Source: Candidatus Paceibacter sp. (GTDB lineage Bacteria > Patescibacteriota > Minisyncoccia > UBA9983). Taken from it: a stretch of DNA of 64,000 nt. Within the stretch, counting starts at the first letter, position 1, and the number at the start of each line of letters is the position of its first letter. Where the stretch lies: assembly GCA_013360865.1 (NCBI GenBank), contig JABWAS010000004.1, positions 412 through 64,411 of the forward strand. The letters run 5' to 3'. Below, piece after piece: positions 1-64,000 of the stretch. The notes under the pieces are model-generated. The model had not been told where the DNA came from and searched no databases. It worked only from the letters and a program-made list of their open reading frames with translations. The position numbers and the translations under genes are program-made.

Positions 1-218
1 TTTTTGGAAGATTCTTGATCCACTCTCTTTCTTCTTTTAATGTCAGGCTTTTCCTCGTTGTATATTTATTGACGCTTGTATCGGACATCCATACGAAAAA
101 TCTATGAGCATCACTCATTTTTATTGGCCTTAAAATAATTTTATCGCCGCTCAAAATCATAAAATATTAACTGTAGGCAAGTTAGTAATTCTTAATATTA
201 TTTTGTTATAATACAGCG

Positions 219-665
219 ATGAAAGCAACCATGAACAGCGAACAACACGGATTGTTTAAAATAACTCAAAATATTTTTTTAGTTAACGAGGAGGGAGGGC
301 TTCTTTTGCTGCAGCATAACAGCGGCAAATGGCTTCTTGTCGGAGGACGACTAAATGTTTCAGAACGATGGGATAACGGGCTTAGAAGGGAAGTAAAGGA
401 AGAAACGGGCATATCGGATTTTTCCATAGACGGCATATTGCAGGTTGATAATTGGGAGCACAAAGGGCTTCATCAATACGGCGTTTTCTTTGTCGGGAAA
501 ACAAAAAAAGAAAATAAAATCAGTCTTAGTGACGAACACATAAACTATAAATGGGTAAAAAACATGGAAGAAATAAAAGAGCTTGATTTTTGGTCAACGG
601 AGTTGAAGGAAAGAATACTCGGCGGATTTAAAAAAATACAAAACTTGCCAGGTCGTTTTTTGTAA
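219..665 (+). CDS. NUDIX hydrolase
   Basis: 148 aa; Nudix box visible in translation (GGRLNVSERWDNGLRREVKEETGI, fits GX5EX7REUXEEXGU); TATAAT-like box just upstream of ATG. Confidence 0.8.
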   Translation: MKATMNSEQHGLFKITQNIFLVNEEGGLLLLQHNSGKWLLVGGRLNVSERWDNGLRREVKEETGISDFSIDGILQVDNWEHKGLHQYGVFFVGKTKKENKISLSDEHINYKWVKNMEEIKELDFWSTELKERILGGFKKIQNLPGRFL

Positions 666-681
666 ATATATTTATCTTTGT

Positions 682-1323
682 ATGCTCAGATCGGAACGCA
701 TTGCCAAAAAAATAAACGAAAAAATTGAGAGCTGGTTAAAAGACCAAGCTAAATTAGTCGTGGCTGTTGACGGTTACGCCGGATCGGGCAAGACCACGGT
801 CGCCGACTTCATTGCCAAAGAGAATCCGGACGCGCTGGCGGTCCATCTGGACGATTTCATCAATCATTGGAAAGACAGAAAGAAAATGATCGAACAAACT
901 GAAGATAAATCGCGAGTTTTTGAATATGACTGGTTTCGCTATGGCGATTTGGAAAAGCTAGTCAGTGAGTTTAAAAACAAAAGCAAAGGCTCAGTCAAAT
1001 TAAAAACTTACGACTATGACAAAAATGACTTCGGTCCACTGAAAACATTTGATCTGTCAAAGAAAATTTTAGTAATAGACGGTATCTTTCTTTTCCACCC
1101 CGGGCACAAAATAAGCAAGGAGTGGGACAAAAGAATTTACCTTGATGTTGATTTTGCCAAAGCGGATAAGAAACGGATCGCCCGAGAAAAGAAAAAATGG
1201 GGCAGTGCTTATATTCCGGAAAGTCACCCCGATAATTGGACTAGGTATTACAAAGAAGCTTACCGAAGATACGCGGAAGAATGCAGGCCTAAAAACAACG
1301 CCGATCTGGTCTTTAAAGTTTAA
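682..1323 (+). CDS. P-loop nucleoside kinase (uridine kinase/PRK-family-like)
   Basis: 213 aa; Walker A GYAGSGKTT near N-terminus followed by HLDDF motif typical of Udk/PRK-type kinases. Confidence 0.55.
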   Translation: MLRSERIAKKINEKIESWLKDQAKLVVAVDGYAGSGKTTVADFIAKENPDALAVHLDDFINHWKDRKKMIEQTEDKSRVFEYDWFRYGDLEKLVSEFKNKSKGSVKLKTYDYDKNDFGPLKTFDLSKKILVIDGIFLFHPGHKISKEWDKRIYLDVDFAKADKKRIAREKKKWGSAYIPESHPDNWTRYYKEAYRRYAEECRPKNNADLVFKV

Positions 1324-1502
1324 TTTTGGCAATTTTCCTCTATAATGGCTAAACGAACTTCATCCCAAGCGCGGAGTCACTAAAAAAGCTAGTATTTGTG
1401 TTGGTTGTTTTTTTATACCTATCGTGGAGTTAGAACTTTTTTAAAGGAAATAGTGAGTTGAAGTGTAGGAATAAAATCTGTTACAAAATTAAAAACAAGT
1501 AA

Positions 1503-1913
1503 ATGGAAAAAATTCACAAGACTGAAGAGGAATGGAAAAAAATACTTACTCCGGAGCAGTATAAAATACTACGACAGGGCGAAACCGAACCTGCTTTTAC
1601 TTGTCCAGTACAGGAGTTGAAAATTGATGGTTCGTATAACTGTGTTGCTTGCGATTTAGCACTTTTTCGTTCTGAAGCCAAATTTGAATCCGGTACCGGA
1701 TGACCAAGTTATTACAAACCGATTAATCTGGAAAATATTATTGAACGTCCTGATAATTCTTTTGGTATGCGCCGCACAGAAGTACTTTGTGGCAGATGCG
1801 AGTCTCATCTTGGCCATGTTTTTGATGATGGTCCCCCACCAACGGGAAAACGTTATTGCATAAATTCAGTGGCGCTAAAATTCAAACCAGATAGAGATGA
1901 TGGAGAAAATTAA
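1503..1913 (+). pseudogene. msrB: Peptide-methionine (R)-S-oxide reductase MsrB interrupted by a single in-frame TGA (1701..1703) at the conserved Trp of the SGxGWPSF motif
   Basis: Both halves in one frame: KFESGTG-[TGA]-PSYYKP aligns to E. coli KFQSGCG-W-PSFYQP; downstream [21 protein letters not shown] catalytic region intact; overlaps msrA start by 17 nt. TGA is a genuine stop elsewhere in this window (zwf stop followed by terminator). Confidence 0.55.
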
Positions 1914-2463
1914 TTTACAAAAAATTGAAAACGTAGCATTCGGAGGCGGATGCTTTTGGTGTACAGAAGCCGTGTTTTTGATGCTCAAAGGTGTTATTAC
2001 TGTGACCTCCGGCTATGCTGGAGGCAAACTGCCTAATCCTACTTATGAGCAGGTTTCTACCGGGACTACGGGCCATGCAGAAGTAATTTTAGTTGAATAT
2101 AATCCAGAAATGATATCTTTTGAAAAATTGCTGGAAGTGTTTTTTGACAGTCATGACCCAACAACTCTGAACCGCCAAGGCAACGACGTTGGGACCCAAT
2201 ATCGTTCAATTTTGCTTTACACAATGCCTGAACAACAACAATTGGCGGAAGGCTACATTAAAAAACTTGGAAATTCAAAGAAGTACAACAAACCAATAAT
2301 CACTGAACTTGTTCCCTTGGAGAAATTTTACCCCGCGGAAGAGGAACACGAGAGATTTTATGCAAGACATCCCGAAGAAGGATATTCAACGGCTATAATC
2401 AAACCAAAAACTGAAAAGATAAAAGAGAAATATTCTAAACTAATAAAAACCCCAAAACATTAG
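1897..2463 (+). CDS. msrA: Peptide-methionine (S)-S-oxide reductase MsrA
   Basis: 188 aa; active-site GCFWC motif ([14 protein letters not shown]) and GHAEV motif. Confidence 0.85.
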
Positions 2464-2616
2464 TGAGTACCAGGATAGGGCAGTCGACAATTACTTTGCC
2501 CATATTTTGCATATTTTGCGCAGAATTGAGCATTATTGAGTAGATTTCGAGCAAACTTGCATAGATTTTGTAGATATCCGGGGATGTTTAGCAAAAATTA
2601 AATTCAAATAAATATT

Positions 2617-2913
2617 ATGAGATTACAATTAGAAAAGTTTGGAAAAACACTGATATCGCGAGAGCTGGGCAGCGAAGCATATAGAGCCTTTCAGCCAACC
2701 TTGCGCGATTTTGCGCCAACCGAGGAATTGGAAATAGATTTCTCCGGTATCTTGACCATCTCGCCTTCTTGGGTTGATGAATTTTTAAGCCCGCTTTTAA
2801 ATGTTCTCGGCGAGAGATTGGCGCTTCTTCCGAGTGACAATCTCTCCGTGCAGGCAACGCTCAAGATCCTTCAAGAGGCGAATAAAAAAGTATTTAAGAT
2901 CAAGGGCAAATAG
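2617..2913 (+). CDS. STAS-like/DUF4325-like small protein
   Basis: 98 aa; pattern L..FG..LISRELG...R......IDFSGI..ISPSW.DEF resembles DUF4325 (STAS-fold) proteins; immediately upstream of the IR-flanked R-M cassette. Confidence 0.4.
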   Translation: MRLQLEKFGKTLISRELGSEAYRAFQPTLRDFAPTEELEIDFSGILTISPSWVDEFLSPLLNVLGERLALLPSDNLSVQATLKILQEANKKVFKIKGK

Positions 2914-3071
2914 ATCTTTTTGAAACAGCCGCCGCCCGTCCGCCAACCGGTGGACTCGCGCATAGCAAAAAAGTTTTCTCTGCTTTTCTGATTTTGCGCG
3001 CGCCGGATTTTTTCTTCTAAAAGGAAAAGAAAACTTTTTTGCTGGCTTCTGCTCTGACCGAGCAGGGCGGC

Positions 3072-3167
3072 AAGGCTGGCCTATATTTTTGCTCGGTCGC
3101 GGCGGAATTACCCCACACCCCCTTCCGCCTCGCCCTCGCTTGGGCTGGCGAATTTTTTTGCGGAGCT
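3072..3167. repeat. Left arm of 96-bp near-perfect inverted repeat (partner 7655..7750)
   Basis: Reverse complement of 7655..7750 matches 3072..3167 with a single mismatch; GC-rich (~60%) in an AT-rich context. Confidence 0.9.
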
Positions 3168-3256
3168 CCAGTGCGCGGGCAAGTTGGCGGAACTCACTAA
3201 ATTAGTATATGACAATTTGGAATATAACACAATGGAATATTACCATATAGATAACT

Positions 3257-3478
3257 ATGGTTAAAGCAATTTTATCAAAAGACCATAAATACACTGTTGA
3301 GCAGTTGAAAAAAGCTCGCCAAGAGGCCGGTTTAGATCAGGCGGAAGTAGCCAAACTGCTCGGGAAAACCCAATCTCATGTCTCAAAGGTAGAAGCCGGA
3401 CAGAGGCGTATTGATATTGTTGCACTCAAGGAGTTTGCCTGGATTTATAAAAAGCCACTGGATTATTTTTTGAAATAA
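3257..3478 (+). CDS. XRE-family HTH transcriptional regulator (controller/C-protein-like)
   Basis: 73 aa; HTH_XRE signature (LKKARQEAGLDQAEVAKLLGKTQSHVSKVEAGQRRIDIVAL); first gene of R-M-like cassette, stop overlaps next gene start (ATGA). Confidence 0.7.
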   Translation: MVKAILSKDHKYTVEQLKKARQEAGLDQAEVAKLLGKTQSHVSKVEAGQRRIDIVALKEFAWIYKKPLDYFLK

Positions 3479-3479
3479 C

Positions 3480-4442
3480 ATGTCTGGCCTTTCTGATTAC
3501 ATAAAAAATAGATTCGGGGTTGATGAAGACATCTTCCTCGAAGCAATAAATATAAGCCCTAGTGCCAGGGGGTATATTATGGGTGCAATAAGTGAGTTAT
3601 TTTTGGCTGAGTATTTAAAAAAGAAAGGTTTTGAGGTTCTTAGGATTAAAGAAAAACCGAAAGGCGGCAACAATGCAAAAAGTTCTGAAGCTCGAGGCGA
3701 TTTTTACATTCGACCAATAAATTCCGAAGAAGATAAATGGTTGGTTATAGAGAGTAAAGGACTAAAAAGCAACTCAGAATTTCGGGGAGATAAATTGAAT
3801 AGTCCGGACAAGCTATTTAGATTCCTTAAAGCTGTTGTGTCTTTAGCGAAAAACAAGTCAAAAACTTATGAGAATGGTTTGCGCTCGTATAAGCGAATAA
3901 AAGCGTTATGGGAAGCAAAAAACAAAAGAAAGTCATTTCCACAATTTAATTGGAATAAAGAATTTCCCGGTCCCATTGCGTGCGACTTGAGTAAAATTTG
4001 GAAATCTGAAGACGATTTGAAAAAATGGGTGTACGCTTTGCCAAAAGAACTATTTACTGAAACAGCCTATAGAAAAGTTGCGGGCGCGATAGCAATCCTT
4101 GAGACTCACCAACCGAGTACTAGAGTTGCGCCCATAACTGGTTTAAAACAAGCTGCTCCTCTTGTAAGTGACTTTAACATTATGGCCGTTGATCTCTTTT
4201 TAAGAACCGGAAAACATGAGTTTGTTTTTATGAATTCGTCGGAGATTAGTCATTCGCCGACTTCTCCCGAACACTTATACCAAAATTATGTTATTGATAT
4301 TTTAGTCAAAGGGAGAAAAGAGGAGCTTCGGATAAATCGCCCTTGGTATACCGATATCGAGGCGTGCATCAAAACAACCAAACCACAATATCGGATTATT
4401 GATAAAAGCCAGCTTGATAACAGAGAAGTAGAGGAAATGTGA
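3480..4442 (+). CDS. Putative PD-(D/E)xK nuclease (candidate restriction endonuclease)
   Basis: 320 aa; E...GDFYIRP...WLVIESKG arrangement fits D-x(n)-E-x-K nuclease core; located between C-protein-like gene and MTase. Confidence 0.45.
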   Translation: MSGLSDYIKNRFGVDEDIFLEAINISPSARGYIMGAISELFLAEYLKKKGFEVLRIKEKPKGGNNAKSSEARGDFYIRPINSEEDKWLVIESKGLKSNSEFRGDKLNSPDKLFRFLKAVVSLAKNKSKTYENGLRSYKRIKALWEAKNKRKSFPQFNWNKEFPGPIACDLSKIWKSEDDLKKWVYALPKELFTETAYRKVAGAIAILETHQPSTRVAPITGLKQAAPLVSDFNIMAVDLFLRTGKHEFVFMNSSEISHSPTSPEHLYQNYVIDILVKGRKEELRINRPWYTDIEACIKTTKPQYRIIDKSQLDNREVEEM

Positions 4443-4459
4443 GTTATCCACATTGAGAT

Positions 4460-4499
4460 AATACACCGCTGTGTAGTATAATTTACACAACGGTGTATT
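4460..4499. promoter_or_regulatory. 16-8-16 palindrome (AATACACCGCTGTGTA-gtataatt-TACACAACGGTGTATT) containing a TATAAT box, candidate operator/promoter of the MTase gene
   Basis: Arms are reverse complements with 1 mismatch; spacer contains tataat; 16 nt upstream of MTase start. Confidence 0.4.
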
Positions 4500-4514
4500 A
4501 TTTTACTTAATTTT

Positions 4515-6614
4515 ATGCAAAAGCAAATGCTTTTTCCAGAGTTGGAACAAATATCAAAAGACGACCTTAAAAAGGCCGAGAATCTTTTTAAGGTTTTTGG
4601 CGATATTCATAACCACATTTATGCTAACGATGGTCTCTCCTCTCAAGAAGCCTTTGCCGAAGTTCTAAAATTGCTTTTTATAAAAGTTGAAGATGAGCGA
4701 GGCGATGAAAAAAAATCAAAATTTTATATTTCGGAAGTTGAGAAAGATGAAATTAGTGATGGACGAGACGACACATTTCGTAAAAGGATTGTAGAGCTTT
4801 TTGATAAAGCAAAAAAGGACTACGACGATGTTTTTGATGAATCAGAAAAAATCAATCTCAAAACTGCGACCCTGGCATTTGTTGTTAGCAAACTTCAAAA
4901 CCTCAATCTTTCTCGTTCGGAGAGAGATGTTAAAGGAACGGCCTTTCAAAAATTTGTTTATTCTCATCAGCGTGGAGAACGCGGCCAGTTTTTTACACCT
5001 GATCCAATAATCCGGCTCTGTGTAGAATTTTTATCTCCACAAAAAAATGAGAAGGTCCTCGATCCTGCGTGCGGTACCGGCGGTTTCTTAGTAGAGGCCA
5101 TGAAGTATGTTTGGCAAAACAATTTCGCAAATATTAAGGACAGCGAACAAAGAAAAAAGAAAGAAATGGAATATGCCGAAAATCATCTTTTTGGTATAGA
5201 AATCAATCCTCTTGTCGCAAAGGTAGCAAAAATGCGAATGATTTTAGAAGACGATGGCTATTCTGGAATCGTCAATACTAATTCTCTTTCAAATATCCAT
5301 GCTATACAGAAGGAATTTTCAAAATCCACGAAATTAAACAAGATTGAAGGTTCTTTTGATTTAATTTTGACTAATCCACCATTTGGTTCTCAAGGTAAAG
5401 TTACAAACGAAAATGTTTTGCGAGATTTTTCACTTGGATATAAATGGTCAAAGGATAGTCGTGGAAAACTCGTTGCTACCAATCAATTACAGAATGGGCA
5501 AGTGCCGGAGATACTGTTTATCGAGCGTTGTCTTGGGTTATTAAAAGACGGAGGAAAACTAGCGATAGTTCTTCCAAATGGCGATTTTGAAAATTCCAGC
5601 CTCGATTATGTCAGAGAGTTTATAAATTCTAAGGCTAAAATTTTAGCAGTTGTTGCTTTGCCACCCGAAACTTTTATACCCCATGGGACGGGCGTTAAGG
5701 CCTCGCTGTTGTTCTGTCAAAAACTTTCTCCGGTAGAACTGGAGGCGCAAAAGAAAAAGGACTATTCGATTTTCTTTGCCAAGATCACAAAAGTTGGTTA
5801 TGAAGGAAATAAGAATGGCACAATTATTTATAAAAAGGATTCGCAAGGAAGGGTTGTGGAAAATCAGGATGGCGATCCTATCATTGATGAAGATATATCA
5901 GAAATAATCTCGGCATATTCTCAGTTTAGAGAGAGCAAAAAAATAAAAGCAAATAATAATATATTTACACTACAATATAGTGAGCTGAATAACCGATTTG
6001 ATGTTGAGTACTACAATCCCGAATATCGTAAAATTCGAACTCTACTTTCGAAAGGAGGCGCTAAAAAACTTGGAGAGCTAGTTGAAGTAGTAACTAGAAA
6101 AAGCAAGAGACTCAAAACTCCGGAGGCGGTGATTCGCTATGTCGAATTATCTGATGCAAGTTCTATAAATGGCGAGCTTGTTTCTTATTCAGAGATGCAG
6201 GTGCACGAAGCTCCTAGTCGCGCTTCTTATGAAATTGAGGAAGGAGATATTATTACTGCAGTTGCCGGTAACTCTATCGGAACAAAAAACCATGCCACAG
6301 CAATTGTAAGGCGAGATTTTAGTGGAGCAATATGTACGAACGGTTTTAGAGTTTTGAAAGCAAACAGCATTAATCCATATTATCTTTTCGCAATTCTACG
6401 ATCTGATATTTTTCTATCACAAATATTTAGATTACGGACTGGGGCGGCAATACCTTCGGTTTCTGATGAAGATTTAAAAAACATCCTAATTCCTATACCT
6501 CCAGAGACCGAACAGAAAAAAATAGAAAAAACAATCCGAGAAGGTTTAGAGTTGAGAGAGAAATCACGTCAGCTTTTAGACGGTATCTCTCTGGAGGCAT
6601 ATATTTTGAAGTAA
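4515..6614 (+). CDS. N6-adenine DNA methyltransferase, HsdM-like, with fused C-terminal HsdS-type target recognition domain
   Basis: 699 aa; HsdM N-terminal domain, motif I LDPACGTGGFL, motif IV LILTNPPFG; C-terminal ~220 aa resembles a single HsdS TRD plus conserved C-terminal helix (GELVEV...EQKKIEKTI). Confidence 0.85.
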   Translation: MQKQMLFPELEQISKDDLKKAENLFKVFGDIHNHIYANDGLSSQEAFAEVLKLLFIKVEDERGDEKKSKFYISEVEKDEISDGRDDTFRKRIVELFDKAKKDYDDVFDESEKINLKTATLAFVVSKLQNLNLSRSERDVKGTAFQKFVYSHQRGERGQFFTPDPIIRLCVEFLSPQKNEKVLDPACGTGGFLVEAMKYVWQNNFANIKDSEQRKKKEMEYAENHLFGIEINPLVAKVAKMRMILEDDGYSGIVNTNSLSNIHAIQKEFSKSTKLNKIEGSFDLILTNPPFGSQGKVTNENVLRDFSLGYKWSKDSRGKLVATNQLQNGQVPEILFIERCLGLLKDGGKLAIVLPNGDFENSSLDYVREFINSKAKILAVVALPPETFIPHGTGVKASLLFCQKLSPVELEAQKKKDYSIFFAKITKVGYEGNKNGTIIYKKDSQGRVVENQDGDPIIDEDISEIISAYSQFRESKKIKANNNIFTLQYSELNNRFDVEYYNPEYRKIRTLLSKGGAKKLGELVEVVTRKSKRLKTPEAVIRYVELSDASSINGELVSYSEMQVHEAPSRASYEIEEGDIITAVAGNSIGTKNHATAIVRRDFSGAICTNGFRVLKANSINPYYLFAILRSDIFLSQIFRLRTGAAIPSVSDEDLKNILIPIPPETEQKKIEKTIREGLELREKSRQLLDGISLEAYILK

Positions 6615-6637
6615 ATTTACATGACAAGATTTTTCAC

Positions 6638-7714
6638 ATGCAAAAAATTAAAAGAAAAATTAGAATTATCCTTTATAAACTTTTCGGTAATTTACTCTTT
6701 GAATTAAAAACAAGAAAAAGAAGAAAGATACATCAGAAAATTAAACGAGAGCATTCCAAGCTTGAATCAGCTTTTAGGAAGCTAGAACAGAATTTGCAGG
6801 GAATAAATTACCCGAACAACGATTTTAATAAAATAATGTCGATGGTGCTCTCAGATTTAGAGTTATTTGAGCACATTGTCCGACGATTTAGACATGATAG
6901 ACAGATTTTGAGCTACATTTCCCGGGATGATCAATTTTTGCACTTTTTAGGCCCAAATAAGAGATCGTACCCGTCTCATCCATACGAGCGCGATAATAAT
7001 GCGGCAATAAAAATTGATGTTCAATCACTGTTTATGTTTGGAATGATTATGATAAGTCGGAGCCTGTTACTGTTAAAAATGTATCTGCCAGATAGAGGCA
7101 GTAAAAATGGAGAAGGGATGTATCATAAAATTGGGAATTTTTATTTTGAACTTAGCCAATCTAATCGGTTGTCGAATTTGTCACAAAAATTTAAGGATAA
7201 TTTTCTAACCAAAATTAAGTGGCTATATTCTGCCTTGAGGTTTTACAGAAATGAATTTATTGAGCATTTGGATAAGGGATATCAGCAAGGCATGAATTTT
7301 GGTGTTTATGGTAACGATTTTGCGCTTTCGTCATATAAATGGAACTATGGTGATAGCGATGACGAAAAAGTAGAAAAATTTAGGGCTAAACTTGAAAATG
7401 CAGGGGTTCAGATTTCTGGCAGAAGTAGTGGAGGTCGGAGTTTGATAAATAGATATTATATACAAAGAGTATTTGATAACATTGAATACGTGCCAGACAA
7501 TTTATTAAAAGAAGCGCTAGACCTTATTGAAGAGGTGGGAGTTCATTCTCCACAACCGGAAAAAGTTATATCGGAAATAGAAGGATATATGGTGGGCGTA
7601 TTAAATTTTATGTCCGATGAGTTGAAGAGTAGCGAATTGATCAAATATAAAAATAGCTCCGCAAAAAAATTCGCCAGCCCAAGCGAGGGCGAGGCGGAAG
7701 GGGGTGTGGGGTAA
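6638..7714 (+). CDS. Hypothetical protein (358 aa) with highly basic N-terminus; last ~19 codons encoded by the right inverted repeat
   Basis: No recognisable motifs; co-oriented with and 23 nt downstream of MTase; C-terminus ...ASPSEGEAEGGVG lies inside IR 7655..7750. Confidence 0.3.
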   Translation: MQKIKRKIRIILYKLFGNLLFELKTRKRRKIHQKIKREHSKLESAFRKLEQNLQGINYPNNDFNKIMSMVLSDLELFEHIVRRFRHDRQILSYISRDDQFLHFLGPNKRSYPSHPYERDNNAAIKIDVQSLFMFGMIMISRSLLLLKMYLPDRGSKNGEGMYHKIGNFYFELSQSNRLSNLSQKFKDNFLTKIKWLYSALRFYRNEFIEHLDKGYQQGMNFGVYGNDFALSSYKWNYGDSDDEKVEKFRAKLENAGVQISGRSSGGRSLINRYYIQRVFDNIEYVPDNLLKEALDLIEEVGVHSPQPEKVISEIEGYMVGVLNFMSDELKSSELIKYKNSSAKKFASPSEGEAEGGVG

Positions 7715-7750
7715 TTCCGCCGCGACCGAGCAAAAATATAGGCCAGCCCT
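7655..7750. repeat. Right arm of 96-bp inverted repeat (partner 3072..3167)
   Basis: See left arm; 95/96 identity in inverted orientation. Confidence 0.9.
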
Positions 7751-7811
7751 ATTCTATATGGCCGATTTTGTGGTAAAATAAGTAAAAAGATTTTTAATTG
7801 CAGAGCTGCGG

Positions 7812-8828
7812 TTGTTTATAATGAAAAATATTTTTAAGTTAATTTTTTCTGTTGCTGTTTGCGAACTCGCCGGATTTATAGGTTCTCTTTTTACCATGCC
7901 GGCGATAATGTCGGGCTGGTACGCCGGACTGGCCAAACCGGAACTCGCGCCCCCGAATTGGATATTCGCTCCGGTCTGGACGGTCTTGTTTGCCTTGATG
8001 GGCGTGGCCGTATTTTTAGTGTGGAAAAAAGGACTTGGAAACAAGGGAGTAAAGACCGCGTTGATAATTTTTGACACGCAGCTTGTTCTGAATGTTATTT
8101 GGTCGGTGATTTTCTTCGGGCTCAAAAGTCCCGGCTGGGCATTTGTGGAAATTGTTTTCCTCTGGTTGGCTATTCTTGCCGCGATCATTGCGTTCGCGCG
8201 CGTCTCCAGGCCGGCCGCCTGGCTTCTGGTTCCATACATTATCTGGGTGACTTTCGCCGGATATCTCAACTACTCAATCTGGCAGTTAAACGCATCTGGT
8301 TCAGGACAAGTTGCCTGCACGCAGGAGGCCAAACTTTGTCCGGATGGATCATATGTCGGGCGAGTCGGACCTAAGTGCGAATTTGCTCCGTGTCCCGGAG
8401 GAAATAACGACCTTTGGAAAACGACTACGGACGAAAAGACCGGCACAACATTCCAGTATCCGGAGACTTTGCTCACCACATACATCCAGACCGTAGATTG
8501 GCCGCCGCAGGTTCAGGTGTTGAATGAGACATATACTTGCACCGAAGCCGGAGAAGAAACCGCCCGTGCTGGTAAAACCGAAAGGCGAATGGTTGATAAC
8601 CGCGAATACTGCCGCACGAGCGTCGTGGAAGGCGCGGCCGGCAGTATCTACACGCAATATGCTTATGCGTTTCTGAAAGATAATAAAACCGTCATTTTCA
8701 CTTTTACCACTCGCGCGACGCAATGCGGCAATTATGACGAAACTGAGCGAGAATCGTGCGAAGGTGAAAGAGAAACTTTTGATATTGATAGCGTCGTTGA
8801 CCGCATGGCGCGAAGCGTTAAATTCTAA
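7812..8828 (+). CDS. TspO/MBR family membrane protein fused to C-terminal cysteine-rich extracytoplasmic domain
   Basis: 338 aa; N-terminal ~160 aa with TspO pattern (WYAGLAKPELAPPNWIFAPVWTVLFALMG, multiple TM helices, Trp-rich); C-terminal domain begins with ACTQEAKLCPDGSYVGRVGPKCEFAPCPG motif shared with next-but-one gene. Confidence 0.7.
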   Translation: MFIMKNIFKLIFSVAVCELAGFIGSLFTMPAIMSGWYAGLAKPELAPPNWIFAPVWTVLFALMGVAVFLVWKKGLGNKGVKTALIIFDTQLVLNVIWSVIFFGLKSPGWAFVEIVFLWLAILAAIIAFARVSRPAAWLLVPYIIWVTFAGYLNYSIWQLNASGSGQVACTQEAKLCPDGSYVGRVGPKCEFAPCPGGNNDLWKTTTDEKTGTTFQYPETLLTTYIQTVDWPPQVQVLNETYTCTEAGEETARAGKTERRMVDNREYCRTSVVEGAAGSIYTQYAYAFLKDNKTVIFTFTTRATQCGNYDETERESCEGERETFDIDSVVDRMARSVKF

Positions 8829-8838
8829 AAAATAAAAT

Positions 8839-9306
8839 ATGGAAAATTACAAACATACGCAAATTGGTTACCTGATGCTGGTTATCACGCTGGCCGTGTT
8901 GGCGCTTTTCGCGTGGCTTCAAATTACGGCCAGAGCAGAGCCGCCCTCATACAATTCCGGCGCGAATTTTGCCATAACCGCCATAATGGCGTTAATTCTG
9001 TTTATTCTCGCGTCGTTTTCGACGCTGACCGTCGCCATTGACGGGCAGCTTTTGAAAGTCCGTTTTGGCTGGGGTATTTTCCGCAAAAAGTTTCCTTTAA
9101 CCGAGATCGCCGCGGTCAGGAAAGTAAAAAATCATTGGTATTATGGCTGGGGCGTCCGATTGCGGTTTTGGCCGCGTATGTGGATTTTTAATGTCTCCGG
9201 CTTTGACGCCATCGAACTTACCATGAAAAACGGAAAAATCTATCGCATCGGCACCGACGAGCCGGAAAAACTGGAAATGGCTATCCGGCAAGCGGCACAT
9301 CTATAA
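8839..9306 (+). CDS. Membrane protein with bacterial PH-like domain
   Basis: 155 aa; two N-terminal TM helices then GWGIFRKKF...YYGWGVRLRFW pattern reminiscent of bPH_2/YcxB-like domains. Confidence 0.35.
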   Translation: MENYKHTQIGYLMLVITLAVLALFAWLQITARAEPPSYNSGANFAITAIMALILFILASFSTLTVAIDGQLLKVRFGWGIFRKKFPLTEIAAVRKVKNHWYYGWGVRLRFWPRMWIFNVSGFDAIELTMKNGKIYRIGTDEPEKLEMAIRQAAHL

Positions 9307-9358
9307 ATAGTTCCCACAAAAATTAGCCAACTTGGCGGTTTTTTGGTAAAATAAAAAC

Positions 9359-10384
9359 ATGAAAGGAAAGGACTGGTTAAAGTTGGCTATTGCTGTCGGT
9401 GTTTTTGGGCTTGCCGGCTATCTTGTTTACTCAAACCGGCGGCTTAGTCCGGATGATTTCGGACAAACGGCTTGCACGCAGGAGGTCAAGCTTTGCCCGG
9501 GCGGATCATACGTCGGACGCGGCGGGCCGGATTGCGAATTCGCGGCTTGTCCGGCAGCAAAATCATCTTCAAGCGAGGCGGCCGTCAAATCTAAAGAACC
9601 AAGCGCAATAAAGACCGTGGAGCAGATCGGAAAGAAAACCGAAAAACAAACAGCGCCCCAGACCCAAAGCAAGAATTATTCCTCGTCAATTTCTCAAGCG
9701 GCATCCTCATCGCTGGCGCCGAACCCAGAGCCGGTAAAAAATAATTCAGACAGGCTTGTGTTGCATAACATCGGCATAGAGCTTGAGCCGTATGCGGCCG
9801 GAAATCGCGCCGGCGATATTGTGTTTACGAAGTCAATCGGCGAACATTTTTACAAAAAGGCCTTTATGGAATTCGGGACAGAGTTGACCGGACCGGGCGG
9901 CACGGACATTATGCCGCATCCAACTTATATTCTGCCTCTAGGAACAAAATTATTTTCCCCGGTAAAAGGAGTCGTGGAAAACATCAGATACCAGCCGGAT
10001 CACAACGATTATGAAGTAGTCATCGTACCCGACGGATACTCAAACTGGCGGTTAAGTTTTGACCATGTGACTAATTTAAAAGTCGCCAAAGGAGACAGGC
10101 TTGAGGTTAAAGGTGTCGTCGCCGAGGTGGCGCCAAGCTCTAGTTCGGCCGTTCCTGCCGGATTCGGGCTGGTGGAACTGCAGGTGTGGGGAGAAAGGTC
10201 TTTCTTTCAATCCGAAATGATGGCGACTTGCCCTTTTCTTCTTTTGGATGAAAGCGTAAGGCAATCCATTTATGACAAAATCACCCGGCTGGCCAACGAC
10301 TGGGAAAATTATCTGGGCCAGGACGTTTACCGGCAGGAAAAGTGGGTTGCTCCCGGCTGTCTTTATGAAACGGCCGGCGCCTGA
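9359..10384 (+). CDS. Membrane-anchored secreted protein with N-terminal Cys motif (CTQEVKLCPGGSYVGRGGPDCEFAACP), Ser/Ala-rich linker and C-terminal globular domain
   Basis: 341 aa; N-terminal TM; Cys motif ~80% nucleotide-identical to the motif region in 7812..8828. Confidence 0.4.
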   Translation: MKGKDWLKLAIAVGVFGLAGYLVYSNRRLSPDDFGQTACTQEVKLCPGGSYVGRGGPDCEFAACPAAKSSSSEAAVKSKEPSAIKTVEQIGKKTEKQTAPQTQSKNYSSSISQAASSSLAPNPEPVKNNSDRLVLHNIGIELEPYAAGNRAGDIVFTKSIGEHFYKKAFMEFGTELTGPGGTDIMPHPTYILPLGTKLFSPVKGVVENIRYQPDHNDYEVVIVPDGYSNWRLSFDHVTNLKVAKGDRLEVKGVVAEVAPSSSSAVPAGFGLVELQVWGERSFFQSEMMATCPFLLLDESVRQSIYDKITRLANDWENYLGQDVYRQEKWVAPGCLYETAGA

Positions 10385-10500
10385 CGGTAATAATTCAACT
10401 CTTAATACTCTTTTAATGCAAGTCCCGGTTATAATTCAGGGAAAAGTCGCGATGACAGCCTTTATCAAATAAAATTTTATTATTTTAATTATTTTAAATT

Positions 10501-10908
10501 ATGAAAATGAAAATGAATCCGGTGGTGCATTTTGAAATGCCCTACGAAGACCGGGAACGCGTGGCGAAATTTTATCAAAAAGCGTTTGGTTGGGAAACGC
10601 AAATGATGGGGGAAGATATGGGTAATTACGTCCTGGCCATGACAACCGAAACCGACGAGAAGCGCATGGTTAAAAAACCGGGCGCCATAAACGGCGGATT
10701 TTACCCGAGGGCTTATGACCCCAAAGAGCGTTATTCCCCCCGCATTGTAATCGCCGTGGATGATATTATGGAAGCGATAAAAAATGTGAAAAAAGAGGGA
10801 GGAATGGTGGAGGATGAGCCGATGGACATCCCCGGCGTCGGCCGTTTTGTTATCTTCGCGGACACGGAAGGTAATTACGTGGGAATGATCCAATCGGTTA
10901 ACATGTAA
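10501..10908 (+). CDS. VOC/glyoxalase family protein
   Basis: 135 aa; VHFEMPYED...AKFYQKAFGWE glyoxalase-fold signature. Confidence 0.65.
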   Translation: MKMKMNPVVHFEMPYEDRERVAKFYQKAFGWETQMMGEDMGNYVLAMTTETDEKRMVKKPGAINGGFYPRAYDPKERYSPRIVIAVDDIMEAIKNVKKEGGMVEDEPMDIPGVGRFVIFADTEGNYVGMIQSVNM

Positions 10909-10953
10909 AGACGTGAAAATAATCCCGCCGCGGCGGAGTTGTTTTGCTAAAAC

Positions 10954-11445
10954 ATGAATAAAAAACTTTTTATTTTAATTTTCGTTGCGGTTGCCATCGC
11001 CGGTTATTTGGGCTACTCAATTTTAACCTCCAATAAAAACCAGGAAACCATCGCGGTTAAGCTGTATTATTACAACCCCGCGCTGGATAAAGACGCGGCT
11101 GGGAATATTATGTGCGGCAGAAACGGTTTGGCGGCGGTTCGGCGAGATATCCCCAAAAATAAAATGCCGATTCAAGACACGATCCGGCTTTTGCTTAAAG
11201 GAGAGCTTACCGCGGAAGAACACGCTCAGGGAATAGGCACCGAATATCCGCTGGAAGGTTTTTCTTTGAAAGAAGCTTTTCTGAAGGACGGAATTTTGAC
11301 ACTTGAATTTGAAGACAGTAAAAACAAAACCGTCGGCGGATCGTGCCGCGTCGGTATTTTGTGGTTCCAGATTGAAGCGACGGCGAAGCAATTTCCGGAA
11401 GCGCGCGAAGTCCGTTTCCTGCCGGAAGAAATTTTCCAGCCTTAA
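10954..11445 (+). CDS. GerMN-domain-like secreted/lipoprotein
   Basis: 163 aa; N-terminal signal anchor; pattern VKLYYYNP...RRDIP...IQDTIRLLLKGELTAEE...QIEATAKQFPEAREVRF resembles GerMN domain. Confidence 0.45.
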   Translation: MNKKLFILIFVAVAIAGYLGYSILTSNKNQETIAVKLYYYNPALDKDAAGNIMCGRNGLAAVRRDIPKNKMPIQDTIRLLLKGELTAEEHAQGIGTEYPLEGFSLKEAFLKDGILTLEFEDSKNKTVGGSCRVGILWFQIEATAKQFPEAREVRFLPEEIFQP

Positions 11446-11500
11446 AAAGTTAATAGTTTTTTAATTGCGGATATTTAAAGATAATTAAATAAAATATAAA

Positions 11501-11794
11501 ATGAAAAAATTTTTGATTATAATTTTTGTTTTGATTTTGGCGGGAGCGGGTTTTTACTTTTTAAAAGACAAAATTGGCGGAGGAAACATCGGCGGCAAAG
11601 AAGCTTTTTGTACTCCGGAACAGAGAAATGTTGACGCTTGCGCTAAGATTTACAAACCGGTTTGCGCCACGGTCAACATCCAGTGCATTAAAGCTCCATG
11701 CGAGCCGATAAAGCAAACTTTCGGTAACTCCTGCGAGGCTTGCCGCAATTCTCTGGTTAATTCATACATTGAGGGCGAGTGTGAGGGGAATTAG
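11501..11794 (+). CDS. Small secreted Kazal-like cysteine-rich protein
   Basis: 97 aa; signal peptide; 8 Cys with YKPVCATVN...C...SCEAC spacing reminiscent of Kazal-type inhibitor domain. Confidence 0.35.
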   Translation: MKKFLIIIFVLILAGAGFYFLKDKIGGGNIGGKEAFCTPEQRNVDACAKIYKPVCATVNIQCIKAPCEPIKQTFGNSCEACRNSLVNSYIEGECEGN

Positions 11795-11910
11795 ACATCG
11801 CCTAAAAACGTGGACAAATTGGGAAATAAGTTGCTATAATTTAATAAATCGAATGTGCGCTACAAAATTGAGCGCGTTTACATTATTAATTAATCTATAA
11901 ATAAATTATC

Positions 11911-12669
11911 ATGAAAAATATTTTAGTGGGCGTCATAATCATTGCCGCCGTGGCGGCGGGCGTGTATTTTTACAATCAGAGGAATCAAAATCAAGAAGGC
12001 GTGTTTCCTACGGAAAATCCCTTCAGTTCATCCGCTATTTCAACGTCCCCGATTTCTGGTAAAGGCGAGGTTGTCTTCGTTGTGGCGGATAAATCCGTTG
12101 ACCTTCAAGGCGTAAGCGAGGTGGAACTTACTGCCAGCCGCATGGAACTGTACAGCGCCGGAAGCGGCTGGGTTGCGGTTTCAGGCCAGGCAAAAACCTA
12201 TAACCTGCTCCAACTTAAATCATCGGACCAGCTTTCACTGGCGGGGAGGGCTGATATTGACTCCGGAACCTACAACCAAGTCAGGTTAACTATTGATAAA
12301 GTCGTGGTGCAAACCAAGAATGGGGCAAGACTGACCGCCAATGTTCCTTCCAATACTTTTGCCGTAGCTAACACCGTCGTTGTAAACAGCGGAGAAACAG
12401 CCACGGTCAAATTGGATTTCAACGTTGCTGAATCTCTGCACACCACGGTCAGCAATGAGTATGTGTTCGCGCCGGTGGTTGAGGTTGAAGCGAGAAGCAA
12501 TGCCGATGTCGCGGTTGGCTCCAACAATATCGTGTCAATTAGCGGCGGTTCAGTTTCCAGCGACATAAAAGCCGGCATGGATCTTAACGGAGAAGTTAAA
12601 ATAAATTTCAAACTTGACGCGGGCGCGGTAATTAAACTGGAAGGCGGGGTGCTTGAGCTCAACCTGTAG
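11911..12669 (+). CDS. Secreted DUF4382-like protein
   Basis: 252 aa; signal anchor; KTYNLLQLKS...GTYNQVRLTIDKVVV pattern typical of DUF4382; promoter TGGACA-N18-TATAAT at ~11813..11846. Confidence 0.4.
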   Translation: MKNILVGVIIIAAVAAGVYFYNQRNQNQEGVFPTENPFSSSAISTSPISGKGEVVFVVADKSVDLQGVSEVELTASRMELYSAGSGWVAVSGQAKTYNLLQLKSSDQLSLAGRADIDSGTYNQVRLTIDKVVVQTKNGARLTANVPSNTFAVANTVVVNSGETATVKLDFNVAESLHTTVSNEYVFAPVVEVEARSNADVAVGSNNIVSISGGSVSSDIKAGMDLNGEVKINFKLDAGAVIKLEGGVLELNL

Positions 12670-12867
12670 TTTTAACTGAAGAACAAAATCGTAAAAAGTT
12701 TCAAACATTGACAAGACCTAGTTTATTCGCTAGGCTTGTTGAAGTTTTTTTAATGTACTTTTATTTATAAAAACTCTAAAAAGGAGGTGGTTATGACACA
12801 ATAAGGAAGTTGTTTTTTATTATTACTTTATTACTTTATTTTTGTTTTTAACTTTTGGAGGTTAAAA

Positions 12868-13371
12868 ATGAAGAGGGGTGTTTTTGGAATTATTAGTATT
12901 GTTTGTATTTTTTCTGCTTTATGGATGTTTGCTGGATGCGCTTCATCTCCAACACATTCATCCGTGTCTGTTGCCAAGACTGATTTGGCCGGGTATAGGG
13001 ACTGGACAACCACTGTTTCCAGAGTCGTAATGGATAAATCCAGCCCGTTTTACGGATTCCAGAGAGTACTCGTAAACGACATCGCGCTTCCTGTTTACAA
13101 AAGCGGGGGAAGTTACCCCGAAGGAAGCGTTTTAATTCTTGAATTTAACGAACCAATGGCGGAAGGTAACGATACCGCGATGGGAAAAACAAACTGGCTG
13201 GCGGTGATGACTCGCGATTCGGCGGCAACGCAGACAGGCGGCTGGATATTTTCGGCCGTTGACGGGAAAACAATGACCGTTAAGGCCGATGTTGACCCTG
13301 TGGCAGGTTGTTATAACTGTCATACTGCCCGAAAGGATAATAATTATATTTTTTCACGGTACAGCTATTAA
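12868..13371 (+). CDS. Cytochrome P460-like haem lipoprotein
   Basis: 167 aa; lipobox (MFAGCAS), single CXXCH (CYNCH) near C-terminus as in cytochrome P460/c'-beta family. Confidence 0.45.
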   Translation: MKRGVFGIISIVCIFSALWMFAGCASSPTHSSVSVAKTDLAGYRDWTTTVSRVVMDKSSPFYGFQRVLVNDIALPVYKSGGSYPEGSVLILEFNEPMAEGNDTAMGKTNWLAVMTRDSAATQTGGWIFSAVDGKTMTVKADVDPVAGCYNCHTARKDNNYIFSRYSY

Positions 13372-13404
13372 GTTTAATTTTAAAACGTTTATTGTGTTAG
13401 ACAT

Positions 13405-13446
13405 GAGGCAATCGTCTTTAGTTCAGACGGTTGCCTCTTTTTTATT
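13405..13446 (+). terminator. Rho-independent terminator hairpin + T-run
   Basis: GAGGCAATCGTCT-ttagttc-AGACGGTTGCCTC followed by TTTTTTATTT. Confidence 0.6.
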
Positions 13447-13522
13447 TCGGAAGGTTGTATATAATGAAGCATGAGTCAAAAGGCGAACGGTTAACTTATC
13501 AGGTAAAATTTATTTTAAAAAC

Positions 13523-13921
13523 ATGAAAGGATTTCACACAAACATAGAAAAAGACACTTTGGATAACAATAATTATCGCAAGGTGCTTTACACTTCTAAG
13601 CATAGCCAGCTGGTGCTAATGAGCCTTAAGCCAACGGAAGAGATAGGGATGGAGGTTCATCCGGACAACGACCAGTTTTTCCGCTTTGAAAAAGGTGTGG
13701 GCAAGTGCGTTATAGACGGACATGAATACGAGGTGAAAGACGGCTCGGCCATAGTTGTGCCAGCTGGAGCGCGGCACAATGTTATAAATGTTTCCGATTC
13801 GCAGGAATTAAAACTTTATACCATCTATTCTCCTGCCCACCACAGGGATGGCGTGGTAAGGGTGACGAAATCTGAAGCCGAAGCCGATAGTCCGGAATTT
13901 GACGGCAAAACAACGGAGTAA
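13523..13921 (+). CDS. Cupin domain protein
   Basis: 132 aa; cupin_2-like G(M)EVHPDNDQFF....VPAGARHNV motifs. Confidence 0.6.
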   Translation: MKGFHTNIEKDTLDNNNYRKVLYTSKHSQLVLMSLKPTEEIGMEVHPDNDQFFRFEKGVGKCVIDGHEYEVKDGSAIVVPAGARHNVINVSDSQELKLYTIYSPAHHRDGVVRVTKSEAEADSPEFDGKTTE

Positions 13922-13987
13922 AAAAGCCAAGCAAAAACCGACCTGCTAGGTTGAAGAAGTTAAAACCTGGCAGGTCGGTTTTTCAGT

Positions 13988-15496
13988 TTGAAATATTTTT
14001 TCATTTATGCGAAAATAATGCCTATGAAAAAGAATCCAAATGGAAACTTAAACGAACGCCCGGTCGTTTTTTTTATTTTTGGAGCGACGGGGGACTTGGC
14101 CGCCAAGAAAATAATTCCAGCGCTGTTTAATCTTTATGGGAAGAAAGCGCTGCCGAAAAATTTTAAAATCGTCGGCTTCGCGCGCAAAGATTACAACGGC
14201 GGAAAATTCGCCGAGTACTCGGCGGAGATAGTGAAAAAGCGCTTCGGCGAAAATGTTCCGGAGAAAGAGCTTAAAAGTTTCCGCAAGTTGTTTGAGTATC
14301 ATCAAGGCCAGCTTCCGGACATGGCGGCTTACGCCAGCCTGGCGGAGAAAGTAAAAAAGATGGATGGAAAAAGCGGCGATACTTGCGACAAAATTTTCTA
14401 TCTTTCCATCGCGCCGGAATTTTACGGAACCGTTTTGGAAAACATCGCCGCGTCCGGACTTGATTCTTCCAAAACCAGAGGCGGCGGCCGCGCGAGGATA
14501 ATAATAGAAAAACCTTTCGGCGACAATCTTAAGTCGGCCCAAAAAATTGAAGCTTTAATCGGGAGGCTCTTCAACGAAGATCAGATTTACCGCATTGACC
14601 ATTATTTGGGCAAAGAAATGCTGCAAAACATCCTGGCTTTCCGTTTCGCCAATAATTTACTGGAAAGTTCCTGGAGCAATAAAACCATAGAGAGCATCAA
14701 CATCAGTCTGCTGGAAGAGTTGGGCGTGGAGCACCGCGGCGCGTTTTACGACGCGGTGGGGGCGTTCCGCGACGTCGGGCAAAACCACTTGCTGCAGGCG
14801 CTGGCGCTGATAACAATGGAACGGCCGAAGAAATACGACGCCGATTCCATTATAAAAAACCGGGCCGAGTTGTTGGAGCAACTGATTCCGCCGTCGGGAA
14901 AGGCGGTAACCTCATCCGCTTTCCGCGCCCAGTACAAAGGCTACGGCAAAATTGAAGGGGTGAAGCCGAGTTCGCGGACGGAAACATATTTTAAAGTGAA
15001 AGCCGCCCTTTCTTCTCCGAGGTGGAAAGGCGTGCCGATAATTCTGGAGGGAGGGAAGAGAATGGGCGAAAGGCTCAAAGAGATAGTCGTTTCCTTCAAA
15101 CCGGCGTCGCCGCTTTCCGGCCTTGGCTCGTCTCGCGGCCTGCCTCGCAAGGCGGGCGAAGCGGCGGGCGGAATCGCTTGCCAAAGCGAGCTTGTCTTCC
15201 GGTGGGAGCCGGAGGAAAGGATAAAAATAAAATTCTGCTCCAAAAAGCCTGGCGCCAAAGCGGAAGTGGAGGGCAGGGAATTTGATTTCTTCTACCGCGA
15301 TTCTTCAGAAAGGGTGCAGTACGTTGAGGAGTATGAGAAGCTGATTTCCGATTGTTTGGCCGGGGACAGGACGCATTTTATAAGCGCCAGAGAAATATAC
15401 GCGATGTGGAAGTTTGCCGACGCGGTGGTCAGAGGCTGGGAGAAGAATCTGGCGCCGCTCCATTCTTACGAGCCGGGCAGTAAAAATTTTTCCTGA
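13988..15496 (+). CDS. zwf: Glucose-6-phosphate 1-dehydrogenase
   Basis: 502 aa; NADP-binding FGATGDLAAKK and G6PD signature RIDHYLGKE; ends with TGA followed by terminator. Confidence 0.9.
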   Translation: MKYFFIYAKIMPMKKNPNGNLNERPVVFFIFGATGDLAAKKIIPALFNLYGKKALPKNFKIVGFARKDYNGGKFAEYSAEIVKKRFGENVPEKELKSFRKLFEYHQGQLPDMAAYASLAEKVKKMDGKSGDTCDKIFYLSIAPEFYGTVLENIAASGLDSSKTRGGGRARIIIEKPFGDNLKSAQKIEALIGRLFNEDQIYRIDHYLGKEMLQNILAFRFANNLLESSWSNKTIESINISLLEELGVEHRGAFYDAVGAFRDVGQNHLLQALALITMERPKKYDADSIIKNRAELLEQLIPPSGKAVTSSAFRAQYKGYGKIEGVKPSSRTETYFKVKAALSSPRWKGVPIILEGGKRMGERLKEIVVSFKPASPLSGLGSSRGLPRKAGEAAGGIACQSELVFRWEPEERIKIKFCSKKPGAKAEVEGREFDFFYRDSSERVQYVEEYEKLISDCLAGDRTHFISAREIYAMWKFADAVVRGWEKNLAPLHSYEPGSKNFS

Positions 15497-15514
15497 CTAA
15501 AAATTAATAAAAAA

Positions 15515-15562
15515 GCCCCGCGCCGAGATCGCCTCGGTCGCGGGAAAAGCTTAGTTTTTTAT
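15515..15562. terminator. Bidirectional GC-rich hairpin terminator between convergent zwf and surface-protein gene
   Basis: GCCCCGCGCCGAG-atc-GCCTCGGTCGCGGG flanked by A-run and T-run. Confidence 0.65.
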
Positions 15563-16932
15563 TTTCTGACTCTTATTTTCAAAACAACTTTCAGTGAAGG
15601 AATTTTGTAATCATGTTCTTCGTTGAAAGGCTCTTTGTTAACGTAAAATCTTACTCGGGCCTTTCCTTTCTTAATGCCTTCAATAAAAAAGCAGGCCACG
15701 CCTTTTTCATCAGTGAAAACAATTCTCTCCGAACTTTTATCGCCGGAATCGTTTAAAAAAACTACTTTTTTCCGGTTGCCCTTTTTTATTTTCCCCGTCA
15801 CTGGTATATTAACCAATCCTTCTCCTTCTTGGCATTTAACTGTTATCAGCACAGTAGCCGTTTCTCCGACATTTATCTCAATATTATTGATAAGAATGTC
15901 CAGAGATGAAACTTCACTGCATCTTTGTTGCGGAGGGGTAGGTTCCGGGCTTGGCTTAGGAGTCGGGGTTGGTGTTATTGCCGGTGTGGGAGTAGGGGGT
16001 GGCTTGGTCGGAGAAGGGGATGGACTCGGTGTCGGCGTTGCTGCGTGAGTCGGCGTCGGTGAGGGTTGTGGAGTTGGGGTCAAAGTCAATGTTGGGGTTG
16101 GCGACGGTGTCGGTATCGGCGGAGGTGGGACGTTGCCCAAGTCATCCGTCCAGACTCTTAATATTTCTTCCGGCGTCAGGACTTTGTCGTAAACCCTGAC
16201 ATTGTCAATTTTACCGTCAAATGGAAAATTATTTTTTCCGAATACATTCCCAATAGTCAGTTTATCACCGGTTGACCTTATCGTTTCCGACGGTTCTGCT
16301 TGGACTGAAACTACAAATGGTTGAATATCTTTCGTCCCCTTGTAAAAAATTATATTGTCTGTTCCCGGCAAGGCGGCGCCATTGTAAGTCAGGGCAACGA
16401 AAACCCACTCGTTGGGGTTTTCAAAATTACCGCTCTGCCGGTCCGTTTCATGTCCGTTGTAATGAAACACGAAATCTTTGTATTTGAAAGCTATATTCCA
16501 CCCTTCGTCACCGGAGCCTTTATAAACAGGAAAGGATCCGTTGCCATCGTTTTGATCGGTCAGGTGCCAAAACGTGACCGTCATTTGTTTCAACCCGTCC
16601 GCCAACGCGCTTGATTCCGCTTCACATCTTCCACCGGTTCCGGCCATTTCGGTGGAGGCGGTGTTATCAAAACAGCGATCTCCGGGTTGTCCGGATATAC
16701 CTTCACCGTCAGGTGAACGCAGGTCGGCATTGTTGCCATTCGCGTCCTTCATTGTAAAGTTTCCCTTTTGCGAGCCGGCATTGTGGATGGTGGAGCCCCC
16801 ATCCTCATTAAAAGTTAGGTGAACCAGGGCTGGCGGTAAATCGTCCGGCAAAACAAACTTGATATAAGACATAGACAATAAAGCAAAAACAATAACCCCT
16901 ATCCAAACAAAATCAAACCTTAATATCTTCAC
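15559..16932 (-). CDS. Cell-surface protein: N-terminal TM anchor, LamG/concanavalin-like domain, Pro/Thr/Ser-rich linker, C-terminal Ig-like domain
   Basis: 457 aa; LamG-like end motif [19 protein letters not shown]; long PTPSPTPT linker (aa ~270-330); C-terminal beta-rich domain. Confidence 0.5.
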
Positions 16933-17106
16933 GTTCTTCCTCCTTCTTTTTCCTTTTTTGTCAAAAATAAGTGTCTTTATTTTTATTGAAAAGTGCTCAG
17001 TTTTATCTAATTATTTTTACCATTTTTGTTGTTTGTTGTCAATTTTTGCCACGGTCAGTTCCAGAATTAATTGCAACACCTGATTAGAAGTTAAACTAAT
17101 TAGGCC

Positions 17107-17358
17107 ATGAAGAAAAAATACAAAGGCGGCAAGCCCCGCAATGGCTCCGGTAAATACAATGCCGATGTAGCCCACCGAAAGGCGCTGGCAAGAATTGCCA
17201 ATGGAGGCAATATTCCTAAAACCGCCAAGTGCAAGCGTTTGAAATCATATATCGAGGCCAAGCTCAAAGACGAGCGGTGGTCGCCCGAGCAAGTGAGTAT
17301 TCGCCTGCCTCATGAATTTCCGAAAGATGAGTCGATCTGTAGGGTACCCCTTTCTTAG
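17107..17358 (+). pseudogene. IS30-family transposase N-terminal fragment
   Basis: 83 aa; KLKDERWSPEQVSIRL matches the conserved IS30 transposase region (E. coli IS30: KLEMKWSPEQISGWL); no DDE core follows. Confidence 0.5.
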
Positions 17359-17545
17359 GACACCTTCTCCATATGTTTGATTGTATCAATTTTATTGGCG
17401 GCGGCAAACTGAACCGGCGCCATTTTTAACGCAACTGGGAATAAAAGGATTCCTGATAACCGTTCTCCCAAGGACAGCCCGGTTTGGAACGAGAGATTAA
17501 GGAACCGACATTTTCCAGAATGGTTCTGAAACCCTTTTCGAAAAA
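17355..17545 (-). pseudogene. IS3/IS481-family transposase C-terminal remnants (frameshifted)
   Basis: Two minus-strand frames encode ...SKPGCPWENGYQESFYSQLR and ...KMAPVQFAAANK, resembling end of IS3-family integrase core (kPg.PwqNGy.ESFn...R; sP.qF). Confidence 0.4.
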
Positions 17546-17548
17546 TTG

Positions 17549-17635
17549 CGGAGGGTACAGGATTTGAACCTGTGAGGGGATTTCTCCCCAACCGCATTTC
17601 GAGTGCGGCGCGTTAGACCACTCTGCCAACCCTCC
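17549..17635 (-). tRNA. tRNA-Ser (anticodon CGA), type II with long variable arm
   Basis: Cloverleaf by eye: acceptor GGAGGGT/ACCCTCC, anticodon loop CU-CGA-AA, long variable arm, T-loop TTCAAAT. Confidence 0.8.
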
Positions 17636-17705
17636 AAGTCTATTTTTAGCACAAAATAAGGGCATTTACAATTGAGCCGTTTTAGGTTAAATTTATATTG
17701 TTTAA

Positions 17706-17779
17706 GGGCGGTTAGCTCAGTTGGTTAGAGCGTTACATTGACATTGTAAAGGTCAGAGGTTCGACTCCTCTACCGCCCA
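17706..17779 (+). tRNA. tRNA-Val (anticodon GAC)
   Basis: Acceptor GGGCGGT/ACCGCCC, D-arm GCTCAGTTGGTTAGAGC, anticodon loop TT-GAC-AT, T-loop TTCGACT. Confidence 0.85.
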
Positions 17780-17799
17780 CAAGCTCGTTTCGAGCTTAC

Positions 17800-17871
17800 G
17801 GCCCTATCGTCTAACGGTTAGGACATCGGCTTTTCAAGCCGGTAATCGGGGTTCGATTCCCCGTAGGGTCA
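17800..17871 (+). tRNA. tRNA-Glu (anticodon UUC)
   Basis: Acceptor GGCCCTA/TAGGGTC, anticodon loop TT-TTC-AA, T-arm CGGGGTTCGATTCCCCG. Confidence 0.8.
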
Positions 17872-18004
17872 AAAAAATAGGAAGAAAAATGCGGAGCATT
17901 TTGCGACCATATTTTTGTAGATACTATGGGGAATCGAAAGCCGGAGTTCCGCTTTGCGGAACGAGGCGGGGTCGCGAAAATTTGCGAAGCAAATTATTTG
18001 TGAC

Positions 18005-18026
18005 CGATTCCCCGTAGGGTCAAAAA
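18005..18026 (+). repeat. 22-bp direct repeat duplicating the 3' end of tRNA-Glu (copy of 17854..17875)
   Basis: CGATTCCCCGTAGGGTCAAAAA occurs at 17854..17875 (tRNA-Glu T-loop/acceptor end) and again 151 bp downstream; intervening DNA also contains inverted GGGGAATCGAA. Confidence 0.8.
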
Positions 18027-18027
18027 C

Positions 18028-18786
18028 ATGGACAACATATATCTCGTACAAAGAACATTCCAATATGATTATATATATTTTGATGCCGTTTTTTTAATAA
18101 TCTGGATTGCTGTTTTGATTTATAAAAAAGAACATAGGGCGTTGCTGTTTGCTGTTGCTGTATCACCGTTGATTTATTTTATAGACGCTTATGTTTGGTG
18201 GAACAGTAAAATAGGGGATACTTATGTAAGGGAATATTGGATTAATGGCGTGCAAGTTCCTCACCCAGTTGGAAATTATTTTGTTACTAAATTCGGGGCA
18301 GATTTTATGATGACAATTTCCTATTCTTTATTTACATTCGCTTGGATTTGGATATTTTTTAAATATTTTAGAAGTAATAAGACTATAATTCCCATTAAGT
18401 ACGCGATTCTGTGGTTGTCTTTCTGGATATTTACTCCGGCATTATCAATTATGGCAAAAATAAATGATTCCACCGTTTACGCCGTTAGGCATATGCAATC
18501 GCAATATTTTATTTGGATTCTAGCCACCATTATATCCTATTTTGTTTTAGCGTTTGTTTATAAAAAAGAAAAAGTAATAGTTTTAAAACTATTTTGCGCG
18601 GGTTTTGTCGCTGTTATTATTATGGAATTTCCTCTTTTCGTTTTTAATATAAGACAGATGGGCTTTAAAATATTAATCTTTGACGGTTTTTTTATGATAA
18701 ATCAAGCTATCCCGGCGCTTTATATATTCTATGATAAGGTTTTAATGAAGCGGTTCAACTTTCCAAAAAATATTTTTCCTATATAA
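18028..18786 (+). CDS. Multi-pass integral membrane protein (unknown function), AT-rich
   Basis: 252 aa; ~7-8 hydrophobic helices, Trp/Phe/Ile-rich; ~27% GC. Confidence 0.4.
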   Translation: MDNIYLVQRTFQYDYIYFDAVFLIIWIAVLIYKKEHRALLFAVAVSPLIYFIDAYVWWNSKIGDTYVREYWINGVQVPHPVGNYFVTKFGADFMMTISYSLFTFAWIWIFFKYFRSNKTIIPIKYAILWLSFWIFTPALSIMAKINDSTVYAVRHMQSQYFIWILATIISYFVLAFVYKKEKVIVLKLFCAGFVAVIIMEFPLFVFNIRQMGFKILIFDGFFMINQAIPALYIFYDKVLMKRFNFPKNIFPI

Positions 18787-18793
18787 TTTTCTT

Positions 18794-19030
18794 ATGCCAA
18801 AAATCGTTCACAACATAGAAGGCTGTATCGGGTGCGGTTCTTGCGCGGCGGTTTGCCCGAAATTTTGGGACATGGATTACGAAAAAGCCAAAGCTGTTTT
18901 AAAGGGCGGCAAAATAAATGACGCTGGTAATGAGTCCGAACTGGAAATAACTGATAACGAAGAAGATATTAAATGCAACCAAGAGGCGGCGGATGTTTGC
19001 CCGACGCAAGTAATTAAAATTATAAAATAA
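18794..19030 (+). CDS. 4Fe-4S ferredoxin
   Basis: 78 aa; CIGCGSCAAVCP and C...CPTQ motifs. Confidence 0.65.
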   Translation: MPKIVHNIEGCIGCGSCAAVCPKFWDMDYEKAKAVLKGGKINDAGNESELEITDNEEDIKCNQEAADVCPTQVIKIIK

Positions 19031-19032
19031 GA

Positions 19033-19956
19033 ATGACATACGATTTAATTATCATCGGCGGTGCGACCACCGGCCTGACGGCCGGCATTTACGCCGCGAG
19101 GAAAAAGTTGAATGCCCTAATTGTCACCGAAGAAGTCGGCGGCCAGACGTTGCTGACGGACAACATAGAAAATTATCCCGGGTTTGAATCCGTCTCCGGA
19201 CACGAACTGATAAATAAAATAAAAAATCAGGTTAAGAAATACGGTTTGCCGATAATGGAAGGCAAAGAGGTTGAGTCGGTTGAAAAAAGCGGAGATTTAT
19301 TTGCCGTAAAAATAAAGGGCGGGGAAGCACTATCCGCTAAAACAATCATTATCGCCACGGGGAAAAATCCCCGGCGCCTCAATGTGCCGGGCGAAAATGA
19401 ATTTGAGAATAAGGGTGTAGTTTATTGCTCCACCTGCGACGCTCCGCTTTTCGGCGGCAAGGACGTAGTGGTGGCGGGCGGAGGAAACTCCGGCCTCAAT
19501 TCTGCTTTTGACTTGCTGAAGTACGCCAACAAAATTTACGTTATGGAAAGCTCGGACAAGTTTCTGGGCGACGAGTTCCTGCAGGAAAAATTAAGACAAA
19601 GCGACAAGGTGGAATTTATAACCAACGCCGACATCAAAGAAATAAAAGGCGGCGGTTTTATGGAAAAGGTAGTTTATTTTGATAAAAAAGAAAATAAAGA
19701 AAAAGAGCTGACGGCGCAGGGAATTTTCGTAAATATCGGCTGGATTCCTGCGACTAATTTTATAAAAGGTTTTGTTGAATTAAATAATTGGGGTGAAGTA
19801 GTTATTGATCCCAAAACCAATCAAACTTCAGTAAAAGGTGTTTTTGCCGCCGGCGACGCGACGGACGTAAAATACAAACAGTGCGTCATCGCCGCCGGAG
19901 AAGCCGCAAAAGCGGCCTTGTCGGCGTACGAGTATCTGAAAAACATCAAAAACTAA
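19033..19956 (+). CDS. Thioredoxin reductase-like FAD/NAD(P) flavoprotein (possibly ferredoxin-dependent)
   Basis: 307 aa; FAD-binding DLIIIGGATTGLTAG, redox CSTC motif, second dinucleotide fold VVVAGGGNSG; 2 nt after ferredoxin gene. Confidence 0.7.
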   Translation: MTYDLIIIGGATTGLTAGIYAARKKLNALIVTEEVGGQTLLTDNIENYPGFESVSGHELINKIKNQVKKYGLPIMEGKEVESVEKSGDLFAVKIKGGEALSAKTIIIATGKNPRRLNVPGENEFENKGVVYCSTCDAPLFGGKDVVVAGGGNSGLNSAFDLLKYANKIYVMESSDKFLGDEFLQEKLRQSDKVEFITNADIKEIKGGGFMEKVVYFDKKENKEKELTAQGIFVNIGWIPATNFIKGFVELNNWGEVVIDPKTNQTSVKGVFAAGDATDVKYKQCVIAAGEAAKAALSAYEYLKNIKN

Positions 19957-20098
19957 AAATAAAAACAACCGTTTGTGGAGTTGACAATTTATATGTTTTA
20001 ATGCTAATTTTTATTTGATTCTATTGTTCTTTAATAGTTTTATAAGAGTTAAAAACGTTAACTAAAAATTCATTTGAGGAAAGAAAGGAGAATGCTTT

Positions 20099-22396
20099 GT
20101 GAACGATAAATTATCTTTGTGTCACAGAATTGCCAAAAAATTATTTATCTACATCAACAATCACAATGGAGAAAAAAAAGATAGAGTTCTAAGGGACGAG
20201 CAAATGGCTGTTTTTGGAGAAATGGCAGAATTTTTTAACCGCGGAGAGCATGAAGGTTATATCAAGCTTCCTACGGGAGTTGGTAAAACTGTTTTATTCA
20301 TTGAGTTTCTTAAGGCAACGGGATTAAAGTCCATAATAGTAGTGCCAACCAATGTAATAACGGATCAAACAAAGAATCGGATAGAAGAATTTGCAGATAG
20401 TCTCGATTACGGAATTATAAACGCTTATGAAAAGGATTATGGCAAAACAATATCTATCACCACTTACAAGTCGCTTATACTCCAAGTAAGTAGCGGAAAA
20501 ATAAGTCCTAAAGATTATGAATGCGTCATTCTGGATGAAGCGCATAAAGCTCTTGGAAAAAAAGTGACAGAGATAATCAAACTTTTTCCTGAAGCCGTTA
20601 AAATTGGCTTTACCGCTACTCCACGTTATTCTGACGACAAGCATTTAGCTCACTTATTAACTAATGAAATAACGAGCATGTCAGTTCGTTCAGCGATTGA
20701 GGGTGGCTTGTTGTCAGGTTGTTCTGTTGTTTTTGCAATGACAGAAGTCAATATCTCACAGGTAAGCGTGCAAAATGGAAACTATTGCGAAGGAGAACTT
20801 GTAAAAGCCATAAATATTGAAAGCAGGAACTTTGGCGCTGTCGATATTTATAAGAAAATGTTTTCAGGCAAGAGTTCTATTGTGTATTGCGCAAGCATAA
20901 AACATGCTGAACAGGTTGCTTCATTATTTCAGAGTAATGAAATACCAGCCAGGGCGATAAGTTCTAAAAACAATAACAAAGAAAGGGAAAGCATGCTGAG
21001 AGATTTTTCTTCGGGAAAGATCAAGGTCTTATGTAATGCCGACCTCTTGATTCATGGTTTTGATGAGAAAAAGGCAAGTGTTTGCATAAATCTTTGTCCT
21101 ACTCTTTCGCTTGTTGTTGCGGAACAGAGAGCTGGGCGAGTCTTGAGACTGGATAATGAGAATCCGGATAAAGAGGCTTTTGTTGTTGATTTCTTGGATG
21201 TTACCAGAGCAAGCGCTTACCAACCAATCAGCTTTGCCGAGATATTAAACGGAGCAGATGTCAGGGGGCGAACCAACAGTCGCGACAATCGCCATAATAA
21301 TCAGTTTGTTGGCGGCAACGGCCATGATTTTAGCATTGGTAAAATAAAAGTAATCGCCAATGCTGAAATAATAATGAGAGTTATAAACGAGAGAAGGTTG
21401 CTAAGAAAGGCGACTAACAATTGGCTCAACTACGCTCAGTTTAAAGACTCGATAACCCGCGCTTTCGCTGAAATGATGGGCAGCAATTGGTCGGTCGAAA
21501 TAATGGGTGGCTTTATCGAAAAAATTAAAGAAGCCGAACCAGGCTGGTTTAGTGAAAGCAAAGAAGGCGAAAGTCTTAATTATTTTTGCGATCCTGCGCT
21601 TGTAAATTCCCTAAAAGCAGAATTTAAAAAAATAACTTCAGTGTGGATTAACCAAATCGACTTGGCGGAAAGATTAAAAATCAGTGAAATTGCTTTATTG
21701 GAGTTCGCACGTGTTATTAATGGTAATCTCGAAGAGGGTATTATCATTGATAAGATTGTAAACATTGACGGTAGGGAAGAAAAGATTCATTACATCCCGA
21801 GAAACATTCTCATGAAAAGGGTAAATGGAGTTAGGTTGGTGTATTTTTCGCCTAAGATGGTAAATTTGCTTGAGATAGAATTAAGAAAGAGCTCAGGTTC
21901 AGGACAAAGTAAACACGACGACAGTTCTTACCTAACAGAAGAAGAGTTAATAAATTTTCTTCTTACTAGTTTTGGTATGAGTGGTGACACAGAGGCCCAA
22001 GTCAAAATAAAGTCTTTTATTAGAAATTTTTTAAAAAAAGACCGCATTAGAGTAAAAAATCCTTTTTGGTTCCGCAATAAGGTTGTTATCAGGGAATCTT
22101 ATTCACCGGAATTCATTGAATTAATTAAGGGAGAAGTTAAAAATAAAGTTTACAATGACGAAAACGCAACCGGCGTTCACCAAAAGAATATCTTACTTTA
22201 TATGTGCAGAGAAAGGGGTATAAGTGTTCCTAGCTTCACTTTTACCATTACAGGACCGGACAATAGTCCTACTCATAGTTGTTTGTGTTTTCTGAATGAC
22301 GGCGGGAAAGTTATTAAAACAACCGGAACAGCCAAAACAAAAGCAGAGTCGAAAAAAATAGCAATAACAGAAATGTGTTCGTTATTGCGGTCTTAA
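20099..22396 (+). CDS. SF2 DEAH-box helicase (ResIII-like core) with ~330-aa unknown middle region and C-terminal dsRBD-like domain
   Basis: 765 aa; GTG start with AAAGGAG RBS; motif I LPTGVGKT, II ILDEAH, III FTATP, VI QRAGRVLR; C-terminal ~65 aa (SVPSFTFTITGPDNSPTHSCLCFLNDGGKVIKTTGTAKTKAESKKIAITEMCSLL) fits dsRBM alpha-beta3-alpha consensus; ~32% GC. Confidence 0.65.
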   Translation: MNDKLSLCHRIAKKLFIYINNHNGEKKDRVLRDEQMAVFGEMAEFFNRGEHEGYIKLPTGVGKTVLFIEFLKATGLKSIIVVPTNVITDQTKNRIEEFADSLDYGIINAYEKDYGKTISITTYKSLILQVSSGKISPKDYECVILDEAHKALGKKVTEIIKLFPEAVKIGFTATPRYSDDKHLAHLLTNEITSMSVRSAIEGGLLSGCSVVFAMTEVNISQVSVQNGNYCEGELVKAINIESRNFGAVDIYKKMFSGKSSIVYCASIKHAEQVASLFQSNEIPARAISSKNNNKERESMLRDFSSGKIKVLCNADLLIHGFDEKKASVCINLCPTLSLVVAEQRAGRVLRLDNENPDKEAFVVDFLDVTRASAYQPISFAEILNGADVRGRTNSRDNRHNNQFVGGNGHDFSIGKIKVIANAEIIMRVINERRLLRKATNNWLNYAQFKDSITRAFAEMMGSNWSVEIMGGFIEKIKEAEPGWFSESKEGESLNYFCDPALVNSLKAEFKKITSVWINQIDLAERLKISEIALLEFARVINGNLEEGIIIDKIVNIDGREEKIHYIPRNILMKRVNGVRLVYFSPKMVNLLEIELRKSSGSGQSKHDDSSYLTEEELINFLLTSFGMSGDTEAQVKIKSFIRNFLKKDRIRVKNPFWFRNKVVIRESYSPEFIELIKGEVKNKVYNDENATGVHQKNILLYMCRERGISVPSFTFTITGPDNSPTHSCLCFLNDGGKVIKTTGTAKTKAESKKIAITEMCSLLRS

Positions 22397-22431
22397 ATGA
22401 AATTTTGTTTGATTTGAAATGTTAACAAAAA

Positions 22432-22470
22432 AAAGGGGGGCAAAAGAACATTGCCCTCCTTAATTTTTTG
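22432..22470. terminator. Bidirectional hairpin terminator between helicase gene and ftsZ
   Basis: AGGGGGGCAA-aagaaca-TTGCCCTCCT followed by TAATTTTTT. Confidence 0.6.
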
Positions 22471-22481
22471 AATAAGCTTGT

Positions 22482-23642
22482 TTATTTATTCCTTCTCAAA
22501 AAAGCCGGAATCATGTCCCAAGAGTCGTTGTCCTTGTCTTTATCTTCCTTTTTTGGCGTGAACATTTCTTTTTCTTCTTTGGGTTTGTCACGGAAATCTT
22601 TGAAGATTTTCGGTTCTTTGTTTTCGGTTGCCGGAGCGGTTTCCGTCTGGAAAGAAAACGGCTTCTTGATATTATTGGTTTTCGGCTCGGTGGGGAAGCC
22701 GGTGGCGATGACCGTTACCTTAACTTCGCCTTTCTTCAGCCTCTCGTCGTTTATCGTTCCGAAGATTACCTTGGCGTCGGGGTCTATTGATTCGGTGATG
22801 ACGCCGGCAGCGTTTTGAATTTCCACCATCGTGAGGTCTGGTCCGCCGGAGATGGCAAAGAGCACGCCCTTGGCTCCGTCTATTGTGATGTCCAACAAGG
22901 GGGAGTTTATAGCCATTCTGGCGGCTTCTTCGGCCCTTTTTTCCCCCTGGCCGGTGCCTATGCCCATCAAAGCCGAGCCGGCGTTTTGCATTACGGTTCT
23001 GACGTCGGCGAAGTCAACGTTGATGATGCCGGGCATCGTGATAAGGTCGGAAATTCCTTCCACGGCCTGTTTGAGGACGTCGTCGCACATCTGGAAAGCG
23101 GAAAGAAAAGTCGTGTCCTTGCCGACGATGCTCAAAAGCCGGTCGTTGGGTATGGCGATCATGGCGTCAACGGAGTCCTTCAGATTTTCCACTCCCAATT
23201 CCGCCAGCCTTGTTCTCTGCATTCCTTCAAAACCGAAAGGTTTGGTAACAACGCCGATGGTGAGTATCCCTTGCTCTTTGGCGATTTTGGCCACGACCGG
23301 TCCGGCGCCCGTTCCCGTGGCTCCGCCGAGCCCGCAGGCCACGAATACCATGTCGGCGCCTTTGATTGTTTCCTGCAGAGCTTCTTTTGTTTCTTCCGCG
23401 GCGCGTTTGCCGAGTTCGGGGTTCATGCCGCCGCCCAGTCCGCGGGTGACGTTTTTGCCGATATGGATTTTTTTGGAGGCCAGGCTGTGGTGGAGCTTCT
23501 GGGCGTCGGTGTCAACGGTGATGAAGTCAATGTTTCTGACTTTGGAGCGCACCATATGATTGACGGAATTAGTGCCGGAGTTGCCGACGCCTATCACTTT
23601 TATTCTGGCGAAAGATTCTATTTCCGGGTTGATTTTGGACAT
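22482..23642 (-). CDS. ftsZ: Cell division protein FtsZ
   Basis: 386 aa; tubulin signature GGGTGTGAGP, N-terminal GVGNSGTN. Confidence 0.95.
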   Translation of the reverse strand: MSKINPEIESFARIKVIGVGNSGTNSVNHMVRSKVRNIDFITVDTDAQKLHHSLASKKIHIGKNVTRGLGGGMNPELGKRAAEETKEALQETIKGADMVFVACGLGGATGTGAGPVVAKIAKEQGILTIGVVTKPFGFEGMQRTRLAELGVENLKDSVDAMIAIPNDRLLSIVGKDTTFLSAFQMCDDVLKQAVEGISDLITMPGIINVDFADVRTVMQNAGSALMGIGTGQGEKRAEEAARMAINSPLLDITIDGAKGVLFAISGGPDLTMVEIQNAAGVITESIDPDAKVIFGTINDERLKKGEVKVTVIATGFPTEPKTNNIKKPFSFQTETAPATENKEPKIFKDFRDKPKEEKEMFTPKKEDKDKDNDSWDMIPAFLRRNK

Positions 23643-23756
23643 GTTGCTTTACAGTCTATGCTCTTACGTAAAAAAGGTCAACACCCTGTGAAATGATTTT
23701 AAATTGAAAATTTAAAATCAAATTTCGGCATTAAAGCCAAAATTTATTTCACGGGG

Positions 23757-24965
23757 CTAAGGGAGAAGACCATGCAGCCATTTTTTTACGGTGCCGAATA
23801 TTTTTTTGGCCGGTTCGCCTTCCTTTTCCCCGTCCGCGTCAAAAACATTTTCGCCCGCGCCGCAGACGCAAAGTCCGAGCGCTACGGACCAGCCAGGGTC
23901 GTTAAGCAGCTGGTCGCGCAGGTTGTTGGTGGGGGCGGTGATGTTTAAAGAATTGGCGGAATAAGGAAGCAACGAGCCAACTTTTGCCGGTAGACGAAGA
24001 GATGCCCTGGCTATATCCTGAAGATTAAACAGATTGGAACCGCTTCCGGTCATTATGATTCCGGCAGGAAGAACTTGGTGGCGGTTTATTTTTTTAAGAT
24101 GGCTTTCTATCATTTCAAAAATGTCGTTCAGCCGGGCTTCTATTATGTCGGCCAGTTTTTTCTTCAGCCCGGGGGAGTCGGAGCCGTAGTTCATTTTCAT
24201 TTTTTCCGCTTCGTCCAGCGGCACCTGCAGTCCGAGGGCGATGTCGTTGGTTATGTGCGAAGAACCGATGGGGAAGACCTCCAACGATATCGGCAGGCCG
24301 TCCTCAAAGACGACCACGGAAACGGTGCTGGCGCCGATGTTTACCAGAACGCAGCCGGTTTCTTTCTGCTGTCTTGTCAGCACCGAGCAACTGGTGGCCA
24401 GGGGCGAAGCGATTATGTCGTCTATTACCAGCCCGGCCGCCTCCACTGTTTTTTCCAGGTTGGAAAAATGCAGATTGAGGCAGGTGACGAAAAGCGTTTC
24501 CACCTCAAGTTTAGTGCCTTTCATTTCGGTCGGGCGGCCGTGGACCAGGGCGTTGTCAACTTTAAACTGCAAAGGAATGGAGTGGATTATTTTTTTGTTG
24601 GCGACGTTGGCGAGATTGGATTCGCTTTGGGCGACGAGGCGTTTGATGTCGTGCTCGGTTATTTCGCCGTCGGCGGTGGAAGTGCGGATTGTTCCCTTGG
24701 CCCGGGCGGAGCCGAGGCTTATCCCGCCCACGGAAACCACGGCGCTTCTTATGGAGGAGCCGGAAATTTTTTCCAGATTTTTGATGGTGGAAGAAATCGT
24801 CCGCGAAGCGCTCTCTAGATTGGTGATGTAGCCCTTGCGCACCCCTTCCGACTCTTTCTGCGCCGCCGCGACAATATGCAAAGAACCGTCCTTTTTTTGT
24901 TCGACGGAGATGGCTCTTACGCTTGAGCTTCCGATATCAAGACCGGTGATTATTTTTCTGGCCAT
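23757..24965 (-). CDS. ftsA: Cell division protein FtsA
   Basis: 402 aa; actin-fold ITGLDIGSSSVRAI N-terminus; directly upstream of ftsZ. Confidence 0.85.
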   Translation of the reverse strand: MARKIITGLDIGSSSVRAISVEQKKDGSLHIVAAAQKESEGVRKGYITNLESASRTISSTIKNLEKISGSSIRSAVVSVGGISLGSARAKGTIRTSTADGEITEHDIKRLVAQSESNLANVANKKIIHSIPLQFKVDNALVHGRPTEMKGTKLEVETLFVTCLNLHFSNLEKTVEAAGLVIDDIIASPLATSCSVLTRQQKETGCVLVNIGASTVSVVVFEDGLPISLEVFPIGSSHITNDIALGLQVPLDEAEKMKMNYGSDSPGLKKKLADIIEARLNDIFEMIESHLKKINRHQVLPAGIIMTGSGSNLFNLQDIARASLRLPAKVGSLLPYSANSLNITAPTNNLRDQLLNDPGWSVALGLCVCGAGENVFDADGEKEGEPAKKIFGTVKKWLHGLLP

Positions 24966-25132
24966 GTCAAATTTGCCATTATCCTTTGATTATACAATAT
25001 TATAAACCATCGCTTCCCGAATAGGAATTGTGAATAATAGCTTATTTTACGACATTTGCATGGAATGTCCGGCTTATTTGCTCAAAGATTATTTTCAACC
25101 TAATATTTTTAATTGTTTTAACTCCTCCTTTT

Positions 25133-25939
25133 TCAGGTGAAGCTGTCGCTATTCCTTTTTGTCGCTATTCCTTTTTGTTGCAGCTCTGATTCATAAATTG
25201 GAACTATAAAGTCTGCGGCTGCTTTTAGTTTTGAAGAAGATTGTCTGCCTCTTTTTTCTGGCGGGTATCCTTTGATAAACTCAATTACCCCAGCCTGCTT
25301 GCCTTTATGTTTAATTCTTTGGATTGATGGAATGCTGTCCGCATCCCCAGAAATTATCAGTGCGACATCATATATATCAGCAAGAGTAACCATGTCAACC
25401 GCCAAGGAAGTATCAATACCTTTCTCGTATAAATTTTTATTTAGTATGTCTACTTTTAAATGACCACAAGCAATAATATCTATAAAATCAGTTCCAGAGC
25501 TAACACCAAAATGAAAATCACGCAACCCATCAACATATTTTTTCTTTTGGTTATACCACGTGCTAATCTCGCTGAAACAAAGACGCCATGCTTCGCTAGC
25601 TAATTCTATTGGCGATGCTTCTGTTGAAGATAAATTGCTCCCCGCCAATGCCAAATATTTACGCTGCAGATCTTTGTCAGATTTAAACCAGTCCAAAAGC
25701 TGATTCTTAGATTCTGGTTCATCCAGTTTCCAAATATCAATTGAACCGACCGCGTACCAAAGCACCCTAATCAAACGAGCTTGTCCATAACCTCCGCCCA
25801 TTACAGAGGAGCTCCAGGAATCTATAGCCTGTTTTAAAATATAGTTTAAAAAAGTTCCGTACTCTTTAACACGCAAATTAAGATACTTTAGAGAGCCTGT
25901 AAGGTTTGAACCGTCAACGAATATAATAAACCTAGTCAT
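25133..25939 (-). CDS. NYN/LabA-like (PIN-fold) ribonuclease domain protein
   Basis: 268 aa; IFVDGSNL...EKGIDTSLAVDM...ALIISGDADSIPSIQRIKHKGKQAGVI matches NYN domain Asp arrangement; ~33% GC. Confidence 0.65.
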   Translation of the reverse strand: MTRFIIFVDGSNLTGSLKYLNLRVKEYGTFLNYILKQAIDSWSSSVMGGGYGQARLIRVLWYAVGSIDIWKLDEPESKNQLLDWFKSDKDLQRKYLALAGSNLSSTEASPIELASEAWRLCFSEISTWYNQKKKYVDGLRDFHFGVSSGTDFIDIIACGHLKVDILNKNLYEKGIDTSLAVDMVTLADIYDVALIISGDADSIPSIQRIKHKGKQAGVIEFIKGYPPEKRGRQSSSKLKAAADFIVPIYESELQQKGIATKRNSDSFT

Positions 25940-26411
25940 TGAATTATATCAAATAAATAACAGCCTTAATATTAAATGGCAACTTTATAATTTTTTAAAT
26001 TATGTTCCCAAATCCTGATAACTTTCCAACCTAATTTTTTATAATAATTGTTTACTTCCTTGTCTCTTTGTTTATTTCTTTCAATTTTTAGCAACCAGTA
26101 ATTTTTTCTTGTTAACGGCAAACGACAATGTTTTCTGCAGCCATGCCAGGAACATTCATCACTTCGTCGTTAAACTTTCGGATTATGCCGTCCTCGTTTC
26201 TAAAACCGCCCTTCTCGGCTTGCAAGCCAAGTTAATTTAAAAAGATCTTCTCCGGTTGTATGAAATTCAAATAATGCATCCGCACCTTCTTTTTCAACAC
26301 TAATCATATTTTCGTCTTTTAAACAATCAACTGTAATCAATCCGTTTTTATCACAAATGTCGATTATTTCTTGGAGTGTATAATCTTTATCTTTCGTAAA
26401 AATATCCATAA

Positions 26412-27116
26412 CTACAAATAGCAAACAAACATCATTATTTTGTCGTGCTTTTTCAAATTGCATACAGCACAAAGTAATCTGATATTTTTTTCTGTCAAAC
26501 TTGTTCCCCCTTTTGCGTATGGCAAATCGTGGTCATAGTGTAGGTTTTCTGCTGAACCACATATAACGCATTTTCCTCTATCTCTTTCCCAAACTTTCAC
26601 CTTTACCGATGTTGGTATAAGTCGGTTAAACGGTAAATCCTCAACACGATTAAAAATTTTGGTCAAAACCGGTTTCAAATAAAACTTGAAAACGTTTCTT
26701 TTACCGTCCGACACTTGCTTAACATCAATCAATTGAAAAAATCCTTTTATTGACCAAACGCCAACGTCAATTTTTTCATAAACTTTCACAAGTTCTGGGT
26801 CTTTTTTTAAACCGCTTTTGAAATCCATTGCCGCTTTGTAAAATTTTCCATTCTCTGTCCAAGTTCCATTTGGCGTTTCAAGTGGTTGGTCTTTTTCTTT
26901 TGGGTCAATTCCACCTTCGGCTCTGGCATCGTGCCCTTCGTAAATTAAATTTCCGTTTTCATCAAATCCATCATTATAAACCGCATCTTTCCTTTGCGAC
27001 ATCAACAAAATTGAATGTTTTCTTTTACCATCGGAAAAAACCATGCCGCGTTGCAGCGGCATTTTTTCCATTGCCACCATTTCGTGATATGAAATTATTT
27101 TATCGCTGTCTTGCAT
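26412..27116 (-). CDS. HNH endonuclease with ~170-aa uncharacterised N-terminal domain
   Basis: 234 aa; C-terminal CVICGSAENLHYDHDLPYAKGG...LLCAVCNLKKHDK HNH/zinc motif; start 4 nt after stop of truncated MTase fragment. Confidence 0.7.
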   Translation of the reverse strand: MQDSDKIISYHEMVAMEKMPLQRGMVFSDGKRKHSILLMSQRKDAVYNDGFDENGNLIYEGHDARAEGGIDPKEKDQPLETPNGTWTENGKFYKAAMDFKSGLKKDPELVKVYEKIDVGVWSIKGFFQLIDVKQVSDGKRNVFKFYLKPVLTKIFNRVEDLPFNRLIPTSVKVKVWERDRGKCVICGSAENLHYDHDLPYAKGGTSLTEKNIRLLCAVCNLKKHDKIMMFVCYL

Positions 27117-27118
27117 AT

Positions 27119-27352
27119 TTATATTTTGATTAAATCGCCGTAATTTTTTTCTTCTTCGCCGAAAAAATCCCTGTAAGTTTTTACAGCGTTTTTATCTATT
27201 TCAGAAAACCCGACGCATTTCATTCCCAAGTTTTCAAGCCCGAGACGACCTCCGCCAATCCCGGCGCAAAAATCCATAAATTTAATTTTGTCACTAATCA
27301 TACTTTGTATTATATAAGAAATGACACAATATAAAATATTTTCATCTAGCAA
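27119..27352 (-). pseudogene. Truncated DNA cytosine-5 methyltransferase (N-terminal 77 aa only)
   Basis: Motif I FMDFCAGIGGGRLGLE and motif II/III region (CVGFSEIDKNAVKTY...GDLIKI) then stop; no PCQ (motif IV) or ENV follows. Confidence 0.6.
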
Positions 27353-27367
27353 TTGCGGGTAATTGTT

Positions 27368-27706
27368 TCAATCGGCAGACATTATTTTCTCCCAGTTTTT
27401 GGGGTGGAGTCCTCTCATCAGCGCCGCCTCGCTGTCGTCCATTTCTTCGCCGTGCTTGAAGCCCTTGAGATGCAGGAGAGAATGGATAAAAAGATAGTCG
27501 CCGTAATTTTTGCGGCGGTAGTTTTCGTTTATTAAAATTTCTCCGGAATTTTCAGAGAGAGGGAAGGAGAGGACATTGGCGGAATAATCTTTATGCCGGT
27601 AAATTTTGTTGAGTTTTGTCATTTCCTCCGGCGCGGCAAAGGCAAAACTCAAATCATAGTCTTTCCCCAAGACCTGATTTTTAAGTTTTAGCCAGCTTTG
27701 CTTCAT
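27368..27706 (-). CDS. ybeY: rRNA maturation endoribonuclease YbeY
   Basis: 112 aa; HSLLHLKGFKHGEE (H..H....H zinc motif). Confidence 0.8.
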   Translation of the reverse strand: MKQSWLKLKNQVLGKDYDLSFAFAAPEEMTKLNKIYRHKDYSANVLSFPLSENSGEILINENYRRKNYGDYLFIHSLLHLKGFKHGEEMDDSEAALMRGLHPKNWEKIMSAD

Positions 27707-27723
27707 GGTTTTAGAAAAGGCAC

Positions 27724-27810
27724 AAGAAACAAATTTTGAAAATCCTGGGCGGGGGCGGCCGGCCGAGTCTGCGAGCCTGCCTGCCGGCAGGCAGGGCTGG
27801 GGCTAGAGGA
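27724..27810. repeat. MITE-like element with 13-14 bp terminal inverted repeats (TTTTGAAAATCCT ... AGGATTTTCCAAAA) and central palindrome CCTGCCTGCCGGCAGGCAGG
   Basis: Related copies at 60553..60680 (inverse orientation, longer) and core at 36008..36028. Confidence 0.75.
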
Positions 27811-27837
27811 TTTTCCAAAATTTGGTTTCTGAAGCCT

Positions 27838-28053
27838 TTACTCTATAATACCTAGTTTCCTCAAGAGCTCGCCTTTTTTCTTTGAGGCTTCTCTTTTGAG
27901 CGCGTCTTCTTTTTTCTTCAGCTCCGATTTCGGCCTGTTTCTGAAGCGCATGCTTTTTATCCGGCTGATGTTGCCGGACTGCTTCACCCTCTGGCTGAAT
28001 CTTCTAAGAAGGCTCAACGCTGTTTCGTTTTCTTTTCTTTTTACTTCAAGCAT
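27838..28053 (-). CDS. rpsU: 30S ribosomal protein S21
   Basis: 71 aa, basic; MLEVKRKENE...LRRFSQRVKQSG... typical S21. Confidence 0.8.
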   Translation of the reverse strand: MLEVKRKENETALSLLRRFSQRVKQSGNISRIKSMRFRNRPKSELKKKEDALKREASKKKGELLRKLGIIE

Positions 28054-28056
28054 TTT

Positions 28057-29355
28057 TTATTTTTTTCCTCCTATTTTTTTCTTGATAATTTCCACGACCT
28101 TTTCAATGGGGACTGATTCCTGCGAACTCGTCGCCATGTCCCGTACAATAATGGAATTCTCCAGGCTTTCCTTTTGCCCCAATATAAGAACATGCGGCAC
28201 ATTCATCCTTGACGCAAGGGAGAGCTGGCTGTTCAGGTTATCTTTGCTTACGGATTGGGCGATGTAGATGCCGGCGGTTCTGAACATTTCTATCACCTTG
28301 AGGCTCTTCTGTTTGGCCGAGTGGCTCAACTGGATGAAGAAAACTTTGGGCACCCTCTTGTATTTTGGGGCGATCTTGTTTTCTTTCATCAGCGCCACGA
28401 CCCTGTCCGCTCCGATGGCTCCACCCACGCCGGCGATATCTCTCCGACCGATTATCTTCGCCAGGCCGTCGTATCTTCCTCCGGAGGCGATGGTCAGTGG
28501 GTTGGCTCCCTCTTCTTTCGGCGCTTCTGGTATTATCTCAAAAACCGTTCGGGAATAATAATCCAGGCCGCGCACAAGATGAGTATCCAGAATGTAATTT
28601 ATGCCGTTGGTGTCCAGAAATTCCAGGACTTCTTTAAAATGCTGCTTGCACGGAGCGCACAGCGAGTCCACGGTTTGCGGGGCGCCTTTTTTTATTTCCA
28701 CGCATTTCGGTTCCTTGCAATCCAGCAGGCGCAGAGGGTTTTCTTTCAACCTTCTTTTGCAGTCTTTGCATAAGTTGGCGGCGTGCTTGCGGTAATAATT
28801 AACCAGTTTTTTGCGGTATTCGCCGCGGCACTCCTTGTCGCCTATGGAGTTTATAAGCACCGTCGTCTGGGGCAGACCGAGCTCTTTTAACGTGAGCGTG
28901 AGTATCTGGATTATCACGGCTTCGCCCACCGGCTTTGGTTCGCCTATCATTTCCAGATTAAACTGCTGGAATTCGCGGAAGCGGCCTTTTTGCGGGCTTT
29001 CGTGGCGGAAGAACGAACCCTTGCACCAGAGCATCACCGGCTGGGGCAATGTTTGCATGCCGTGTTCCAGATAAGATCTCATTATGCCGGCGGTCGCTTC
29101 CGGCCTCATCACCAGTTTTTCGCCCCCGTCGGTTTTAATATAGTACATCTGCTTTTCCACAATGTCGGAAGTGGTTCCCAGTGTGGCGGTAAAAAGGTCA
29201 ACGTTTTCCAGAATGGGGGTTTGAATAGGCTTGAAGCCATAATAAGAGGCAATCTCTTCGCCTTTGTCAAAAATGTTCTGGTAAAGCACATAGTCTTCCG
29301 CCAGAATATCGTGCATCCCTTTCGGGCTTTGGATATTTTGTTTATTGTCAGACAT
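28057..29355 (-). CDS. hisS: Histidine--tRNA ligase
   Basis: 432 aa; class II aaRS motifs, PKGMHDIL N-terminus, RGLDYY motif. Confidence 0.9.
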   Translation of the reverse strand: MSDNKQNIQSPKGMHDILAEDYVLYQNIFDKGEEIASYYGFKPIQTPILENVDLFTATLGTTSDIVEKQMYYIKTDGGEKLVMRPEATAGIMRSYLEHGMQTLPQPVMLWCKGSFFRHESPQKGRFREFQQFNLEMIGEPKPVGEAVIIQILTLTLKELGLPQTTVLINSIGDKECRGEYRKKLVNYYRKHAANLCKDCKRRLKENPLRLLDCKEPKCVEIKKGAPQTVDSLCAPCKQHFKEVLEFLDTNGINYILDTHLVRGLDYYSRTVFEIIPEAPKEEGANPLTIASGGRYDGLAKIIGRRDIAGVGGAIGADRVVALMKENKIAPKYKRVPKVFFIQLSHSAKQKSLKVIEMFRTAGIYIAQSVSKDNLNSQLSLASRMNVPHVLILGQKESLENSIIVRDMATSSQESVPIEKVVEIIKKKIGGKK

Positions 29356-29441
29356 ATTAATTAGCTTGTAGGCATTAGCTTGTAGGAGTTGTTTTTAGGG
29401 TTTTAGCCTAAAAAGCTAATTCCTAAGGCCTAATTCCTGCT

Positions 29442-29939
29442 TTAATACCCCGGAAACAAGCCTATCTTATTAAGCGGCCAGAGGCGGACAAACGATCTGC
29501 CGATAATGAATTTCTCCGCCACGGGACCCCAGTATCTGGAATCGGAACTCTTGTCGGAATTGTCGCCGGTGACGAAATATTCTTTGTCTTTGATTTGGAT
29601 TTCCTTACCGTCTATCATGGTTGCCGTTTCGTTGGGCAACGCGGCTATTCTTTTGATGAAAAACTTGGACGGGTCGTTAGGGTAGCGGAAGACTATGACC
29701 TCGTTCTTCTTCGGGTCTCGCAGGTGATAGGTAAACTCATCCACGATGAGATAATCGCCGTCGTTGTAAGTCGGCTCCATGGAGGCGCCGCTGACCAGAA
29801 ACGGCTGGGCGACCCACAGCCTTATCGGCAAAACTATCGCCGCCACTATGAAGATGAATTTTAAAAAATCAAAAATAGATTCCTTCCGGTTTTTAACCGC
29901 GTCTTTGGAAGTAGTCTGTTCAAAAGAATTTTCGTTCAT
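29442..29939 (-). CDS. lepB: Signal peptidase I
   Basis: 165 aa; N-terminal TM, catalytic VSGASMEPT box, GDNSDKSSDSRYWG box E. Confidence 0.85.
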   Translation of the reverse strand: MNENSFEQTTSKDAVKNRKESIFDFLKFIFIVAAIVLPIRLWVAQPFLVSGASMEPTYNDGDYLIVDEFTYHLRDPKKNEVIVFRYPNDPSKFFIKRIAALPNETATMIDGKEIQIKDKEYFVTGDNSDKSSDSRYWGPVAEKFIIGRSFVRLWPLNKIGLFPGY

Positions 29940-30006
29940 TATTGGCTAATAATACCTTATAATTTTGTTTATTGCAAGAATGTTATTAAAGTGATAATAT
30001 CAAGGC

Positions 30007-30270
30007 GTGGTAAAAATATTCCGCTATAATTTAATATTCAGACCTGAACCAGAAGGAGGTTTTACTGTAACCGTCCCAAGCTTGCCGGGTTGTGTTTCTT
30101 ATGGAGGAAATATTAAAGAAGCAAAAGAAATGGCGCGTGATGCTATAAGAGGGTATCTTTATAGTCTTGAGAAACACAAGGAATCAATTCCTTCCGATAT
30201 TGATAATTTTGTTACTACTATAGACATAGAATCCAAAAAACAGCCGTCTAAAAAGTTGACTTATGTCTAA
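30007..30270 (+). CDS. hicB: HicB-family antitoxin
   Basis: 87 aa; FRPEPEGGFTVTVPSLPGCVSYGGNIKEAKEMARDAI HicB/UPF0150 pattern. Confidence 0.7.
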   Translation: MVKIFRYNLIFRPEPEGGFTVTVPSLPGCVSYGGNIKEAKEMARDAIRGYLYSLEKHKESIPSDIDNFVTTIDIESKKQPSKKLTYV

Positions 30271-30487
30271 ACTGCCGGTCTTAACTTCCAAGAAGTTGAT
30301 TAAAATAATTGAGAAACTCGGTTTTCAGTTAGACCATAAAACCGGCAGTCATTTTATTTTTTACAATCAGGAAAATAAAAAACGAGTTACTGTTCCTTAT
30401 CATTCCAAAGACTTACCCAAGGGAACAATTTTAAGTATTTTAAAACAAGCTGGAATAACAAAAGACGACGTAGAAAAAATTTCTTAG
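30263..30487 (+). CDS. hicA: HicA-family mRNA interferase toxin
   Basis: 74 aa; KKLIKIIEKLGFQLDHKTGSHFIF...VPYHSKDLPKGTILSILKQAG HicA pattern; overlaps hicB by 8 nt. Confidence 0.7.
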   Translation: MSKLPVLTSKKLIKIIEKLGFQLDHKTGSHFIFYNQENKKRVTVPYHSKDLPKGTILSILKQAGITKDDVEKIS

Positions 30488-30498
30488 TGTCAAACTAT

Positions 30499-30924
30499 TT
30501 AAAATAATCCCGTGCTGCCGAAACCGCCTTCGCCTCTTTTGCTTTCGTTGAGATTTTCCGCTTCCTCAATTTCCGGCCGTTCCACTTTCTGAATAAGCAT
30601 CTGGGCTATTTTTTGCCCTTTTTTTATTTCAAAATCTTTTTGGCTAAGATTAACAAGAACGATAACTATTTCACCCCGATAGCCGGAATCTATCACTCCG
30701 GCCATTGTTTTAATACCGTCTTTGGCGGCCAGCCCGCTTTTATCCCAGACAAGGGCGGCATAGCCTTCCGGCATTTCCATTTTTACTCCCGTTCTTACAT
30801 TTTTTCTTTCCCCGGCTTTAATAAGCGCTTCTTCCGTCGAAAAAACATCCATCCCCGCGTCGCCCGGATGGGCGTAAGAGGGAATTACCGCCTCCGCCGA
30901 AATTCTCTGGAATTTAATTAGCAT
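30499..30924 (-). CDS. dut: dUTP diphosphatase
   Basis: 141 aa; GVIDSGYRGEI and C-terminal RGEGGFGSTG motifs. Confidence 0.9.
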   Translation of the reverse strand: MLIKFQRISAEAVIPSYAHPGDAGMDVFSTEEALIKAGERKNVRTGVKMEMPEGYAALVWDKSGLAAKDGIKTMAGVIDSGYRGEIVIVLVNLSQKDFEIKKGQKIAQMLIQKVERPEIEEAENLNESKRGEGGFGSTGLF

Positions 30925-30937
30925 TATGTTTAAATTT

Positions 30938-31627
30938 TTAAACCAAAAGCGGTATCATTTTTTTTACGATGTTTTTGTTTATTTCTTCCACCGCGAGGGG
31001 TTTGCCATTTTTGGAGCAATTTATTTTTATCCAATTATTGCTTTTCTTTATGAGTCCTACGGCGTTTTTCTTGGCGTTGGAGAGATGTTTAATGTCGTTT
31101 TCGTGAATGTCTTTTTTTCCTTTTAGGTAAACTTTCTTTTTTTGGGCGGTTTTTTCTTTAAGAAGTTTTTGGGATATTTCCAGCGGCATATCAAGATAGA
31201 TTATCGCCGCCGGACGGGGAATTTTAAATATGCCGTATTCCAGTTCTTCCAGCCAGGCTAAAAATTCTCTTCTTTTATTCGGGTCGGAAATTTTTCCGCC
31301 CTGGTGTATCTGATTGGAGCTGGCGTATCTGTCGGCAATGACGATAAAGCCTTCCGACAGCCATTTTTCTATTTTTTCTTTTGTTTCAAAACGGTCTCCG
31401 GCGTAAAGAACGGAGGCCAAATAGGGGCTGACTTCGGACGAGCCGCCAAATTCGCCGGACAAATATCTTCCGACCAGTTGGCCGAAAAAGTTGTTCTCGT
31501 ACTGGGGAAAGTCAACCGTCTTAATCTTAAATCCGGCCTTTCGCATATTTTCCGCCAGCAGTTTCGTTTGCGTCGCTTTGCCGCTGCCGTCGGTGCCGTC
31601 TATCACGAAAAATTTACCTCGTTTCAT
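30938..31627 (-). CDS. tmk: Thymidylate kinase
   Basis: 229 aa; P-loop FFVIDGTDGSGKATQ, DRY motif (ADRYASS). Confidence 0.9.
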   Translation of the reverse strand: MKRGKFFVIDGTDGSGKATQTKLLAENMRKAGFKIKTVDFPQYENNFFGQLVGRYLSGEFGGSSEVSPYLASVLYAGDRFETKEKIEKWLSEGFIVIADRYASSNQIHQGGKISDPNKRREFLAWLEELEYGIFKIPRPAAIIYLDMPLEISQKLLKEKTAQKKKVYLKGKKDIHENDIKHLSNAKKNAVGLIKKSNNWIKINCSKNGKPLAVEEINKNIVKKMIPLLV

Positions 31628-32187
31628 TTAAGAAGATTTTTAGTACTTGCTTCAGTTGGATCGCTTTGATTCATATAAAGAGAACTTTTTCTTTTATTAT
31701 AGGGAACTTCGGACGGAGAAGTCATAGAATGAACGGCAATCTGACAAATATTCATGTTTGGATAAATAGCTACGGCCAGATTAGATTGGTTGCTTATCTC
31801 CAAGGTAATGGTTCCTTCAAATCCGGGGTCAATAAAACCGGCAGTATGCACCAAAATGCCCATTCTGGCCAGAGAGCTTTTGCCTTCCACTCTTAAAACC
31901 AAATTGTCAGGCACTTTTACGAACTCCTTAGTGCTGGCCAATATGAAATTATGAGGGTGCAACACAAAAGGTTCACCATCCTTGAGCTTGTAATGTTTTG
32001 TGAAGTTTTTCGGTAGACCTTTTTTGATGTCCAAGAGGCTTTGTTTTTCAACATTAAAAACCTTAAAGATATTACTTAGTTTAAGATCTATTGAGGCGGG
32101 TCCTATTTGATTTGGTTTAAGTTTTGGCGTAAACTGCAACCCCTTTTCTTTTATGGCCTTTTTTATGTCTCGGTCTGATAAAATCAT
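31624..32187 (-). CDS. dcd: dCTP deaminase
   Basis: 187 aa; MILSDRDIKKAI...GPASIDLKL N-terminus, dUTPase-like fold. Confidence 0.8.
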   Translation of the reverse strand: MILSDRDIKKAIKEKGLQFTPKLKPNQIGPASIDLKLSNIFKVFNVEKQSLLDIKKGLPKNFTKHYKLKDGEPFVLHPHNFILASTKEFVKVPDNLVLRVEGKSSLARMGILVHTAGFIDPGFEGTITLEISNQSNLAVAIYPNMNICQIAVHSMTSPSEVPYNKRKSSLYMNQSDPTEASTKNLLK

Positions 32188-32272
32188 GAATATTTTTTTA
32201 TATTTAATAGAATACTAAAATATTAAAACATCTTTTTCAAGTTTTTTAAAACGGTGGTATTATTAATAAACA

Positions 32273-33703
32273 ATGAAAATCTGGCCGAAATATTTTTCCG
32301 ACCTTTTGGTAAAAGGCGACCCGCGTTCAAGCATCGGAGTGATAACTCTTTGGACAAGCAAGGAACTGATTTCCAACAGTCTTAAGAATTTTCAAAGCAA
32401 AGTTTCTTTGATTGGACAGCTTTATTCCAAGGAGGGCATAAATTGGGTTTTGAGAAATATTTTTTTAAATCCGCGCGTAACTAAGATCATACTGTGCGGT
32501 CAGGACAAATCCGGCTCGGGAGAGGCTCTGTTGAAGTTTGTAAAAAACGGAATAGATGACGACGGCTTTGTCATAGGCGCTGAAAACGCGAAAATTCACA
32601 AAGAAATAGACCTGAATTATTTGGAAAAATTTCGCCAAAAAGTTGAAATTATAGACGCCAGAAATAAAAATCCGACTGACTTGATAATAAAGGAAATCAA
32701 AAGATCGAAAAAAATCTCCAAGCCGTGGATTGAGCCTAAGGAATTCGCCGAACCGGAGCGGCGCTCGCCGGAAACAATGCCGTCGGAAAAATGCGACTTT
32801 AAAATACAGGCGGAAAAAGTCGGAGACGCCTGGCTTGAAATATTGGACGCGATAATGAAATTCGGCCATGTTAAAAAGTCCCAGCATTCGTCGGACCAAA
32901 GGGAGGTTGTAAATCTTATCGCGACAATAACCGGAGAAGACATAAAAAATATTGATTGGAAACCTTACTTCCGATTCTCAAAAAAAGATTTTGAGAATTA
33001 TCTGCCGCAGGTTGTCACCAAAAACAAGATTCCAAACATAGAGTACACTTACGGCCAAAGGTTGAGAGACCACGATGGCATAGACCAGATACAGTCTATA
33101 ATGGAAGACCTTAAAAGAACTCCTTACTCCAGAAGGGCGGTAGCGGTGACCTGGAAAGTCGCCGCGGATCATAACAACCCGCACGCTCCCTGTCTGGATT
33201 TGATACAATGCCTGGTTCAGGACAATAAACTTTTTTTCACGGCTTTTATCCGTTCCAACGATATGTTCAGAGCATGGCCGATGAACGCGCTGGCTTTTTT
33301 GCGTTTACAAAAAATTATCGCCGATGGTTGCGGCTTTGAAATGGGGCCGTTTACGACCATATCCGGCTCGGCTCATATTTATTCCGACTGCTGGAACGAT
33401 GCCATAAAAATTGTCAAAAAATACGCCAAAGGTCCAATGTGTAAATTTGATCCCAGGGGCAATTACGTCATTAATGTTTCTAAAGGTAAAATTTTGGCCA
33501 AGCATCTTTCTCCACTAGGAGACGTATTGGAAGAATTTTCCGGCTCAACGGCCAGAGAAGTTTTTGACGTTATTTCCATGATGCACGGAGTGTCTTTTAT
33601 TGAGCATGCTTTTGACCTGGGAGCGGAATTGCAGAAAGCGGAAATCGCTTTAAAACAAAAAATAAATTATGTTCAAGACAGACCGTTAAACTTTCCCGTT
33701 TAG
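32273..33703 (+). CDS. Thymidylate synthase (ThyA-type) with ~170-aa N-terminal extension of unknown function
   Basis: 476 aa; C-terminal ~300 aa align to ThyA: YGQRLRDHDGIDQIQSIMEDLKRTPYSRRAVAVTW; catalytic PHAPC; FIRSNDMFRAWPMNALAF vs YQRSCDVFLGLPFNIASY; N-terminal 170 aa lack DHFR motifs. Confidence 0.65.
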   Translation: MKIWPKYFSDLLVKGDPRSSIGVITLWTSKELISNSLKNFQSKVSLIGQLYSKEGINWVLRNIFLNPRVTKIILCGQDKSGSGEALLKFVKNGIDDDGFVIGAENAKIHKEIDLNYLEKFRQKVEIIDARNKNPTDLIIKEIKRSKKISKPWIEPKEFAEPERRSPETMPSEKCDFKIQAEKVGDAWLEILDAIMKFGHVKKSQHSSDQREVVNLIATITGEDIKNIDWKPYFRFSKKDFENYLPQVVTKNKIPNIEYTYGQRLRDHDGIDQIQSIMEDLKRTPYSRRAVAVTWKVAADHNNPHAPCLDLIQCLVQDNKLFFTAFIRSNDMFRAWPMNALAFLRLQKIIADGCGFEMGPFTTISGSAHIYSDCWNDAIKIVKKYAKGPMCKFDPRGNYVINVSKGKILAKHLSPLGDVLEEFSGSTAREVFDVISMMHGVSFIEHAFDLGAELQKAEIALKQKINYVQDRPLNFPV

Positions 33704-33765
33704 CTTACTATCGACATCGAACGTCAATATTTTGGAAAATTAAGGCGGAATGCTAATATTGTTTT

Positions 33766-34350
33766 ATGTATTACATCGTTGGTTTGGGTAATCCGGGGGA
33801 GGAATACGAGCAGACGCGGCACAACGCCGGGCGGATGACTCTCCTGGATTTTATAAAAAAAGAGGGGATTGATGAACCCGAGTTTGATAAAAAATTAAAA
33901 GCCTTGGTTTTTGAAGGAAAAATTGGCAAAGAAAAAATTATGATTATCTTACCGGAAACTTTTATGAATAAATCCGGAGAGAGCATAAGGCCATTGACGC
34001 CTTCGGCCAAAAAAACAGAAAACCTTGTCGTTCTTCATGACGATATTGATTTGCCGCTCGGCAAGTTCAAAATTTCTTTCGGCAAAAGTTCGGCCGGACA
34101 CAAGGGGGTGGAGTCGGTCATCAAAGCCGTAAAGACGAAAGATTTTGTAAGAATAAGAATCGGCGTTTCGGTAGCGACGCCATCGGGGAAAATCAAAAAA
34201 CCGTCCGGAGATAAATTTTTGGACTACATCGTGGGCAAATTCAAACCGGCGGAATTGTCGATAATCAAAAAAGTCTCCAAAGAGATAAGTTTAGCTTTGG
34301 AAACTATTGTTAAAGAAGGGAGAGAGAAAGCGATGAGCGAGTTTAATTAG
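33766..34350 (+). CDS. pth: Peptidyl-tRNA hydrolase
   Basis: 194 aa; YIVGLGNPGEEYEQTRHNAG signature. Confidence 0.9.
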   Translation: MYYIVGLGNPGEEYEQTRHNAGRMTLLDFIKKEGIDEPEFDKKLKALVFEGKIGKEKIMIILPETFMNKSGESIRPLTPSAKKTENLVVLHDDIDLPLGKFKISFGKSSAGHKGVESVIKAVKTKDFVRIRIGVSVATPSGKIKKPSGDKFLDYIVGKFKPAELSIIKKVSKEISLALETIVKEGREKAMSEFN

Positions 34351-35456
34351 GCCTGTTTCTCCTGATAAATCAGCGCCAGTTTTCTGTCTTTGGGTTCAAA
34401 GGTGGAGATTTGGAAGTTGTAGGATTTGCCCAGTTCCAGTTTATGCTTCATTTCCGCTTCTGATTTAAAACCGGAAATGTGCACCAGGCCGGCCACGCCT
34501 TCCTCAATGCTGGCCAGCGCGCCGTGTTTGTTGAATTTGATGACGACGCCTTTGACGACGTCTCCTTTTTTGTATTTTTCTTTGGCTTCCTGCCACGGGT
34601 CAAGTTTGAGGGCCTTAAGCGAGAGGGAGAACTTGCCGTCGTTTATGTTGATGATCTGGGCTTTGACTTTCTGCCCGACTTTGAACATGGCTGAAGGATT
34701 TTCCACCAAAGACCAGTCCAGTTCGGAAATGTGGGCCAATCCTTCCAGATTGTCGGCAATTTTTATGAATATGCCAAAGTCAACGACGCCGGTGACGTCG
34801 CCGTCTATGATGTCGCCGACTTTGTATTTGGAAACGACCTCCTTTATTTCTTCGGCGTTGCCGCTTTTCTCCGAGAAAATGAGCTTGTTTTCTTTTTGGT
34901 CGCTGGCCAGTATGACCACTTTGATTTTTTCTCCCACGAGTTTTTTGAGTTCCACTTCTATCTTGTCTTTGTCACCGTCCTCAATGCGCGGATAATGGTT
35001 GGATTTGAGCTGGGAGGTCGGCAAAAATCCCTGGATGCCGTTCCATTCCAAAACAAGGCCACCTTTGTTGGCGTCGGTCACTGCCAGTGTCAGAGGCGCT
35101 TTGCTTTTTTGCATTTCTTCGGCTTCGCGCCAGACGATTTTTTGCTTGGCTTCTTTCAGAGACAGGGAAAAATAACCCTTTTCGTTTTCCGTTTCCGTGA
35201 TTTTGACGGTTATTTTGTCGCCCGGGTTCAGCGCTCGGATGATGTCTTTGGCGCGGTTATATTCTCTCCCGTAAATTATGCCCGTGCCTATGGGGGAAAG
35301 GTCGATGTAAACGGCGGACGAATCCTGGCTTAAAACGATGCCTTCAATAAGGTCGTCCACTTTTGGCATCGCCAACGGAACGCTCTTGAACAGAGCTTCC
35401 ATCGCGCTTTGCTTCGTCGCCACCGCCGGCTGCTTCTCCTTTTGCGCTGTTGTCAT
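34347..35456 (-). CDS. rpsA: 30S ribosomal protein S1-like (four S1 domains)
   Basis: 369 aa; repeated S1-domain pattern (G..V.G.V.....fGvFV.l..g..GL.H.SE). Confidence 0.75.
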   Translation of the reverse strand: MTTAQKEKQPAVATKQSAMEALFKSVPLAMPKVDDLIEGIVLSQDSSAVYIDLSPIGTGIIYGREYNRAKDIIRALNPGDKITVKITETENEKGYFSLSLKEAKQKIVWREAEEMQKSKAPLTLAVTDANKGGLVLEWNGIQGFLPTSQLKSNHYPRIEDGDKDKIEVELKKLVGEKIKVVILASDQKENKLIFSEKSGNAEEIKEVVSKYKVGDIIDGDVTGVVDFGIFIKIADNLEGLAHISELDWSLVENPSAMFKVGQKVKAQIININDGKFSLSLKALKLDPWQEAKEKYKKGDVVKGVVIKFNKHGALASIEEGVAGLVHISGFKSEAEMKHKLELGKSYNFQISTFEPKDRKLALIYQEKQA

Positions 35457-35855
35457 AATGGCTTAGTATATAAAAGAAATAATTTTTTGCAAGCAGTTTT
35501 TCAGTTTTTAAAAAATTGAGAGAAATGCAGGCCCAGATAATAAGGCCACAGAATGATGGCGTAGATAAGTTTCGGGAAAGAAAGGTTGAGGTAGCCGATT
35601 GTAAAAAGCCAGGCCGCGAACCAAAATCCCGTTGAAAAACCGTTATTAATTATTCTTATTTTTTCCATAAATTTGTAATTATATTAATTTTTTTAATAGA
35701 AAAGCGCTCCCTGGTTATTACAACGACGACGTAAACAATAAAAATAAACAAAAAAATTATCAGCCAGCCAATTGTGGGAAAAATGATTAAGGAGAGAATG
35801 TTATATAACATTAGTAAGTAATATTAAGAGTTAAGTAGACCTAAAATTTACCAAA

Positions 35856-35943
35856 CGGAGAGGGAGGGATTCGAACCCTCGGACCCCTTTTGAGGGTCAA
35901 CAACTTAGCAGGTTGCTGCTTTCAACCACTCAGCCACCTCTCC
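35856..35943 (-). tRNA. tRNA-Ser (anticodon GCU), type II
   Basis: Acceptor GGAGAGG/CCTCTCC, anticodon loop CT-GCT-AA, long variable arm, T-arm GAGGGTTCGAATCCCTC. Confidence 0.8.
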
Positions 35944-36126
35944 ATGTAATATTTATTTTTCAAACTTTCAATCGGGTCAATCCCGCCTTAAGCGGGACTG
36001 CTTTCAACCCTGCCTGCCGGCAGGCAGGCGCTCACACACCTCTCCAAAATACAAGATAAAAATAGCACTGTTTGTTTTGAATTACAATAACTTATATAAT
36101 TTTATTTAATCGTTGGGATTGTTGTT

Positions 36127-36483
36127 TTGGCGGTTGGCGGTTTTTTGCTGCTTAAAACACTCAATAATAAAGAGGTCGAAACGCGAATTCTGACTAATGA
36201 AATCGCGCTGGCTCTTCTGAAAGACGACCTGTTTGAAGAATGCCGCCCGGAAAGGGTGGAGGGCAAGTATGGTTCATGCTCAGTAAATATTTCGCAAGAT
36301 GATAATCAAGGGACCGTTACGGTGACCTATGACGGTCTTTATGATGATTCGGTAAAGGCGTCGCGTGTTCAAGCTTATGTTACGTATGAAGACGGGAAAT
36401 GGGTCAAAGGTGCTATTACTAAAACTCAACAATGCTGGCCCGGGCGAGAACATCAGGATTTTTCCGCGGAGCTTTGCATTTAA
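36127..36483 (+). CDS. Hypothetical small secreted/membrane-anchored protein
   Basis: 118 aa; N-terminal hydrophobic segment; no motifs. Confidence 0.25.
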   Translation: MAVGGFLLLKTLNNKEVETRILTNEIALALLKDDLFEECRPERVEGKYGSCSVNISQDDNQGTVTVTYDGLYDDSVKASRVQAYVTYEDGKWVKGAITKTQQCWPGREHQDFSAELCI

Positions 36484-36501
36484 TAGTTGTCTTAAGCAGA
36501 T

Positions 36502-37119
36502 TCACCCCCTCGCCACAACTACGGCCAGGACTTTTTTGGCGCCGGATTCTTTGAGGACTTTTTTGGCTTCCTTTAGGGTGGCGCCGGTGGTGCAGATATC
36601 GTCCACCAAAATTATTTCTTTGCCTTTTATCAGCTCGGCGTTTTTGACGGCAAAACTTCCTTTGACGTTGTTCAGCCTTTTTTCTCTGTCTTTGACATTA
36701 ACCTGGGAATCGGTATGAACGGTTTTATAAAGCGCGTTGGTTAAAACATTGCTTGAAAGGCGGCGGGCGATGAGTTCCGCCTGATTGAAGCCGCGTTGGC
36801 GCGATCTTCGGCCGGAAAGGGGAACGGGGATAACGATGACGTCGTCGCTTTTAAGCTTGCTTTGTACTTTTTGCCAAACCCGTTCTTTGAGCAATTCGGC
36901 CAAGGGTTCGGCCAGTTGGCTGACGCCTTTATATTTCAACATCCAGACAGCTTTCTTTAGCACCCCGTCCTGGTAATTGGCGGCGGCGAAGACGCCGTTG
37001 TCTTCCGGCAGGTCGGCGCGGTCGGTTTTGGTCAGGCACTTCGGGCAGAAAATTTCGTTTTCCTTGCCGCAGCCGAGGCACTTTTGCGGGAAGAGAAAAT
37101 TTAAAATAATTTTAAGCAT
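36502..37119 (-). CDS. comF: ComF-family phosphoribosyltransferase-like protein
   Basis: 205 aa; N-terminal zinc-finger-like CLGCGKE...CPKC and PRTase motif ILVDDICTTGATL. Confidence 0.75.
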   Translation of the reverse strand: MLKIILNFLFPQKCLGCGKENEIFCPKCLTKTDRADLPEDNGVFAAANYQDGVLKKAVWMLKYKGVSQLAEPLAELLKERVWQKVQSKLKSDDVIVIPVPLSGRRSRQRGFNQAELIARRLSSNVLTNALYKTVHTDSQVNVKDREKRLNNVKGSFAVKNAELIKGKEIILVDDICTTGATLKEAKKVLKESGAKKVLAVVVARG

Positions 37120-37155
37120 TTTAACATTGCCGTTTCAATGATATAATATCAAATT

Positions 37156-38268
37156 ATGGACATTTCGCTCAAAGATTTGTCGTTTAAGAAACTGCTGGGC
37201 GGCTTGCAGGCGGCTTTGAAGGACAAACAAAGCGTGCTTGGCGTGGACATCGGCGGCTCGTCGGTGAAGGTGGTGCAGTTGAGAAAAGAGAAGGAGAGAG
37301 CGATTCTGGAAACTTACGGCGAAGTGGCGCTCGGCCCTTACGGCGGACTAAAAATCGGACAGAACATCAAACTGCCGGAAGACAAAATCGCCGAGGCGGT
37401 GCGGGACGTGGTCAAAGAGTCCAACGCCAAGGCCACCGCGGCCAAAGTGGCCATTCCGCTGCGCTCCAGCTTCGTCAAAATAATCACCCTGCCGGTCGCC
37501 GACGACAGCAACATTTCCGAAATAATCGCAATGGAGGCCAGGCGCCACATTCCCATTCCGGTTTCCGAAGTGGCGCTGGACTGGTGGGCGATACCCAAAA
37601 CCTCGGACAATAAAAATCAGGCCAAACCGACCAACTCCACCGAGGTGCTGCTGGTGGCCATCCACAACGACGTTATCAACGATTACAAAAACATCATCAA
37701 GAAAGCCGGACTGGAAGCCGCTTCCTATGAGATAGAGGCGTTCAGCGTGGTGCGCTCCGCCATCAGCCGCGGCAGTCCGACCATCGCCGTCGTGGACTTC
37801 GGTTCCGCTTCCACCAAAATGGCCGTGGTGGATTACGGTATCATCAAATCATCGCACTTGATAAACAAAGGCTCGCACGACATCACTTTGGCCATGGCCC
37901 AGTCTTTGGGCGTGGATTTCGCCAAAGCGGAGGAGATGAAAAAGGAGATAGGCCTTTCCGACTTGCCGGAACATCAGGAAATAGTGGACGTGATGAAGCC
38001 GATACTGGATTATATTTTCCATGAGATCGGCGTTTTCCTCAAAGATTTTCAGGCCAGGCACAACCGCTCGGTGAGCAAAATCATCTTTACCGGCGGCGGT
38101 TCTTTGTTGAAAGGATTGAGCGGCCACGGGGTGAAAAGGCTGACAGTGGAAGTGGAGGCGGCGGATCCGTTCGGCAAAACCGAACATCCGGTATTTTTGG
38201 ACAAAATCCTGAAAGAGATCGGGCCGAACTTTTCCGTGGCTACTGGTTTAGCGCTGGGGGAATTATAG
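37156..38268 (+). CDS. pilM: Type IV pilus assembly protein PilM
   Basis: 370 aa; actin-like ATPase fold LGVDIGGSSVKVVQL; begins T4P cluster. Confidence 0.85.
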   Translation: MDISLKDLSFKKLLGGLQAALKDKQSVLGVDIGGSSVKVVQLRKEKERAILETYGEVALGPYGGLKIGQNIKLPEDKIAEAVRDVVKESNAKATAAKVAIPLRSSFVKIITLPVADDSNISEIIAMEARRHIPIPVSEVALDWWAIPKTSDNKNQAKPTNSTEVLLVAIHNDVINDYKNIIKKAGLEAASYEIEAFSVVRSAISRGSPTIAVVDFGSASTKMAVVDYGIIKSSHLINKGSHDITLAMAQSLGVDFAKAEEMKKEIGLSDLPEHQEIVDVMKPILDYIFHEIGVFLKDFQARHNRSVSKIIFTGGGSLLKGLSGHGVKRLTVEVEAADPFGKTEHPVFLDKILKEIGPNFSVATGLALGEL

Positions 38269-38280
38269 CTTCGCCGAGAA

Positions 38281-38320
38281 CTTGGAAGCGAAACTTCCAA
38301 TTGGAAGTTTCGCTTCCAAG
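38281..38320. repeat. 40-bp perfect palindrome (CTTGGAAGCGAAACTTCCAA/TTGGAAGTTTCGCTTCCAAG); family member also at 56405..56449
   Basis: Second half is exact reverse complement of first; sits just after pilM stop; likely terminator-like hairpin/repeat family. Confidence 0.8.
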
Positions 38321-38419
38321 TTTCTTCCAAGTTTAAATTTCCAATTAAAAAATCATTTCACAGGGTAAATGTGGATAGCCCCTTTTTGCTTTAAAAATTT
38401 GACAGGTTAAAATATTGAT

Positions 38420-38986
38420 ATGGAAGACAAAATGTCTTTTATTCCGAAGAAGACCATCGGCCAGCCGGAACGCAGGCGCGCCGGCAGTCTTGGCTCCTTC
38501 ATTTTGCTCTCCGTATTTTTATCTTTAATCTCCGGCGCGTCCTGGGGCGCTTTGCTTATGTACAAGCAGGCGCTCGGCGACAATATTGAACAACTTGGCT
38601 CGTCGTTGAAGCGGCAGAGGGAATCTTTTGAAACGGAGACTTTAAGCGAGGTGGTGACTTTCTCCAAAAAAATAGAACTGGTCCGGAATCTGGCTGGCAA
38701 GCACGTGGCCGTTTCCGGCGTTTTTGATTTTCTGCAGGATTTTACCGTAAGGGAAATAACCTACGGCGATATGAGCCTGACCTTGTCGCCCGACGGCGGC
38801 CCGGCCTTGTCTTTGACCGGCGCGGCCAGCGGTTATCCGGCTTTGGCGGTCCAATCAGGCGTGTTTGAGAAGAACAGTTTCGTTAAAAGCTCCTCCTTTT
38901 CCAACCTGGCGGCCGATCCTCGCGGCGGGATAAAATTCAACCTTAAGCTCAACCTCAAACCGGAGGTTATAAAATACAACCCTTAA
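38420..38986 (+). CDS. PilN-like pilus assembly protein
   Basis: 188 aa; single N-terminal TM then periplasmic domain; position after pilM. Confidence 0.45.
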   Translation: MEDKMSFIPKKTIGQPERRRAGSLGSFILLSVFLSLISGASWGALLMYKQALGDNIEQLGSSLKRQRESFETETLSEVVTFSKKIELVRNLAGKHVAVSGVFDFLQDFTVREITYGDMSLTLSPDGGPALSLTGAASGYPALAVQSGVFEKNSFVKSSSFSNLAADPRGGIKFNLKLNLKPEVIKYNP

Positions 38987-38990
38987 TCAA

Positions 38991-39563
38991 ATGTTTAAGA
39001 TTATTGTTTCAATATTTTTCGTGGCCGCGGCGGTGATAATCTTTTTTACCAAAACGAAAACCGAGTTCGCCGAGGTGAAGCTGTTGCGCGCCAAAGAAGC
39101 TTCCTACAGCGGCGCCATGGAATCGTCCAAGAAAATAAAGCAGTCGGTGGATAAAATTTTGGGCGATTACAATCAGATTTCCGAAAACGAGCGAGAGAGA
39201 GTGGACAAGGCTATCCCATCCAAACCGGAGACGATGAAGCTGGCGGTTGATCTGGACGGCCTGGCGGCCAGAAGCGGCCTGACTTTGAAAAGCGTGGAGG
39301 TAAAGGACATGTCTGTTTCGGATTCCGGCGAAAATCAGGCCGCTGACCAGACGGGCTCCGTGCCGCGGGGCGCCGAGACTGTGTCTTTTACCGCCAAGCT
39401 TAGCGGTTCCTATGAGGCTTTTTATAGTTTCCTTAGAGATTTGGAAAAAAGTTTGCGCCTTACCGATTTAAAAAACGTCAAAGTCACCAGTTCTTCCGCG
39501 GGGGCTTTGGAGTTTTTGATTGAGGCGGACACATATCGGCAGGCGCCGGAGAGGGCAATTTAA
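38991..39563 (+). CDS. PilO-like pilus assembly protein
   Basis: 190 aa; N-terminal TM, coiled-coil then globular domain; synteny. Confidence 0.4.
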   Translation: MFKIIVSIFFVAAAVIIFFTKTKTEFAEVKLLRAKEASYSGAMESSKKIKQSVDKILGDYNQISENERERVDKAIPSKPETMKLAVDLDGLAARSGLTLKSVEVKDMSVSDSGENQAADQTGSVPRGAETVSFTAKLSGSYEAFYSFLRDLEKSLRLTDLKNVKVTSSSAGALEFLIEADTYRQAPERAI

Positions 39564-39571
39564 GCAAAAAC

Positions 39572-39889
39572 ATGAACAAAAGTTTTAAAATAATCGCTTT
39601 AATAATAATAATCTTTGGGGCTGGTGTAGCCTATTACTCCATGAAGAAGCCGCAGGGCCCGCCTTCAACGCTTACCGGCGTCGCCGGAGGCGGCGGCTTT
39701 GGCGGTCAATTTGGCGCGTCCGCGGCGCAGGACCCGCAAATCGCCGAGATTGTCGGGGTTTTAAACACGGTCAATGGAATCTCTCTGGACGCCGATTTTT
39801 TAAACGACCCGGTTTTCTCCGGCCTGATTGATTTTTCTACCTCTCTGCCGCCGGAAAACCTCGGCAAGAGCAATCCTTTCGCCCAATAG
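39572..39889 (+). CDS. Small Gly-rich membrane-anchored protein in pilus cluster (PilP-like?)
   Basis: 105 aa; N-terminal TM, GGGGFGGQFG stretch. Confidence 0.3.
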   Translation: MNKSFKIIALIIIIFGAGVAYYSMKKPQGPPSTLTGVAGGGGFGGQFGASAAQDPQIAEIVGVLNTVNGISLDADFLNDPVFSGLIDFSTSLPPENLGKSNPFAQ

Positions 39890-39933
39890 TCGGCGGGAGG
39901 ACTTTTCGGCATTGATTCTTATATATTTTAAAA

Positions 39934-41646
39934 ATGCGTTTTACTGATTTTTTAGTCAAAAAAGGAACGATCGGCTCCGAAAAACTGGCAGGTCTTTTAA
40001 CCAAATCTTCGGAAGAGGGAATTTCCATTGAGAAACTGCTGGAGGCCGAGGGTGTGCCGGAGGAAGAAATTTTGGCCGCCAAGGCGGAGCTTTCCGGTCT
40101 GCCCGTCCGCCGCATCCAGAAAGGCGACGTGCCTTACGAAATGCTTCGCAAGATTCCGGAGGAAGCCGCCCGTCATTATCGGTTTGTGCCGCTGGGGATG
40201 AAGGATGATTCTTTGGATGTGGGCATAGTGGACCCGTCCGACATTGAGGCTAGGGAGGCTTTGCAGTTCATCATTTCCAAAATGGACGTACCGCTTAAAC
40301 TTTTTCTCATTACGGAAGAGGATTTTGAGCTGGTGGTGGACGGCTACAAAGGTCTGGGCGGGGAAGTATCCAAGGCTTTGGGCGATCTGGAGATGGAGCT
40401 GGCCAGCGCCGGTTCGTCTTCGGAAGACGTTTCCAAGGCGATGATGAGCGCCGAGTCCAAGATAGTGGAAGAGGCGCCTATTACCAAAATAGTCGCCGTT
40501 ATTTTAAGGCACGCGATAGAAGGCAACGCTTCCGACATCCACATAGAGGCGACTAAAGACAAGCTCAAGGTGCGCTTCCGTGTGGATGGCAGCCTTTATA
40601 CCAGCATTGTCCTCCCGTTGAGCGTCCATGAGGCCGTCGTTTCCAGGATAAAAATATTATGCGATATGAAGATAGACGAGAAGAGGAAACCGCAGGACGG
40701 GCGTTTTGACGCCCGCATAGAGGGTAGGGAAATTGACTTCCGCGTTTCCACCTTCCCGTCTTTTTTCGGGGAAAAAGTGGTTATCCGTATTTTAGACAAA
40801 GAAAAAGGAGTTAAAACTCTTAAGGAGCTCGGCTTTTCCGATCCGCAGATGAAGATTGTCAAAGATATGATAGACAAACCGTACGGACTGATATTGCTTA
40901 CCGGTCCGACAGGTTCCGGAAAAACCACAACTTTGTACGCCATGTTGGAGGATCTGGACAGAGAGACGAACAACGTGGTCAGCCTTGAAGATCCGGTAGA
41001 GTACAACATTGAGAGCATGAGCCAGTCGCAGGTGCGGCCGGAAATAGGGTACGACTTCGCCAGCGGCTTGCGTTCCATTTTGCGCCAGGACCCGGACATC
41101 ATCATGGTCGGCGAGATAAGAGACAAGGAGACGGCTGGTTTGGCCATCCATGCCGCGCTTACCGGCCACCTGGTTTTCTCCACTTTGCACACCAACTCCG
41201 CCGCCGGCGTGGTGCCGAGACTGATTGATATGGGCGTGGACCCCTTTCTTATCGCGCCGACGCTTTTGATGGCCATCGGCCAGCGGCTGGTCCGAAGTTT
41301 GTGCTCCGATTCCCGCAACGAGGTGGCTTTGGACAGAGCGATGAAGGAGATGATAAACCACGAGATAAAAAACATGCCGGAAGAAGCAAGAGGCAAGTTC
41401 AAACTGCCGGAAAAAATCTACGAAGGGGCGATAAGCCCGACCTGCCCGAGAGGAACCAAAGGCAGAATCGGAGTTTTTGAGGTGCTTTATAAAACTCCGG
41501 AGCTGGAAAGCATAATTTTAAATAATCCGGTGGAGCCGGAAATAATGAAAGAAGCTCGCCGGCAGGGAATGCTCACCATGAAAGAAGACGGCCTTATGAA
41601 AATGTTAAACGGCGCGATAAGCTTTGAGGAGTTTATAAAATTATAA
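39934..41646 (+). CDS. pilB: Type IV pilus assembly ATPase PilB (GspE family)
   Basis: 570 aa; Walker A LLTGPTGSGKTTTLYA, Asp box, His box, tetracysteine-like C-terminal region. Confidence 0.9.
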   Translation: MRFTDFLVKKGTIGSEKLAGLLTKSSEEGISIEKLLEAEGVPEEEILAAKAELSGLPVRRIQKGDVPYEMLRKIPEEAARHYRFVPLGMKDDSLDVGIVDPSDIEAREALQFIISKMDVPLKLFLITEEDFELVVDGYKGLGGEVSKALGDLEMELASAGSSSEDVSKAMMSAESKIVEEAPITKIVAVILRHAIEGNASDIHIEATKDKLKVRFRVDGSLYTSIVLPLSVHEAVVSRIKILCDMKIDEKRKPQDGRFDARIEGREIDFRVSTFPSFFGEKVVIRILDKEKGVKTLKELGFSDPQMKIVKDMIDKPYGLILLTGPTGSGKTTTLYAMLEDLDRETNNVVSLEDPVEYNIESMSQSQVRPEIGYDFASGLRSILRQDPDIIMVGEIRDKETAGLAIHAALTGHLVFSTLHTNSAAGVVPRLIDMGVDPFLIAPTLLMAIGQRLVRSLCSDSRNEVALDRAMKEMINHEIKNMPEEARGKFKLPEKIYEGAISPTCPRGTKGRIGVFEVLYKTPELESIILNNPVEPEIMKEARRQGMLTMKEDGLMKMLNGAISFEEFIKL

Positions 41647-41707
41647 AGTTATAAACAGCGGCCGTTTCCCACATTCTGCCATCGGTGATATTATTAACAA
41701 CAGAGTT

Positions 41708-42118
41708 TTGAACATTATGGAAAAACGCAAAATTTTGATAATAGACGACGACGAATTCCTGCTGGAAATGTATGCCGCCAAATTTAAAGAAGAAGATTTT
41801 GAAGTGGAGATAGCCCGCAGCGCCAAGGACGCTTTGGCGAAAATCAAAAACGGCCTGGATCCGGGGCTGATTTTGCTGGACGTGGTTATGCCCGGCATGG
41901 ACGGGTTTGAATTTATGGAAAATTTGCGCAAGGAAAAACTGGCCGCCAAAAGCAAAATAATAGTTCTGTCCAATCTGGGGCAGAAAAACCAAACCGACAA
42001 AGCGATGGAGCTGGGCGCGGTTGACTTCGTGGTCAAGGCCTACTTCACCCCGTCGGAAGTGGTCAAAAAAGTTAATTCGCTCACGGGCGCCGCGATTAAG
42101 CAAAATAAAAATCAATGA
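41708..42118 (+). CDS. Response regulator receiver domain protein (CheY-like)
   Basis: 136 aa; ILIIDDDEF...LLDVVMPGMDGFEF...K; stand-alone REC between pilB and pilT. Confidence 0.8.
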   Translation: MNIMEKRKILIIDDDEFLLEMYAAKFKEEDFEVEIARSAKDALAKIKNGLDPGLILLDVVMPGMDGFEFMENLRKEKLAAKSKIIVLSNLGQKNQTDKAMELGAVDFVVKAYFTPSEVVKKVNSLTGAAIKQNKNQ

Positions 42119-43182
42119 AAGATTACAAAAAAGAATTAAAAGAGCTCATACTCGTCTGTATCAAAGAAGGCGCTTCCGATCTGCACTTAAGCGCCGGCCG
42201 GCACCCCACCATCCGCGTGGCCGGTTCGCTTCTGCCGCTGGTCAATATGCCGATTCTGACTCCGGAGGACACGCAGGGGCTGGTTTTCGCCATGCTGGGC
42301 GATGAGGACAAAAAAATACTGCTGGAGAAAAAGGAATGGGACTTTTCCTACGCTTATGAAGACAAGGTCCGTTTCCGGGTCAACGCCTTTTACCAGAGGG
42401 GGTTTATAGGAGCGGCTTTGAGGCTCATTTCGAATAGAATAATGAACCTGCAGGAGCTCAATTTGCCGGAAGTGCTTTACGATTTCGCCAAAAAAGAACA
42501 GGGTTTTTTCCTTGTGGTGGGGCCTATCGGCCACGGCAAATCAACCACCCTGGCGGCTATGGTAGACAGCATCAACCACACCGGCGCCGAGCACATTCTC
42601 ACCGTGGAAGACCCGATGGAATATCTTTACGTCCAAGATAAGTCCATCATAGACCAGCGGGAAGTGAGAAACGACACTCCCGACTTCCATACCGCGTTGC
42701 GTTCAATGTTCCGCCAGGACATCAATGTGGCCCTGATAGGAGAGATGCGCGACACGGAAACCATCTCCACGGCCGTCACTGCCGCCGAAACCGGACATTT
42801 GATTTTGTCTTCGCTTCACACCAACAACGCCGCCCAGACGGTGGACAGAATCATAGACTCTTTCCCCGCCAACCAGCAGAACCAGATAAGAGTCCAGCTG
42901 GCCAGCGTGCTCCTTGGCATATTTTCCCAGCGGCTTCTGCCAAGAATTTCCGGCGGCAGAATCCCCGCTTACGAGCTTCTGGTGGGCACTTCGGCCGTCA
43001 GAACTTTAATCCGGGAAGGCCGGACCCACGAAATAGATATGGTGATAGAAACCGGCTACGAGCAGGGAATGGTCAGCTTGAATCGCTCGCTGGCCGAGTT
43101 GGTGCGCCGGGGCGAGATAGCCATGAAGGACGCGCTGTCTCACTCGCTTAACCCAAGAGGCCTGGAGTCGTTCGTTGATTAA
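42115..43182 (+). CDS. pilT: Twitching motility ATPase PilT
   Basis: 355 aa; Walker A GPIGHGKSTT, PilT-type His box. Confidence 0.9.
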   Translation: MKDYKKELKELILVCIKEGASDLHLSAGRHPTIRVAGSLLPLVNMPILTPEDTQGLVFAMLGDEDKKILLEKKEWDFSYAYEDKVRFRVNAFYQRGFIGAALRLISNRIMNLQELNLPEVLYDFAKKEQGFFLVVGPIGHGKSTTLAAMVDSINHTGAEHILTVEDPMEYLYVQDKSIIDQREVRNDTPDFHTALRSMFRQDINVALIGEMRDTETISTAVTAAETGHLILSSLHTNNAAQTVDRIIDSFPANQQNQIRVQLASVLLGIFSQRLLPRISGGRIPAYELLVGTSAVRTLIREGRTHEIDMVIETGYEQGMVSLNRSLAELVRRGEIAMKDALSHSLNPRGLESFVD

Positions 43183-43196
43183 ATTGATTAAATAAA

Positions 43197-44414
43197 ATGC
43201 TTTACCAATACACAGCCGTAAACATGGAAGGCCAATCCAGCTCTGGAAGCATAGAAGCTTCCAGTATGGAAGTGGCCATAAACTCCCTGCAAAACAGGGG
43301 ACTCATCATCACCTTTATCAAGCCGACCAAAGAGAAAGGAGGATTATTTGGCGGACTTTCGGCCAGTTTCGGGTTCTTCAATCGCGTCAAACCTAGAGAC
43401 ATCGTTATTTTATCCCGCCAGTTGTCCACCCTTTTTGAGGCCAAAATATCAGTGCTGGATTCGCTCAGGTTGATGTCCGGACAGACTAAGAACCTGCGGC
43501 TTAAAAGCGTCCTGACGGAAATCGTGGAGGACATCAAAGGCGGCTCGCCGCTTTCCGCCTCCATGGGCAAGCACCCCGACGTGTTTTCCCCGTTTTACGC
43601 TAACATGGTCAAGTCCGGCGAGGAGTCCGGCAAGCTGGAAGAAATATTCCGCGCCCTGGCCGATCATTTGGAACGCTCCTACGAGCTCGCCAGTAAAACG
43701 AAAAACGCCCTCATTTATCCCGCGTTCGTCGTCATTACTTTTTTCATAGTTATGATTCTGATGCTCACTTTCGTCATACCCAAACTGACGGCGGTGCTGA
43801 TAGACAGCGGCCAGCAGATACCCATTTACACCAGAATACTCATCGGAGTCAGCGATTTCTTCAAGCAGTTTGGCGTGTTCATAATGATAGGGCTTATGGG
43901 CGGGGCGGCGTTTATGTGGCGCTATTCCAAAACTCCAAAGGGTAAAATGGCCATTTCCAGCCTTCAGACGACAATACCTTTCGTCGGCGGGCTTTACACC
44001 AAGTTTTACGTTTCCAGAATGACGGACAATATGGAAACGCTTCTTTCCGCCGGCGTGCCGGCCATCCGATCGCTCGAGATATCGGCCGACGTAGTGGGCA
44101 ACGAGGTATACAAGAAAATTCTTACCGACGCTTCGCTGGAAGTAAAAGGAGGCAAGTCCATCTCGGACTCATTTTCCCGCTACGAAGAAATACCGATGAT
44201 GGTGACGCAGATGGTCAAAATCGGGGAAGAAACGGGCAAACTGGACTTTATGCTCAAAACCTTGAGTAAATTCTACAAAAAGGAAGTGGACACCACCGTG
44301 GATACGCTGGTCAGCCTGATAGAGCCGGTGATGATAGTGTTTCTAGGCGGCGCCGTCGGCATCCTGCTTATTTCCATTCTCGGGCCGATTTATAATATGA
44401 CAGCGGCGTTTTGA
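43197..44414 (+). CDS. pilC: Type IV pilus platform protein PilC (GspF family)
   Basis: 405 aa; two GspF repeats, 3 TM segments. Confidence 0.85.
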   Translation: MLYQYTAVNMEGQSSSGSIEASSMEVAINSLQNRGLIITFIKPTKEKGGLFGGLSASFGFFNRVKPRDIVILSRQLSTLFEAKISVLDSLRLMSGQTKNLRLKSVLTEIVEDIKGGSPLSASMGKHPDVFSPFYANMVKSGEESGKLEEIFRALADHLERSYELASKTKNALIYPAFVVITFFIVMILMLTFVIPKLTAVLIDSGQQIPIYTRILIGVSDFFKQFGVFIMIGLMGGAAFMWRYSKTPKGKMAISSLQTTIPFVGGLYTKFYVSRMTDNMETLLSAGVPAIRSLEISADVVGNEVYKKILTDASLEVKGGKSISDSFSRYEEIPMMVTQMVKIGEETGKLDFMLKTLSKFYKKEVDTTVDTLVSLIEPVMIVFLGGAVGILLISILGPIYNMTAAF

Positions 44415-44470
44415 CCCTGTGAAATCCCGCAAAGCGGGAATTCCGCAAAAGGCGGAATTATTTCACAGGG
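44415..44470. repeat. Nested inverted repeats CCCTGTGAAAT...ATTTCACAGGG enclosing two hairpins (CCCGCAAAGCGGG; AATTCCGCAAAAGGCGGAATT); motif family also at 23684..23756 and 38355..38382
   Basis: Outer 11-bp arms exact reverse complements; same CCCTGTGAAAT/ATTTCACRGGG arms flank ftsA-ftsZ spacer and follow pilM. Confidence 0.75.
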
Positions 44471-44606
44471 TAAACTTATCCACACCCGCTTAATTGCTTG
44501 TTTTTGGCAATTTATTGTAAAATAACAGCAAATTAATATATTTTGGTCGATTTGATTTTTAATCAAACAAATATTAGTTTATCAATTTTAATTTATAAAA
44601 AACATT

Positions 44607-45131
44607 ATGATTAACAAAAAGAAAGGTTTTACCCTCATTGAATTGCTGGTCGTCATCGCCATCATCGGCATTCTTTCCTCCGTTGTTTTGGCTTCGTTAA
44701 ACAGCGCGAGAACGAAATCAAGGGACGCCAAGAGAATTTCTGACCTGAAACAAGTTCAGTTAGCATTGGAATATTATTTTGATGCTAACAGAACATATCC
44801 AACGACAGCCGCCCTTAGCAATACTGCTGGTACTTTTGGCACAGCTTTAAGCGCTGCACTGGTTACAACCGGCTATCTCCCAACAATTCCAGACGATCCA
44901 ATTTCAGCCACTTACGAATATTATTATCAGCCTGCTACGTTTAGCGGCGGAACATACACTGCTTGCAGCTCAGGTTGTACGTCTTATGTTCTTGGAGCGA
45001 GGCTTGAAGATGTAAATAATCCGGTGCTTACTTCTGATACTGATGTTACGGTTGGTACGGTTTTCTATGGCAACGCAGCGTCTTGTATTGCGAGCGGTGG
45101 AACAGAACAATGTTTCTCTGTCACTAATTAG
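44607..45131 (+). CDS. Type IV pilin
   Basis: 174 aa; class III signal KKGFTLIELLVVIAIIGILSSVVLASLNSAR (G|F cleavage, E+5). Confidence 0.75.
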   Translation: MINKKKGFTLIELLVVIAIIGILSSVVLASLNSARTKSRDAKRISDLKQVQLALEYYFDANRTYPTTAALSNTAGTFGTALSAALVTTGYLPTIPDDPISATYEYYYQPATFSGGTYTACSSGCTSYVLGARLEDVNNPVLTSDTDVTVGTVFYGNAASCIASGGTEQCFSVTN

Positions 45132-45174
45132 TTTGGTTTTATTTATTTTTAAATTTATTTTTAAAAACAATAAT

Positions 45175-45790
45175 CAACACAAAACCCTCCGGCAAATGCC
45201 GGAGGGTTTTGTGTTACCCCCATAAACCCCCAGCTTTAGCTGGGGTGTGCGTTTAAAGACGAAGTCCTTGTAATAAAATCACCTTAAGTCGATATTAACA
45301 ACCTAAGGTGATTTTTGCGTATGAACAAGCGATTGTATCAGCTGACCCACTCAACATGGATCTGCGATTATCACGTTGTCTGGTGTTCCAAATACCGTGG
45401 AAAAGTGTTGGAACCACCTTTTATTAAACAAGAGCTGAAAAGAATGTTCAAGTACATAGCCAAATGGAAAGGACTTGTAATCCAGCAGTGGCACATCGGA
45501 GACGAACACATCCATCTGTTTGTATCCATTCCGCCCAAATATTCCGTCGCCTACATAACCCAGGTAATGAAAGGAAAAACCTCAATGTGGCTGAAGAAAA
45601 AGACCAAGAAATTCCCGAAAGGAACGCTGTGGGCAAGAGGCTATTATGTTTCCACCATCGGCATTAACGAACACCAGATAAGAAACTACATCAAAAACCA
45701 GCAACACCACCAAGTGGAAATGCCCACGCTGTTTTAATCCGCCGAAGGCGGAAAGAAAGAAACCCCTAGTTTTAACTAGGGGTTTTCATT
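45175..45790 (+). mobile_element. IS200/IS605-family-like insertion sequence (tnpA only) with subterminal hairpins
   Basis: Left hairpins CACAAAACCCTCCGGC-aaat-GCCGGAGGGTTTTGTG (45175..45215), CCCCAGC-ttt-AGCTGGGG, ATCACCTTAAG..CCTAAGGTGAT; right hairpins CCGCCGAAGGCGG and AAACCCCTAGTTTTAACTAGGGGTTT. Confidence 0.7.
45315..45737 (+). CDS. tnpA: IS200-family Y1 (HUH) transposase TnpA
   Basis: 140 aa; HUH motif HIHLFVSIPP and catalytic Tyr region LWARGYYVSTIG. Confidence 0.85.
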   Translation: MRMNKRLYQLTHSTWICDYHVVWCSKYRGKVLEPPFIKQELKRMFKYIAKWKGLVIQQWHIGDEHIHLFVSIPPKYSVAYITQVMKGKTSMWLKKKTKKFPKGTLWARGYYVSTIGINEHQIRNYIKNQQHHQVEMPTLF

Positions 45791-45811
45791 GTGACAAACT
45801 CTTAATCTTGA

Positions 45812-46321
45812 TTACGGTTTCAAGTCATAACAAGCATCGGTGGTCGCCGTTGAACTTCCACAGTAGTCAACCCCGCCGCCATCAAAATCTGATCCTGTTC
45901 CTCCAGTACAAACCGTTCCGCCACCTTCATTGTCAATATCAGAATCAAAGATGGCGTTGCCGGTGTCTTCCAAAGTGGCGCCAATATGATAGCTGTCGCA
46001 CGGTGCGCCGCTTACATCACTGGAAATACCAGTGTACTGGTAAATGTAATTGCCGGAATTAAGCGGGTCCGCCGGGGTTGCCGGCATATAATTGCCGGTT
46101 ACCAAAGCCGCGAGGTCGGCCGGATACTCCTGGTTGTTGTCGTTATAGTACATATCAAGAGCTGTCCTTATTTGCTTTAAGTCGGCTATTCTTTTGACAT
46201 CTCTGGCTTTTACTCTGGCCGAGTTGAGGCTGGCCAAAACCACGCTGGAGAGTATGCCGATAATGGCAATGACAACCAAGAGCTCTATTAAAGTAAAACC
46301 CTTTTTAAACTGTTTTTTCAT
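45812..46321 (-). CDS. Type IV pilin (paralogue of 44607..45131, opposite orientation)
   Basis: 169 aa; N-terminus KKGFTLIELLVVIAIIGILSSVVLASLNSARVKARD nearly identical at protein level to the other pilin; nucleotide level diverged. Confidence 0.75.
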   Translation of the reverse strand: MKKQFKKGFTLIELLVVIAIIGILSSVVLASLNSARVKARDVKRIADLKQIRTALDMYYNDNNQEYPADLAALVTGNYMPATPADPLNSGNYIYQYTGISSDVSGAPCDSYHIGATLEDTGNAIFDSDIDNEGGGTVCTGGTGSDFDGGGVDYCGSSTATTDACYDLKP

Positions 46322-46426
46322 AAAATTATTTTTAATAATTGCGACCTTTAGTAAAATTTTTCAAAAAATTTTATGCTTTCAGTATAACAATGGCGTAAAA
46401 ATCATCAATTTCCTTATCCACATCAT

Positions 46427-46460
46427 CCCCTCATCGACGCCCCTCATCGACGTCGGACGG
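46427..46460. repeat. REP-like palindromic element (CCCCTCATCGACG x2 / CCTCATCGACGTCGGACG) flanking RAYT gene
   Basis: Family CCTCATCGACGTCGGACGTCGATGAGG also at 46593..46621, 47207..47237, 52623..52647 (variant), 57592..57631. Confidence 0.75.
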
Positions 46461-46472
46461 ATGATAGCTTAG

Positions 46473-47186
46473 CTACTCAATAATTAAACCACCCATTTTA
46501 TTTAATGAGTCAACAGACCACTCTTTTATAAATCTTTCGTAGTCCGACTCGTCTTTAAATTGATTTTTGATAATTTCAATTCCTGATATTATCTCATCGA
46601 CGTCCGACGTCGATGAAGGGGTAAGGTAGTGTCTTAAACTTGACCATTTGTAGCTTAGGATTTTTTTCTTTTCCAATTCCCAGTTTTTTAATTTATTTTC
46701 TCTCCAATCCTTACTACTCAGAAAATCCAAAGGGTTTAAGTGTATGTAAACTGACAAATGCAAAAGATATTCATTTGAATCAATATGCTTTGCTTTGAAA
46801 CTGCCTTCAAACAAAGAACCCCTCCTTTCATTTTTTGTGTTTATATACTTTGCTATTGATGTATTGCATCTTCTTATAAAATCACTTACTCCGTTTTCTT
46901 TAATTTCTTTTATTAAAAGATGATAATGATTGGGCATTATTGCGTAGCATAATATTTCTGAAAGTCTTTCCCCTGATTTTGATATTTCAATCGCTTTTTC
47001 AAGCGTGGCTGTTCGGTAATTTCTAAGATAATCGAAAGCCTGACTGGATTTTGTTGAGTTGGCTAATAAAAATGTTTGGGCTAATTTGTTTGCATTGTCT
47101 TTGTCGCTAAATTCCGGCATGCCCAAAATAACCCTGCTATATACATGATAGTATTCTCCAATAGTAAGCTTTTCTTCTCTAATCAT
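46473..47186 (-). CDS. REP-associated tyrosine transposase (RAYT)-like Y1 HUH transposase
   Basis: 237 aa; HUH motif IMPNHYHLLIKE and YIHLNP catalytic Tyr motif characteristic of TnpA_REP; flanked on both sides by REP palindromes; one REP copy inside its CDS encoding PSSTSDVDEII. Confidence 0.7.
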   Translation of the reverse strand: MIREEKLTIGEYYHVYSRVILGMPEFSDKDNANKLAQTFLLANSTKSSQAFDYLRNYRTATLEKAIEISKSGERLSEILCYAIMPNHYHLLIKEIKENGVSDFIRRCNTSIAKYINTKNERRGSLFEGSFKAKHIDSNEYLLHLSVYIHLNPLDFLSSKDWRENKLKNWELEKKKILSYKWSSLRHYLTPSSTSDVDEIISGIEIIKNQFKDESDYERFIKEWSVDSLNKMGGLIIE

Positions 47187-47206
47187 AGGTATAACTATAC
47201 CATTAT

Positions 47207-47237
47207 ACCCTCATCGACGTCGGACGTCGATGAGGGG
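47207..47237. repeat. REP-like palindrome (ACCCTCATCGACGTCGGACGTCGATGAGGGG)
   Basis: Near-perfect palindrome immediately upstream of RAYT start and of pilD. Confidence 0.8.
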
Positions 47238-47239
47238 TT

Positions 47240-48139
47240 TTGAATATAGATGCTAACATATTAATAATGCCTGTATCTTTGAATTTATATCTTTATTTCC
47301 TTATTTTCCTCTTCGGCGCCGTTGTCGGCAGTTTTTTGAATGTTGTTATTTTGCGTTACAACACCGGGCAGTCTTTTTTTTCCGGCCGGTCAAAGTGTTT
47401 TTCCTGCGGCAAAAAATTGCGCTGGTATGAGCTTGTTCCGGTTTCCAGCTTTATTTGGCAAAAAGGAAGATGTTCAGACTGCGGGAGCAAAATATCGTTT
47501 CAGTATCCGCTGGTGGAGATTTTGACAGGGCTGATCTTTGTTTTAATTACGAATTACGAATTAAGAATCATGAATCAAGGTGATTTGTTATTAACTCCTA
47601 ATTCTTTATTCCCAATTTTTAATTCCATTTATCTCTTTGCGATTTTTTCTTTGCTGATTATTATCGCCGTTTACGATTATCGCCACCAGATAATACCGGA
47701 TTTGTTCGTCTGGATTTTCAACGGCTTGGCGTTTTTGAGTTTGTTTAGTATTTGGAATTTAGAAAATTGGAATTTGTTTCGGATTTCTGATTTCGGATTT
47801 CGGATTTTTGACTGGAGAGGCTTCTTAGCCGGTTTTATATTATTCGCCTTTTTTGCCTTGCTCTGGGGTGTGTCCAAAGGTAAATGGACGGGTTTCGGCG
47901 ACGCCAAGCTGGCCCTCGGCCTTGGCTGGTTTTTGGGCGTGGAAAAAGGCATAACCGCCATCCTGCTTTCCTATTGGATCGGCGCGGCTGTGAGTATCTT
48001 CCTTTTGTGGCTTGCCAAAAGGAAGTATAATATGAAGAGCGCCATAGCGTTCGGGCCGTTTATGATACTGGGCGCCGCAATAGTGTTTTTCCTGGGAGAC
48101 AAAATAACAAACTTTTTCTTTAGCAATATAATTTTTTGA
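47240..48139 (+). CDS. pilD: Prepilin peptidase (A24 family) PilD
   Basis: 299 aa; N-terminal zinc-binding CFSCGKKL...CSDCG, multiple TM; central region contains simple-repeat-encoded insert (WNLENWNLFRISDFGFRIFDW). Confidence 0.8.
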   Translation: MNIDANILIMPVSLNLYLYFLIFLFGAVVGSFLNVVILRYNTGQSFFSGRSKCFSCGKKLRWYELVPVSSFIWQKGRCSDCGSKISFQYPLVEILTGLIFVLITNYELRIMNQGDLLLTPNSLFPIFNSIYLFAIFSLLIIIAVYDYRHQIIPDLFVWIFNGLAFLSLFSIWNLENWNLFRISDFGFRIFDWRGFLAGFILFAFFALLWGVSKGKWTGFGDAKLALGLGWFLGVEKGITAILLSYWIGAAVSIFLLWLAKRKYNMKSAIAFGPFMILGAAIVFFLGDKITNFFFSNIIF

Positions 48140-48537
48140 TGAAAATGAAAAAGTCGCAAAAAGAAAAAACGAAAAAAGTGATTCAATTTTCCGTAGTGGC
48201 CATTTTTGTTTTAAGCGGGCTTGTTTATTTTTTCCCCAGAAGCGCCGATACGGCCAAAAAAATCGTTCTGACTCTTGATTTCGGCGACAGCCAAAAATCT
48301 TACCAGACATTTTTAAAGGAGGAAAATCGGGCGTGGAGCCTGCTCCAGCAAGTGGCGGCAATTTCCGGGACGAATTTAGAAGCCGGAGAAAATTTTTCCG
48401 TCAAAAGAATTGACGGCAAGCAAAACGGCGATGGTAATAAAAATTGGTCTTTCTACGTTAACGGGAAAAAAGAAAAAAGGTCTCCCTATGAAGTGATGGT
48501 AAAGGCTCCGGCCAAAGTAACTTTTAAGTTTGAATAA
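48136..48537 (+). CDS. Hypothetical small secreted protein
   Basis: 133 aa; N-terminal signal anchor; no motifs. Confidence 0.3.
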   Translation: MMKMKKSQKEKTKKVIQFSVVAIFVLSGLVYFFPRSADTAKKIVLTLDFGDSQKSYQTFLKEENRAWSLLQQVAAISGTNLEAGENFSVKRIDGKQNGDGNKNWSFYVNGKKEKRSPYEVMVKAPAKVTFKFE

Positions 48538-48607
48538 AGCAAAGCGTTACCAGACTTATCCACTTAAAATATTGGATTAAATAGTCTGCGGGTGTAAAAT
48601 TCAGTCA

Positions 48608-49231
48608 ATGATTTCTGTCAAAAAGGTTAAGAATCAGCAGGGGTTTAACCTTATGGAGCTTTTGGTGATAGTTTCCATAATCGCCATGGTTAACATGGTT
48701 ATTTTTGCTGGTTACCCCAAGTTTAACCGCCGGATAGCTCTCAAAAAAACGACGGCCGAGATAGCTTTGGCGGTAAGGCAGGCGCAGTCAAACTCCTTAG
48801 CTGTCAAAAAATTCGATAAAAGCGTTTCAAATCCATTTCCGGACTATGGAATACATTTTGAAAAAGATAAAAATAATTTTACTATTTTTGCCGACACCAA
48901 CAACAGCAGAACTTATGGAGGAGCATCCGCCGATTGCTCCGACACCGAATGTGTTGAATTTTTTAGCATAAATAATTCTACCCAGGTTGGTACAGTGGAA
49001 CTGTGTCAAAAATCTTCAAGTTGCGCTTCTTATCAAAAAGTTGATATTGTCTACCCAAGAGGCAGAACAGCGGTAATCGCTTACGTCCGCGGCGTAGACG
49101 ATTCCGGCGGGGTTTACGAATGCTCCTCCTGCTCATACGCCCGGATAAGAGTTGATTCGCTGGGCAACCTTGTGCCTCCGAAATATCTTTATGTCTGGTT
49201 TAACGGGCAGATAAGCATCAAGGATAATTAA
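48608..49231 (+). CDS. Pseudopilin/minor pilin-like protein
   Basis: 207 aa; prepilin-type N-terminus QQGFNLMELLVIVSIIAMV. Confidence 0.5.
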   Translation: MISVKKVKNQQGFNLMELLVIVSIIAMVNMVIFAGYPKFNRRIALKKTTAEIALAVRQAQSNSLAVKKFDKSVSNPFPDYGIHFEKDKNNFTIFADTNNSRTYGGASADCSDTECVEFFSINNSTQVGTVELCQKSSSCASYQKVDIVYPRGRTAVIAYVRGVDDSGGVYECSSCSYARIRVDSLGNLVPPKYLYVWFNGQISIKDN

Positions 49232-49237
49232 GCTCAA

Positions 49238-50551
49238 ATGTTAAAGTTCAAATGTCAAAACCAGAAAGGTAAAATAATTCTGTCAAAAATGACAAGAGGT
49301 TTCACTCTCATAGAAACTATTGTTGCTATAGCGCTTCTTTCCGCCGCGGTGGCCGGACCGCTGACCATGGCGATAAAAAGCATCAGCAACGCTTCCGTGT
49401 CGCAAGACCAACTGACGGCCTTTTATCTGGCGCAGGAGGCTATAGAATACGTGAGAAAGGTGCGGGACGATAACGTATTGAGCGGAAATTCCGGAAGCGA
49501 TTGGCTGGATGGGTTGGATGAGTGCGTTTTAGTTGACATGCCGCTTTGTAATTCCGGAATCACTACTTTTGATTATACTGGAACGGCTCAAGAGTGTAAA
49601 ATTCCTCCTGGCGTGACAAGTGTTGAAATTACGGCTTACGGAGCAGCCCCCGGGGGATTAGGGGGTATGGCTAAGGGGACAATTTCCGTTACCTCAAACG
49701 ATATTTTACATGTATACGTAGGCGGTTCCAGTGGTTACAATGGTGGAGGTAATGGAGGGAGTGGTGTACCAACCCCCGCTCATGGAGGTAATGGTGGTGG
49801 TGCTTCTGACGTCAGACTTAATGGAACCAACTTTTCTGATAGAGTACTTGTTGCTGGCGGTGGAGGAGGAGGGGGGGCTTATGGTTCTAAACCAGGTCGT
49901 GGAGGGTCTGGTGGCGGAGGTGATGGAGACAATGCTGGTTGCGTGGGTTTTGGAGGAATGGGTGGAACGTTGTTATCGGGTGGAGTAGGAGGTAAAGGTA
50001 GTCAAAATGGTACACCTGGTGTACCAGGCAACGGCGGCAACGGCGGCAACGGCGGTAATGGGTGGTATGATGGTGGTGGTGGTGGTGGTGGTGGTGGTGG
50101 GTATTACGGCGGCGGTGGTGGCGGGTCAGGGACTTACGACGGCTCTTGTTGGCCATATTCTGGTGGCGGCGGTGGTGGCGGTGGAAGTAGCTATGTTCCG
50201 TCTGGAGGCACAACTCAAAGCGGCGTGGAAACGGGAAATGGCCAAGTAATTATCGATGCGGGAGGCAGCGGCGGCGGCGGCGGGAAAAAAACAAACAAGG
50301 TTGGTTGTTACATAGACGCGCGCGATGGTAAGGTAGACCAATGTCCGGAAACCGGTTGCCCCGTTTTGAACAAAGTCGGCGACGGTTATGGTTATTCCGG
50401 CTCCAACGGCACAATTTATACCAGAACCGTCAAAATTGACGGCACCTTAAACGGCGGCAACGAGGCCAGAGTTAACGTGGAAGTAAAATGGAACGGCCGG
50501 TTCGGGCAAAAATCAATGCTTTTGCAGGATAATATTTTTAATTGGAGGTGA
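49238..50551 (+). CDS. Large pilin-like protein with glycine-rich C-terminal domain
   Basis: 437 aa; prepilin N-terminus TRGFTLIETIVAIALL; long GGxGG/GGN tracts including (GGT)n run ~50070..50102; paralogous to C-terminal domain of 51146..52609. Confidence 0.55.
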   Translation: MLKFKCQNQKGKIILSKMTRGFTLIETIVAIALLSAAVAGPLTMAIKSISNASVSQDQLTAFYLAQEAIEYVRKVRDDNVLSGNSGSDWLDGLDECVLVDMPLCNSGITTFDYTGTAQECKIPPGVTSVEITAYGAAPGGLGGMAKGTISVTSNDILHVYVGGSSGYNGGGNGGSGVPTPAHGGNGGGASDVRLNGTNFSDRVLVAGGGGGGGAYGSKPGRGGSGGGGDGDNAGCVGFGGMGGTLLSGGVGGKGSQNGTPGVPGNGGNGGNGGNGWYDGGGGGGGGGGYYGGGGGGSGTYDGSCWPYSGGGGGGGGSSYVPSGGTTQSGVETGNGQVIIDAGGSGGGGGKKTNKVGCYIDARDGKVDQCPETGCPVLNKVGDGYGYSGSNGTIYTRTVKIDGTLNGGNEARVNVEVKWNGRFGQKSMLLQDNIFNWR

Positions 50552-51114
50552 TTATGAATCAAGAATTACGAATCAAGAATAGTGAATTAAAAACAAACGG
50601 AAAATCTTATTTGACAGGGGGTTTTACTCTCATAGAAATAATCGTGGCCGTGGGGGTGTTTGCCATCGTGATGACGGTTTCTCTGGCGGCGTTTTTGAAT
50701 TTGATTGACATGCAATGGAAGACGGAATCTTTTCGCAAAGTCAACGGCAATCTTAACTACGCCATGGAGGCGATAACCAGGGACATCAGGGCCGGAAACG
50801 GCTACTCTTCCTGCGGAGCGGGTTGCTTTTCTTTCACTGATTCCACAGGGGCGGTCGTTATTTATAAGCTGGAAACCGGAAGCGCCGGGGGTTACATATC
50901 AAGAACGGTCAATTCCAGTCAGTCAATGATGACAGCCGATGACGTCAACATCACCGGACTTTCTTTTGACGTTTCCGGAACCGGCGCCAACGACAGCGAA
51001 CAGCCGCTGGTCGTCATTCGCATAAACGGCGAGTCCGGATTAAAAGAAAAACTGAAATCAAAGCTGAACATCCAGGCGACGGTGGCGCAGAGGAAGCTGG
51101 ATTCGGGAAGTTAA
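50542..51114 (+). CDS. Pilin-like protein with 27-aa leader
   Basis: 190 aa; leader MEVIMNQELRIKNSELKTNGKSYLTGG then FTLIEIIVAVGVFAIV. Confidence 0.5.
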   Translation: MEVIMNQELRIKNSELKTNGKSYLTGGFTLIEIIVAVGVFAIVMTVSLAAFLNLIDMQWKTESFRKVNGNLNYAMEAITRDIRAGNGYSSCGAGCFSFTDSTGAVVIYKLETGSAGGYISRTVNSSQSMMTADDVNITGLSFDVSGTGANDSEQPLVVIRINGESGLKEKLKSKLNIQATVAQRKLDSGS

Positions 51115-51145
51115 CCCTGTCAAATAATTTTAAATTTCTGGAGAT

Positions 51146-55806
<4,661 letters not shown>

Positions 55807-55846
55807 ACGTCATTTTAATTTTAACATTTTGTGCTACAATTGAAAC

Positions 55847-56332
55847 ATGACTCTTAAAGAAAAAATAAAAGCCGATTTTAAAGAGGCTTTTAAGGCCAAA
55901 GAAGAAGTGAAATTATCGGTTTTGAAGATGGTCAACGCCGCCATCGGCAACGCTGAGATAGAAAAAAGGGCGAAGATAATAAAATCCGGCGGGGAAGCGA
56001 CGGAGGCGGCGGTTTCCTTAAACGACGAGGAAGTTCTGCGGGTTGTTTCCAGGGAAATAAAAAAAAGGAAAGATTCCATAGAAATTTACGAAAAAGCCGG
56101 CCGAGCGGAGCTGGCTGAAAGGGAAAAGGCGGAAGCCTCTGTTCTTTCTGCTTATATGCCGGAACAACTCGGCGAAAGTGAAGTAAGGGAGTTGGCTAAA
56201 AAATCTGTTGAACAATCCGGCGCCAAGGGAGAAAAAGAAATCGGCAAAGTTATGGCGATACTGATGCCGCAAGTCAAAGGCAAGGCCGACGGAGCGACGG
56301 TGACCAGGATAGTAAAGGAACTACTTTCTTAA
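55847..56332 (+). CDS. GatB/YqeY domain protein
   Basis: 161 aa; YqeY-like MTLKEKIKADFKEAFKAKEE... Confidence 0.7.
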   Translation: MTLKEKIKADFKEAFKAKEEVKLSVLKMVNAAIGNAEIEKRAKIIKSGGEATEAAVSLNDEEVLRVVSREIKKRKDSIEIYEKAGRAELAEREKAEASVLSAYMPEQLGESEVRELAKKSVEQSGAKGEKEIGKVMAILMPQVKGKADGATVTRIVKELLS

Positions 56333-56342
56333 GTTCTTAATG

Positions 56343-56375
56343 ATTCAAGTTTAGACATCGGATGTCCAATGGACA
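56343..56375. terminator. 33-bp palindromic hairpin (AGACATCGGATGTCC-aat-GGACATCCGATGTCT) followed by T-run
   Basis: Perfect 15-bp stem; inverse-variant copy at 60384..60419. Confidence 0.7.
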
Positions 56376-56522
56376 TCCGATGTCTTTTGCGGCTGGGCAA
56401 GTCCACTTGGAAGTAACTTGGAAGTTTCGCTTCCAAGTTACTTCCAAGTTAAATTTGAATACCTAATTAATTACTAAAGATAAGTTGATTTCAGATGGCG
56501 AATAAGGCAGAATTAAACCATT

Positions 56523-56807
56523 ATGGTTGATGTGGAAAAACTGGCTCTGTTGGCCAGAATCCAACTTGACTCTTCGGAGAAAAGCGAACTTCAAAAAGAT
56601 TTTGAGGCGATTTTGGGTTATATTTCCGAGCTGCGAAAAGCAACGACCTCCGGAGAAGAAGCTCTTGCCGCCAAAGCGGCTGGCTTGAAAAATATTTTAA
56701 GAGAAGATGTTGAAGCGGCAAAAAAAGATTTTTCCGCCGAAGAACTTGTTGACGCGGCCCCGCGAAAAGAAGGCGGGTATATTAAAGTTAAGCATGTGTT
56801 TGAATAA
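56523..56807 (+). CDS. gatC: Glu/Asp-tRNA amidotransferase subunit C
   Basis: 94 aa; MVDVEKLALLARIQLDSSEK...ILGYISEL typical GatC. Confidence 0.8.
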   Translation: MVDVEKLALLARIQLDSSEKSELQKDFEAILGYISELRKATTSGEEALAAKAAGLKNILREDVEAAKKDFSAEELVDAAPRKEGGYIKVKHVFE

Positions 56808-56874
56808 AAATTCAAAATTCAAAAAGCAAAAGTCAAAACTGCAAGTCAAAAATCAAAATTGAAAAAATCTCTCT

Positions 56875-58302
56875 ATGTTCAGCAATCTTACAATTTCAAA
56901 AGTTCGCAGTATGTTGTTAAAGGGAGATTTTTCCTGCAAAGAACTTGTTTCTTATTACATTAAAAACATCAAAGAAAAAAACCCGGGCATCAACGCTTAT
57001 CTGGAAGTTTTTGACGACGCCATGGAGGAAGCGGAAAAAATTGACGAAGAAATAAAATCCGGCCGGGCGAAAAACAAGCCGTTGGCGGGAGTGCCCATAG
57101 CTGTCAAAGACAATATTCTGATAAGGGGTAAAAAATGCACGGCCGGTTCCAAAATGCTGGAAAATTATCGGGCGGCTTACGACGCCACGGCTATAAAAAA
57201 AATCCGCGAGGCCGGCGCGATATTTATAGGAAGGACCAATATGGACGAGTTTGCCATGGGCGCCTCAACGGAAAATTCCGCTTACGGCGTTACTAAAAAT
57301 CCTCATGATTTGTCTCGGGTTGCCGGCGGTTCTTCCGGCGGTTCGGCGGCGGCCGTGGCCATGGATGGCTGTTTGGCGGCGCTTGGCTCGGACACCGGCG
57401 GTTCCATCCGCCAGCCGGCCGGATTTTGCGGCATTGTCGGGCTTAACCCCACTTACGGCGCGGTTTCCCGCTCCGGTCTTATCGCCATGGCTTCTTCTTT
57501 TGACCAGATCGGGCCGATGGCGAAGACGGCTGAAGACGCGGAAATTATTTTCAATATTATAAAAGGCCGGGACCAAATGGACTCAACTTCTGCCTCATCG
57601 ACGTCGGACGTCGATGAGGACGTCGATGAGGAGAGATGGCCGGAGAAACCGAGGATAGGGGTGTTAAAATATGACAAAAAGAACGCGGACGAGGAAGTAA
57701 ACGCCGCTTTGGAAAAGACGGCGGCGGCGCTGGAAAAGTCCGGTTGCCGGGTTGAAGAAATTGAATTGCCTAACATCGGCTATTCCGTGCCGTGTTATTA
57801 CGTTTTGGTGCCGGCCGAAGTTTCTTCCAATCTGGCGCGCTTTGACGGGGTTAAGTATGGGCTGCTTAAAGAAGGAGAAAATCTAATTGGCGATTACATG
57901 GAGACGAGGGCGGCCGGATTCGGTCGGGAAGTGAAGAGAAGAATAATGCTCGGGACTTACGTTTTGTCCGCCGGATATTACGACGCTTACTACGCCAAAG
58001 CCCAGAAAACAAGAGAACTGATAAAAAAAGATTTTAAAGGCGCTTTCCGAAAAGTTGATCTTATCTTGTCGCCGACTTCGCCGTCCCCCGCCTTTAAGAT
58101 AGGGGAAAAAGCGAGCGATCCTTTGAAGATGTACCTGGAGGATATTTTTACCGCTCCGGCCAAAATCGCCGGATTGCCGGCCATAGCTGTTCCCGCGGGC
58201 GTTATTTCGGCCGGTTTGCCGATAGGTTTGCAGTACACGGCGCCTTGGTTTAAGGAAAACCGGCTTTTTAAAATAGCGAAAAAACATGAGGGATATTTTT
58301 GA
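56875..58302 (+). CDS. gatA: Glu/Asp-tRNA amidotransferase subunit A (contains in-frame REP insertion)
   Basis: 475 aa; amidase signature GGSSGGSAAAVA, catalytic Ser-cisSer-Lys; REP palindrome at 57592..57631 encodes ASSTSDVDEDVDEE loop. Confidence 0.9.
   Translation: MFSNLTISKVRSMLLKGDFSCKELVSYYIKNIKEKNPGINAYLEVFDDAMEEAEKIDEEIKSGRAKNKPLAGVPIAVKDNILIRGKKCTAGSKMLENYRAAYDATAIKKIREAGAIFIGRTNMDEFAMGASTENSAYGVTKNPHDLSRVAGGSSGGSAAAVAMDGCLAALGSDTGGSIRQPAGFCGIVGLNPTYGAVSRSGLIAMASSFDQIGPMAKTAEDAEIIFNIIKGRDQMDSTSASSTSDVDEDVDEERWPEKPRIGVLKYDKKNADEEVNAALEKTAAALEKSGCRVEEIELPNIGYSVPCYYVLVPAEVSSNLARFDGVKYGLLKEGENLIGDYMETRAAGFGREVKRRIMLGTYVLSAGYYDAYYAKAQKTRELIKKDFKGAFRKVDLILSPTSPSPAFKIGEKASDPLKMYLEDIFTAPAKIAGLPAIAVPAGVISAGLPIGLQYTAPWFKENRLFKIAKKHEGYF
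57592..57631. repeat. REP-like palindrome copy inside gatA coding sequence
   Basis: GCCTCATCGACGTCGGACGTCGATGAGG + partial repeat ACGTCGATGAGG; in frame, no stop. Confidence 0.8.
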
Positions 58303-58891
58303 TTACTTTCCGTTTTTTAAATTAAGAGATCCGCGTTTTCTTAATCTGGAGTATCTTTACAACCAGATTTTAGAGCTGCTGAAAAAATTATGGGCGTTTT
58401 TGCTGTATCTGCTTAAGCTGTTGGCGCTTCTTTTTGTAAAATTCTTTTTTTTCGCTATCACAATAATAATTCTAGCGCTGATAGCGCTAGTTATTTACAA
58501 ACTTTACATACTTAAGAGGAGAAAGAAAATTGCCGGCTTGGCGCGCTTTGCCGAAGAAGACAAGTTCTTTAAAGACCGTTCCGAAAAATGGTCAAATATC
58601 AAGAAAAAAGCCGAGTCAGATGAAATTGAAGACCGGAAAGCGGCCATCGTGGAAGCGGACAATATTTTGGATGGAATTTTAAGAAGCATCGGCTACCGCG
58701 GCGACGGTTTGGCCGACAAACTCAAAAGTATTGAGCCGAGCGACTTCGTCAGTTTACAGGATGTCTGGGACGCCTATAAGGTCCGTTCCAAAATCGCGCG
58801 CGAAGGCGAGAAGTTTGAGCTGACCAAAGAAGAAGCCAAGGCCGCTCTGGGAAAATACGAGAAAGGATTGAAAGAGCTGGGATATGTGTAA
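58286..58891 (+). CDS. Hypothetical membrane-anchored protein
   Basis: 201 aa; one long hydrophobic segment then charged coiled-coil-like C-terminus. Confidence 0.3.
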   Translation: MRDIFDYFPFFKLRDPRFLNLEYLYNQILELLKKLWAFLLYLLKLLALLFVKFFFFAITIIILALIALVIYKLYILKRRKKIAGLARFAEEDKFFKDRSEKWSNIKKKAESDEIEDRKAAIVEADNILDGILRSIGYRGDGLADKLKSIEPSDFVSLQDVWDAYKVRSKIAREGEKFELTKEEAKAALGKYEKGLKELGYV

Positions 58892-58898
58892 ACTTTTG

Positions 58899-58973
58899 CG
58901 GACCCGACCGGATTTGAACCGGCGATCTTCCCCGTGACAGGGGGACGTGTTGACCGGGCTACACCACGGGTCC
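58899..58973 (-). tRNA. tRNA-Asp (anticodon GUC)
   Basis: Acceptor GGACCCG/CGGGTCC, anticodon loop CT-GTC-AC, T-loop TTCAAAT. Confidence 0.8.
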
Positions 58974-58997
58974 ATTAAATTTTTATCAGCCTTAGGC

Positions 58998-59074
58998 TGG
59001 TGCCGGCGGGAGGGATCGAACCTCCGACCTTGGGCTTATGAGTCCCACGCTCTAACCAACTGAGCTACGCCGGC
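58998..59074 (-). tRNA. tRNA with CAU anticodon (elongator Met or Ile2-lysidine type), CCA encoded
   Basis: Acceptor GCCGGCG/CGCCGGC with G1-C72, anticodon loop CT-CAT-AA. Confidence 0.7.
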
Positions 59075-59080
59075 TCCTTG

Positions 59081-59151
59081 TTGCGGGGGCCGGAATTGCA
59101 CCGGCGCCTCAAGGTTATGAGCCTTGTGAGGTACTACTCCTCCACCCCGCG
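59081..59151 (-). tRNA. Initiator tRNA-fMet (CAU)
   Basis: C1·A72 mismatch (CGCGGGG/CCCCGCA), A11:U24 pair, A73 discriminator, anticodon loop CT-CAT-AA. Confidence 0.65.
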
Positions 59152-59218
59152 ATCAAATAAATATTATATAATATTGCAAAATAAAGCAAATAAAACTAAT
59201 ATAATAAAGCAAAATAAT

Positions 59219-59291
59219 GCCGTTGTAGCTCAGATGGTAGAGCAACTCCATGGTAAGGAGTAGGTCGCCGGTTCAATTCCGGCCAACGGCT
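59219..59291 (+). tRNA. tRNA-Thr (anticodon GGU)
   Basis: Acceptor GCCGTTG/CAACGGC, anticodon loop AT-GGT-AA, T-arm GCCGGTTCAATTCCGGC. Confidence 0.8.
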
Positions 59292-59297
59292 TTGTTT

Positions 59298-59370
59298 GCC
59301 ACCCTAGCTCAATTGGTAGAGCAATGGTATCGTAAACCATAGGTTGCCGGTTCAAGTCCGGCGGGTGGCT
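59298..59370 (+). tRNA. tRNA-Thr (anticodon CGU)
   Basis: Acceptor GCCACCC/GGGTGGC, anticodon loop AT-CGT-AA, T-arm GCCGGTTCAAGTCCGGC. Confidence 0.8.
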
Positions 59371-59371
59371 T

Positions 59372-60361
59372 ATGGAACAATTTTTGAATCTATTTTTGAT
59401 TGTTCTGGGTGTCGGCGGCTTTGCGCTGGCTTTTTACATCCACAAAAGCAAGAAGAAAGCGAAGCCTATGGTTTGCCCGCTGGACGGGCATTGCGACGAA
59501 GTAGTACACAGCGAATATTCGGAGTTTTTTGGCATTTCTTTGGAAAAGTTTGGCATGGCTTATTACGCGGCGGTGGCTCTGGCTTACGGAGCTTATTCTT
59601 ACTTTTCTTCTCTGCCGCCTTACGCTTCTTTCGTCTTGTTTTTTCTGACGGCGGGCGCCTTCCTTTTTTCGTTGTATCTGACCTTTATCCAGGCCTTCAA
59701 TCTTAGGAAGTGGTGCACCTGGTGCCTTATTTCCGCGGGAATATGTTCCTTTATCTTCGTGGCTTCGTTGTTTGCCGTCAAGTCAGGTTTTACCACTTTG
59801 CCGCTGGAAATTTTTGCGGCGGTGGGAAATTTACTGGCGGCCGCGATGGCGGTCGGTTCTTCCGCGGTTTCTTTGGTTATCTTGATAAAATTTGCCGGAG
59901 ATATGGATATAAGCGCGGCGGAAGCGGAAACAATTCACCTGCTTTCCCAGGTGTTTTGGTTTTCTATGGCGTCGGTTGTTTTAAGCGGTTTCGGTTTGTT
60001 TTTGTCCGATGGCGGCATTCCGACTTATCCGGCTATTTTTTGGCTGAAATTTTTACTAGCCTTATTCCTTATAGGCTTGGCGGCTGCCTTCAACCTTGTC
60101 GCGCTGCCCAAGGCAATTAAAGAAACCGCGATTATCGGAGGGCAGGGTAAGGGTAATTTATCCAAAGAAGAAGCGCTTGGTCTTTTGGCCATGAGCATGA
60201 CGACCATCGCCGCTTCTTTCGCCTTTTTTATTCTCTCGGCATTTCCCGGATTCTTTGTTTTTTTGGGTTTCGCCAATTTGTCCATTATTTTAATTGTCGT
60301 CTTGGCGGTTTTTGCTTCCGCCGGCAGGCGATTGGGGGAAACCATCTCTTTGGGCGTGTAA
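59372..60361 (+). CDS. VKOR-family (vitamin K epoxide reductase-like) membrane protein with C-terminal multi-TM extension
   Basis: 329 aa; loop cysteines CPLDGHC and active-site CTWC after KW, as in VKOR/DsbB-analog proteins; ATG one nt after tRNA-Thr. Confidence 0.55.
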   Translation: MEQFLNLFLIVLGVGGFALAFYIHKSKKKAKPMVCPLDGHCDEVVHSEYSEFFGISLEKFGMAYYAAVALAYGAYSYFSSLPPYASFVLFFLTAGAFLFSLYLTFIQAFNLRKWCTWCLISAGICSFIFVASLFAVKSGFTTLPLEIFAAVGNLLAAAMAVGSSAVSLVILIKFAGDMDISAAEAETIHLLSQVFWFSMASVVLSGFGLFLSDGGIPTYPAIFWLKFLLALFLIGLAAAFNLVALPKAIKETAIIGGQGKGNLSKEEALGLLAMSMTTIAASFAFFILSAFPGFFVFLGFANLSIILIVVLAVFASAGRRLGETISLGV

Positions 60362-60383
60362 AAGTATAATTCTTGGCTAACAA

Positions 60384-60419
60384 AAGACATCCGATGTCCA
60401 ATTGGACATCGGATGTCTT
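60384..60419. terminator. 36-bp palindromic hairpin (AAGACATCCGATGTCCAATTGGACATCGGATGTCTT)
   Basis: Perfect palindrome; same family as 56343..56375. Confidence 0.7.
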
Positions 60420-60552
60420 AATTAAAGGGATGACAATTTCAAAATTTTATTTTTGAACTGGGATTTTTGAGTTATCCACAGTGGCTGACTGAAAGCGTCA
60501 GGGGTAAAATTACAAGTACTTAATAATTAAACAAAAGCTCCGAAAATAAAAT

Positions 60553-60680
60553 TTTGGAAAATCCTTTAGCCCCAGCCCTGCCTGCCGGCAGGCAGGCTCG
60601 CAGACTCGGCTGGCCGCCCCCGACCCCGCCCGCCACGCAAGCCAGCTTGCTGGCGTTGCGGGCAGGCAGGATTTTCAAAA
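60553..60680. repeat. MITE-like element, longer copy (TIRs TTTTGGAAAATCCT / AGGATTTTCAAAA; core CCCTGCCTGCCGGCAGGCAGG)
   Basis: ~85% identical over shared part to reverse complement of 27724..27810 plus ~45-bp GC-rich insertion; directly upstream of nrdD. Confidence 0.75.
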
Positions 60681-60702
60681 TTTATTTTCTTCGCTTTTAT
60701 GC

Positions 60703-62892
60703 TTGGCAACAATGATTTCAAAAATAATCAAAAGAAACGGAGAGATAGTTGACTTCAAACCGGAGAAAATAAGCAACGCTATCACTAAGGCGGTGCAAGC
60801 CGTCGGCGGTCATGATTTGGAGACCCCGAAGAAGCTTACGGAGATTGTGGTAAAGCAGATAGAAAAAGTATTCGGCGGCAGCGGCAGACTCCCGGACGTG
60901 GAGAGCGTGCAGGATGTTGTTGAAAAGGTGCTTATAGAAGAAGGCCACGCCAAAACCGCCAAAGCCTACATTCTTTACCGCGAAAAAAGAAACGAAAGAC
61001 GCTACGACAAAAGCGTCACGGTCAGCGTGGAAAAAACTATTTCCGAATATCTCAACCGCGAGGACTGGAGAGTTAACGCCAACGCCAACCAGGGTTATTC
61101 TTTGGGCGGAATGATACTCAACACTTCCGGCAAAGTTACAGCCAACTACTGGCTTTCCCATGTTTATCCCGAGGACGTGGCCAATGCCCACAGAAACGCC
61201 GATTATCATATTCACGACCTGGATATGTTCTCCGGTTATTGCGCCGGCTGGTCGCTGCGGGCGCTTCTGGAAGAAGGGCTCAACGGCGTGCCTTCCAAAA
61301 CGGAATCGGCCCCGCCCAAGCATTTGTCCAGCGCCATCAATCAGATGGTTAACTTTTTCGGCACGCTTCAGAACGAGTGGGCCGGCGCGCAGGCGTTTTC
61401 TTCTTTTGACACTTATCTTTCCCCGTTCGTGAAAAAGTTTGAGATGGAACTGGAAGACGAAATAAACAATTCCGGCGTTTACAATTTTCCGTCGGAAGAG
61501 GCGAAGCAGAAATTCATTGACGAAAAGACCTACAAATTTGTCAAACAAAACATCCAATCCTTCGTCTTCAACCTCAATATCCCGTCCAGATGGGGGACGC
61601 AGACTCCTTTTACCAACATTACTTTAGACCTCGTTTGCCCGGAAGACCTGAAAAAGCAGAGTCTGAAGATGGGCGGCAAATACTTCCCTTACGCGTTCGG
61701 CCAGCTCCAGAAAGAAATGGACATGATAAACAAGGCTTACGTGGAAGTGATGACCGCTGGAGACGCCAAGGGCAGAGTCTTCACTTTTCCCATCCCGACT
61801 TACAACATCACTAAAGACTTTGATTGGGACAATCCCAATCATGAGCCCATTTTTGAGATGACGGCCAAATATGGTATGCCTTACTTCCAAAACTTCATCA
61901 ATTCCGATATGAAGCCCAATCAGATTCGTTCCATGTGCTGCCGCCTTCAGTTGGACTTGCGGGAGCTTCTCAAACGGGGTAACGGGCTTTTCGGCAGCGC
62001 CGAAATGACCGGCAGCATTGGAGTGGTGACCATCAATTCCGCCAGAATAGGCTACACCGGCAAAGGCGACAAGCAAAAATTTTTGGAGCGGCTGGAACAT
62101 CTGATGTATCTGGCCAAGACCTCGTTGGAAATAAAAAGAAAAGAAGTGGCCAAGTGGCTGGAGCGCGGATTGTTCCCTTACTCCAAGAGATATTTGCCGG
62201 GGTTGAACAATCATTTTTCCACCATCGGCATTAACGGGCTAAACGAAGCGATATTAAATTTTACCGGCGGCAAGGAAAACATAACCACCGAATGGGGCTC
62301 AAAATTCGCCGAGGAAACGCTGATTTTCATGAGAGAAAAATTGAAGGCTTATCAGGAGGAAACGGGCAATCTTTATAACCTGGAGGCTTCTCCGGCGGAG
62401 GGCGCCACCCATCGCTTCGCCAAGGAGGACCAGCGGATTTTCCCCGGCATAATCCAGGCCGGAACGCCGGAAGCTCCTTACTACACCAACTCCTCCCAGA
62501 TACCGGTGGAGTACACGGACGACGCCTTTGAGGCGCTGGAGCTGCAGGACAAACTGCAGACCAAGTATACCGGAGGCACAGTTCTGCACTTATATATGAA
62601 TGAGAGGATGTGCGACGCCTCAAGTTGCCGGAAGCTGGTTAAAACAGTATTGAGCAAATACCGGCTGCCATATATCACCATCACCCCGACGTTTTCCATC
62701 TGTCCCAAGCATGGATACTTGAAAGGCGAGCATCACTTCTGCCCGGCGTGCGACCAGGAGATAGGTTACGCCGGAAGCAACATTGATGAAAACGAAATTA
62801 AAAAACACAGGTCGAAAAAATTATCAGCCGATTCGCTGGGCGATTTGGCGCGCGGTAGCGCGCCGGCGGTTCTGGAGGAAGAGAAGGCCTAG
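60703..62892 (+). CDS. nrdD: Anaerobic ribonucleoside-triphosphate reductase NrdD (ATP-cone + catalytic barrel + Zn ribbon; glycyl-radical segment not included)
   Basis: 729 aa; ATP-cone N-terminus MISKIIKRNGEIVDFKPEKISNAITKA; C-terminal CPKHGY...HHFCPAC Zn ribbon; ends TAG at 62890. Confidence 0.85.
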   Translation: MATMISKIIKRNGEIVDFKPEKISNAITKAVQAVGGHDLETPKKLTEIVVKQIEKVFGGSGRLPDVESVQDVVEKVLIEEGHAKTAKAYILYREKRNERRYDKSVTVSVEKTISEYLNREDWRVNANANQGYSLGGMILNTSGKVTANYWLSHVYPEDVANAHRNADYHIHDLDMFSGYCAGWSLRALLEEGLNGVPSKTESAPPKHLSSAINQMVNFFGTLQNEWAGAQAFSSFDTYLSPFVKKFEMELEDEINNSGVYNFPSEEAKQKFIDEKTYKFVKQNIQSFVFNLNIPSRWGTQTPFTNITLDLVCPEDLKKQSLKMGGKYFPYAFGQLQKEMDMINKAYVEVMTAGDAKGRVFTFPIPTYNITKDFDWDNPNHEPIFEMTAKYGMPYFQNFINSDMKPNQIRSMCCRLQLDLRELLKRGNGLFGSAEMTGSIGVVTINSARIGYTGKGDKQKFLERLEHLMYLAKTSLEIKRKEVAKWLERGLFPYSKRYLPGLNNHFSTIGINGLNEAILNFTGGKENITTEWGSKFAEETLIFMREKLKAYQEETGNLYNLEASPAEGATHRFAKEDQRIFPGIIQAGTPEAPYYTNSSQIPVEYTDDAFEALELQDKLQTKYTGGTVLHLYMNERMCDASSCRKLVKTVLSKYRLPYITITPTFSICPKHGYLKGEHHFCPACDQEIGYAGSNIDENEIKKHRSKKLSADSLGDLARGSAPAVLEEEKA

Positions 62893-62958
62893 CGGATTTA
62901 CCCCCACATATGTTTTGGCATGGCAAAAAGCGAGCCGAAGATTTTGCAAAGGTGAACA

Positions 62959-63165
62959 ATGCCAAAACAGGTGTGGGGGTTTAAAACAATGACAAACAAC
63001 GAAATCCAGCAGAAAAGAACAAGGTGCGAAGTTTGGACGAGAGTGATGGGCTACCACAGGCCAGTCTCCCACTTCAACCTTGGCAAGAAATCGGAACACT
63101 ATTCCCGCACGCACTTCAAGGAAGGAAAGACGATGAATTCTTCTTTCTGCAAGAAATACAGCTAA
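62959..63165 (+). CDS. NrdD C-terminal glycyl-radical domain encoded as separate 68-aa ORF (same frame as nrdD)
   Basis: TRVMGYHRPVSHFNLGKKSEHYSRTHF aligns to E. coli NrdD RRVCGYLGSPDARPFNAGKQEEVKRRVKH (glycyl radical RxxGY); separated from nrdD body by TAG, 57 nt, TGA; ATG lies in right arm of 21-bp inverted repeat. Confidence 0.6.
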   Translation: MPKQVWGFKTMTNNEIQQKRTRCEVWTRVMGYHRPVSHFNLGKKSEHYSRTHFKEGKTMNSSFCKKYS

Positions 63166-63330
63166 TTTTTTAAATATTATTAAAAAATTAGAAATTCCAA
63201 AATCCAGGCGCCAAATTCCAAATAATATCTAAATTCAAAATATCAATTTCTAAACATTTGTTAATTTTGGGTTAAGGTCATTGAAATTTGTTTGGAATTT
63301 GGGTTTTGGGATTTGGAATTTTTTATTCTT

Positions 63331-64000
63331 ATGTTAATCGCTGGTGTTGAAAAACTGACCACGCTTGATTACCCGGGCCGCCTGGCGGCCATTGTTTTTA
63401 CCGCCGGATGCAACTTCCGCTGCGGTTATTGCCATAATCCGCAAATGGTGGATCCGGAAAGGATGAAAGAAACCGTAAAAGACCTCATACCGGAAGAGGT
63501 GTTTTTCAATTTTCTTACCAAAAGAAAGGGAATGCTGGACGGCGTGTGTATTACTGGAGGCGAACCGACTTTGCAGCCGGATTTGCTTGAGTTCGTTCTG
63601 AAGATAAAAAGTCTCGGTTTTAAAGTAAAAATAGACACCAATGGGACGATGCCCGGCGTTCTGGAGTCGCTTCTGGAAAATAAAGCCGTTGATTATTTCG
63701 CCATGGACATAAAAACCAGTCTAAAACGCTACGAGGAAGTCGCCCGATTTAAGTTAGTGAAGGAAGAAATAAACAGGTCAAAAGAAATTATCCAGAATTG
63801 CGGCCTGGAATACGAGTTCAGGACCACTGTTTTAAAAGAAATCCACCCTTTTGAAGTTTTTGACGAAATAGGGGAATGGATAAAAGGCGCGGAAAAATAT
63901 TATTTACAAAATTTTCGTTCTAAATCGGTGCTGGAAAAATATTTTGAAAATTACAACGGATTTTCTGAAAATGAATTGGCTGAAGTCCGATCAGTAATGG
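63331..64000 (+). CDS. nrdG: Anaerobic RNR activating radical-SAM protein NrdG (partial, runs off window)
   Basis: CNFRCGYCHNP (CxxxCxxC) radical-SAM motif near N-terminus; no stop before window end. Confidence 0.8.
   Translation, partial: MLIAGVEKLTTLDYPGRLAAIVFTAGCNFRCGYCHNPQMVDPERMKETVKDLIPEEVFFNFLTKRKGMLDGVCITGGEPTLQPDLLEFVLKIKSLGFKVKIDTNGTMPGVLESLLENKAVDYFAMDIKTSLKRYEEVARFKLVKEEINRSKEIIQNCGLEYEFRTTVLKEIHPFEVFDEIGEWIKGAEKYYLQNFRSKSVLEKYFENYNGFSENELAEVRSVM

What the first reader, a model, noticed from the sequence alone, without database searches (positions are those of the whole stretch)
46427..47237. RAYT-like transposase with its REP palindromes, including REP copies in frame inside its own CDS and inside gatA
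- **RAYT gene:** The 237-aa protein has HUH (HYHLL) and YIHLNP motifs typical of REP-associated tyrosine transposases. It is flanked by REP palindromes (CCTCATCGACGTCGGACGTCGATGAGG) at 46427..46460 and 47207..47237.
- **Copy inside RAYT:** A copy at 46593..46621 lies inside the RAYT ORF and encodes …PSSTSDVDEII….
- **Copy inside gatA:** A copy at 57592..57631 lies inside gatA in frame (no stop), adding ~14 aa (ASSTSDVDEDVDEE) to a variable loop.
- **Spacer copy:** A variant is at 52623..52647 in the pilin-ligA spacer.

REPs are normally extragenic. In-frame REP insertions tolerated in an essential amidotransferase gene and in the RAYT itself are unusual. They also show that the palindrome translates to an acidic Ser/Asp/Glu peptide in one frame.
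Basis: seen in the sequence. Interest (0 to 1): 0.65.

Follow-up and report, generated by a model that had tools for sequence, protein, structure and literature searches.

The report
RAYT-like gene with in-gene REP hairpins
A small-genome (Patescibacteria) bacterium carries a REP-type hairpin repeat and its transposase-like gene, and copies of the hairpin sit in frame inside that gene and inside the essential genes gatA and ligA, where related lineages carry their own version of the hairpin at the same spots.

Summary

**What is there**
- ORF 46473-47186 (-) is a Y1/HUH protein of a large Patescibacteria family. Sequence, fold and gene context all place it nearest RAYTs.
- The 27-nt palindrome CCTCATCGACGTC-G-GACGTCGATGAGG occurs at four places:
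  - intact 5' of the gene, on its promoter;
  - inside the gene, at about aa 190;
  - decayed at the 3' end;
  - letter for letter in the gatA loop.
- A variant (type B) lies just upstream of ligA.

- The gatA loop has normal length, so there is no net 14-aa insertion.
- The gene upstream of ligA is not a pilin.
- In-frame intragenic REPs are already published.

- A second REP family has two intergenic dimers and an in-frame copy in ligA. That copy is a true 14-aa insertion.

**What relatives show**
- In about 25 loci the family is flanked by a locus-specific palindrome that abuts the -10 box.
- In the closest subclade the 5', internal and 3' copies differ by 0.8/25 within a lineage and 7.2/25 between lineages.
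- In four lineage comparisons the gatA or ligA loop carries the REP type of that lineage's RAYT (gatA in three, ligA in one). Two of the four rest on the gene and the RAYT coming from the same sample, not the same contig.

This points to repeated overwriting at fixed, tolerated sites. I rate it a new variant of a known kind.

The parts
46473..47186 (-). RAYT-like Y1/HUH gene, 237 aa (HUH = H87-Y-H89; Tyr motif Y147-IHLNP)
   Evidence: ORF. Pfam Y1_Tnp 33.4 bits. NCBIfam REP_Tyr_transpos 43 bits, below the cut-off of 80. 545 homologues, 56-73% identical over the full length. Model pLDDT 82, with best PDB fold match 4ER8.
47208..47236 (.). Intact 5' REP (type A, 14-bp stem). It covers the -35 and spacer region of the RAYT promoter; the -10 TATAAT lies at 47202-47207 on the - strand
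   Evidence: -16 kcal/mol, z -6.9. Promoter scan finds TCGACG-17-TATAAT, 10 of 12. A palindrome directly abutting TATAAT/TAAAAT is seen in about 25 of 30 family loci.
46593..46621 (.). REP copy inside the RAYT reading frame (aa 189-198, PSSTSDVDEI), 11-bp stem
   Evidence: The coded residues fall in a lower-confidence stretch of the model, coil then the start of a short helix. The same internal copy, always matching the local flanking REP, is present in L001, L005, L087, L088, L089, L094 and L095.
46428..46465 (.). Decayed 3' REP, 7 nt past the stop codon. Left arm tandemly duplicated (CCCTCATCGACG x2); right arm has lost 2 nt
   Evidence: The fold is not better than shuffles. The orthologous 3' copy is intact in L001.
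57592..57631 (+). Type A REP in frame in gatA (56875-58302). 27 of 27 nt match the 5' RAYT copy, followed by a 12-nt duplicate of the right arm. It encodes ASSTSDVDE-DVDE
   Evidence: The coded residues 240-252 lie in a coil linker (aa 231-259, pLDDT below 50). Linker length is normal against 3H0L.
52623..52647 (.). Type B REP variant in the 44-nt spacer between a GIY-YIG/glycine-rich gene and ligA
   Evidence: It has 2 mismatches in 25 to the cognate REP of RAYT P0017 (L094) and to the gatA loops of L003 and L084.
52975..53020 (+). Second REP family: ACTTGGACATC-C-GATGTCCAAGT plus a degenerate second unit, in frame in ligA (52654-54711). It gives a 14-aa net insertion just upstream of the KxDG adenylation motif
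   Evidence: Folds at -18.8 kcal/mol, z -6.9. An insertion of exactly these residues appears against LigA structures 1B04 and 1TAE.
56353..56385 (.). Second REP family, inverted dimer (REPIN-like) in the yqeY-gatC spacer
   Evidence: Folds at -16.8 kcal/mol, z -9.0.
60384..60419 (.). Second REP family, inverted dimer, intergenic
   Evidence: Folds at -18.1 kcal/mol, z -8.6.

Best explanation
This is a REPtron: a vertically inherited, single-strand-DNA-acting Y1/HUH enzyme of a Patescibacteria-specific RAYT-like clade, together with its cognate REP hairpin.

**Shown**
- The enzyme gene is bracketed by its own hairpin.
- The 5' hairpin lies on the gene's -35 and spacer region, directly against the -10 box.
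- In the closest subclade a third copy lies in frame in a loop of the enzyme itself.
- Further copies lie in short spacers and in frame in tolerant linker loops of neighbouring essential genes: gatA for type A, ligA for a second REP family.
- Between lineages the hairpin sequence changes. Within a lineage the gene-flanking, internal and gatA or ligA copies change together.

**Inferred**
- The enzyme recognises the folded hairpin on single-stranded DNA, as E. coli RAYT does.
- It occasionally copies or re-writes hairpins at sites that already hold a hairpin or are otherwise permissive, probably with a preference for its own neighbourhood.
- Only in-frame, stop-free, loop-located copies survive selection in this gene-dense genome.
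- Binding at the 5' copy probably autoregulates the promoter.
For: **Protein**
- Y1_Tnp above the Pfam cut-off; best NCBIfam model REP_Tyr_transpos.
- HUH and Y-x3-NP motifs invariant.
- Foldseek top hit 4ER8 (RAYT plus REP hairpin), E 4e-6, ahead of all IS200/IS605 TnpAs.

**Context**
- In 22 or more of 28 genome loci the gene has the same GC-rich palindrome just before the start and just after the stop. The palindrome differs from locus to locus.
- The palindrome abuts TATAAT or TAAAAT.
- Paralogues within one genome are divergent and each has its own palindrome. This is not IS-like identical duplication.
- The RAYT-ligA-gatA synteny is conserved.

**Concerted change**
- RAYT-associated copies differ by 0.8 of 25 within a lineage (maximum 2) and by 7.2 of 25 between lineages.
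- gatA loop matches the RAYT REP: 27 of 27 in the window, and 1 mismatch in sample ERR3281028 (L086 against L087).
- The gatA loop of L093 has the same core and loop as the L089 REP from the same sample, with 4 mismatches in 25, but at a shifted position.
- The type B gatA loop of L003 and L084 is 25 of 25 identical to the three REPs of RAYT P0017 in L094.
- The ligA loop of L001 is an inverted dimer of its own RAYT-internal variant.
- In L085 the gatA and ligA loops carry the same palindrome.

**Controls**
- More distant relatives have short, non-palindromic loops.
- GC-rich stems of 8 bp or more number 16 in the window against about 3 in shuffles.

**Precedent**
- Intragenic in-frame REPs are documented in PMC3733652.
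Against: - Copy number looks low.
  - There are five type A or B copies in 64 kb, all within 11 kb of the gene.
  - An exact-match scan of 241 million metagenome records found only the RAYT-flanking copies of one relative.
  - No match was found in 185,579 species genomes.
  - Family loci show about 0.3 extra copies per 20 kb.
  - The 'highly repeated' hallmark of classical REPs is therefore not shown.
- No GTAG-type cleavage tag is evident next to the hairpins.
- The NCBIfam equivalog cut-off is not reached.
- No transposition, cleavage or binding has been observed.
- Pairing of gatA and RAYT contigs in two lineages rests only on their coming from the same sample.
- L001 and L003 carry a type A RAYT but a type B gatA loop, so updating is not universal.
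- The 3' copy in the window is decayed, so this particular element may no longer be active.
Confidence: 0.72

Rival explanations
1. The hairpins are host-functional cis elements, not selfish mobile DNA. The RAYT-like protein would be a fully domesticated hairpin-binding factor acting in, for example, replication, transcription or mRNA control of the ligA-gatCAB region. Its few binding sites would co-evolve with its specificity, and the intragenic copies would be kept because the nucleic-acid hairpin is needed there.
For: - Perfect palindromes (11-28-bp stems) are kept at the same ligA loop in six lineages, although their sequences differ completely.
- Copy number is low and the copies cluster near the gene.
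- The gene is syntenic, appears vertically inherited and is highly conserved at 56-73% identity.
- The 5' hairpin is built into the promoter family-wide.
Against: - Close relatives do well without any hairpin in these loops: L092 and L009 in gatA, L009 in ligA.
- L091 shows plain decay of the palindrome.
- L084 and L085 keep the loop hairpins but have no RAYT at the syntenic site.
- In L093 the gatA copy sits at a shifted position, which looks like an independent insertion.
- ligA loops carry REP types unrelated to the adjacent RAYT in the window, L005 and L094.
Confidence: 0.15
2. Homogenisation is independent of the RAYT. Short-tract gene conversion between copies, plus intra-palindrome template switching (quasi-palindrome correction), would keep arms perfect and copies alike. 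The Y1 protein would be merely a linked passenger or a dead transposase.
For: - Template switching is an established way for imperfect palindromes to become perfect (general knowledge; not tested here).
- Arm duplications at 46428-46452 and 57620-57631 look like replication slippage.
- The gatA alleles of L085 and L092 show that homologous recombination shuffles this region.
Against: - Conversion between 25-30-nt tracts in unrelated flanks is inefficient.
- It does not explain why every paralogue of the protein family has its own matching palindrome pair at fixed positions.
- It does not explain why the REP type tracks the RAYT variant across lineages.
Confidence: 0.1
3. The gatA match is coincidental. 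The loop would be native GatA sequence (DSTS...PDF-like) that merely resembles the palindrome.
For: - Canonical GatA has an acidic, Pro- and aromatic-rich linker of the same length.
- Many orthologues share SSTPDFDE at the protein level, and L091 keeps the peptide without the hairpin.
Against: - The match to the non-coding RAYT-flanking copy is 27 of 27 nt.
- A different lineage shows a different, equally exact match.
- The type B gatA loop is 25 of 25 identical to non-coding REPs in L094.
- Chance expectation is 0.00.
Confidence: 0.03

Closest known systems
REPtrons: RAYT (TnpAREP) plus REP/REPIN of Proteobacteria (E. coli, Pseudomonas, Stenotrophomonas)
   Same: - A Y1/HUH single-domain enzyme whose best fold match is E. 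coli RAYT bound to its REP.
- The gene is bracketed by cognate GC-rich hairpins, mostly in inverted orientation.
- Low gene copy number with divergent paralogues, each with its own REP.
- Syntenic, apparently vertical inheritance.
- Inverted REP dimers (REPIN-like) exist for the second family.
   Different: - The protein is about 235 aa, with a conserved extra C-terminal region of about 80 aa. It scores below the curated RAYT model.
- No GTAG tag is visible.
- Copy number appears to be tens at most rather than hundreds.
- A REP lies inside the enzyme's own reading frame.
- The 3' REP is often read into the ORF end.
- The 5' REP is fused to the -10 box.
- The host phylum is not covered in the RAYT literature I could search.
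Intragenic REPs and Rickettsia palindromic elements (Di Nocera et al. 2013, PMC3733652; RPEs as cited there)
   Same: - Short palindromic repeats inserted in frame in housekeeping genes, including DNA ligase and tRNA-related enzymes.
- They encode extra loop residues.
- Different REPs lie at about the same recB site in two Xanthomonas species.
   Different: - Here the same two loops (gatA, ligA) are occupied in many lineages by the lineage's current REP type.
- The intragenic copies match the RAYT-flanking copies exactly, giving a direct link between enzyme variant and intragenic copy.
- CGTC-type REPs and RPEs have no associated transposase.
IS200/IS605 TnpA elements
   Same: - Same HUH/Tyr chemistry and recognition of subterminal hairpins.
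- A canonical IS200-type TnpA (45315-45737) lies 700 nt away, with its own 19-bp-stem hairpin.
   Different: - The RAYT-like gene is not present as identical multiple copies.
- Both of its ends carry the same hairpin.
- Its hairpin also occurs alone, without the gene.
- The neighbouring IS200 hairpin is unrelated in sequence.
PARCELs (palindromic amphipathic repeat coding elements, PMC2996958)
   Same: Palindromic DNA repeats that are translated in frame within genes (title and abstract seen).
   Different: PARCELs are longer, tandem repeat modules of surface proteins. They are not single hairpins linked to a Y1 enzyme. I did not read the paper in detail.

Membership tests
RAYT (REP-associated tyrosine transposase) | Y1/HUH fold with an HUH motif and a catalytic Tyr in a Y-x3-NP-type motif | tested here: met
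   - Pfam Y1_Tnp 33.4 bits against a cut-off of 23.
- H87, Y88, H89, Y147, H149, N151 and P152 are invariant across the 31-sequence alignment.
- Foldseek top hit 4ER8, E 4.3e-6, TM(target) 0.66.
RAYT (REP-associated tyrosine transposase) | Score above the curated equivalog model (NCBIfam NF047646) | tested here: not met
   43.2 bits against a cut-off of 80. It is nevertheless the best-scoring NCBIfam model, whereas the neighbouring 140-aa gene hits transpos_IS200 at 117 bits.
RAYT (REP-associated tyrosine transposase) | Gene flanked on both sides by the cognate REP/REPIN | tested here: met
   - Window: intact 5' copy and decayed 3' copy.
- L001: both copies intact.
- 22 or more of 28 family loci have matching 5' and 3' palindromes.
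RAYT (REP-associated tyrosine transposase) | Flanking 16-mers highly over-represented genome-wide (Bertels et al. 2017, PMC5581495) | tested here: inconclusive
   - Only a 64-kb window is available. It holds 4-5 copies against 0 expected, all within 11 kb of the gene.
- Public scans found no dispersed copies.
- Family loci have about 0.3 extra copies per 20 kb.
- The criterion is quoted.
RAYT (REP-associated tyrosine transposase) | Single or low copy, no near-identical duplicates, vertical inheritance | tested here: met
   - One copy in the window.
- Genomes with 3-4 members have paralogues that differ in identity to the query (about 30-60%) and carry different palindromes.
- Synteny with the pilin cluster, ligA and gatCAB is conserved in L001, L094, L005, L006 and L009.
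RAYT (REP-associated tyrosine transposase) | Binds and cleaves its REP hairpin on single-stranded DNA | not testable with these tools
   This needs biochemistry. Only co-variation of protein variant and hairpin sequence is shown.
REP (repetitive extragenic palindrome) | Short GC-rich imperfect palindrome forming a stable hairpin | tested here: met
   Stems of 9-16 bp, -10 to -18 kcal/mol, z -4 to -9.
REP (repetitive extragenic palindrome) | Extragenic location | tested here: not met
   - Three of the eight hairpin-forming units or dimers in the window lie inside reading frames: the RAYT gene, gatA and ligA.
- In L085 both copies are intragenic.
- Intragenic REPs are a documented minority class.
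REP (repetitive extragenic palindrome) | GTAG or CGTC terminal tag (Di Nocera classification) | tested here: inconclusive
   No conserved tetranucleotide lies outside the stem. CGTC/GACG occurs at the centre of type A but not in the TTACGAT-loop types. No systematic tag analysis was done.

The most novel reading that the evidence does not exclude
The hairpins in the gatA and ligA loops, and inside the RAYT gene, are not relics of single insertions. They would be fixed 'safe-harbour' sites that the Y1 enzyme repeatedly overwrites in place with its current cognate hairpin. That would be a natural, hairpin-guided, site-for-site DNA replacement process, which makes coding loops of essential genes evolve in concert with a transposase's own ends, possibly with a preference for its chromosomal neighbourhood.
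Probability: 0.25. Interest if true: 0.8.

Novelty: new variant of a known kind. Interest (0 to 1): 0.62.

Why it matters
- How REPs are made, spread and kept uniform is still unsettled, even for E. coli and Pseudomonas.
- This system is minimal:
  - a tiny genome;
  - few copies;
  - a compact enzyme gene with three of its own hairpins;
  - copies in two essential genes a few kilobases away.
- Natural lineages already show the 'before' and 'after' states. Examples are type B against type A in the same gatA codons, and six different perfect palindromes in one ligA loop.
- That makes replacement versus insertion, cis preference and enzyme-hairpin specificity directly testable, by comparative metagenomics and with short oligonucleotides in vitro.
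- It shows that in gene-dense Patescibacteria, selfish or semi-domesticated hairpins are accommodated inside proteins. This affects annotation and protein-family alignments of GatA and LigA.
- It extends RAYT-like systems to a phylum for which I found no report.

Tried and rejected
- **Exact-pattern scans.** The type A 25-mer gave 0 loci in genome contigs. In metagenome contigs it gave only three stretches from two contigs of one relative, all at the RAYT. A genome-wide census was therefore impossible, and the source genome is not in those collections.
- **A clean insertion event.** I hoped that L085 and L092, which are 98.6% identical over 11 kb, would show one in gatA. Instead the whole 3' two-thirds of gatA is a diverged allele, which indicates homologous recombination. 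It is not informative about REP insertion.
- **PDB sequence searches.** These reached only the ISDra2 TnpA HUH region (E 0.007-0.2). The fold search was needed to see the RAYT relationship.
- **Rfam.** It finds only tRNAs in the window; no known RNA family overlaps any hairpin.
- **A ligA hairpin that is not a REP.** CCGATTCTCCCAC.CAAAGAATCGG in ligA is a by-product of the conserved DSPTQRIG motif.
- **GatA model confidence.** pLDDT is low in several segments besides the REP-coded one, so low confidence alone does not prove disorder there.
- **REPIN reading of the internal and 3' copies.** I considered that they form a REPIN. Their orientation is inverted in the window and L001 but direct in L087, L089 and L094, so this is not a consistent feature.
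- **The neighbouring IS200 TnpA as mobiliser.** I considered it. Its own hairpin is unrelated.
Full report
**1. The observation**

- The window is AT-rich and gene-dense. Its protein relatives are all from Patescibacteria/Paceibacteria MAGs.
- The palindrome CCTCATCGACGTC-G-GACGTCGATGAGG is real and non-random.
  - The 25-nt core occurs at 47210 and 57594 with 0 mismatches and at 46593 with 1-2 mismatches. Shuffles give 0.00 expected.
- As single-stranded DNA:
  - the 5' copy, the gatA copy and the internal copy fold far better than shuffles;
  - the copy at 46428-46465 does not. Its left arm is duplicated and its right arm is damaged, so it is a decayed 3' copy.
- The ORFs read through the internal and gatA copies in the Ser/Thr/Asp/Glu frame.

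**2. The gene**

- ORF 46473-47186 (-) passes Pfam Y1_Tnp.
- Its best NCBIfam model is REP_Tyr_transpos, at 43 bits against a cut-off of 80. The 140-aa ORF at 45315-45737 is a canonical IS200 TnpA.
- The protein has 545 homologues, the best 120 at 55-73% identity over the full length. The few that carry a source name are called Patescibacteria.
- HUH (H87-Y-H89) and Y147-IHLNP are invariant.
- An AlphaFold model (pLDDT 82) has the E. coli RAYT-REP hairpin complex 4ER8 as its best PDB match (E 4e-6). That is ahead of every IS200/IS605 TnpA.

**3. Family context**

I fetched 80 genome loci and examined 28 of the best-matching ones, plus relatives from metagenomes.

- The gene is bracketed by one GC-rich palindrome, 15-40 nt before the start codon and at or over the stop codon. 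The palindrome differs from locus to locus.
- Genomes with three or four paralogues have a different palindrome for each.
- The 5' palindrome abuts a TATAAT or TAAAAT box followed by 5-15 nt and the ATG.
- In the window the scan finds TCGACG-17-TATAAT inside the REP.
- This is the REPtron arrangement, with the added feature that the hairpin is part of the promoter. Autoregulation is my inference.
- The pilin-cluster / RAYT / ligA / yqeY / gatCAB neighbourhood is conserved in L001, L094, L005, L006 and L009. That fits vertical inheritance.

**4. The copy inside the gene**

- The closest homologues have extra residues exactly where the window has PSSTSDVDE.
- DNA from seven lineages shows an internal hairpin at about aa 190: window, L001, L005, L087, L088, L089 and L094/L095.
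- In every lineage the internal hairpin equals that lineage's flanking REP.
- In several lineages the 3' REP is read into the end of the ORF.
- Over 25-nt cores, RAYT-associated copies differ by 0.8 positions within a lineage (maximum 2) and by 7.2 between lineages.
- The conserved C-terminal 40 residues continue after the hairpin. The coded residues fall in a lower-confidence coil-to-helix stretch of the model.

**5. gatA**

  - GatA is 475 aa, against 444-494 in the 120 nearest homologues listed.
  - The linker after DSTS is as long as in Aquifex GatA 3H0L.
  - The coded residues lie in a coil linker.
- The DNA is nevertheless REP DNA.

| Source | gatA loop | Relation to a RAYT REP |
|---|---|---|
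| Window | type A | 27 of 27 nt identical to the non-coding 5' RAYT copy |
| Sample ERR3281028 (L086) | TTACCTtCGACTTACGATGTCGTAGGTAA | RAYT of the same sample (L087) has ACCTACGAC-TTACGAT-GTCGTAGGT three times |
| Sample ERZ1292631 (L093) | GCATCGAC-ATACGAT-GTCGATGC, eight codons further along | Next to a RAYT whose REP is CTCATCGAC-TTACGAT-GTCGATGAG |
| L003 and L084 | CTCGTCGACACCGGACTTCGACGAG (type B) | 25 of 25 identical to all three REPs of RAYT P0017 in L094; 2 mismatches from the window's spacer copy at 52623 |
| L085 | perfect CCTCGACATC-C-GATGTCGAGG | no RAYT in the locus |
| L090, L091 | decayed versions | - |
| L092, L005, L006, L009 | no palindrome | controls |

- The loop is therefore a recurrently occupied site, and the occupant tends to be the lineage's current REP.
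- L001/L003 is an exception: a type A RAYT with a type B gatA loop.

**6. A second family, and ligA**

- The window has a second hairpin family, (T)TGGACATC-S-GATGTCCA(A). It forms inverted dimers at 56353-56385 and 60384-60419, plus an in-frame copy in ligA at 52975-53020.
- Against the LigA structures 1B04 and 1TAE, the window protein has a 14-residue insertion made exactly of the REP-coded residues. It lies just before the KxDG motif.
- The same ligA loop holds a perfect palindrome in other lineages:

| Locus | Stem | Note |
|---|---|---|
| L084 | 16 bp | - |
| L085 = L092 | 14 bp | same REP as the L085 gatA loop |
| L001 | 22 bp | inverted dimer of its own RAYT-internal variant |
| L094 | 28 bp | - |
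| L005 | 13 bp | - |

- L009, L006, L016, L035, L044 and L052 have short loops without a palindrome.

**7. Chance and artefact**

- GC-rich stems of 8 bp or more number 16 in the window, against 1-7 in shuffles.
- The same features recur in independent assemblies from JGI, ENA, Logan and GenBank. Assembly artefact is therefore unlikely.

**8. Mechanism**

- Shown:
  - the anatomy;
  - co-variation of enzyme variant and hairpin;
  - concerted change of flanking, internal and intragenic copies;
  - loop tolerance.
- Inferred:
  - the enzyme recognises the hairpin on single-stranded DNA, as 4ER8 does;
  - it occasionally writes its hairpin at permissive sites or at sites that already bear a hairpin, perhaps preferentially nearby (all type A and B copies lie within 11 kb of the gene);
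  - selection keeps only in-frame, stop-free copies. Of the three frames of type A, one contains TGA and one is strongly basic.
- Rivals are host-functional hairpins, enzyme-independent conversion or template switching, and coincidence. They are weighed in the rival section.

**9. Known versus new**

- RAYT-REP systems and intragenic in-frame REPs are both published (PMC5581495, PMC3733652).
- I found no paper linking RAYT or REPIN with CPR, Patescibacteria or Parcubacteria.
- The features that appear new are:
  - this long RAYT-like clade;
  - the hairpin fused to the -10 box;
  - a REP kept inside the enzyme's own frame;
  - lineage-matched hairpins at fixed loops of gatA and ligA.
- Copy number seems low, so 'REP' is used here in the structural and associative sense.

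**Verdict.** The finding is real and richer than first described, and I rate it a new variant of a known kind.

Noticed in passing
window 45315-45737 (+), with hairpin 45176-45215: A canonical IS200/IS605 TnpA (NCBIfam transpos_IS200, 117 bits) lies 700 nt from the RAYT-like gene. It is preceded by a perfect 19-bp-stem hairpin, AACACAAAACCCTCCGGCA..TGCCGGAGGGTTTTGTGTT, unrelated to the REPs. No tnpB lies next to it. It is absent from the syntenic region of L001.
   Followed up: partly
window 27776-27795, 36009-36028, 60577-60596: A third repeat: the perfect 20-nt palindrome CCTGCCTGCCGGCAGGCAGG, all three copies intergenic. The copies at 27.7 kb and 60.5 kb share a GC-rich element of about 80 nt in opposite orientation (96% identity), bordered by AAAATCC/GGATTTT. 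There is no Rfam hit.
   Followed up: partly
window 51146-52609 (+): A 487-aa protein with an N-terminal GIY-YIG nuclease domain and a C-terminal ALK/LTK-type glycine-rich domain, directly upstream of ligA. This is an odd domain pairing.
   Followed up: no
L084 3155-4028; L085 3225-3824: At the position where the window, L001 and L094 have the RAYT-like gene (between a pilin and the prepilin peptidase), relatives carry other cargo. L084 has a nucleotidyltransferase/HepT toxin-antitoxin pair and L085/L092 have a PaaX-like gene. The slot is a variable region.
   Followed up: no
L085 against L092, gatA (10001-11450 in both): Two contigs that are 98.6% identical over 11.3 kb drop to about 85-90% identity from roughly nt 240 of gatA onward. 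Only one of them has the REP in the loop. It looks like allele replacement by homologous recombination within a population.
   Followed up: partly
L001 5115-5157; L084 1839-1869; window 50008-50026 and 38279-38322: Further long perfect palindromes that I did not assign to a family:
- an 18-bp stem inside a pilin-like gene of L001;
- a 15-bp stem, intergenic, in L084;
- TGGTACACC-T-GGTGTACCA inside the pilin-like gene 49238-50551;
- a 44-nt palindrome after 37156-38268.
   Followed up: no
family loci: Many genes of this family have only 5-8 nt between the -10 box and the ATG, which suggests leaderless or near-leaderless mRNAs.
   Followed up: no
L093 693-760: Upstream of the gatA hairpin in L093, the loop contains GGTGTCGATGGC. 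It looks like the remnant of an older right arm, which hints at layered insertions in the same loop.
   Followed up: no

Follow-up and report, generated by a model that had tools for sequence, protein, structure and literature searches.

The nrdD locus at 60,703 to 63,165 of the 64,000-nt stretch of Candidatus Paceibacter sp. DNA analysed here (the window) raises the question of how a class III RNR is made when its glycyl-radical motif lies beyond two in-frame stop codons and a hairpin: by a gene that was recently broken, by a gene whose parts are rejoined during expression, or by two genes that belong together. The first-pass annotation had observed that NrdD ends after the zinc ribbon, and that the segment with the RxxGY motif is found in a downstream ORF of 68 aa (62959..63165) in the nrdD frame. 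Both observations hold: the ORF list gives the same arrangement, and Pfam matches the large ORF to positions 2–529 of the 562 in the NRDD profile and residues 20–53 of the small ORF to positions 531–562, so that the profile is colinear across the break.

The large gene is located on the forward strand, as are all genes described below, at 60712..62892 (ORF list, Pfam, NCBIfam and NCBI gene call). Its ORF opens with a TTG at 60703 and closes with the TAG at 62890–62892 (729-aa numbering), while the NCBI gene call (in L081) starts at the ATG at 60712 and yields 726 aa. The product comprises an ATP-cone, the catalytic barrel, a zinc ribbon and a variable tail. It matches Pfam PF13597 with an E-value of 4.3e-173, the ATP-cone being matched in addition, reaches 1077 bits with NCBIfam PRK08270 (cutoff 548) and 442 bits with TIGR02487 (cutoff 326), and aligns with residues 103–610 of the 651-residue Thermotoga maritima NrdD (4COI). 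The barrel, matched by the NRDD and NrdD equivalog models, is thus that of a class III RNR. The RVxGY motif, which a class III barrel carries on its own chain, is confined here to the separate ORF: neither the translation of the large ORF nor its Pfam match includes any glycyl-radical motif.

The zinc ribbon (C667-P-K-H670 ... C680-P-A-C683, in the 729-aa numbering) is encoded at 62701..62751, as read from the translation, and the NRDD match in Pfam extends to residue 685; the ribbon is the final part of the large subunit that is colinear with single-chain NrdD. Beyond it, a C-terminal tail of 44 residues (62758..62889) is without counterpart in the NRDD profile. The DNA that encodes it holds a GC-rich palindrome, GGCGCGCGGTAGCGCGCC. 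Both the length and the sequence of the tail vary among the closest relatives (1–43 aa over all loci). We considered an internal duplication, for the tail sequence NIDENEIKKHRSKK resembles MTNNEIQQKRTRCE, and rejected it: at the DNA level the two are weakly alike (score 20), and relatives lend a duplication no support. The TAG stop codon of the large gene (62890..62892) is the same in an independent assembly (L082).

The small gene most likely starts not at the ATG at 62959, as first annotated, but at the ATG at 62989, which gives a product of 58 aa (MTNNEIQQKRTRCEVWTRVMGYHRPV...; 62989..63165). Relatives show MQNTNTSIQQKR and MENNEINKKR aligned with its N-terminus, MTNNEIQQKR, and the product is 100% identical to NCBI protein P0001. 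The alternative N-terminus, MPKQVWGFKTMTNNE..., belongs to the 68-aa reading, an in-frame extension contributed by the inserted element described below. Gly21 of RVMGY, encoded by the GGC codon at 63049..63051 and read directly from the sequence, is predicted to bear the radical. It is one of 18 invariant columns in an alignment of 117 small proteins. Strong purifying selection acts on the small ORF (dN/dS 0.06–0.11, with dS saturated). In all, 2236 database proteins match it, and the best 120 of these 2236 are all 53–110 aa long.

AlphaFold2 modelled the small protein alone with low confidence (117 homologues; pLDDT 61, pTM 0.22), a result that would be compatible with folding on binding but proves nothing in that respect. 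The small protein alone found no match among PDB sequences (phmmer), and none in 50,697 phage records (tblastn). A chimera of the zinc ribbon and the radical segment aligns weakly with residues 579–649 of T. maritima NrdD. Downstream of the small gene lies nrdG (63331..64000, the 5′ part of a gene that runs past the end of the window), the adjacent radical-SAM activase that accompanies class III RNR. Its product matches NCBIfam TIGR02495 (NrdG2; 5.4e-60, 202 bits, cutoff 131) as well as Pfam Radical_SAM, and the NCBI gene call specifies 234 aa.

A comparison of nrdD loci, proposed together with the first-pass annotation, shows how common the arrangement is. Among 75 related loci, 52 are split, 11 combine the split with an additional redoxin domain, and the other 12 are fused; in other words, the radical segment is a separate ORF in 63 of them. 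The split form was found in CPR bacteria, gut Proteobacteria, Chlamydiae, spirochaetes and DPANN archaea. In a few genomes (L018, L028, L043, L051 and L054), the gene for the radical peptide does not adjoin nrdD. In the redoxin-fused form, found in spirochaetes, Termititenax and a nanoarchaeon, the small peptide is joined to a glutaredoxin/thioredoxin-like domain. The spacers range from −32 to +400 nt, with the small-ORF start overlapping the upstream stop in some loci (−4, −8 and −32 nt), and an SD-like motif precedes the small-ORF ATG in 54 of the 63. Relative to the large ORF, the small one is in frame 0, 1 or 2 in 18, 20 and 25 split loci, respectively; since all three frames are used, the frame shared at the present locus is a coincidence. 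The locus thus belongs to a set of adjacent, co-directional ORF pairs, colinear with single-chain homologues and conserved across species. Judged from these loci, the split of nrdD is ancient and widespread, neither recent nor a pseudogene.

The spacer itself has a separate history. The TAG and the in-frame TGA (62953–62955) are both present as annotated, but they are 60 nt (20 codons) apart rather than 57. The hairpin between the genes was confirmed as well: the arms of the inverted repeat (62900–62921 and 62959–62980) are 22 nt long and 91% complementary, with a loop of 37 nt, and no comparable pair appeared in 100 shuffles. As RNA it folds at −39.2 kcal/mol (z = −3.9), and z reached −6.2 when the spacer was shuffled in a separate test. 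The inverted repeat, the fold, related copies elsewhere and the absence from the spacers of relatives delimit a MITE-like element of 79 nt (62901..62979, no strand assigned) with terminal inverted repeats of 21 nt (62901–62921 and 62959–62979). It is flanked by two copies of TTTA, the target-site duplication (62897..62900 and 62980..62983, likewise unstranded), and contains both the in-frame TGA and the ATG at 62959.

Eight matches to the arm pattern were found in metagenomes. Five (L088, L089, L090, L093 and L095) have a single arm and were treated as unrelated, so that the family, as recognised here, has only three further copies, all from other metagenomes (L091, L092 and L094). These measure 136–139 nt and have the same ends (CCCCCACACCTGTTTTGGCAT). 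Direct repeats of 4 bp flank all four copies: TTTA at the present locus and in L091, CATG in L094 and TTCA in L092. The L092 copy is inside a prepilin gene, the L091 copy is downstream of small convergent ORFs, and the L094 copy adjoins a 403-aa ORF on the opposite strand. Dispersed copies with 4-bp duplications of their own in unrelated loci mark the element as MITE-like; its origin may be IS1380-like (CC ends, 4–5 bp duplication). The 64-kb window holds no second copy, and a scan of viral contigs for the element end returned no match, nor an autonomous element that shares these ends. Many further intergenic palindromes occur in the same genome.

In the four closest relatives (L083, L084, L085 and L087; at most 78% nucleotide identity), the spacers are 18–35 nt long, AT-rich and without the hairpin, and the spacers of most split loci are unstructured. 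No near-identical empty-site allele of the present locus was found. With the element removed, the TAG is still followed, after a spacer of 13 nt, by a separate ATG (TAG-CGGATTTAAAACA-ATG). The present copy has AAAGGTGAACAATG where the family consensus is AAAAGCGAACAATG, and this change places GGTG before the ATG at 62959. The stem starts 8 nt past the stop codon and finishes 9 nt before the ATG at 62989; in the folded element this ATG is unpaired, in an A-rich stretch, while a GGGGGU stretch 8 nt upstream, which could serve as a weak ribosome-binding site, is covered by the hairpin. A search of Rfam over 60300–63500 with E-values up to 10 yielded no intron, riboswitch or leader family, the matches being chance miRNA/sRNA hits far under the gathering scores. 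A terminator/promoter consensus scan found nothing at the hairpin, with fewer sites than in shuffled sequences.

How, then, should the interruption be read? The source is a metagenome-assembled genome, and stops created by assembly or sequencing error had been named at the outset as grounds for abandoning the annotation. However, the TAG, the hairpin and the TGA are all present in the Logan assembly of an independent run (SRR34397407; L082), which is 99.96% identical over 2548 nt (1 mismatch), and the same architecture recurs in dozens of unrelated assemblies, leaving error with a negligible probability. The first-pass annotation had also considered a small in-frame insertion that split nrdD and left a nascent pseudogene; the downstream ORF would then be a decaying fragment. 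The conserved parts are separated by a pair of in-frame stops and an inserted element, as such a recent disruption would lead one to expect, but the split is older than the insertion, 63 of 75 relatives being split without such an element and with the small ORF spread over all three frames. Moreover, neither the low dN/dS nor the 18 invariant columns befit a decaying fragment, and the stop, the short spacer and the separate ATG are still there once the element is deleted. We therefore regard recent disruption as extremely unlikely. Recoding, by which readthrough, bypassing of the T4 gene 60 type, RNA splicing or protein trans-splicing would restore a single-chain NrdD, could draw on the common frame of both parts and on the stable hairpin past the stop. 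Against it stand the even spread of frames and the wide range of spacers in relatives, where the small ORF has its own SD and ATG. Readthrough at this locus would have to pass two different stop codons; bypassing lacks a pair of take-off and landing codons (the GCC before the TAG recurs at 62961, from where reading runs into a TAA); RNA splicing has no Rfam intron family to support it; and the tails are too short for a split intein (1–43 aa in the large part, about 5–20 aa ahead of the conserved core in the small part). Recoding is, accordingly, very unlikely.

A role for the hairpin deserves more thought. It had been suggested to give translational control of the radical domain, and a control or coupling device, whether original or exapted later, could hide the ribosome-binding region in its stem until this is opened by ribosomes translating the large gene or by some signal. 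A fold of −39 kcal/mol (z from −3.9 to −6.2) makes the stem very stable, it is closely framed by the stop and the ATG at 62989, it covers the ATG at 62959 together with the GGGGGU stretch, and the change from the family consensus has set GGTG ahead of the ATG at 62959. Yet the hairpin is missing in the four closest split relatives and is not general among the 63 split loci; members of its repeat family, each with a target-site duplication, are scattered over unrelated contexts, and the genome has many other intergenic palindromes. On balance, a functional control device appears improbable. The comparison with relatives identifies the hairpin as an inserted repeat, specific to the present lineage and tolerated, not as a conserved control device, although it is conceivable that it has acquired a regulatory effect via the covered GGGGGU stretch.

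The explanation that we consider highly probable joins a natural two-gene class III RNR, one of the two readings offered at first and supported by the relatives and by selection on the small ORF, with a MITE-like repeat inserted between its genes. The large gene (60712..62892) would provide the ATP-cone, the catalytic barrel and the zinc ribbon, and the small gene, most likely 62989..63165, the glycyl-radical loop alone (RVMG21Y). NrdG would remove a hydrogen from the small protein at Gly21; this protein would dock non-covalently at the site occupied by the C-terminal radical domain in single-chain NrdD, and the radical would then move on to the large subunit and its active-site cysteine. From colinearity, conservation, selection and separate translation signals, we infer that the small ORF is translated and that a heteromer assembles and is active. 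The 79-nt element would have inserted into the spacer of about 13 nt (TAG-CGGATTTAAAACA-ATG), its right end by chance bringing an ATG that shares the reading frame of the small gene, from which the 68-aa ORF would result. Folding of the element would leave the stop and the ATG at 62989 8 + 9 nt apart across the base of the helix, and this closeness may preserve coupled expression.

Taken as a pair, the ORFs line up colinearly with the NRDD (Pfam) and PRK08270 (NCBIfam) models, and they share with the single-chain class III RNRs (T4, 1H78; T. maritima, 4COI; P. copri, 8P23 and 9D3X) the ATP-cone, the barrel, the zinc ribbon, the RVxGY loop and the adjacent radical-SAM activase. However, in the solved or characterised class III enzymes the radical domain is on one chain with the rest, whereas the present locus and 63 of 75 relatives encode it as a polypeptide of its own. 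RNRs with a catalytic subunit encoded by two adjacent genes are known from other classes, namely the class II NrdJa/NrdJb of Pseudomonas and, in class I, the split NrdA of phage Aeh1 (PMC4520616, PMC3267527). They are likewise colinear with single-chain homologues but differ from the present case in class, in break point and in the content of the small piece. Open-access RNR reviews and phylogenies mention only split NrdJ and Aeh1 NrdA, and neither a split class III RNR nor a split nrdD turned up in the open-access papers and preprints that our search covered. The two-gene class III layout, common to many bacteria and archaea, thus seems undescribed.

The likeness to GrcA (YfiD), drawn in the first-pass annotation, is apt in concept: the 58-aa product is a small, free-standing glycyl-radical-loop protein that would act in trans on a large partner. 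PFL has a radical domain of its own, for which GrcA, a homologue of the PFL C-terminus, serves as a spare. The protein described here does not belong to that family. It lacks a PFL-type Gly_radical match, its sole Pfam match being the NRDD C-terminus, and its large partner is devoid of a radical domain, which would make the small protein an obligate part and not a spare. A wider proposal, about equally likely to prove right or wrong, is that of a widespread heteromeric class III RNR in which the radical resides on a free peptide of some 55–75 residues, activated off the enzyme by NrdG before docking. Oxygen destroys a glycyl-radical protein by cleavage at the glycine; with a separate peptide, the radical carrier would thus become an inexpensive cartridge that can be replaced. 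Such a design, if true, would turn the GrcA principle into the standard condition of the enzyme.

If the two proteins cooperate as we propose, this would be the first glycyl-radical enzyme found to have its radical loop as an obligate separate subunit. It would offer a natural system for studying how an activase gains access to a buried radical domain, with a separate peptide that can be activated, labelled and exchanged independently. For annotation, a large NrdD without the glycine motif should not be labelled a pseudogene, and the small ORFs named “anaerobic ribonucleoside-triphosphate reductase” would be real subunits. Many of the lineages concerned are uncultured (CPR, DPANN), others are gut bacteria (Sutterella, Treponema), and the split form may be an important RNR there.

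The hairpin itself is ordinary; small mobile repeats colonise the operon spacers of CPR bacteria. The Correia elements of Neisseria are MITEs, short and non-coding, with terminal inverted repeats and a target-site duplication. They sit between co-transcribed genes and fold as a long mRNA hairpin, like the element described here, which is likened to them by architecture and differs in its 4-bp duplication (TTTA, CATG or TTCA).

The large nrdD ORF extends on the forward strand from 60703 to 62892 (NCBI start: ATG 60712; 726 aa) and terminates with a zinc ribbon (CPKH...CPAC), a 44-residue tail and the stop codon TAG, after which the same frame continues for 60 nt up to a TGA. The radical-loop sequence TRVMGYHRPVSHFNLGKKSE is contained in a small ORF on the same strand, which in its longer reading runs from ATG 62959 to 63165; nrdG (NCBIfam TIGR02495) starts at 63331 (+). 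The Pfam NRDD profile is colinear across the break: the large ORF accounts for positions 2-529 of 562 and the small ORF, with its residues 20-53, for positions 531-562; NCBIfam agrees. Together, the two conserved ORFs, each with its own start, correspond to a single-chain NrdD, and the activase gene follows downstream. The small protein has no family of its own in Pfam or NCBIfam; its matches are limited to the C-terminus of models for full-length NrdD, and those in NCBIfam score far under the cutoffs. Both stops and the hairpin between the genes recur in an independent assembly (L082), built from another sequencing run and identical at 99.96% over 2548 nt, which rules out an assembly artefact. 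The split and the hairpin noted in the first-pass annotation are thus confirmed by the ORFs, the profile colinearity, the inverted repeat and L082.

In all, a scan with one genome per species yielded 80 related loci, in 75 of which both the zinc ribbon and the radical motif could be placed. The radical segment resides in a separate ORF in 52 of these and in a separate ORF that also has a redoxin domain in another 11, while nrdD is a fused single chain in 12. The split form occurs, among others, in Pacebacteria, Peregrinibacteria, Gracilibacteria, Magasanikbacteria, a chlamydial MAG, spirochaetes and DPANN archaea, and in many gut Alpha- and Betaproteobacteria (Sutterella, Parasutterella, Holosporales); in a neighbour-joining tree, split loci fall into large clades, next to fused CPR lineages and others. 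Moreover, 2236 database proteins match the small ORF, the best 120 of which are all 53-110 aa long; one, an NCBI protein of 58 aa with 100% identity, comes from a Candidatus Pacebacteria MAG and bears the name "anaerobic ribonucleoside-triphosphate reductase". The alignment of 117 small proteins has 18 invariant columns, the RVMGY glycine among them, and comparison of the window with the split loci closest to it gives a dN/dS of 0.06-0.11 for the small ORF, synonymous sites being nearly saturated. These comparisons indicate that the split nrdD is old, common and under selection, far beyond the locus in the window.

The first-pass annotation had weighed a recent in-frame disruption of nrdD against a natural two-polypeptide class III RNR. 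The former would agree with the common frame of the two ORFs in the window, but across the relatives all three frames occur for the small ORF with respect to the large ORF: frame 0 in 18 loci, frame 1 in 20 and frame 2 in 25; the shared frame here is a coincidence. An SD-like motif (e.g., taaggagataaaattATG) precedes the small-ORF ATG in 54 of the 63 split loci, and the stop-to-start distance ranges from -32 to +400 nt (median 49), ATGA-type overlaps included. Frames, start signals and spacing, together with the homologues, the conservation and the low dN/dS, therefore rule out both a recently disrupted nrdD and a small ORF in decay. The spread of frames, the small gene's own start signals, spacing and conservation likewise argue against readthrough, bypassing, splicing and protein trans-splicing, and the 63 split loci and the selection on the small ORF support two polypeptides as the natural state.

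The hairpin in the spacer has 22-nt arms (62900-62921 and 62959-62980), 91% complementary, around a 37-nt loop; no such inverted repeat is expected by chance, and its fold has an energy of -39.2 kcal/mol (z = -3.9). The four closest relatives retrieved (L083, 77.6% identical in nucleotide sequence; L084, with the same VKOR-nrdD synteny; L085; L087) are all split, with AT-rich, hairpin-free spacers of 18-35 nt, and spacers are mostly unstructured across all split loci. A metagenome scan for the arm pattern identified three loci (L091, L092, L094) in which the same 21-nt ends, inverted, enclose an element of 136-139 nt. The copies have subterminal sequence in common (GGCATnGCAAAA ... TTTTGCAAAAGCGAACAATGCC), the one in the window (62901..62979, 79 nt) being an internally shorter version. 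Each is flanked by a 4-bp direct repeat (TTTA in the window, at 62897-62900 and 62980-62983, and in L091; CATG in L094; TTCA in L092), and their genomic contexts are mutually unrelated. With terminal inverted repeats, a target-site duplication and dispersed copies, the element fits the working definition of a MITE; neither an empty allele of the site nor a parent transposase was encountered. Removal in silico of the element and one TTTA yields TAG-CGGATTTAAAACA-ATG, an AT-rich spacer of 13 nt, short like those of the relatives. Most simply, the inserted hairpin is a tolerated passenger. The translational control once ascribed to it is not borne out, since it is absent from the four closest relatives, most split spacers are unstructured and the element is dispersed. 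Once folded, it would keep the stop of the large gene and the start of the small gene spatially close, and may affect mRNA stability or coupling. In a Peregrinibacteria locus (L001), 400 nt separate the two genes (3734-4137), and this strongly structured spacer (-109 kcal/mol; z -2.3) may harbour a small gene or a further inserted element.

The start codon previously assigned to the small gene in the hairpin arm, ATG 62959, lies within the right terminal repeat and therefore arrived with the element. Read from ATG 62989, the protein has the N-terminus MTNNEIQQKRTRCEVW, which aligns with its counterparts in relatives (MQNTNTSIQQKRTK, MENNEINKKRTRC, MTQAEKQLKRTRC); NCBI calls the same start, and the predicted fold pairs the bases of ATG 62959 within the stem but leaves ATG 62989 unpaired, in an A-rich stretch 9 nt past the stem. 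From these observations, we take 62989..63165 (58 aa) as the likely gene, the 68-aa reading probably being a chance in-frame extension; the start in the arm is not supported. In L092 (3597-3790), a copy of the element interrupts a type IV prepilin gene at codon 4-5 (ATGAAACAAGGATTCA / element / TTCACACTACTTGAG), where the right end of the copy, ATGCCAAAACAGGTGTGGGGG, provides an in-frame substitute leader, MPKQVWG, ahead of FTLLEIV. The outward-reading ATG is in frame with the prepilin there and with the radical-peptide gene in the window, and the element may be a portable start codon.

By what is established for class III RNRs and glycyl-radical enzymes, NrdG would use SAM to form a glycyl radical at Gly21 in the small protein, which would dock on the large subunit at the place taken by the C-terminal radical domain in NrdD of T. 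maritima and phage T4; the radical would then pass to the active-site cysteine. Of the 651 residues of the solved T. maritima NrdD (4COI), 103-610 align with the large ORF and 579-649, weakly, with a zinc-ribbon+radical chimera. A detachable radical domain is plausible because that of a single-chain NrdD is reported to be mobile, ordered or disordered according to the bound nucleotides (PMC11226230). The AlphaFold2 model of the isolated small protein has low confidence, which is compatible with, though no proof of, folding on binding. Speculatively, the split could allow cheap replacement of an oxygen-cleaved radical carrier, following the logic of GrcA, the free-standing glycyl-radical protein serving PFL.

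Every solved class III RNR is a single chain. Recent RNR-wide analyses give the radical domain as C-terminal, and the sole split they mention is in class II (PMC9669993, PMC9531940). Split RNRs have been described in class II (NrdJa/NrdJb) and in phage Aeh1 (class I), whereas the split here is in class III; a full-text search of open-access papers and preprints found no paper on a split nrdD. The small ORFs have already been named by annotation pipelines, so their sequences are not new, and the hairpin itself is ordinary. The split class III architecture is, as far as we could check, undescribed, and such an enzyme is of genuine interest for work on RNRs and glycyl-radical enzymes.

The window harbours further palindromic repeats and intergenic hairpins, so that the hairpin in the nrdD spacer is no exception in this genome. 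A second, GC-rich palindromic family (core CCTGCCTGCCGGCAGGCAGG, arms AAATTTTGGAAAATCC / GGATTTTCAAAATTT) has three copies of the core against 0.05 expected, at 27776-27795, 36009-36028 and 60533-60698, the last occupying the nrdD 5' leader with a fold energy of -74.7 kcal/mol (z -4.1). A similar motif is present in two other loci, L006 (nrdD spacer) and L084 (tail-coding region). Another GC-rich palindrome, GGCGCGCGGTAGCGCGCC (62846-62863), lies within the coding sequence of the large subunit's variable tail, which differs entirely among close relatives. The gap from the small gene to nrdG is occupied by a long, AT-rich inverted repeat (63169-63337; 43-47-nt arms with AAATTCCAAA repeats; -50.3 kcal/mol, z -5.6), so all three non-coding gaps of the nrd operon contain long hairpins. 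Furthermore, intergenic gaps contain many hairpins of 18-22 bp, several of them shortly past the stop of the nearest ORF. Near-perfect ones with short loops are located 11-72 nt past the stop of the nearest upstream ORF (4458-4501, 13933-13983, 38279-38322, 45176-45215, 56405-56449 and 60384-60419); some have motifs in common (GGACATCCGATGTCC, ACTTGGAAG), and only that at 13933 has a clear T-run.

In five other loci (L018, L028 and L054, Holosporales; L043 and L051, Burkholderiaceae), the large subunit stops after the zinc ribbon and no RxxGY-type ORF occurs within 3 kb on either side of nrdD; in L043 and L051, nrdG is directly 3' of the large subunit. Their radical-peptide gene may be unlinked or lost. 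A 53-aa radical-loop ORF (P0103; Logan ERR4592246, 12,985-bp contig) has no nrdD neighbour; it adjoins small ORFs that lack annotation and an Amidase_2 gene, and may be a mobile or stand-alone copy. In spirochaetes and Termititenax (L057, L059, L071, L073, L075-L080) and in a Nanoarchaeia locus (L068), the separate radical ORF is 144-181 aa long, the radical loop being followed by a glutaredoxin/thioredoxin-like domain with CxxC (CPNCPP in Treponema); these ORFs match the NRDD C-terminus plus Glutaredoxin or Thioredoxin_2 in Pfam. Such a fusion would place the radical carrier and a likely reductant on one small protein. Paired palindromes (e.g., ACACTAAATATAGTGT, CACACTATATTTAGTA) are present 5' of the Treponema radical-redoxin gene (L073, ~5160-5210; L076, ~5055-5100; L080, ~5070-5125), resembling the NrdR-box consensus; if they are NrdR boxes, the small gene would have its own NrdR-controlled promoter in Treponema.
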